A stretch of 36,041 bases of DNA, from assembly GCF_006345805.1 (NCBI RefSeq), contig NW_021828040.1, positions 1-36,041 on the forward strand, given 5' to 3'. Below the pieces are notes generated by a model, which saw only the letters and a program-made list of their open reading frames with translations, ran no database searches and was not told the origin of the DNA. Both the position numbers and the translations under genes were made by a program. Source of the DNA: Octopus sinensis (Eukaryota). Below are positions 1 to 36,041 of the stretch, piece by piece (position 1 is the first letter of the stretch; each line of letters starts with the position of its first letter).

Positions 1-9
1 CAAAAAAAG

Positions 10-148
10 AGTCCGATAGAATAAGTCGCAGGGCTTTAGGAAAAATACGTACTAGGGCTGATTTGTTCAACTGAACCCTTCAAGGTGGAGCCCCAGTATG
101 GCGCAGTCCAATGACTGAAACTGATCAAAGAATATAAAAAATAAAAGA
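10..148 (+). mobile_element. SINE family A, diverged 3' half
   Basis: gatagaataagt...aaggtggagccccagtatggcgcagtccaatgactgaaac matches the 3' halves at 2826-3032 and 3906-4112. Confidence 0.7.
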
Positions 149-151
149 AAG

Positions 152-254
152 ATCCACTGCGTGGCACCTTGGGCAAGTGTCTTCTACTATAGCGTCAGGC
201 TGACCAAGCCTTGTGAGTGGATTTGGTAGACGGAAACTGAAAGAAGCCCGTCGT
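152..254 (+). mobile_element. SINE family A core (CORE-like, OR2-type), 5'-truncated, running into (TA)n
   Basis: ccactgcgtggcaccttgggcaagtgtcttctactatagc...gacggaaactgaaagaagcccgtcg. The accttgggcaagt segment resembles the CORE-SINE domain. Homologous to 2529-2630. Confidence 0.8.
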
Positions 255-377
255 ATATATATATATATATTATAATATATATATATATATATATAGTATA
301 CATGTGCGTGTGTGTGTTTGTGTGTCCTCGTTTGTGTGTATATATATGTATATTGTATTATATGTATATATTATATA

Positions 378-408
<31 letters not shown>

Positions 409-717
409 ACATACATACACACATGCATATACACCCACATACACATGCACATATATATATATATATATATAAATATATATATATACATATAACACGTAAA
501 TGTCGAACGATGACGTGAGTGCTCAACAGCGCATTGGTGGATATTAATTTCTTTATTTGTGAATTAAGGCTACCATTGGTTTGATGTTAAGAAAAGTAGG
601 CAAATATCCTTGTGTCTTAACAACTTTTCAAGCCGATGACATGGAAAAAAGGTTTATGCCAACATTTTGGAAAACAGCATACTAATAAGTAATTAATGTT
701 ATATACACATGAATATA

Positions 718-781
<64 letters not shown>

Positions 782-850
782 TATATATATGTATACATAC
801 ATACATAGATACATACATATATATATGTGTGTGTGTATGCGTGTGTCTGT
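255..850. repeat. Compound (TA)n/(TG)n/(CA)n microsatellites with a short unique spacer (~500-700)
   Basis: Directly visible; source of the YI/CV-rich spurious ORFs. Confidence 0.9.
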
Positions 851-2279
851 ATGTAAGTATATATAAGAGAAAGACCGGGATTAAAGAAATCCTGGTAGAT
901 ATCAAGTAAGCACTCTGATTAAAGAAATAAGGTTAAATTTCCAACCAGTAAATGTCTGTAGAATAACAACCCCAGGTAAAATCAAACATGCATGACAGGT
1001 AAATCCATCAATCCTTTTGTAGAATTTTAAGAAATGCGGAGTATGTATGTAGAGGGTGATTGAAAAGTCGCCGTACATCGGAACAATTTATAATTTTTTT
1101 TTTAAATCAGAAACAGTTTATAAAAACTGATGCAACTGAATGAGAACATCAATTAAGAAATCAGAGAAATCGGGTGTGAAACTCTTGAGGCTGTTATAAT
1201 GCAAGTTTTGGTAAAAGTACGGGCGTGCGAAGCCGAAAATGGCTGCCATTTAAACGCTTTCAATTTTCATATCTGAGATAGTAATGTGATAAAATTTCCA
1301 TTTATATCCTTTATATTGTATCAAAATCTTATGACTTTATCTGTAAAGTTAAAGAAGTTATTAAAAATTATGGTTAAACGTGTGCTGAAGTACCATTGTT
1401 GTCCACGAAGTATATCGAAATTGCGTCAAGGTACTCCGAATTCTACCTTGAAATTTACATTTAATAAGTATATAATACATTGAAAATAACTGCTTTTCCC
1501 GATGGGACATAAAGCTATGAATATAATAACGCTTAAATATTGTTCTTAAAATCTCCTTCCGATGTAAAAACTCGAAGGCCATTCAGACGACTCAAAACCA
1601 TATTTTCTGTCGGCAAGACAGACTATATAAAAAGAATATGAGTTCAAGTCTAACTCGTAGCCTTAGGCTCTTTCCATCCAAAGTGTTTTTTAACCAATAC
1701 GTAGACTCTATTATTCCTAGTTTTATGTCGATTTCTCTTCATCAAGTTCCAATGTTAAAAGCGTTTTATTTCACGTCTTGTGAAATTTCTAAATACTTCC
1801 AACGTAAACAATATCGGAAAACAAATGTTTTACTGTATATGCAGTTTTGTGCGTTGGTTATTCTACATATATATTTAGTCAATAATGCTGTTATCGATAA
1901 ATACGTACCACGTGATATACTTATGAGAAGCTGCAATAATATGCATCCAGTGTTTTGCCTATATCTTATAAATACACTTATAACTGCTAGGTGTGGCTGC
2001 AAGTGATATGTCTTTGCTATGAATTATATTCGCGGTAAAATATTGTTTTAATGTATATACAAAGCGGTTTTTGGTCTTACTATGCAAAACCATTTTAAGG
2101 AACAGGCATGTTAAGTCAGACTGTTTGTTTGTTTATATACATACCGGTCCTATGTCCATATTTAGAGAAACATGAAGGGAAGTCGGAGCATCTTTTAAGG
2201 ATCTGTGAAGGAATCGATTTTGGTATATCATTTGTTTAATGCCATGTGTGTATGCATATGTATATGTATGTGCATATAA

Positions 2280-2333
<54 letters not shown>

Positions 2334-2472
2334 TTATATATTGTGATTTTTGCTACTAAGGTATCGGTTAAACCTTTTGATTAATCCACTACAAGATTAT
2401 TCATCTTTCTATTTCACATTATATATATATATATTATATATATATATATTTATATATATACATACATAGCGC

Positions 2473-2764
2473 GGGCGTGGCGTGGTGGTAAGTACTTGTT
2501 TCCCAACTACATGGTTTAGGATTCAGTCCCACTGCGTGACAACTTGGGCTTGTGTCATCTACTATAGCTTCAGGCCGACCAAACCCTTCGGAGTGGAAAT
2601 GATAGACGGAAACTGATAGAAAACCGTCGTTTATACATATATATATATTTTATTTATTTATTTATTATATATACATACATAATATATAATATATATATAT
2701 ACATATATATATATACATATATATATATATAATATATATATATATTATGTATATATAATACATA

Positions 2765-2795
<31 letters not shown>

Positions 2796-3032
2796 GTGTG
2801 TGTATGTATGCATGTATATATTTATGTGTCTGTGTTAGTCACCCCGCCATCCCTTGACAACCGATGTTGGCGTGTTTATGGCCCCCATAACTTAGTGGTT
2901 CGGCAAAAAGTGACCGATAGAATAAGTACTGAGTTTACAAAGAATAAGTCCTGGTGTCGATTCGTTCGACTAAAGGCGTTGCTCCAGCATATCCGCAGTC
3001 AAATGGCTGAAACAAGTAAAAGAAAAAAAAGA
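2473..3032 (+). mobile_element. Full-length SINE family A: tRNA-like head + CORE-like domain + internal (TA)n/(TG)n + 3' half
   Basis: Head ggcgtggcgtggtggtaag (A-box-like) and ggattcagtccc (B-box-like); core to 2630; microsatellite ~2631-2825; 3' half ending cagtcaaatggctgaaacaagtaaaaga. Confidence 0.85.
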
Positions 3033-3060
3033 ATATGTTATGTGTGTGTAGATGTGTGGT

Positions 3061-3280
3061 GGTGCCTGGCTTAGTGGTTAGGGTGTTGCACTCATGATCT
3101 TAAGACCGTGGTTTCGATTCCTGGACTGAGTGACCCGTTGTATTCTTGAGCAAAATACTTCGTTTCACGTTGTCCCAGTTCATTGAGATGGCAAATAGGA
3201 GTAATCCTGCGACGGACCGTAGTTCCGTCCGGAATTAAATATATACACCACAGAATTCGGCTGATGGCTCAAGAAGGAGC
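3061..3280 (+). mobile_element. tRNA-derived SINE family C
   Basis: A-box-like tggcttagtggttagg and B-box-like ggtttcgattcc, then ttgtattcttgagcaaaatactt...cagttcattgagatggcaaa, shared with 19658-19955. Confidence 0.7.
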
Positions 3281-3526
3281 TTTGATTCTTTACATCACAC
3301 ACGTGTGGGGAACGTGAAATAAGCGTGGTATAGATGAGAGCTTAAAATCACACATCTGGTTATAGTAAAAGCAGTGCTGGACGAGAAACAGCTGTCAAGA
3401 AAAGGCTTTTACATAATTCTTGGTTTTTACTTTGTTCCTTTACTCCGTACTCTTTATGTGTTATTCCATATAAATATACGCATTAAGCTTACTTGTCCTT
3501 GTCTGCCTCTGCTTTCTTTCTGCTGT

Positions 3527-3546
3527 CATATATATATATATATATA

Positions 3547-3635
<89 letters not shown>
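3527..3635. repeat. (TA)n microsatellite
   Basis: Directly visible. Confidence 0.95.
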
Positions 3636-3639
<4 letters not shown>

Positions 3640-3823
3640 AGAGAGAGTGGCGAGAGAGGGTGGAAGAGAGGAACAGATATAAAGGGAGAGAGGGAGGGAG
3701 AGAAAAAGAGTGAAATAGATTGATAGAGAGATATAGATAGACAAATAAGATAAACAGATGTTTGTATAAATTGTTCCTGCAGTTGCTCTTAGTATAGGAG
3801 TTAACCACTATACTGGAAGCGAA

Positions 3824-3871
<48 letters not shown>

Positions 3872-3905
3872 GTATGTATGTATGTATGCATGTATGTATA
3901 TGTTT

Positions 3906-4112
3906 GTGTGTCTGTGTTTGTCCCTCCAACATCACTTGACAACCGATGCTGGTGTATTTACGTCCCCGTAACTTAGCGGTTCGGCAAGACAGACCGATGA
4001 ATAAGTACTAGGCTCACAAAGAATAAGTCCCGGGGTCAATTTTTTGACTAAAGGCGGTGTTCCAGCATGGCCGCAGTCAAATGACTGAAACAAGTAAAAG
4101 AATAAAAAAGAA
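3906..4112 (+). mobile_element. SINE family A 3' half, preceded by (CA)n(TA)n(TATG)n
   Basis: tgtgtctgtgtttgtccctccaacatcacttgacaaccgatgctgg...aaggcggtgttccagcatggccgcagtcaaatgactgaaacaagtaaaagaataaaa. Confidence 0.9.
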
Positions 4113-4725
4113 TATGAACTATGTACAACAGAGTAAACTATATTTATATCTAGCTGACGAGTTTCCATCACTGAGGATGATGAAAATGAGATTGAAATCA
4201 CGTGATCTAGTGGTCTCCGAGCTAGAATAGTTGGGTGTCCTCTTCCCGCTCGTAATATATATCGAGTACCAAGTGCACTGAAAAGCCAGCTGGAGGGAGC
4301 GTCTTCCTGGGTTAAAATACCAGCATCGTCTGTATTTCAAGAACACCCACGTTTAGGTGGCGATAAACATTATTATGGAAATATAATAGGATTATTTTTC
4401 AACCTCGAATGTCTCTAAGGGCTCACTGGAGTAAAAGAAGGGTCATACATACAGAATGGTTGAGTGCCATTGGTCTACATAGGATCTATCTCCCCTTGAG
4501 ATAGTTTCAGGGGCGCTTACGTGTAAAATGCGATTGAATGATGGTGACGTGTTGCTGCGCATCCGTCAATGATTGATGTAAGACTAAGGTAGATTGAGTG
4601 CAATGGTTCTGGATTATAGACGCATGTGATTTACATTCAGGAAGCAAATGTTTTAAAGAACTTCCTTTTACACGGCGGGTTAAATACCTATAATACATAA
4701 ACACATATACATTTATGCATACATG

Positions 4726-5240
<515 letters not shown>

Positions 5241-5592
5241 GAATGATAGTTATGTAGGTAGATGAGAGACATGAGTTGACTGATAGAGGAGAGAGGGTTA
5301 TATATTTGCAGGGAAAAGTGTAACAAGTTGAAAATACAGAACAGAACGAAAGAGGTTTGAGGTGAGTAGAGTGATGTGAGGCGGGTTAAATGTGGGAGAG
5401 GAAAGTGAGTCTCTGAGGAAAGCAAGCAGCACACGCGAGTGAAGAAGAGATCGCCAGTTTAAAGAGGGTCTGAAAGAGGAACTCTATGCAAAAGTAACTT
5501 ATAGGGGCTGAAGTAGACTCGGAGTAACTGGAATGGCATCATGGTTAGAAGCATCGGAAAACGGTCATGAAGAACTAACAAAATGTAAGTGA

Positions 5593-5594
<2 letters not shown>

Positions 5595-5627
<33 letters not shown>

Positions 5628-5729
5628 TAAACAAACGAGCAAACAAACACACACGCACATTCATATATTTACATAATATTCTTACATATGTATATGAATA
5701 TATGCCTAAATATGCACACACCCACACAC

Positions 5730-5785
<56 letters not shown>

Positions 5786-5945
5786 TATATATAGCATACA
5801 TATATATACATATATACACACATATATATATATGTATGTGTATAGATATATATGCACATATATATATATACACACATATATATATGTGTTTATGTATATA
5901 TATATATACATAAACACACATATACACATGGATGTATCTATATGC
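5595..5945. repeat. (CA)n/(TA)n microsatellite block
   Basis: Directly visible. Confidence 0.9.
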
Positions 5946-6014
5946 ATGTATGTTTGGACGTGTGTGTTTACGGTTAGCGTCTAAAAGCCAGCGTTTTTTA
6001 TTTTTTTATGCTAT

Positions 6015-6178
6015 CGTCATCTTCATCATCATCATCAAGAACAACAAGAGCAACAATAGCAAAAAAAAGAAAAAAAAAACAAAATAAAAACCACCAAAAC
6101 AACTTCTGTAGCAATAACAATAAAAATATGCAATATGAGGAACAAGAACTGCAGCAACAATATTATGAACACCACCAT

Positions 6179-6237
<59 letters not shown>

Positions 6238-7243
6238 ACAACAACAACAACATGGAAAACTGAAACAAAAACAAGAAGACAAACATCAAAGACTTTTGCT
6301 AGTTGCAAGAACAACAACAACCACAACAACCGTTTCACCAATGCCACCAGCAAAATTCCACGACAGCAACAGCAACAACAACAAGAAGAGGAATACATAA
6401 GCAACAACAACAAGAACAACAACGAGCGTGGTGTGAAGAGCAACAGCAGAATATGGAGAGAGAGAAAAAAATAGAACAACAAAGAAAACAGGGACCTGAA
6501 CAACAACGTCACCAACAGCGATATCAACAACAACAACAACAACAACAGTGATAGCTGCAAGAACATGTAAACAACCGAAATGATCGGTAAGATCAAAGGC
6601 ACCGTTTTAATGTATCACCACCACCACCATCAAGACCCACCACCACAACCACTACCATCACCATCACCATCACCACCAACAACATCCCCACCACCACCGC
6701 CACCATCACCACCACCAGCACCAAGATCACCACCAAGACCACCACCATCACCACCACCATCACCACCACCACCACCACCACTACCATCACCATCACCACC
6801 ACCACCAACATCACCACCACCACCACCACCACCAAGACCCTCACTGTCACCAGCATCACCACCACTGTTGCACTCACGACTGCTATCGTCTTCATCATCA
6901 CCACCACCATCATCATCATCATCATCAATATCATCATCGTCGTCGTCATCATCATCATCATCGTTTCTCTCTTTTTGTTGTTAATATTGTCCTTGCCAGC
7001 AACAACAACATCAAGGGATAAATAAACAAGAAAACAACAAAATTGGAGAGAAAAAAGGGAAAAGGGAAATGTTAACAACAGCTACAACAACAACGACAAC
7101 GAATATCTTAAGATAACATCATCAACCAGAGAAATAACATGAGTGAAAATATCATCATCATCATCGTCGTCGTCATCATCATCATCGTCGTCGTCGTCGT
7201 CATCATCATCATCATCATCATCATCCTCATCATCATAATCATC

Positions 7244-7274
<31 letters not shown>

Positions 7275-7700
7275 CCACCATGATCATGATCATCATGATC
7301 ATCATCATGATGATCATCATCATCATCGTCGTCATCATCATCATCATCGTCGTCGTCGTCGTCATCATCATCATCGTCGTCGTCGTCGTCATCATCATCA
7401 TCATCATCATCATCCTCATCATCATAATCATCATCATCATCATCACCATCACCATCATCATCACCACCATGATCATGATCATCATGATCATCATCATGAT
7501 CATCATCATCATGATTATCGTCATCATCATCATCGTCATCATGATCAACGTCAACTGCCAAACCCAATTTATCAGCAGCAAGAACAACAAGTACACCACC
7601 ACCATCATCATCATCATCAACAACAACAACAACAACAACAATAATAACAACAACAACAACAGTAGCAACAACAACACTAATAACAAGAAAGGAATTGTTT
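6015..7700. repeat. Long trinucleotide low-complexity block: (CAT)n, (CAA)n, (CCA)n, (CGT)n
   Basis: Poly-H/Q/P/D/I ORFs appear in several frames on both strands, as expected for triplet repeats rather than a real CDS. Confidence 0.9.
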
Positions 7701-7985
7701 AATAACAAGGAGACAAAAAAAGGTAAAAAGAAACCACAAAACAAACCTACATGAAATGATAGTACAAGCTTCTGTAATTTCACAGCGAATCAATGATTTG
7801 GTCTGGAAGGTCCCTTTCACCTATTAACCCAGAAAAGAAATTGGAGTTCCTTAGATAAGCCGGTTTGGGGAAAAGAGGTGTGATGTAGGGACATTCATGC
7901 AGCGCTCATATCGATCCCGAAGACAGAAACTTCGTACATGAAGTCTACCACGATAATGTGTAGGTAGGATTATCGGCTTGGAGGG

Positions 7986-9040
7986 AAGGCGGTGAGCTGG
8001 CAGAACCGTTAGCACGCCGGGCGAAATGCGTAGCCGTATTTCGTCTGCCGTTAATTTCTGAGTTCAAATTCTGCCGAGGTCGACTTTGCCTTTCATCCTT
8101 TCGGGGTCGATTAAATAAGTACGCACTGGTGGTCAATATAATCGACTTAATCCGTTTGTCTCTCCTTGTTTGTCCTCTCTATGTTTATCCCCTTGTGGGT
8201 AGTATAGAAATAGGTTATTTTGTCTGCCGTTACATTCTGAGATCAAATTCCGCCGAGGCCGACTTTGCCTTTCATCCTTTCGGGGTCGATAACATAAAGA
8301 CCAGTTGAACACTTGGTTCAATGTGATCGGCTTATCTCCTTCCACCAAAATTACTGGCCTTGTGCCAAAGTTCGAAAAAAGTTGTCGAGCTGACAGAATC
8401 GTTAGCACGCCGGACGAAATGCTTAGCGGTATTTCGTCTGCCGCTACATTCGGAGTTCAAATTCCGCCGTGGTCGGCTTTGCCATTCATCGTTTCGGAGT
8501 TGATAAGTTAAGTACCAGTTGAGTACTGGGGTCGTTGTTAACAGCTATGTGTCTCCCCACAAATTTCAGGCCGTGTGCCTTTAGTAGGAATAATATTGTA
8601 TAGTCAATATTATCAGTTTGGAGGAAAGTAGGCAAGATGGCGGAATTGCTAGCACGCTGGACAAAACGCTAAGCAACGCTTTTCATGTTCTGAGTTCAAA
8701 TGCAACCAAGGTCAATGAAATAAGTACCAGTTATGGCCAATGAAATAAGTACCAGTTATGTACTGGGGGTCGATGTAATTGACTTATCTTCTCCTTCGAA
8801 ATTGATGGCCCTGTGCCAAACTTTGAAACTGACAGTATTGGCTTGAGAAACCGAGCGAGCTGGCAGAATTATTAGCACGCCGAGAGAATGGTTGTGTCTG
8901 TCTCTATGTTTTGAGTTCAAATTTCGCCGAGGTCAACTTTGGCTTTCATCCCTTCGGAATCAATGAAAGGAGTACCAGTTAAGCACCAGGATCTTCCGAA
9001 ATTCCTGGCTTTTTGCCAAAATTTGGAACCATTATTATCA
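7986..9040 (+). mobile_element. Five head-to-tail copies of tRNA-derived SINE family B (~7986-8214, 8215-8375, 8383-8597, 8626-8838, 8851-9040)
   Basis: Recurring head gagctggcagaa(t/c)cgttagcacgcc (A-box-like), B-box-like gagttcaaattcc, core gactttgcctttcatcctttcggggtcgat...aagtaccagtt, tails ...gtgccaaa...attatt. Confidence 0.9.
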
Positions 9041-9097
9041 GCTTGGATAAAGTGTAATATTTAAACAGCTGAGATCGTCGCAATCAACTCCTGTCAA

Positions 9098-9158
9098 TGT
9101 GATCTGATCCATAAAAGTATCCGGACTGCTCCCATGGTAACGAAGCTAAAGAACGCAG
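9098..9158 (+). mobile_element. Probable mariner-type 5' TIR remnant
   Basis: tgtgatctgatccataaaagtatccggactg resembles mariner ends of the tacgagg..tcaa.aagtatccggac type (recall). No partner TIR found. Confidence 0.4.
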
Positions 9159-9264
9159 CGTCTGATGGCTTTTAACTATTCATCGCTTTTGAAATTTGAA
9201 CAAATTTCAACTCTGTTTAGACTTAATGGGGAATGGGGGCAAAATAGAAAGAACTAACGAATTT

Positions 9265-9660
9265 ATCTGACAACCCAACAGATTACGAGAAAGCAGATGG
9301 TCAGATCATGTGGCCAACAGAAAAAATATGAACGATTGTTAATGTAATAGGGATTTATAACAGGCCTAGTTGCTATTTCTCCATGTTGAGAGATCAAATG
9401 TCCACTACTTCGGACGTGTAGTGAGGATGCTGCAGAAAAGAATCGCCAGATGCATTCTTGAAGCGGAGCCAAGTGGCAGGAGACCTAGGGGGAGGACTAA
9501 GAGTGAGATGGGGGGATAGTAATCCACAGTCTCAGTTGGTCCGGTGTCTAGCCGGAAAGTTCAATGCTGTTTGCTTCTGGTAGAACCCTAGGTTAGAGGT
9601 AACTGAGGACTCTACTCCCTCACGATCCCCTTCTAAGGAGAGTGAGTGACGAAAATGAAC
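9265..9660 (+). mobile_element. Decayed RTE-clade LINE 3' fragment (Rex3/Expander-like C-terminus)
   Basis: Frame from 9406 reads YFGRVVRMLQKRIARCILEAEPSGRRPRGRTK, matching the RTE C-terminal motif W/YFGHV.RM...R......P.G.R.RGRP. Upstream RWSDHVAN matches W.D.V.N. Confidence 0.7.
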
Positions 9661-9839
9661 GCTTGTATAAAATTGTCCTAATTGGGCTTTATTCGAGACG
9701 TACCGAGTTGGATGGCAAGTGACAGAAATGGAGGGGAAAAAACTGCGGAAACACGAGTAAGACGTTCGAGGAAAAAGACTATGAAAATGATGGGATGACT
9801 TATGAGTGATGGCGTGAGATTCACTTGATTGGCGTAGAC

Positions 9840-9931
<92 letters not shown>

Positions 9932-10030
9932 CATCTATCTATCTATCTGCCTTTCTATCTATGAGTCTGCGTGTCTGTATGTCTTTTCGCCTATCTATCT
10001 AGCTGTGTATCTATTTGTCTGTCTGTCTGA
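9840..10030. repeat. (TATC)n microsatellite
   Basis: Directly visible. Confidence 0.95.
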
Positions 10031-10233
10031 CTGTGGAGAGCGACAGGCAGTGGCCTATATTTGATGTGGTATGCAATAACAGAGAGATTGGAGGATCGGT
10101 CCGTGAAATGATACCGACGAGTGTGTGGCTAATTGATTAGTTCGACAGTATCCTGTTATTCTATTCACGTATACTCACACGCCTACATACATACATACAT
10201 ACATACATACATACATAGATACATAATATATGT

Positions 10234-10274
<41 letters not shown>

Positions 10275-10314
10275 CATACTAGATTCCCTCCTTTTTTTAT
10301 TATTTTGATGCTTT

Positions 10315-10345
<31 letters not shown>

Positions 10346-10630
10346 TATATATACACTCACATCTATATATGTGTACTTATTTAAATACAGACACACATAC
10401 ACGTCTTTAAACATACATCCTGTTGTCAGACATTAGAAATGAACGTTGATGGTCATATACATTTTGTAGTTGTGCTTATAGTAAACAAACACACACATGC
10501 GCGCGCGCGCACACACACACATACACTCACTCAGACACAGACCCTCGTATACACACACGTATAAATACACACATGCACGTACATATACACACAAGAATAC
10601 AAAATCTTAATCCTGTATGAAGCGATATTT

Positions 10631-10724
<94 letters not shown>

Positions 10725-10959
10725 CTCTCTCTCTCTCTCGTGTGTGTGTCTGTATGTATGCAAGTATATGTATATATATGATGCAAAGAGCATTTGCGGG
10801 CCCTTAATTCCTGGTATGTTAGTTTCTTCAAACAAATTAAAACTTTTTTTCTGTTCAGATTCCACCATGACAGTACAAGAAATGAAAAGATATGCAAACT
10901 GAGAAATTACCAGTTTTCTCATTATTGCAAAATCTTTTCTACACAAATTTCGGATGGAA

Positions 10960-11450
10960 CGGGAAGCTCCTGGCGGGAATGATTCCACTGTATCAAAGAG
11001 CTAAAAATTAAACGAACGGGTATTATAAGGATATGGTTTCAAACCATCGCTGATACTGGAAAATCAATGATGGCCATTGTCGAAGTACTTAAGGTGTGGA
11101 AGTGGATTATCAGAACTGTAGGACAGGAGGATGTTCGACTCAAGTCGTGCATATTGAGAAGTCAGTTCATGTCTGCGAGGACAAAGAAAAACACTCTGAT
11201 CCATGCCAAGCGATTACTTCAAAGTTAAAAACACTCGCGAACATGACATGACATACATGGTTCTTCTATGGTAAGAAAATCATCAGCCAAGACCAAACGT
11301 CTAACCGGAGAAATGACAGAAGATTATGTGTAGATCCTTCTGGTCAATTTAGAATGATGCATACTAAATTTCCAACAGCTGTGTGGAGTTTAGAAGCAAA
11401 GAGTAACGATGCCATTTCATAATTTTTCCACGGGGTTTCAGGATTTTTTA
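10960..11450 (+). pseudogene. Decayed Tc1/mariner transposase, maT (DD37D)-like
   Basis: Frame from 11052: DTGKSMMAIVEVLKVWKWIIRTVGQEDVRLKSCILRSQFMSARTKKNTLIHAKRLLQS*. Frame from 11258: WFFYGKKIISQDQTSNRRNDRRLCVDPSGQFRMMHTKFPTAVW, matching WFFSDEKNF.QDQ..N..N.RWL......MHTKFP. Stops and frameshifts present; no TIR seen. The third catalytic residue is absent, so the subfamily is inferred. Confidence 0.75.
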
Positions 11451-11585
11451 ATTAACCAGAGCATATATTATTATAAAAAACGAATTTTAGACTCAAGAAC
11501 AATTAAGGAAATTTTAAAATGCATGGCACATACATAGTTGGTGCTTCCAAAGCAAATTCAAGTGGTTCACCTTTAGTACTGTCTT

Positions 11586-11701
<116 letters not shown>

Positions 11702-11733
11702 TATATATATAATGATACAATCTACAAATAGTA

Positions 11734-12643
11734 CAGGGTGTCCATAAAGTCTCTTTACCATTTAAAGAATTATTACAAAGGCAGTTATTAAAATATTTTA
11801 ACCAGATTTGTTTCGTTTTAATAATTGTTTATTAATGTTTTTATTGATATTAAATTTTTGTGCTTCAGATACTCTGTTGATGGGAGGGAACTGGTTCACT
11901 GAACCCCTATAAAATGGTTACTCCTCATGAAAAGGCACAATGTGTATCCTGGTTTATTGAAACAAAATCGGATGTTCAGAAAATCTGAGAATCTGGGGAT
12001 CAGAACACCCCCATGTGACTAGGGAGCTTCAACGAGATAGTCCAAAAGTGGGTGTGTGGTGTGGAATCATGTGCAATCGAATAATTGGTCCATTTTTCTT
12101 CAACGAGACAAGAAATACTGCAGATGTTTACCTCGACCTTCTGACCGAATATGTGGCACCACAACTGATTGATTTACAACCAACCATCATTTTCCAGGAA
12201 GATGGTGCACCACCACATTGGGGACGGCATGTTCGTCAGTTCCTCAATCAAACATTTCCAGACCGATGGATTGGAAGGGATGGGCCAGTTCCATGGCCAT
12301 CGCGTTCGCCAGATGTCACCCCCTTGGATTTCTTTTTATGGGGTTATGTAAAAGATATCGTGCATCAAACAAAGACACGGGACATTGCTGACTTGAAGCA
12401 AAGGATTCGTAATGCCATTGCCACCGATGATGAGGCTATCCTACAGCGAACTTGGCAAGAAATCGAGTACCGTCTTGATGTGCTTCGAGCAACTAATGGT
12501 GCCCATATTGAAGTCTATTAAATAACAATTAAAAAAAACTTTAATAAACAATTATTACAATAAAACAAATCTGGTGAAGATATCTTGTCAACTGCCTTTG
12601 TAATAAAATTTTAAAATTGTAAAGAGACTTTATGGACACTCTG
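11734..12643 (+). mobile_element. Internally deleted Tc1/mariner element, DD41D (rosa/Visitor) type, ~110-bp TIRs, TA target duplication
   Basis: Left end ta|cagggtgtccataaagtctctttacca; right end tgtaaagagactttatggacactctg|ta. Inner TIR parts (ttattacaaaggcagtt / aactgcctttgtaataa) also match. Confidence 0.95.
11914..12521 (+). pseudogene. DD41D transposase remnant: N-terminal 22 aa joined out of frame to the C-terminal catalytic region
   Basis: MVTPHEKAQCVSWFIETKSDVQ (11914-11979), then NLRIWGSEHPH...QEDGAPPH...SPDVTPLDFFLWGYVKD...HIEVY*. I count 41 residues between the D of DGAPPH and the D of PLDF. Confidence 0.9.
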
Positions 12644-12984
12644 TATTTCCATTCATACATTCATACATTCATGCATCCATGCTTGCACACACACATCTAT
12701 ATATTGTTATGTTTGTGTGTGTGTATGTGTGTGTATTTATACATATATATACATACATATGTATGTGTGTGTGTGCGTGTGCGTGTGTGTGTGTGCATAT
12801 ATATTTAGAAAAGGAGGAGGAGGAGGAGAAATTACCATGACCTGTGGATTGTCCTATTCTAGGTTGAATGAAGATGGCGTCGACGAGACGTGTTTGAGAA
12901 ATACTGGAAGCAAGATCCTTTCATTTCTTTTCTTTTATTTTGTAATTGTTATATAGTATTTATTGTAATGACTTCCTGTTAACC

Positions 12985-13107
12985 TCCTCCTCCCTTCTTC
13001 TTCTTCTTCTTTTCTTCTTCTTCTTCTTCTTCTTCTTCTTCTTCTTCTACTTCTCTCTCCTCCTCCTCCTCCTCCTCCTCCTCCTCCTTCTTCTTCTTCT
13101 TCTTCTT
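12985..13107. repeat. (CTT)n/(CCT)n polypyrimidine tract
   Basis: Directly visible. Confidence 0.9.
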
Positions 13108-13120
13108 GACAGATTCATTA

Positions 13121-13360
13121 GTATTTCGTCTGCCGTTCTGAGTTCAAATTCCGCCGAGGTCGACTTTGCCTTTCATTCTTTCGCGGTCGATTAAATAAGT
13201 ACCAGTTACGCACTGGGGTCGATATAATCGACTTAATCTGTTTGTCTGTCCTTGTTTGTCCTCTCTGTGTTTAGCCCCTTATGAGTAGTAAAGAAATAGG
13301 TATTTCCTCTGCGTTACATTCTGAGTTCAAATTCCGCCGAGGTCGACTTTGCCTTTCATC
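13121..13360 (+). mobile_element. SINE family B, long-tail variant plus partial second unit, cut at 13360 by the RTE insertion
   Basis: gtatttcgtctgccgttctgagttcaaattcc...gtagtaaagaaatagg|tatttcctctgcgttacattctgagttcaaattcc...gcctttcatc. Confidence 0.9.
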
Positions 13361-13453
13361 AAATAAGATTTGATCGGTGCAGCATCGATTTGGACGGAAA
13401 CTACACTGGTTTGGTCTTGTTCTAGAGTCACATTCTGATTGGAATCGTCTCAG
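13361..13453 (-). mobile_element. Inverted upstream segment of the adjacent RTE LINE
   Basis: Minus strand reads LRRFQSECDSRTRPNQCSFRPNRCCTDQILF, matching the non-LTR RT motif R.....R..Q.GFRPGR.C.DQIF. Confidence 0.8.
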
Positions 13454-14497
13454 ATGCTGCATTCGACTCCGTCGATCGTGACACCCTCTGGAAAGTCATG
13501 CAGGCAGATGGTATCCCACCTAAACTTCTCAATCTTATCAAAGCTTATTACCGCTCAACAAGATTCCGCGTACGCGTGTATGGTGAAGGGTCGGAACCCT
13601 TCGAAATACGGTCTGGCGTTCGGCAAGGACGTGTTCTTTCGCCAACTCTTTCCAATTACTCCATCGACTGGATCACCACAAATGCATTAAGGGAGTTCCC
13701 CGGTATCACTGTTGGTCACAACTTTTCCGTCAAGGATCTAGACTACGCAGATGACATTGCGATACTTGATGAAACATTTGCTTACATCCAGTTTGCTATC
13801 AATGAGCTCCAGCGTGTTGCATCACAGATTGGTATGAAAGTCAATGCCTCGAAGACCAAAATCCTCGCAGCCGGCTTTGCCCCACCAGACAAAACACCCA
13901 TTGTCCTCAATGGTGATATTCTTGAAGAGGTTGAGAGTTTCAAATACCTTGGCGCCATCATTACAGCTACAGGTCAAAGTGAGGCTGACATTAAAACACG
14001 AATCGACCTCACTCGCCAAGCCTTCAACCGACTCAGTGCACGACTCTACTCAAGATCTGAGATCCGACGCACCACCAAAGTACAGATCTACCAAGCACTA
14101 GTGCGAACGATTCTCCTTCACGGCAGCGAGTCATGGCCAATGAGGGTGGAAGATATTAAGCGACTAGAATACTTCGATCACCTCTGTCTACGCCGCATCC
14201 TTCGTGTCCGATGGCATCACTTTGTCTCCAACAATTCGATGCGACACCAGTGCAGAATCACCTCCCACCGACAAGTCATCCTAATGAGACATCTACGTTG
14301 GTTGGGTCATGCCCTCCGTCGTCAACCAGGGGAATTCATCTACGAAGCAATTGCCCCAACTTCCCTTCAGGGTTGGCGAAAGCGATGTGGTGGACAACGA
14401 AAAACTTGGCTGATGACAGTCAAGGCTGATCTGGAACCCAACCTAGGTCTCCATATCTACGCCGTTCGCCGCTGGAATAAGGAGTGGTTGGAGATCA
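13454..14497 (+). mobile_element. RTE-clade LINE reverse transcriptase fragment (5'-truncated; 3' end lost)
   Basis: Stop-free frame 13456-14497: AAFDSVDRDTLW, GVRQGRVLSP, DLDYADDI (13741-13758), VESFKYLG, YQALVRTILLHGSESW, LRWLGHALR, GGQRKTW. Visibly more GC-rich than its flanks. Confidence 0.95.
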
Positions 14498-14745
14498 CGC
14501 GGTCGTTGGAAAGTTTCTCATTTGGTTTATTGTAGGACGGAGTCCAGGTGAATAGAAACATCTAAAAAAATCGACTTTGGACAGATTAGGGGTAACAGTG
14601 ATTTTAAGGCCTAATTGACGAAAGTTATGAATGAGATTTTTCCTAAATTTATCCAGAGTATGACCATCACCGCCATAAGATATTTCCAACCCCTCGTCCC
14701 GGTATAAACCAATATCGCAAGATAGGAACTTGATTCTCGAATGTC
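14498..14745 (-). mobile_element. Penelope-like element RT fragment
   Basis: Minus strand reads IGLYRDEGLEISYGGDGHTLDKFRKNLIHNFRQLGLKITVTPNLSKVDF, then after a frameshift LDVSIHL...PYNKPNEKL. Matches the PLE motifs GLYRDDGL, GLKIT...N...V.FLDV and PY.KPN. Confidence 0.85.
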
Positions 14746-15129
14746 GATCTCACTGGATCAGAGAAGCCATGCGCTCTGTCCCTTCTTTTATATCCAGCGA
14801 AGAAAACAAAAGCGAAATAAATAACATTATGATGATGATAATATTAAAGCTTATAGTTATCGTATTTGTGGAAGTGATGACAGCTGTGATGTTGATGGTT
14901 ACGAGAGCTGGGATACAGAGTTGTTATTTAACCACAGGTCAGTCGTTGTTGAGGAGGCTTACATTCAGGGAACTTATGCCATGACCATCTAAAACCATCT
15001 AGGAAAATATTGGATAATATGTCCTTGCTTTTCTGAAAACTGTAAGATGTGATTTGAGGGAATTTTTTTGCTATTTCTAGCAGTCAAACGACTGCATTAA
15101 ATTTCACCTTTTTTTTGTTTGTTTTATAT

Positions 15130-15750
15130 TGATATTGGTTATTAAAGTGATGGTTGCTATGATGATGATGATGATGACGACGACGATGATGATGATGATA
15201 GCGGTGGTGGTTACATTGGTGTTAGTGGTCGTCGTGTTAATGATGACGATGACGATGGAAGTGACGGTGGTGGTGGTGGTGGTGGTGATAGCGAAGACGC
15301 TTGTTGTACTTGCTGTTGTAATGGCGGTGGTGGCGATGGCATTCGTGTTAGTGGTAACGATGGTGATGGTTGTGGTGGAGGCGGTGTGTCAGCGTTGAGG
15401 TACCGGTGTCCCCGCCTCCCAGACCAAAACTTGTTATATTTTCCACAAAACCCCTGGCCCCTATGACGCCTGCTTTCTACATCGCTACTAACTCGTCTAT
15501 TGTTTGTTACCGTGTCATTCTTATTGTCGCCGTCGTCGTCGCCGTCATCATCCACGCTGTCAGTGTTGTTGTTGTTGTTGTTGTTGTTGGTTGTTGTTGT
15601 TGGTTGTTGTTGTCTTCTCAGTTCTGCTTGATCTCGTCCTTCTTGTCGTATTCCTAACTGTTGCTCTTGTCTTCCTAATCGTTGCTGATCTTGTTCTTAC
15701 TGTTGTTGTCAATGTTTTCTTGCCACTTGTGTTGTTGTTGTTGTTGTTGT
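15130..15750. repeat. (GAT)n/(GGT)n/(GTT)n low-complexity block
   Basis: Directly visible. Confidence 0.85.
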
Positions 15751-15850
15751 GCTAAATACTTTCTCATTTGTTTTCCCTTTGTGTAACGAGGATGTAAAAC
15801 ATGACAAACTTATTCTCTTTCTGTTGTTTTTTTGCTGCCGATATATAATT

Positions 15851-16302
15851 TTGCCGGACGAAATGCTTAGCGGTGTTTCGCCGACGCTCCGTTCTGAGTA
15901 CAAATTCCGCCGAGGTCGACTTTGCCTTTCGTCCTTTCGGGAACGATAAAATAAGTACCTATTTCTTTATTACCCACAAGGAGCTAAACACAGAAGGGAC
16001 AAACAAGGACAGACATAGATATTAAGTCGATTACATCGACCCCAGTGAGTAACTGGTACTTAATTTATTGACCCTGAAAGGATGAAAGGCAAAGTCGACC
16101 TCGGCGGAATTTGAACTCAGAACGTAACAGCAGACGAAATACCACTTAGCATTTCGCTCGGCGTGCTAACGCTTCTGCCAGCTCGCCTCGATAAAATAAG
16201 TACCAGTTGAACACTGGGGTTGATATAATTGACTCATCCCCTCCCCCAAAACTGCTTTCCTTCTGGCAAAAATTTGAAACTATTATTATTTTTATTATTA
16301 TT
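15851..16302 (+). mobile_element. SINE family B host copy, interrupted by a nested copy
   Basis: 5' part 15851-15957, resumes at 16189 (cgataaaataagtaccagttgaacactgggg...tttgaaactattattatt). Confidence 0.9.
15958..16188 (-). mobile_element. Full-length SINE family B long-tail variant, nested, with 14-bp TSD
   Basis: Reverse complement runs from head ggcgagctggcagaagcgttagcacgcc to tail ...taataaagaaatagg. TSD cgataaaataagta at 15944-15957 and 16189-16202. Confidence 0.92.
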
Positions 16303-16883
16303 GAGTGAGCGAGTAGAGCATGCCATCAAAGTGACACTGGGGTAAAATATACGAAGCCCAATATACCCATCATGACTACCCGTCTGATAAGGGTACACCA
16401 GGCACATGCATCACAACCATATGTGCGCAACATGGTGATCTCATATCAAGATAAACAGCACATGACCTTGCAGGTGGAGCCCAGTTAGAATTTTCTTCAG
16501 ATCGAGTAACCCATCCCGCTCAAAAGGTCCCTGAATAAGGGTTGTTTAAGGACGTTGAACGAAACACCCATGTTTCCAGAGGTGAATTATTCAAACCCCA
16601 AAGAATCCTTCTCAACACATGGCTATGATGCTCCCCCACTACTTCTGCTCGTGATCAGAGATGCACATATCGTCAGCCACTAAGGGACATGCTCAACTGG
16701 TTAAGGTCAAACAACTGACAAGCAAATCTGTGGTATTGAGCAGAATATTTGCTGTAGCCCATCTTTTATACCAAGACAAAACAATGTACATGATAACACT
16801 TCCAATCAGTTAAGATCAGAAGCCATGAGAGCCACTGCCTGGTACTGCATCACGGCATTTATGGTACTGCATCAGGGCATTTA
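16303..16883 (-). mobile_element. ~555-bp (AAT)n-embedded non-coding element, copy 1
   Basis: Reverse complement of 33835-34389 over its full length; flanked by (TTA)n on both sides. Confidence 0.9.
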
Positions 16884-16913
16884 TACTTATTATTATTATT
16901 ATTATTATTATTA

Positions 16914-16949
<36 letters not shown>

Positions 16950-16957
16950 CATATGCC

Positions 16958-17093
16958 TTATTATTAAAGCTGCAAAAATTTAACAAAAAATATCACAGAA
17001 AACTGCTACTCAGAGTTTCCCGTTCCCGTTCGTCGGGCAGTTGTGATCCAAAATGTGATATTTTTTGTCATGTTTTCGCAGCTTTAATAATAA
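16958..17093. repeat. Inverted repeat, 40-bp arms with 4 mismatches and a 56-nt spacer
   Basis: ttattattaaagctgcaaaaatttaacaaaaaatatcaca ... tgtgatattttttgtcatgttttcgcagctttaataataa. Confidence 0.85.
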
Positions 17094-17493
17094 AGCATAT
17101 TACTCTACCTCCGGTATTCGAGTACTGTTTTCCTCACCTTGATTTACATTTCTGTGCTTACTTTGGCACACAAAAGTACGTATAGGAAAAAACCCACATC
17201 TTTAATTGTAGAATTCACCTTACAAAGCCGACAATCGTTTCTACTGTATTAACATGTTTAGCTATAGAAAATATAATTGAAATTAATATTTCCGGAAATT
17301 CATGTTAATACAACTTGTTCAAGGCGATTCAAAATTAGAGAGATTCAAAGTGAACAAAGGAAATATTTGCTCTTCACATTAAAGACGTGAATTTTTCTAA
17401 ATGTATTTTTGATGTCGAATTCACTGAATTTCTGGAAATTCTTCCAAATGGTATTTGGATCTCTGTGTTGTACATGAGGATTTACTTTGGATG

Positions 17494-17787
17494 CTCTTTT
17501 GCTCTTTTACTTGTTTCGGTCATTTGACTGCGGCCATGCTGGAGCACCGCCTTCAGTCGAGCGAATCGACCCCAGGACTTATTCTTTGTTAGCCTAGTAC
17601 TTATTCTATCGGTCTCTTTTGCCGAACCGCTAAGTTACAGGGACGTAAACACACCAGCATCGGTTGTCAAGTGATGTTGGGGGGACAAACTCACACACAC
17701 ACAAACATACACACACTCAGGCTCACACACACACATATATATATACATATATAAGACATGTTCTTTCAGCTTCTGTCTACCAAATAC
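17494..17787 (-). mobile_element. SINE family A, 5'-truncated, internal microsatellite ~17692-17752
   Basis: Reverse complement of the 3' half, then (CA)/(TA), then ttctttcagcttctgtctaccaaat (core end). Confidence 0.9.
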
Positions 17788-18464
17788 TTTTCACATCTCT
17801 AATTTGATTTAACATTTATTTACACCGTCCTCTTCTGGACCTACGCACGTTTCAACTGCTTCGACTGCACATTTTTGGATATGCAGCCTGGTCATTTCGA
17901 AATAAATCTGAAGAAATCAGCTGAGTGGATAAAGTGTTTTTAGAAGGTATGGGTGCTACTATTTATAGTTGTAGGAATCTTGACCGAAGGCTCATCTCTA
18001 CTAAATGTGGTAGATGAAATGAAACATTGTCCTAAAAATAGGACAAGGTTAGATTGTAGGTTTATGTAGATTTATCATTACTACTAGAAGTTTACCATTC
18101 CACTCATTTCAAAGAGAATATTCTTCGTTTAGAGGTATTCAATTAAGCTTGATTTTTATTTTGGTTCTTGCTTTCACAATTATTATTTTAATAATTTGAA
18201 AGATTGTAACAAAATATATTTAATTGGATGGGATATTATTAGTAAGGTTAAACGTCATGGAATACGGGGTAAAAGATGCGGCTCATGCGTAGAAGAAATG
18301 TACCAAATTTTCACTTCTAAATTTATTCTAATAAACACGAGACAAGAACGTGCTCTAAGATGTCTTCATGCAAGAAAATTTACATTTAAACAATTCAAAT
18401 AAACACATTACAATATATATAATGATAAAAATTATTAGAGAAACAATTGTTATTAGAATAACAA

Positions 18465-18590
18465 TTTCGGTCACAAACTATGGGTCGACCCGAAGCTTTG
18501 AAAGGATACTTGGCGAAGACCACACGTTGTGGGATCGAAATAGATATCTCACGATTGAGAAGCTAACTCCTTACCTAATCGTCCATACCG
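18465..18590 (-). mobile_element. Highly diverged SINE family A head
   Basis: Reverse complement ...ggtaaggagttagcttctcaatc...ttcgatcccacaacgtgtggtcttcgccaagtatcc...gggtcgaccc aligns loosely to 2473-2600. Confidence 0.5.
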
Positions 18591-18594
18591 CTTT

Positions 18595-18687
<93 letters not shown>

Positions 18688-18689
18688 CT

Positions 18690-18726
<37 letters not shown>

Positions 18727-18736
18727 TTGTATGTCG

Positions 18737-18772
<36 letters not shown>

Positions 18773-19059
18773 TTCTGTCTGTCAGTCTATATGTCTGTTC
18801 GTCTGTCCGTCTTCTACAAGCACATATAAAGAGAGACAAAGAAAGAGAGAGAGAGAATGCGAGGGGTAGAGAGTGAAATGGGCAGATAGATACACACATA
18901 GATACACAAACTCATATGCACACACACATAATGCGTGTGTGTATGCCTATATATTCATGTTCGGGCTTTTATTTCAGAATATTGTAAGTGCCTCTGGGTG
19001 TTTGCTCATCTCTTTGTTTGTTGCTTGTGTGTGCGCGCGCGATTGTGTGTTTGTGTGCG

Positions 19060-19106
<47 letters not shown>

Positions 19107-19130
19107 CATATATACGTTTATGTGTATATA
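18595..19130. repeat. (TATC)n, (GTCT)n, (GA)n, (CA)n and (TA)n microsatellites
   Basis: Directly visible. Confidence 0.9.
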
Positions 19131-19657
19131 TATGTGATTGTATATGAGAGTGTGTAGGTGTGCGACCCTATAGGTTTTCGGTTTTCATGTACGTAGTTTG
19201 CGTAGGTGAGTGGTCGCTGCTTGTCACATTGTCTGTGCACGTCCACCCACGTGACTTCCCTTTGATTGTAATGGTGGGTGGTTACGGAGACCCAGTTCGC
19301 CCCTCCGCCTCTCCCCCACTTCACTCAGTCCGAATCTTATAATCATTCATTGTTCGCTCTATTGTCTTGTGTGATGACAAACTTGTCTTTCTCCTTGTCA
19401 CTCAAGTACACAACAGGGGTCAGCAGCTACGCAGTGTAAGGAGCCTCCACATAGTCGCTCGATTTGCTAGAATCAGCAACCAAATGCCACTTAAGCCTCA
19501 CCGTATCCTCTTGGGAAATTAACGATGAATAATGTAATCGTATATATTGTATGTTTGAATAAATGATGGAATGTTTTGGGGTGGGCCATGTTAGGTCATA
19601 ACACTGTCTTGTCTGTAAGATATGACCTTGGTTAAGTAATAAAAAGACAAGGTGAAT

Positions 19658-19955
19658 GCGCGTGGTTTAGTGGTTAGAGTGTTAGAGTTCGATGCCTAGC
19701 GGAGATTTGTGTTCTTTGCCAAGATACTTTATTTCTCGTTCCTCCAGTCAACTCAGCTGGCAAAAATGAGTTGTGCTTGTAATTCAAGGGGCCAGCTTTG
19801 ATGCTTCCTGTGTCACAGTGAGTATCCCCGAGAACTATGCCAAGGGTACCCGTGTCTGTGGATTGCTCAACCATTTGTAGGTTAATTCCACGAGCAGGCT
19901 GTTCCGTTGACCGGAACAACTGGAGCCCATGTCGTCGTAACCGACGAAGAACCAG
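19658..19955 (+). mobile_element. tRNA-derived SINE family C-related copy
   Basis: gcgcgtggtttagtggttagagt...gagttcgatgcc...tttgtgttctttgccaagatactttatttc...cagtcaactcagctggcaaaaatgagt shares head and core with 3061-3280. Confidence 0.7.
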
Positions 19956-20199
19956 TTAAAAACCAAAATCGACTGTAGAATATTTCAGCCAATGGTGGTG
20001 GTTGGGTGAGAGACTTTATGTGGTAGAACGATCTGCTAGAAATAGCAGCCAAATTTATTCTCAAATAATGATATGGAATTTTGGGAAAAGCGAATTACAT
20101 TTTCAATAATATATTCCTAGAAGGATAAAAAAATGATAGAGATGGAAAGTCTGCCGAGGCAGAGATGACCCAGGATTAAAACACCAAGCATAACATCAC

Positions 20200-20400
20200 C
20201 CACCACCACCACCACCAAAACCACCACCACCACCACCACCACCACCACCACCACCACCACCACCACCACCACCACTACCACTACCACTACCACGACGACG
20301 ACAACGACGACGACCACCACCACCACCACTACCACGACGACGACGACCACCACCACCACTAACACCACTGCCATCACAATCACCAAAAATAACAACCCGC
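20200..20400. repeat. (CCA)n/(CGA)n/(CTA)n tract
   Basis: Directly visible. Confidence 0.9.
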
Positions 20401-21007
20401 AACAACAAACATAATCTTAGTTATTTGGTGCCGTTTACCATTTTGGAGTTACCAAATGCCTACCTCTACAGCCGTCTTCTTATGCGCACTCATCACCATG
20501 ACATCCTCCACTCACCACATACCTCCTCTCACTTCAGTCACCATCATATCTACATATCACATCTTATTACATATTTTCGTCACCAAATTACTAGCCCCAC
20601 CCCCACTCTTCACCACATTTAACACCTATCGTGGTACAATATATTATGCAATGACCAAAACTCACATCGCGACTCTCTTCACTTCCCCGTTCTTTCTATG
20701 CTCACGGTTACATTACCCGTGCTCAACCTCACACTGTCCCAATTTATTCAGATTCTAGCACAACATCCGAATTCCTAACCTCCATACTCCCCCCCTTCAC
20801 AATAAGCGACCCTCACACAGCACTGTCCTTTTCCTATTAATCCAAACACTAGTGACCCTCAAGATCGTATTATGCTCATTCCCCTTCACACTGTCCCCAC
20901 TTATATTCTCTATCACAACACCTGAACTCTTAATACACTCCACTCCTTTGTTACCTTACATACAACCCATATATCACCATACTTTCCATACTTAACCATT
21001 ATTTTAG

Positions 21008-21250
21008 TCCCACTCACCGTCATATTACCCACACTCACCCTCACATCTACCGCACTCACCCTCAAACTCCCTACATTCACCATCACAGAACACACACTCA
21101 CCGTCATATTACCCACACTCACCATCACACAATCCATACTCACCGTCATATTACCATCATTCATTATCACTAACCCACACTCATCCTCATATTACCCATA
21201 CTCATAATAATCAACCCACACTCACCGTCATATTACCCTCACTCACCACA
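21008..21250. repeat. Degenerate ~21-nt minisatellite (cacactcaccgtcatattacc)
   Basis: actcaccgtcatattacc recurs at about 21013, 21097, 21140 and 21220, with degenerate units in between. Confidence 0.75.
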
Positions 21251-21704
21251 ACACCCGAACCCTCAATCACCATGACTCAATTCCTTTATTACAAACTAGC
21301 CTCACTTCTCGATAAACATCTTTGACTCATCACTCCAGTACTACACTCTATACCACATAAGCTACACTCAAAACCATACAACCCACCCTCATCCCCACCA
21401 CCTATAATTACTACAACACTTACCACTGTACATCATTCGACCTCATCTTGCTACTCACACCGTCCCCCACCTCTATCACCTCACCATGCCCACACTCATC
21501 CCTCAGCCAACACTCACACGACACACATGGCCACTCCCCCCACCCCTAGAACATTCCACACTCGACAACCTTTCCACCGTCCTCCACCCTCCACCCGCCA
21601 CCCTCCACTGACACTTTCAGCAATCCCTTCCGGTTCTTCAAGTTTTACTCCCTTATCTTCTTACGCAACATTCCTCTACCCAATCAACTGCCCCACCCCT
21701 TCTT

Positions 21705-21804
21705 TCAACAACAACAACAACAACAACTACTCCTACTACTCCTACTCCTACTACTACTCCTACTACTACTACTACCACTACTACTACTACTCCTACTACT
21801 ACTA

Positions 21805-21856
<52 letters not shown>

Positions 21857-22260
21857 AAACTTCAATAAAGTTGATAAAATTCTCTCGAGGTTTTCTTTGT
21901 TTTATTCGTTATTCGTGTTCTGCCTTCATCCTCCGCTTGCAACCACCACCAACACCCACACAAGCACCTGCACCACCACCACCACCACCAATAACAACTG
22001 CAGCAACATCACCGCTGCCACCATCCTCTTCATCATCATCATTATTGTCTTCGTTATCATTATTGTCGTTGTTGTCGCCGTGCACGTGCTCATAATCATC
22101 ATCATCTTCATCATCACTATCATGATAATCACCATCACCACTACCACTACCACCACCACCACCACTACCACCAAAACCACAACCACTACCACCAACACAT
22201 CCACTACCATCACCACAAACACTACTACTGCTACAAGCATCACACCACAATCAATACCAC
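21705..22260. repeat. (CAA)n, (CTA)n, (CCA)n and (CAT)n tracts
   Basis: Directly visible. Confidence 0.9.
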
Positions 22261-22581
22261 CACCTCCAATACTACCATCGCCATACCTCCACTTGCACCC
22301 TCGCCCTCACGATCAATATTACAGAAGCACACCTACCTCACGCACCCATACATACACACATACATGCCACATACTGGTCGTATTTTTGTGCCAGTCACAT
22401 GACATAATTTTCTTCTATCAGCAGTTTTTCCAAGAAATAAATTAGTTGACTTAGATTTCCTTTTAGAGGCATAAAACATGATTCATCGAAAGGGGATGAA
22501 GTTTCAGACCCAAGTTAGAGATTCTTTCCTTGGATTCGAACTCTCGACATTTGCTTTACCATTGATATTTCTGTCTTCTGT

Positions 22582-22897
22582 AAGGTAGCAAGCTGGCAGA
22601 ATCATTAGCACACTGGACGAAATGCTTAGCGGTATTTCACCCGTCGATACGTTCTGAGTTCAAATTCCGCTGAGGTTGACTTTGCCTTTCATCCTTCCGC
22701 GGTCGATAAAATAAGTACCAGTTACACACTGGGGTCGATGTAATCGACAAATTCCCTCTCCCAAAACCTCAGGTCTTGTGCCTATAATAGATATGATAAT
22801 CGTTATCACGCCGGGAAAAATTCTTAGCGGTGTTTCGTCTGTCTCTACATTCGAAGTTCAAATTCTGTCGAGACTGACTTTGCATTTCATTCTTTCG
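22582..22897 (+). mobile_element. SINE family B full copy (22582-22800) followed by a partial second copy (22808-22897)
   Basis: agctggcagaatcattagcac...gagttcaaattccgctgagg...aagtaccagttacacactgggg...gtgcctataatag; then acgccggg...gaagttcaaattctg. Confidence 0.88.
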
Positions 22898-23972
22898 TCT
22901 CTTAAATATAGAAATCTAAAAACACCTGTCTTGTATTAATTGAAATAACATTGAATATAAATAAATAAATAAATAAATAAATGGAAAGTAAAAAGTGCCG
23001 AATAAAATCAACCTGATATTTATGATGAAATTCTCCTTTCATTTGTATAACTCAACACTAAGAAATATTGTGTTTTGGGACGTTCAATACACCTATAATA
23101 ACACACACTCTGGTTCAATATCACATCTTTATTTTGAATCAACTGGTTAAATATCAAACCAGGCAAGTAATTGATGGTTTGTTTAATGTGATGGTTAAAT
23201 AACTATTCAAATGTTTGTTTGTCAAAGTCGCTTCGTCGCTATTCACGACATCTTCAGTGGTTTCTCCTCTCCCCTCAAAGCTTGCTCTTGAGCGCAGATC
23301 AACAAACAAATGAATGATCGTTTAACCAACATATTAAACAAACAATCGATTAGTTTGTTGGCCAGATATTTAAACGATTGACTAAAAATAAAAAAGTGGA
23401 ATTGAACCAGTGCTTGTGTTATCACGAACAGCTTAATGACCCTCCCAAAATGCATTCAGATTTGTTTCAACACAGGAATTCACATTAAAAATTTTGCAAA
23501 CCACTTACAAAAACGGAGTTTATTACAAAACATATATTGAAAATTTAAATCTAGTTAGAGTTAAGAATTATGAATATATTGCTGTTATTTATTCTCATTA
23601 ATTGTAAACTGACAATTCGATATATTTATCGCTTATCACTACAACTCACGGACAATTTTATTATTATTATTAGTAGTAATTCTAAATACGAGTTAAGTTT
23701 TCCAAATTTCATTACAGATGAGAGATGAAGACGAAAAATAAAATGTCAACCAAAATGGACGCATTTAGCGTCCATTTTAAGGATACGAATATATCTGTCA
23801 GTGAGTTTATATGCACACACGCGCTCACACACACACGCATGCACACACGCACATACACACAATCACACACATGTGCAAACTTATACATAGACAGATAGAT
23901 AGATAGAAAATACAATGAGACTGGAATAAATGCACCAGGCACCCCCACACGAGTACATATACATACATACAT

Positions 23973-24029
23973 TATTCTTTTATTCTTTTACTTGTTTCAG
24001 TCATTTGACTACGGCCATGCTGGAGCACC
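23973..24029 (-). mobile_element. SINE family A 3' tail fragment
   Basis: ttcttttattcttttacttgtttcagtcatttgactacggccatgctggagcacc. Confidence 0.85.
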
Positions 24030-24344
24030 ATTTATATCATATATTTATTTATATTATTATATGATCGAAAGCCACACATCCTTTTCCAAGTTAGTTTTAC
24101 ATACATACATACATATATATATATAAGCATATATAAATATACATTTCTATTTATCTATCACTTTTCGTTATTGTATATATATTATATATTCTTTTTATAT
24201 ATATATGTATATATATATATATATAAGTATATATATATATATATATACAAACATACACATACATAGATACATAACATATATATATATATATATTATATAT
24301 ATATATAATATATATGTGTGTGTGTATATATACATGAAACATTA

Positions 24345-24395
24345 GGCGGTGCCCCAGTATGGCCCCAGTCCAGTAACATAAAAGTATAAAGTAAT
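24345..24395 (+). mobile_element. SINE family A 3' tail fragment, diverged
   Basis: aggcggtgccccagtatggccccagtccagtaac. Confidence 0.55.
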
Positions 24396-24949
24396 GAAGA
24401 GCACACACCCACCCACCCACACCCACACATCTTCCCGTACCCCCACATACATATGTATGTGTGTGTTTGTATGTTTTTGTGTGTATGTGTGTATATAGGA
24501 AACACATTGTTTTTACTTCTCCGTCTCTGCCGATATCTTTTTCTTCTGCTGCTGGTGCTGATGGTGCTGATGGTGGTGATTGTCAAAATGATTGTAGTTA
24601 CATATGAATAGACATATTAATTATATTCAAACTTCCACACATAACATCTCCCTATTCCCCCCCCCCACACACCCGCCCTCCCCGCCATACCACCACATTC
24701 TCCACCCTGAACCCTGGCAAATATTTAGCGTTTGTTTACAGGGCACAAAGGAAGGCGGCAAAAGGGGTTTGACGTTAACCCCTATATCCTTGAGAAACAA
24801 AGGCGACACAAAGGTGTGTATCTATGTGTGTGTGTGTGTATGTGTGTGTGTGTGTATACTTGTGAGTTCTATATACGCAAGTATAGAGTGTGAGCGGCGT
24901 GGCGGCGTGGCAGATCGGTACAGAGTAAAAAAAATATACAAATTGTAAT

Positions 24950-25044
24950 GGTGATGGTGGTGGGGGTGGGTTGGGTGAACCAAGCAGTGATTAAATGAAT
25001 AGTGATGAGAAGAACGGTAGTGGTGGTGGTGGTAATGATGATGG

Positions 25045-25076
<32 letters not shown>

Positions 25077-25329
25077 TTGATCGCGATGATGAAGGTCATG
25101 ACGATGTTGATAATGAATTTCAGGATTTTGTTAATGTTGGCGATGGTGTTGGGGATTGTTGAGACGTTGGCATGAATGTGTATATATCTGTATGCATTAA
25201 TATATATATATATATTTATGTATATATATATTCTTTGTATGTCAGCATATGTCAATATGTGTATTTACGTTTTATGAATGTGCATATCTATACATACTTA
25301 CATACAAACATACATACATGCATACTCAC

Positions 25330-25388
<59 letters not shown>

Positions 25389-25662
25389 ACATATACACAT
25401 AAACATAAGCACATACAAATACACACACATACATACATAGATACATAGATACACACACGTATATATATATATATATATATAATATGCACTCGCAGTTACA
25501 CACACACACATTCATTAATTCCTAAAGAAAGACGATAAAGAATGTGATTTCAGCAATGAATTCCAAGGAAAATAGGCGGCGGATGTGAAAAAGTGGGGTT
25601 AAATAATAACAACAACAGCAACAGCAACAACAACAATAGCAATAATATCAATGATAATAATG

Positions 25663-25734
<72 letters not shown>

Positions 25735-25790
25735 TAATAATAACAACAATAATAATAATGAGGAGGAGGAGGAATAGGAGGTGAAGAAGA
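24950..25790. repeat. (GAT)n/(GGT)n, (TA)n and (AAT)n microsatellite block
   Basis: Directly visible. Confidence 0.9.
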
Positions 25791-26119
25791 ACAATAAGAA
25801 GAAAAACCAACAACCACAAGTAAGAATAAAGAATAAACTAGAAGAAGAGGCTTTTGTCTGGGGCAGAAAGTAAAAAAAATATTCAAAAACTGGATAAAGT
25901 ATAGAATTTAAGGAACAATCTGGAGGATAAAGTTCAGAAAAGTGCTGAAGTGGAGGAGAAGGAGGTGAAAATAGAATATATGAAAGGTGAACGACAGTGT
26001 ATGTAGAGATGGAATATTATTTCAAAAATCATATTAACAATTTGAAAGAATGAACATAAATGAAAATAAAGATACAAAAATAGAGAGGTTACGTGAGCAA
26101 ATATTTCCAACACCTAAGC

Positions 26120-26230
26120 ACGTATACATACTTACATACATATATGTATATATACATATATATACATACATACATTAATGCATGCATACACACACATGCA
26201 TACATACATATTTATACATACATATATATC

Positions 26231-26292
<62 letters not shown>

Positions 26293-26405
26293 CATACTAT
26301 ATATATACGTATACGTATACATATATATCTACGTATACATATATATACACATATAAGTGTATATATATATAACCGTGCACACAGACAGACACGCGGGCTC
26401 ATATA

Positions 26406-26477
<72 letters not shown>

Positions 26478-26645
26478 CATACATATACATATATGTATAT
26501 GTACATATATATATATGTATATATATATGCACATATATACATACATATATCTACATATATATATGTATACATATATATATATATATATATACATATGTGT
26601 GTTTGTATATATATATAACGTATATACCGCATATATATGTATATA
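26120..26645. repeat. Long (TA)n/(TACA)n microsatellite
   Basis: Directly visible. Confidence 0.95.
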
Positions 26646-27522
26646 GACGGTTGTGTTCGCAATATGTGGCGCAGTAATGTCATTGAGTGTCATTTGAAGT
26701 TTGTTAATTAGGCGTCATTATTATATTTTTAAATTGTGCCTGGAGAAGTGTTTGACTGGTGTAAATTATATTGACGGAGGTGTATTGTATGGGTGGTGGT
26801 GGCGGTGGTGGTTGTGTTGAGGCGGGGGTAAAGGGAAGGGGTGTACGGGGGGAGGGAGAGGAGGAATGAGAAGGTGGAGTATGACATTAAGAGGAAGTAT
26901 AGCATGACGAACTTGAAGAGGAGGAAGAGCAAGAAGAATGATGAATAAGGAGAAGGAGGAGGAGGAGTAGAAGAAGAAGAAAAGAAAAAGAAGGAAAGGA
27001 GAAGGAAAAGAAGAAGAATATTAAACATGAGACGATGATGATGATGAAGAAGAAGAAAAAACTGAAGAATTCAGAGAATAAGAGAAAAAGAAGAAAATGA
27101 TATCATTTAAGAAGTTTGAGGGAAAAATTAATTAAAAATGCGAATAAGAATTATTAAGAGTATAATTAGCAAAATAAGAATAATGAGAGGATTACAGAAG
27201 AGGAGGAGGTGGAGGCCAAGTGGGAGGATGTTGTGGAAAATGAAACTAGGAGTAGATATTTGATATATATATATTTGATCTTTGATATTTCTAGTATGAA
27301 GGAAAATATTGAATTTATTTGGTCCAGCAGGAAGTCCATCTAACATTCTAGATCATTGATGTTAGGGTTTCAGTAGTTTCAGAAGTATGTATGTAGGTAT
27401 GTATGTATGGATATTTGTACGTATGTATATACATGCATGTATATTCGTACATACATACATACACAAACAAACACACACACACACACATACACACGCACAC
27501 ATATATGTACATATATATATAT

Positions 27523-27703
27523 CTGGACTGCTGAAATCTACAAGTTTTTTTCATTCTCTCTGTTTATTTTCTCTTATTCCTTTCTGCTGAGGAGCGTAGG
27601 CTCGAAACGTTAAAGACTTTTTCATTTTTCCCGAGCGTCAAGCTAATACATCTGCTTGTTGTTCATAAACCTGTCTTCTTTCGTTTTTCTATAAATTTCA
27701 GCT
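27523..27703 (+). mobile_element. Family D: short Penelope pLTR-like repeat with hammerhead-like motif, copy 1
   Basis: ttcctttctgctgaggagcgtaggctcgaaacgttaaagac...cccgagcgtcaagctaataca...taaatttcagct; homologous to the copies at 29125, 30341 and 32014. Confidence 0.75.
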
Positions 27704-27805
27704 ATACACACACATACACAGACACATATACATACATATATATATATGCATTCATATATATACATACATATATATATTTATATACATACGTACATATATA
27801 TATAT

Positions 27806-27874
<69 letters not shown>

Positions 27875-27891
27875 GTGTGTGTGGTGTGTGT

Positions 27892-27944
<53 letters not shown>

Positions 27945-28227
27945 TTGTTTTTTTCCGTCTTTGTTGCTGTACACATTCCCTAGCTTACTTACAAAGGGGT
28001 CTAATGCTCTTAGCTTAGACTTTTTGGAGGACAACCAGATCGAACCATCTCAAGTGTAACTGTCCGAAATGGTTGTGACGTCTGGTACTTGTCTGATGAA
28101 TGTAAGCGAAGAATGACCTGTCTTTTCCTGCCTGTTCTACTTGTTGTTTCTCTTGTCCGCCTCTGTGTTGTCTATCTGTCCGAACGTTGTAATGCCCTCT
28201 ATTGTGTATTTTTTTTTGTTCCATTTA

Positions 28228-29018
28228 TATATAAACTTAGATAAACTTAGATATGTTTCGACCAAAGATTGGTCCAGGCCATGTCTAACTTAATAACACC
28301 ACCTGATAGGATCATTTGAATCCTGTTTAAGTCAGGTTTTGCTTATGGTCCATTGAAGTAGTGAGTTTTTGTTGGGTAAGTTGTATCCAATTATGGGTGG
28401 CTTATCTGGTATTCCTTGAAGGAATCTATCCAGACTCCGTTTAAAGTTGATCGGATCCTTTTCCTCTTTAATCTCTTTCAGGACAATGTTAAATTGGGCA
28501 GGGCCTGTTGAGGAAAAGAAATTATGTTGCAGTGTACATGTATGCTGTGATCTGGAATTGGGCAGGGGACGTATGGCCCGTGGTCCCAGTCTTGGATGAA
28601 CCTTGAAGCTAATGTTCAGGTCGTTTGGGCAAAGTTGGCGGTATATTCTCCACATCGTACAAATGATGTACCGCTCACGGCGAAGCTGGAGAGAGTAGAG
28701 TTTCAAGGCTTTAAGGCGATCCCAATAATCGAGAGCAGCCATACCTTCAATTCGTTTAGTGAGTGCCCTCTGGGGTGATTCAATCCTCGAGATGTTTTGT
28801 CTTGTATGGAGAGACCACTGTGGTCAGCAGTATTCGAGGTGTGGCCGTACAAAGGAGGGGAAAAGTGGTATGATGACACCTTGTTCTCTGGAACGGAAAG
28901 TTCTTAAGATCCAGGAACACATCCTACATATCCTACATCCTTCTTGTTGATGTGTGCATTCCAACTGAGATCGTCATCAACAATTACACCCAGGTCTCTG
29001 ATATTGTTAGTGGCTGTG
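28228..29018 (-). mobile_element. CR1/L2-group LINE 3' fragment (RT C-terminus, 3'UTR and tandem tail)
   Basis: NIRDLGVIVDDDLSWNAHIN..., then after a short duplication/frameshift WILRTFRSRE...FVRPHLEYC*PQWS...IESPQRALTKRIEGMAALDYWDRLKALKLYSLQLRRERY...FKRSLDRFL. Tail is the 10-mer (ataaacttag)x2 at 28231-28250. Confidence 0.9.
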
Positions 29019-29070
29019 AATATATACATATATATATATATAGACATTTTATATATACATATATACATAT

Positions 29071-29124
<54 letters not shown>

Positions 29125-29126
<2 letters not shown>

Positions 29127-29326
29127 ACCTCTGTCCAGCCAGCCTCCATGATTGATCGCTAGCTCTAAATTTTTTAATTCTTTCTCTGTATATTTTCCAT
29201 TCCTTTCTGTTGAAGAGCATAGTCTCGAAACATGAAAGATTTTTTCACCTTCCTGAGCATTTGACTAATACACCTGTTGTTGTTTATACACCTATCTTCG
29301 TCTTTTGTTTTTCTGTAAATTTCAAC
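29125..29326 (+). mobile_element. Family D copy 2
   Basis: ttcctttctgttgaagagcatagtctcgaaacatgaaaga...actaatacacctg...gtcttttgtttttctgtaaatttcaact, followed by (TA)n. Confidence 0.78.
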
Positions 29327-29330
29327 TATA

Positions 29331-29425
<95 letters not shown>

Positions 29426-29426
29426 T

Positions 29427-30332
<906 letters not shown>

Positions 30333-30340
30333 CAAATATA

Positions 30341-30530
30341 GTTCAAATTTACAGAAAATATAGGACGAAGGCAAGCGAGAGAAAAGCAAGCAGGTGTATT
30401 AGTTTGATGTGCGGGAAGAATGGAAAAGTCTTTGAAGTTTCGGGCCAAGGCCTTCAAAAAAAAGAAAAAGGGGGTCTGAGAGGAAAAAAAATGGAGAGCG
30501 AACAAAAAAGGAAAAAGAGGTGGAGAGAGT
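30341..30530 (-). mobile_element. Family D copy 3, diverged
   Basis: Reverse complement ...ttgaaggccttggcccgaaacttcaaagacttttccattcttcccgcacatcaaactaatacacctgcttg...ttttctgtaaatttgaact. Confidence 0.7.
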
Positions 30531-30939
30531 AAAGAATGCGTAGGGATTAACGGTTCCGCATGATGAAATGACCCCCAAGAAATTCAATGGAGGATTTGGA
30601 GACAGGGCAGGAGAATTCGAGGGCATGATAGAAAAGCTTGATGAGTGGTGTTGAAAAGATCCTGTCTTTAAGGGCATCACGAAAGGCCTGCTTAGAGACC
30701 CAACTTCCAAGTTCTTTTATAAGGCTTAGAAAAACTGAACGATCGGTACAATAAGTGTGTGAATCTGAGAGGGAAATATGTTGAGCAAAATCATAATTAA
30801 CTGATGCTCCTGTATATTCTTTTACCCGAAATCCGGAACTTTTCTCTACTCCTCCGTATATTCCGGAATTGCTGTCATTGCCTTTTCTCTTTTTTATTTG
30901 TCTTTATTATTTCATAGATTAATGAGGGCATTTCAGGGG

Positions 30940-31070
30940 CAGTAACGCGGCAGAATCGTTAGAAATCCGAATAAATGAAAAAAAATAGCTTTTCTTCCGC
31001 TAAATCACGTTCTCTGCTCAAATCCACTGAGGTCTCTTAGACTTTTATTCTTTCGAGGTCGAGAAATGGG
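30940..31070 (+). mobile_element. Degenerate SINE family B
   Basis: gcggcagaatcgttag...cacgttctctgctcaaatccactgaggtc...ttctttcgaggtcgag. Confidence 0.6.
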
Positions 31071-31356
31071 GGCGATGAAATTAACTAACGTTCCTCTACT
31101 TGAAAACTGAGGTAGAAACACGAAGGTGCAACAAAAAATATATACATTTTGTTTTTGTATATGATTTGCAAGATTCTTTATATGAGTTCGTGTGTTGAAG
31201 CATATTTTGTTGTATCTGGGGAGAGTCATTCTCTTTTAGTGCCTTATTATTTAACACACTCACCGGTAACATTTCCACTTATTTACTTCTTTATATTTTC
31301 TAAAACTTTCGTTGCTTCTTGCAACCATTTCAATATATATACATATATATATACAT

Positions 31357-31443
<87 letters not shown>

Positions 31444-31472
31444 GTATATGTATATGTATATATGTATATATG

Positions 31473-31540
<68 letters not shown>

Positions 31541-31599
31541 ATATTATATATATATATAAAACATGTCTAGGTAGTGGATAGCGATTTTCTTCACTACTT

Positions 31600-31920
31600 C
31601 AGGAAGTGACGACCCTGCCTGACACGAGTCCCGGCTCAGCTGGCTCCAGCTGGCAGTACCCGGAATGGGCCCTTATCCAGGGTTACGGAGAGGAGAGAAC
31701 CTTCAAAGAAATTTGGAGTTGAGCCCCATAGGCGGTTTAGTGTTCGACTCGACACTCTTCTGGCACATTCTGCAACCAAGCTAGTGCCAAACGTAATGCT
31801 CTGCACTCCTTTGGACTACATCAGCAAGGTCGAGAGATGAATCCTGACGATTGGAATACCCAGTATTTTCTTACATCTAGCCCAGGCCTGCGCAAAAGTG
31901 GAGAGGAAACTGGAGAGGAC
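31600..31920 (+). mobile_element. GC-rich repeat-like segment, possibly an RTE LINE 5'UTR fragment
   Basis: GC-rich island with no ORF. ggagttgagccccataggcggtttag and gccaaacgtaatgctctgcactcctttggactacatcagc resemble mollusc RTE 5' regions by recall only. Confidence 0.35.
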
Positions 31921-32013
31921 ATGAGATGTAAAAACCAGACTGGATTAGTTTATGCACAACTCCATTGTCTCCCAAGACAAAAGGGTGCCAACAAGGTGCC
32001 AACAATATACCAT

Positions 32014-32120
32014 GCATAGGGTTGAAACGTCAAAGACTTTTCCATCCTCCCCGAGCGTTAAACTAACACACCTCATGTTCCTGCGCTTGTCTTCGTCTCT
32101 TGCATTCAGCAAATTTAAAC
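32014..32120 (+). mobile_element. Family D copy 4, 5'-truncated
   Basis: gcatagggttgaaacgtcaaagactttccatcctccccgagcgttaaactaacacacc...gtcttcgtc...aaatttaaact, followed by (TATC)n. Confidence 0.72.
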
Positions 32121-32233
32121 TATATCTATCTATCTATCTATCTCTATCTATCTATCATCTATCTATCTATCTATCTATCTATATATCTATCTATCTATCT
32201 ATCTATCTATCTGTTATCTATCTATCTATATCT

Positions 32234-32316
<83 letters not shown>

Positions 32317-33289
32317 TATATATATATATTATATATAGTATAATGTACCAAGACTAGTGTATAAATGACTGAGATATTTCTGCATCAAATTTCAAACAAA
32401 ATCAGATTCGTAAACACGTTTAAGTGCAAGGAAACCAGACATAGATAAAGAATATTCTCGACAAGAGGAACAGTTAATGTGAAAGCAATTTTTAAAGATT
32501 TTAATACATTTCGGATCAACTTAGTTAAGATATTAATACTTGCAGTGGAAAAGTATTTTGATTAAAAACAGAAAATGTACCGAGGAAAATTAGTGGAAAG
32601 ATTCGATGAAAAATTATGGATTTGCATAAAGTATGCTTGTGTCATCGACTCGCTCCTCGTTATATTTAGGGACAGGTCCAGGCGTGTTCTGTATAGGGGA
32701 ACACCATCAATCATGGAGGAGAGACCTTGTCGATATTATTACCACCTCTAACTGAGATATATATATATGAGCACACACAAGCATTCACATACATATATAT
32801 GCATGTATGTATATTTATATAAAAGTGCACATATATATATATATATATATATAATATATATATATATATTATATAATATATATATGTGTGTGTGTGTGTG
32901 TGTGTTTATTTGTATGTATGCACATATATACATACCAAACGCACACATACATGTAGATATGCATTCACAGAGAAAGACACATCAATATATATGCTTCTGA
33001 GCTTACTATACACTGAGTAACTGTAAAAATCACCTCCACTCTTTCTCCTCCTCTCGCTCCCTCCACTCTCTCTTCCTATCTAACTGTCTATGGATCAACC
33101 TCTCTATATGTCTAGTTATCTCCGTATAGAAAGATATACGCCCGCGCCTGCGCGCACACATTTAATTTTGTGCCTTATCAATGTCTGAAATAAACTTTCG
33201 AAATAGATACCATTGTTCACACGAAAACAATACAGCTTCCTGTGTGACTGACCATGAAAATGAAAGAACGTTGTAGCATATAATGTTAT

Positions 33290-33318
33290 CAATAATAATG
33301 ATGATGATAATAATAATA

Positions 33319-33370
<52 letters not shown>

Positions 33371-33373
33371 TAA

Positions 33374-33424
<51 letters not shown>

Positions 33425-33445
33425 GATGATGATGATGACGATGAT
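33290..33445. repeat. (AAT)n/(GAT)n tract
   Basis: Directly visible; corresponds to the (ATT)n tail of the minus-strand SINE next to it. Confidence 0.95.
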
Positions 33446-33656
33446 AATCCTTTCTTCTATAGCTACAGGGCCTGAAATTTGAGGGGAGGGGCTATTCGAT
33501 TACATCAATACCAGTGCTCAACTGGAACTTATTTTATCGACCCCAAACAGATGAAAGGCAGAGTCGACTTCGGCGGAATTTGAACTCTGAACATAAAGAC
33601 AGACGAAATGCCGCTAAACATTTCGCTCTATGTGATGACGATTCTGCCAGCGTGCC
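33446..33656 (-). mobile_element. SINE family B full copy
   Basis: gggcctgaaattt...ccagtgctcaactggaacttattttatcgacccc...ggcggaatttgaactc...cgattctgccagc. Confidence 0.9.
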
Positions 33657-33702
33657 TAATAATAATAATAATAATAATAAAATAATAATAATAATAATGA
33701 TA

Positions 33703-34389
33703 AATGCCCTGATGCAGTACCAGGCAGTGGCTCTCATGGCTTCTGATCTTAACTGATTGGAAGTGTTATCATGTACATTGTTTTGTCTTGGTATAAAAGA
33801 TGGGCTACAGCAAATATTCTGCTCAATACCACAATGCCCTGATGCAGTACCAGGCAGTGGCTCTCATGGCTTCTGATCTTAACTGATTGGAAGTGTTATC
33901 ATGTACATTGTTTTGTCTTGGTATAAAAGATGGGCTACAGCAAATATTCTGCTCAATACCACAGATTTGCTTGTCAGTTGTTTGACCTTAACCAGTTGAG
34001 CATGTCCCTTAGTGGCTGACGATATGTGCATCTCTGATCACGAGCAGAAGTAGTGGGGGAGCATCATAGCCATGTGTTGCGAGGGATTCTTTGGGGTTTG
34101 AATAGTTCACCTCTGGAAACATGGGTGGTTCTTTCAACATCCTTAAACAACCCTTATTCAGGGACCGTTTGAGCGGGATGGGCTACTCAACCTGAAGAAA
34201 ATTCTAACTGGGCCCCACCTGCAAGGTCATGTGCTGTTTATCTTGATATGAGATCACCATGTCGCGCACATATGGTTGTGATGCATGTGCCTGGTGTACC
34301 TTTATCAGACAGGTAGTCATGATGGGTATATTGGGCTTCGTATATTTTACCCTATTGTCACTTTGATGGCATGAACTGCTCTCTCACTC
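33703..34389 (+). mobile_element. ~555-bp (AAT)n-embedded element, copy 2 (33835-34389), preceded by an exact 130-bp duplication of its 5' end
   Basis: aatgccctgatgcagtacc...gctcaataccac repeated at 33703-33832 and 33833-33962; ends ...catgaactgctctctcactc|aataat. Confidence 0.92.
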
Positions 34390-34393
34390 AATA

Positions 34394-34460
<67 letters not shown>

Positions 34461-35020
34461 TGCCCTGATGCAGTACCAGGTAGTGGCTCTCATGGCTTCT
34501 GATCTTAACTGATTGGAAGTGTTATCATATACATTGTTTTGTCTTGGTAGAAAAGATAGGCTACAGCAAATATTCTGCTCAATACCACAGATTTGCTTGT
34601 CAGTTGCTTGACCTTAACCAGTTGAGCATGTCCCTTGGTGGCTGACGATATGTGCATCTCTGATCACGAGCAGAAATAGGTGGAGGGAGAATCATAGGCA
34701 TGTTTTGAGAGGAGTTCTTTGGGGTTTGGATAAATCACCTGTGGAAATATGGGTATTTCGTTCAACATCCTTAAACAACCTTTATTCAGGGACCTTTTGA
34801 GCGGTATGGGCAACTCAGCGAGAAGGAAATTCTAACAAAACCCCATCAACAAGTCATGTGCCGTTAGTCTTGTTATGAGAACACCGTATCGCACACAAAT
34901 GGTTGTGATGCATGTGCCTGATGTACCATTATCAGACGGATAGTCATGATGGGTATATTGGGCTTTGTATATTTGTACCACCAGTGTGTCACAGTGATGG
35001 CATGCGCTGCTTTCTCAATC
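34461..35020 (+). mobile_element. ~555-bp (AAT)n-embedded element, copy 3, more diverged
   Basis: tgccctgatgcagtaccaggtagtgg...ggcatgcgctgctttctcaatc|aataatgat; colinear with copy 2. Confidence 0.9.
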
Positions 35021-35044
35021 AATAATGATGATGATGATGATAAT

Positions 35045-35316
35045 AGCCCCAAAATGGCAGAAATTCAAATGACAGTGTTCATGGGAACTGCCCATATCCT
35101 ACGTAAAATACCGTCTATGTAATCTCAAATTTTAAAACAGACTCATAATTTGCTTATGGTTTCTTAAACATTCTCTAGAACAACACTAAGTACAAAACCA
35201 AATATATGACAGTCTAGGCATAACACCAACATGAACTTCTAACTTGTTGTCTCTTGAGGTCTCTGGGTGAGACTTGGAGCCAACTTGTACAAATGCAAAG
35301 CAAAAGTCAAACATAA
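35045..35316 (+). mobile_element. R4/Dong-like non-LTR retrotransposon 3' end with (AAT)n tail
   Basis: SPKMAEIQMTVFMGTAHILRKIPSM* (35045-35122) matches the R4/Dong C-terminus IQK..LLGTA.ILRK.L. The 3'UTR contains tcttgaggtctctgggtgagacttgga; (AAT)n follows at 35317-35365. Confidence 0.75.
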
Positions 35317-35444
35317 AATAATAATTATAAAATAATAATAATAATAATAATAATAATGATGATGATTAACAATTACATAACTAAAGAATAAAAATGTATC
35401 TCAGCATTTGTTCCGTCTCTTTATGTTTGGACTTCAATCTTCTT

Positions 35445-35490
35445 GACTTTCCCTTCTTTCGGGGTCGATAAATAAAGCTCACTAGATGAA
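35445..35490 (+). mobile_element. SINE family B core fragment
   Basis: ttgactttcccttctttcggggtcgataaataaag. Confidence 0.55.
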
Positions 35491-36041
35491 ACACGACACA
35501 TCAAAACTGTACCAGTCAACCCTACGTCAACCACAGAACGCGTATTTTGAATTTGTGCAAAAAGTACAAAAGTGCATAACGCAAATATCTGAGCGAGAAA
35601 ACTAATACACGAAGAAGAGGGTGCCTACATTTGTATCCTACATGCATATTTTACAGCCTCGCACAGAGAGTAACTTGATGTTCTTTAAGAATACAGTAAA
35701 AGAAACATTAACATCGTCAAAAACAAGATCGGATACAGACACACTAGTTAAATTAAGAACATTCGTTTAAAAACCGAAAATGAATAGAAATTGAAATGCT
35801 ACAATAAAAGTAACGAGAATATATATATAATGGAGGAGGAAGTAACTCGGTATGCACTTACGAAGGAAATAAAATACAACTAGACTAAAGAAGGGAGAAG
35901 CGCTTTTCGATTCATGGAGAGGAAACTTTATGAATCCTTCCACCAGAGCAAGGTGAGTTTCCGGCTAGAATGTCTGAGGGGACGTCAATATTATTTAGAG
36001 GCAATATTCAACACGAAACCTAGGGTAACAGTGTGGACACT

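What the first reader, a model, noticed from the sequence alone, without database searches (positions are those of the whole stretch)
33703..35020. Uncharacterised ~555-bp non-coding element found only inside (AAT)n, in fixed orientation
Seen: three full copies (16303-16883 minus; 33835-34389 and 34461-35020 plus), each flanked on both sides by (AAT)n-type repeats. All three have the same polarity relative to the AAT strand. I see no TIRs, no tRNA A/B boxes and no ORF, and the ends are sharp (5' tgccctgatgcagtacc; 3' ctctc(a)ctc|aataat). Copies 1 and 2 look closely similar while copy 3 is clearly older, so activity spanned time. Inference: a non-autonomous, microsatellite-targeting retro-element that is neither a classical SINE nor a MITE. 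Fixed polarity fits strand-specific endonuclease cleavage and TPRT, but three copies give only weak statistics.
Basis: partly seen in the sequence, partly recalled or inferred. Interest (0 to 1): 0.8.

Follow-up and report, generated by a model that had tools for sequence, protein, structure and literature searches.

The report
Octopus Dong-LINE parasite targeting AAT repeats
The repeated ~555-base element is real and mobile: it is a short, non-coding hitch-hiker derived from the tail end of an octopus "Dong/R4" jumping gene that inserts specifically into AAT/TAA microsatellites, so it is a new member of a known kind rather than a new class.

Summary
The window (octopus DNA) holds three full copies, at 16303-16857 (minus), 33835-34389 and 34461-35020 (plus). 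A 129-nt duplicate of the 5' end lies at 33705-33833. All ends are sharp, all copies sit in (AAT)n, and all share one polarity.

I fetched about 187 kb of Octopus vulgaris and O. sinensis DNA and found five more copies plus one fragment:
- All eight independent copies end in "...CTCTCACTC" followed by (AAT)n.
- Six of the eight also abut (AAT)n at the 5' end. AAT tracts make up only 1.4% of the DNA sampled.
- All four truncated copies lack the 5' end and none lacks the 3' end.

The parent was identified. Positions 53-555 continue, at 99% identity and in frame, from the C-terminal endonuclease coding region of a Dong/R4-like LINE (L003:16364-17075). Related LINEs with sense-strand (AAT)n tails sit in the same arrays in the same orientation. 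Dong LINEs are known to target (TAA)n and to be abundant in octopus.

The element is therefore a non-autonomous Dong-derived retroposon, analogous to the R2 "SIDEs". It consists of a 52-nt head of unknown origin plus the LINE's last ~37 codons and 3' UTR. I found no ribozyme or promoter. It is a new member of a known kind, of moderate interest.

The parts
33657..33704 (+). (TAA)16-type tract directly upstream of the 5' partial copy. It is the target microsatellite. Its left edge abuts the 5' head of a minus-strand SINE.
33705..33834 (+). Partial copy of element positions 1-129/130, 100% identical to the start of copy 2 and joined directly to it. Read as a 5'-junction template-jump product.
33835..34389 (+). 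Copy 2, full length (555 nt). It has a 52-nt head (33835-33886), a relic of the LINE ORF C-terminus (about 33887-33999) and a 3' UTR-derived body ending ...CTCTCTCACTC.
34390..34460 (+). (AAT)24. It is the 3' tail/target of copy 2 and the upstream tract of copy 3.
34461..35020 (+). Copy 3, full length and older (88.4% to copy 2).
35021..35045 (+). AATAAT(GAT)5AAT tract: a degenerate tail of copy 3.
35046..35330 (+). A second short Dong-derived element in the same orientation. It holds the last ~22 codons of a Dong-like ORF (...EIQMTVFMGTAHILRKIPSM*) plus a 3' UTR, and is 90% identical to L003:40-313.
35331..35357 (+). (AAT)9 tail of that second element.
16303..16857 (-). Copy 1, full length, 96.2% to copy 2.
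16858..16886 (-). 22-nt tandem duplication of the element's 5' end together with ATAA from the repeat (ATAAATGCCCTGATGCAGTACC twice).
16887..16946 (-). (AAT)20 on the element's strand, upstream of copy 1.
16281..16302 (-). Short AAT tract downstream of copy 1. On the plus strand it is the (TAT/ATT)n tail of the 5'-truncated SINE at 16188-16280, so here a SINE tail served as the target.

Best explanation
The element is a non-autonomous non-LTR retroposon of octopus, derived from and presumably mobilised by a Dong/R4-clade LINE that inserts site-specifically into (TAA)n = (AAT)n microsatellites.

Anatomy, which the sequence shows directly:
- A 52-nt head (ATGCCCTGATGCAGTACC...).
- The last ~37 codons, now decayed, of the LINE's single ORF.
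- The LINE's ~390-nt 3' UTR, ending ...CTCTCACTC.
- (AAT)n after that.

Mechanism, inferred from the R2/R4 paradigm:
1. The LINE protein (Myb-like N-terminus, reverse transcriptase, C-terminal CCHC plus PD-(D/E)XK endonuclease) recognises the (TAA)n duplex and nicks the TTA strand.
2. The protein binds the structured 3' UTR RNA, which the parasite shares.
3. The nick primes reverse transcription of that RNA.
4. Incomplete copying gives 5'-truncated copies.
5. Template jumps at the RNA 5' end give the extra 22-nt and 130-nt 5' pieces.

Because target recognition and priming are strand-specific, every copy has (AAT)n on its sense strand. Each insertion leaves AAT tracts on both sides. New copies and the LINEs themselves therefore pile up head-to-tail in the same tracts.

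How the RNA gets its 5' end (own promoter, or co-transcription followed by cleavage) is not known.
For: 1. Mobility and sharp ends. There are eight independent copies with unrelated flanks on at least three O. vulgaris chromosome records plus the window.

2. Orientation and TPRT. All four truncated genomic copies start at positions 38, 53, 82 and 206 and keep the 3' end. O. bimaculoides ORF relics P0004 and P0006 are truncated at the same end. The plus-strand RNA folds with z = -2.64, against +0.23 for the other strand.

3. Target. AAT tracts are 1.36% of the 223 kb sampled. Even so, 6 of 8 copies abut one at the 5' end and 8 of 8 at the 3' end, always in the same polarity.

4. Parent.
- L003:17075-16364 (minus strand) follows an (AAT)n tract.
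- It reads ...LIDMSIPCDHNIAAKEFDKISKYKDL...VPVIVGSLGMIKK...MIPGLPS, and then runs into element positions 53-555 at 99% identity.
- tblastn of the full-length relative P0087 aligns across the junction, residues 1200-1226.
- The element's frame reads IVLS..TANILLN, matching the family's C-terminal motif IQKIVL..TAHILRK.

5. Same behaviour in the LINEs. Dong-like LINE copies at L003:373-2826, L003:3549-7540, L003:17420-18500 (minus) and L001:40266-42700 all end in sense-strand (AAT)n. They lie in the same arrays and orientation as the element.

6. Clade. P0087 has a Myb-like N-terminus without zinc fingers, an RT domain, CRLC...H....C, and RPDIV/LIDMS/K motifs. Its best solved relatives are R2 proteins, E = 4e-28.

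7. Literature.
- Dong targets (TAA)n in insects, molluscs and cnidarians and has an N-terminal Myb-like domain (PMC7998251).
- The B. mori Dong sense strand is preceded by (TAA)7 (PMC3774820).
- O. vulgaris has 5 recently active Dong-R4 families with 1129 recent insertions (PMC13282606).
- An O. bimaculoides repeat-library consensus contains a Dong with a full-length ORF (PMC9115989).
Against: - Only one locus shows the LINE-to-element continuity. That locus could in principle be a template-switch chimera, although the protein homology across the junction argues against this.
- I recovered no full-length copy of the parent LINE, so the origin of the 52-nt head is unknown.
- No HDV-like ribozyme, the hallmark of R2 SIDEs and of Dong 5' ends, was found by Rfam or by my own descriptor. 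These tests had no positive control: Rfam also found nothing at a Dong-like LINE 5' region.
- Two truncated copies, and one O. bimaculoides full-length relic (P0003), lack a clear upstream AAT tract.
- Assignment of the LINEs to the R4/Dong clade rests on architecture, target and literature, not on a phylogeny.
- The sample is small (8 copies), and its loci were reached through TE-derived gene models.
- Mobilisation in trans is inferred, not shown.
Confidence: 0.85

Rival explanations
1. The true sense strand is the reverse complement. On this view the element is an (ATT)n-tailed retroposon, like the SINEs of this genome, mobilised by an RTE-type LINE, and it anneals by its tail to existing (ATT)n tracts.
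For: - SINEs in the window carry (ATT)n or (CAT)n(ATT)n tails.
- The 22-nt and 130-nt end-anchored duplications could be abortive first-strand initiations.
- Octopus RTE has a microsatellite 3' UTR (PMC9115989).
Against: - All truncations remove what would then be the 3' end.
- The element is co-linear, in sense, with a LINE ORF on the AAT strand.
- Only the AAT-strand RNA is unusually stable.
- It has no similarity to the RTE-like copy in the window.
Confidence: 0.03
2. There is no distinct non-autonomous family. The '555-mers' are simply 5'-truncated copies of the Dong-like LINE that happen to break at a hot spot.
For: - Positions 53-555 are 99% identical to the LINE's 3' end.
- Many copies are truncated at varied points.
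- The second short family (window 35046-35330 and L003:40-313) also starts at nearly one position.
Against: - Four full-length copies share the same 52-nt head. That head does not match the LINE sequence upstream of position 53 in L003.
- An 80%-identical old fragment (L002/L004) spans the head/body junction. The junction is therefore an inherited feature of a family.
Confidence: 0.07
3. It is a DNA-level repeat: either a satellite-like unit (element + AAT) spread by unequal crossing-over, or a MITE or Helitron that prefers AT-rich repeats.
For: - Copies 2 and 3 are head-to-tail with a 626-bp period.
- The element has no coding capacity.
Against: - Copies 2 and 3 are only 88% alike, whereas dispersed copies are 96-99% alike.
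- Copies lie on different chromosome records.
- There are no TIRs.
- The ends are not Helitron-like (no 5' TC, no 3' CTRR) by inspection.
- The one-sided truncation pattern and the LINE homology do not fit.
Confidence: 0.02

Closest known systems
Dong (R4 clade) non-LTR retrotransposons, (TAA)n-specific (Bombyx mori Dong; Dong-R4 families of molluscs and octopus)
   Same: - The target is (TAA)n with the TAA strand as sense on both sides.
- The 3' end is shared with a LINE that encodes RT plus a C-terminal restriction-like endonuclease and a Myb-like N-terminus.
- Copies are 5'-truncated.
- Copies form head-to-tail arrays.
   Different: - The element is 555 nt and encodes nothing.
- Its first 52 nt are not found in the LINE copies I could read.
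- It appears far more numerous than the LINEs in my small sample.
SIDEs (Short Internally Deleted Elements) of R2 in Drosophila (Eickbush & Eickbush 2012; described in PMC3774820)
   Same: It is a non-autonomous parasite of a site-specific, REL-endonuclease LINE. It keeps the LINE's 3' UTR for recognition by the RT, and it shares the LINE's target and orientation.
   Different: - SIDEs are defined by carrying the R2 5' HDV-like ribozyme. I detected none here.
- SIDEs live in 28S rDNA at low copy number. This family lives in dispersed microsatellites, at roughly one copy per 25-35 kb of the DNA sampled.
LINE-dependent SINEs with shared 3' tails (for example the tRNA-derived octopus SINEs in this window, or RTE-derived SINEs)
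   Same: It is a short, non-coding retroposon with a microsatellite tail that depends on a LINE.
   Different: - It has no pol III-type head (no tRNA, 5S or 7SL).
- Its tail is (AAT)n rather than the SINEs' (ATT)n.
- It shows strong target-site specificity.

Membership tests
Dong/R4-dependent non-autonomous retroposon (SIDE-like) | Inserted in (TAA)n with the TAA/AAT strand as sense strand on both sides | tested here: met
   8 of 8 copies have (AAT)n at the 3' end and 6 of 8 at the 5' end, all in one polarity. AAT tracts are 1.36% of the sequence sampled.
Dong/R4-dependent non-autonomous retroposon (SIDE-like) | 3' region shared with the 3' end of an autonomous partner LINE | tested here: met
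   At L003:16364-17075, endonuclease-domain coding sequence runs in frame into positions 53-555 at 99% identity. This rests on one locus only.
Dong/R4-dependent non-autonomous retroposon (SIDE-like) | TPRT signature: constant 3' end and variable 5' truncation | tested here: met
   Truncated copies start at positions 38, 53, 82 and 206, and none is truncated at the 3' end. P0004 and P0006 agree.
Dong/R4-dependent non-autonomous retroposon (SIDE-like) | 5' HDV-like self-cleaving ribozyme (defines SIDEs; present in B. mori Dong) | tested here: inconclusive
   There was no Rfam hit and no match to my own double-pseudoknot descriptor. Rfam also found nothing at a Dong-like LINE 5' region, so the tests lack a positive control.
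Dong/R4-dependent non-autonomous retroposon (SIDE-like) | 5' head derived from the partner's 5' end (internal deletion) | not tested
   I recovered no full-length parent LINE. The head has no other match in the 223 kb sampled.
Dong/R4-dependent non-autonomous retroposon (SIDE-like) | Partner belongs to the R4/Dong clade | tested here: inconclusive
   The architecture fits: Myb-like N-terminus without zinc fingers, RT, CCHC plus PD-(D/E)XK, and R2 proteins as the best PDB hits. The (TAA)n target fits as well. No phylogeny with reference Dong/R4 sequences was made. RepeatMasker-type 'Dong-R4' families are reported for octopus (PMC13282606).
Dong/R4-dependent non-autonomous retroposon (SIDE-like) | Mobilised in trans by the partner's protein | not testable with these tools
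   This needs a retrotransposition assay or polymorphism data.
Classical SINE | Pol III-type head derived from tRNA, 5S or 7SL with A/B boxes | tested here: not met
   ARAGORN found nothing and Rfam found nothing. TTTT runs occur on the sense strand.
MITE / DNA transposon | Terminal inverted repeats and target-site duplication | tested here: not met
   No terminal inverted pair was found. The one-sided truncations do not fit either.
Helitron | 5' TC and 3' CTRR ends with a sub-terminal hairpin, inserted between A and T | tested here: not met
   The ends are ATGCCCTG... and ...CTCACTC. This was judged by inspection only.
Satellite DNA | Homogenised head-to-tail arrays | tested here: not met
   The adjacent copies 2 and 3 are 88% alike, while dispersed copies are 96-99% alike.

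The most novel reading that the evidence does not exclude
The family may be an unusually successful parasite of Dong LINEs, on the order of 10^4-10^5 copies if the sampled density holds. Two further readings are not excluded.

1. Its 52-nt head could supply a 5'-end-forming device that is not an HDV-like ribozyme, such as a new promoter or a new processing signal.

2. The element could drive a self-reinforcing cycle:
- SINE (ATT)n tails provide the first landing pads.
- Every Dong-type insertion creates two new AAT tracts.
- The two strands of one microsatellite are then exploited by two different retroelement systems.
This cycle would help to explain the microsatellite-rich, TE-nested architecture of octopus genomes.
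Probability: 0.25. Interest if true: 0.55.

Novelty: new member of a known kind. Interest (0 to 1): 0.4.

Why it matters
- It explains a conspicuous, abundant repeat of octopus genomes. Repeat annotation probably labels it 'unknown' or 'unclassified SINE'.
- It ties that repeat to the Dong-R4 LINEs, which have been discussed as possibly active in the octopus brain.
- As far as my literature searches went, it is the first parasite of a microsatellite-specific LINE to be described. It could serve as a natural reporter for Dong activity and target choice.
- It also shows how AAT microsatellites, SINE tails and site-specific LINEs feed one another.
- It does not reveal a new transposition mechanism.

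Tried and rejected
1. Reverse-orientation hypothesis (an (ATT)n-tailed, RTE-dependent element). I held this after because the SINE tails are (ATT)n and the end duplications looked like abortive TPRT. Truncation polarity, ORF colinearity and fold asymmetry rejected it.

2. Coding potential. Six-frame translation shows no open frame.

3. Exact look-ups of the 50-aa chance ORF and of O. bimaculoides relatives gave no DNA.

4. An exact-pattern scan of JGI metagenome contigs gave 0 hits.

5. A search of the stored part of the O. vulgaris transcriptome supplement for six 15-16-mers gave 0 hits. Only about 0.4 Mb of that file is held.

6. HDV-like ribozyme. Rfam at permissive thresholds and my own descriptor found nothing.

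7. The closest full-length relative of the parent's C-terminus (P0098, a Logan contig, L005) is from another family. Its contig lacks the element's ends.

8. TIR search, tRNA search and Rfam at gathering thresholds were all negative.

Full report
**Observation**

The window is cephalopod DNA. A chance ORF of the element matches seven 'uncharacterized proteins' of Octopus bimaculoides at up to 96% identity. Window repeats match Octopus vulgaris chromosomes at 91-96%.

BLAST of copy 2 against the window confirms three full copies:
- 33835-34389 (+), the query.
- 16303-16857 (-), 96.2% identity.
- 34461-35020 (+), 88.4% identity.

It also finds a 129-nt piece (33705-33833) that is 100% identical to the first 129 nt of copy 2 and joined directly to it. 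TRF sees the same piece as a 130-nt tandem duplication. Copy 1 carries a 22-nt tandem duplication of the same end.

All copies have the same sharp ends, (T/A)TGCCCTGATGCAGTACC... and ...CTCTCACTC, and all lie between AAT-type tracts in one polarity. Flanks beyond the microsatellites are unrelated, so these are separate insertions.

Negative checks: no tRNA, no Rfam family, no terminal inverted repeat and no open frame.

**A wrong turn**

The tRNA-derived SINEs of the window carry (ATT)n or (CAT)n(ATT)n tails. I therefore first suspected that the real sense strand was the complement, that is, an (ATT)n-tailed, RTE-dependent retroposon. This needed more copies to test.

**Getting more copies**

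Exact look-ups of the small ORFs gave no DNA, and a metagenome scan found nothing.

The RTE-like RT fragment of the window (13498-14532) did lead to annotated octopus gene models. Their loci could be fetched: L001, L002 and L003 from O. vulgaris GCA_951406725.2, and L004 from O. sinensis, about 187 kb in all.

BLAST found these copies:

| Locus | Element positions | Identity |
|---|---|---|
| L001:39676-40230 | 1-555 | 96.4% |
| L001:42710-43222 | 38-549 | 91.8% |
| L003:16364-16866 (-) | 53-555 | 99.0% |
| L003:2889-3362 | 82-555 | 93.5% |
| L003:29636-29982 (-) | 206-552 | 91.9% |

There is also a 35-nt fragment at L003:7582-7616, and an old 110-nt fragment in the orthologous loci L002 and L004.

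**Orientation and target**

Two O. bimaculoides ORF relics (P0004, P0006) are truncated at the same end.

The sense-strand RNA also folds much better than shuffled sequence (-185 kcal/mol, z = -2.64). The complement does not (z = +0.23).

AAT tracts of five or more units cover 1.36% of the 223 kb examined. Six of eight independent copies abut such a tract at the 5' end, and all eight do at the 3' end, always with AAT on the sense strand. Chance cannot give this: for the 5' side alone the probability is of order 1e-10.

Two truncated copies have no upstream tract. One O. bimaculoides full-length relic (P0003) reads out into only a short A/T-rich stretch. 'Only in (AAT)n' is therefore a strong preference, not an absolute rule.

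**The parent**

The upstream flanks of the truncated copies were informative. On the minus strand of L003 the order is:
1. A Dong-like LINE 3' end (...ACTACTG).
2. (AAT)n.
3. A 125-nt, 5'-truncated copy of the same LINE.
4. (AAT)n.
5. About 210 nt encoding LIDMSIPCDHNIAAKEFDKISKYKDLLMVIEKMWHLKATTVPVIVGSLGMIKK...MIPGLPS.
6. Without a break, element positions 53-555 at 99% identity.
7. (AAT)24.

That coding piece is the end of the PD-(D/E)XK endonuclease domain of a LINE family whose full-length relatives end ...VPVIVGALGMIKKGT..KIPG..SL.EIQKIVLTSTAHILRKTLSI*. The element's own frame continues LGSVIMYIVLSWYKRWATANILLNTTDLLVSCLTLTS*, which is a recognisable, decayed version of that C-terminus. 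tblastn of the relative P0087 aligns across the junction.

The element therefore consists of a 52-nt head plus the last ~37 codons and the ~390-nt 3' UTR of a LINE. Upstream of position 53 the LINE and the element are unrelated. The four full-length copies share the head, so this is a distinct non-autonomous family and not just a truncation hot spot.

**What the LINE is**

P0087 (1237 aa, 62% identical to the L003:4022-6370 ORF) has the following features:
- A Myb/SANT-like N-terminal stretch without zinc fingers.
- An RT domain.
- A CCHC motif.
- RPDIV...LIDMS...K motifs.

Its best solved relatives are R2 retrotransposon proteins, from the RT through the C-terminal region (E = 4e-28).

Several such LINE copies lie in the fetched loci: L003:373-2826, L003:3549-7540, L003:17420-18500 (minus) and L001:40266-42700. 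All end in sense-strand (AAT)n. All sit in the same tracts and orientation as the element.

The literature fits:
- Dong (R4 clade) inserts into (TAA)n in most insects, molluscs and cnidarians, and carries a divergent N-terminal Myb domain (PMC7998251).
- The B. mori Dong sense strand is preceded by (TAA)7 and starts with an HDV-like ribozyme (PMC3774820).
- O. vulgaris has five recently active Dong-R4 families with 1129 recent insertions (PMC13282606).

I did not build a phylogeny, so clade membership is supported but not proven.

**Mechanism**

Shown:
- Strand-specific association with (AAT)n.
- A constant 3' end and 5' truncations.
- A shared 3' end with a LINE that encodes RT and a restriction-like endonuclease.
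- Head-to-tail nesting with those LINEs.

Inferred from the R2/R4 paradigm:
- The LINE protein nicks the TTA strand of the repeat.
- It binds the structured 3' UTR RNA that the parasite shares.
- It reverse-transcribes that RNA from the nick.

The extra 5' pieces are the 22 nt at copy 1 and the 130 nt at copy 2. A comparable 135-nt RT-coding fragment sits in front of the full-length LINE at L003:3414-3548. These look like template jumps at the end of first-strand synthesis, a known property of R2-type RTs (established knowledge). Re-initiation of second-strand synthesis would also explain them.

At copy 1 the downstream AAT tract is the complement of a SINE's (ATT)n tail, so SINE tails can serve as landing pads.

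**Open points**

- I found no HDV-like ribozyme at the head. Rfam also missed any such fold at a Dong-like LINE 5' region, so the negative result is weak.
- The head's origin and the way the RNA 5' end is made are unknown.
- The LINE-element continuity rests on one locus.
- Copy number can only be guessed. Five copies and a fragment in about 187 kb is roughly one per 30 kb, which would mean tens of thousands of copies. The loci are few, however, and were chosen through TE-derived gene models.

**Comparison and verdict**

The element works like the SIDEs of R2. These are non-autonomous elements that keep the LINE's 3' UTR and share its target (PMC3774820, citing Eickbush & Eickbush 2012). The difference is that this element is attached to a microsatellite-specific Dong/R4 LINE and is dispersed at high copy number.

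It is not a SINE (no pol III head), not a MITE or Helitron (no TIRs and no matching ends) and not a satellite.

The mechanism and the LINE clade are known, so the finding is a new member of a known kind. My literature searches found no description of a Dong-derived non-autonomous family. Repeat libraries were not searchable here.

Noticed in passing
window 35046-35357: A second short Dong-derived element (~285 nt) holds the last ~22 codons of a Dong-like ORF (...EIQMTVFMGTAHILRKIPSM*) plus a 3' UTR and an (AAT)9 tail. It is 90% identical to L003:40-313, which starts at nearly the same position after an AAT tract. It may be another non-autonomous family, or the result of a truncation hot spot.
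   Followed up: partly
window 33443-33656 (minus strand) with tracts 33291-33445 and 33657-33703: A full-length tRNA-derived SINE with a (CAT)n(ATT)44 tail has its 5' head directly against the (TTA)16 tract. It seems to have inserted into the same microsatellite as the Dong-type elements, but on the opposite strand. Two retroelement systems may therefore use the two strands of one repeat.
   Followed up: partly
window 16951-17100: A ~150-bp MITE-like element with terminal inverted repeats (ATATGCYTTATTATTAAAGCTGC...) lies directly beside the (AAT)20 tract of copy 1.
   Followed up: no
window 13426-14532 (+): A LINE reverse-transcriptase fragment (Pfam RVT_1, E = 6e-14). Its closest proteins are octopus gene models. 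By its C-terminal motifs it looks RTE-like, but the clade was not tested. It is unrelated to the 555-nt element.
   Followed up: partly
window 11961-12518 (+) and 28332-28742 (-): The first is a mariner/Tc1-like transposase remnant (...DGAPPHW...). The second is a CR1-like LINE C-terminal ORF (...LKLYSLQLRRERY...). Neither gave a Pfam hit, and both were classified by eye only.
   Followed up: no
L002:31591-31699 and L004:31750-31858 (orthologous in O. vulgaris and O. sinensis): A 110-nt fragment is 80% identical to element positions 5-114 and spans the head/body junction. It has no AAT flanks and lies between two copies of AAATATTTATT(T)GATAGA. It may be an old relative or a repair-mediated insertion.
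   Followed up: no
L003:3414-3548: A 135-nt piece of RT-coding sequence (equivalent to P0087 residues 799-843) sits between an (AAT)17 tract and the 5' region of an almost full-length Dong-like LINE. It looks like a 5'-junction template-jump product, similar to the extra 5' pieces of the 555-nt element.
   Followed up: partly
L003:3600-3650 and L005:20-60: A motif, GCGCGTCCCTCAGGGA.A..CCAGCCTGAG.TCGAAAA, is conserved at nucleotide level in the 5' regions of two Dong-like LINEs from different sources. It is a candidate structured or ribozyme element. Rfam did not recognise it.
   Followed up: no
window 6176-7676 and 20200-22300: Very long trinucleotide arrays, such as (ATC)132 at 7151-7547, (CAC)72, (CCA)56 and (ACT)43, create long spurious ORFs. 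The window as a whole is extremely rich in microsatellites.
   Followed up: no
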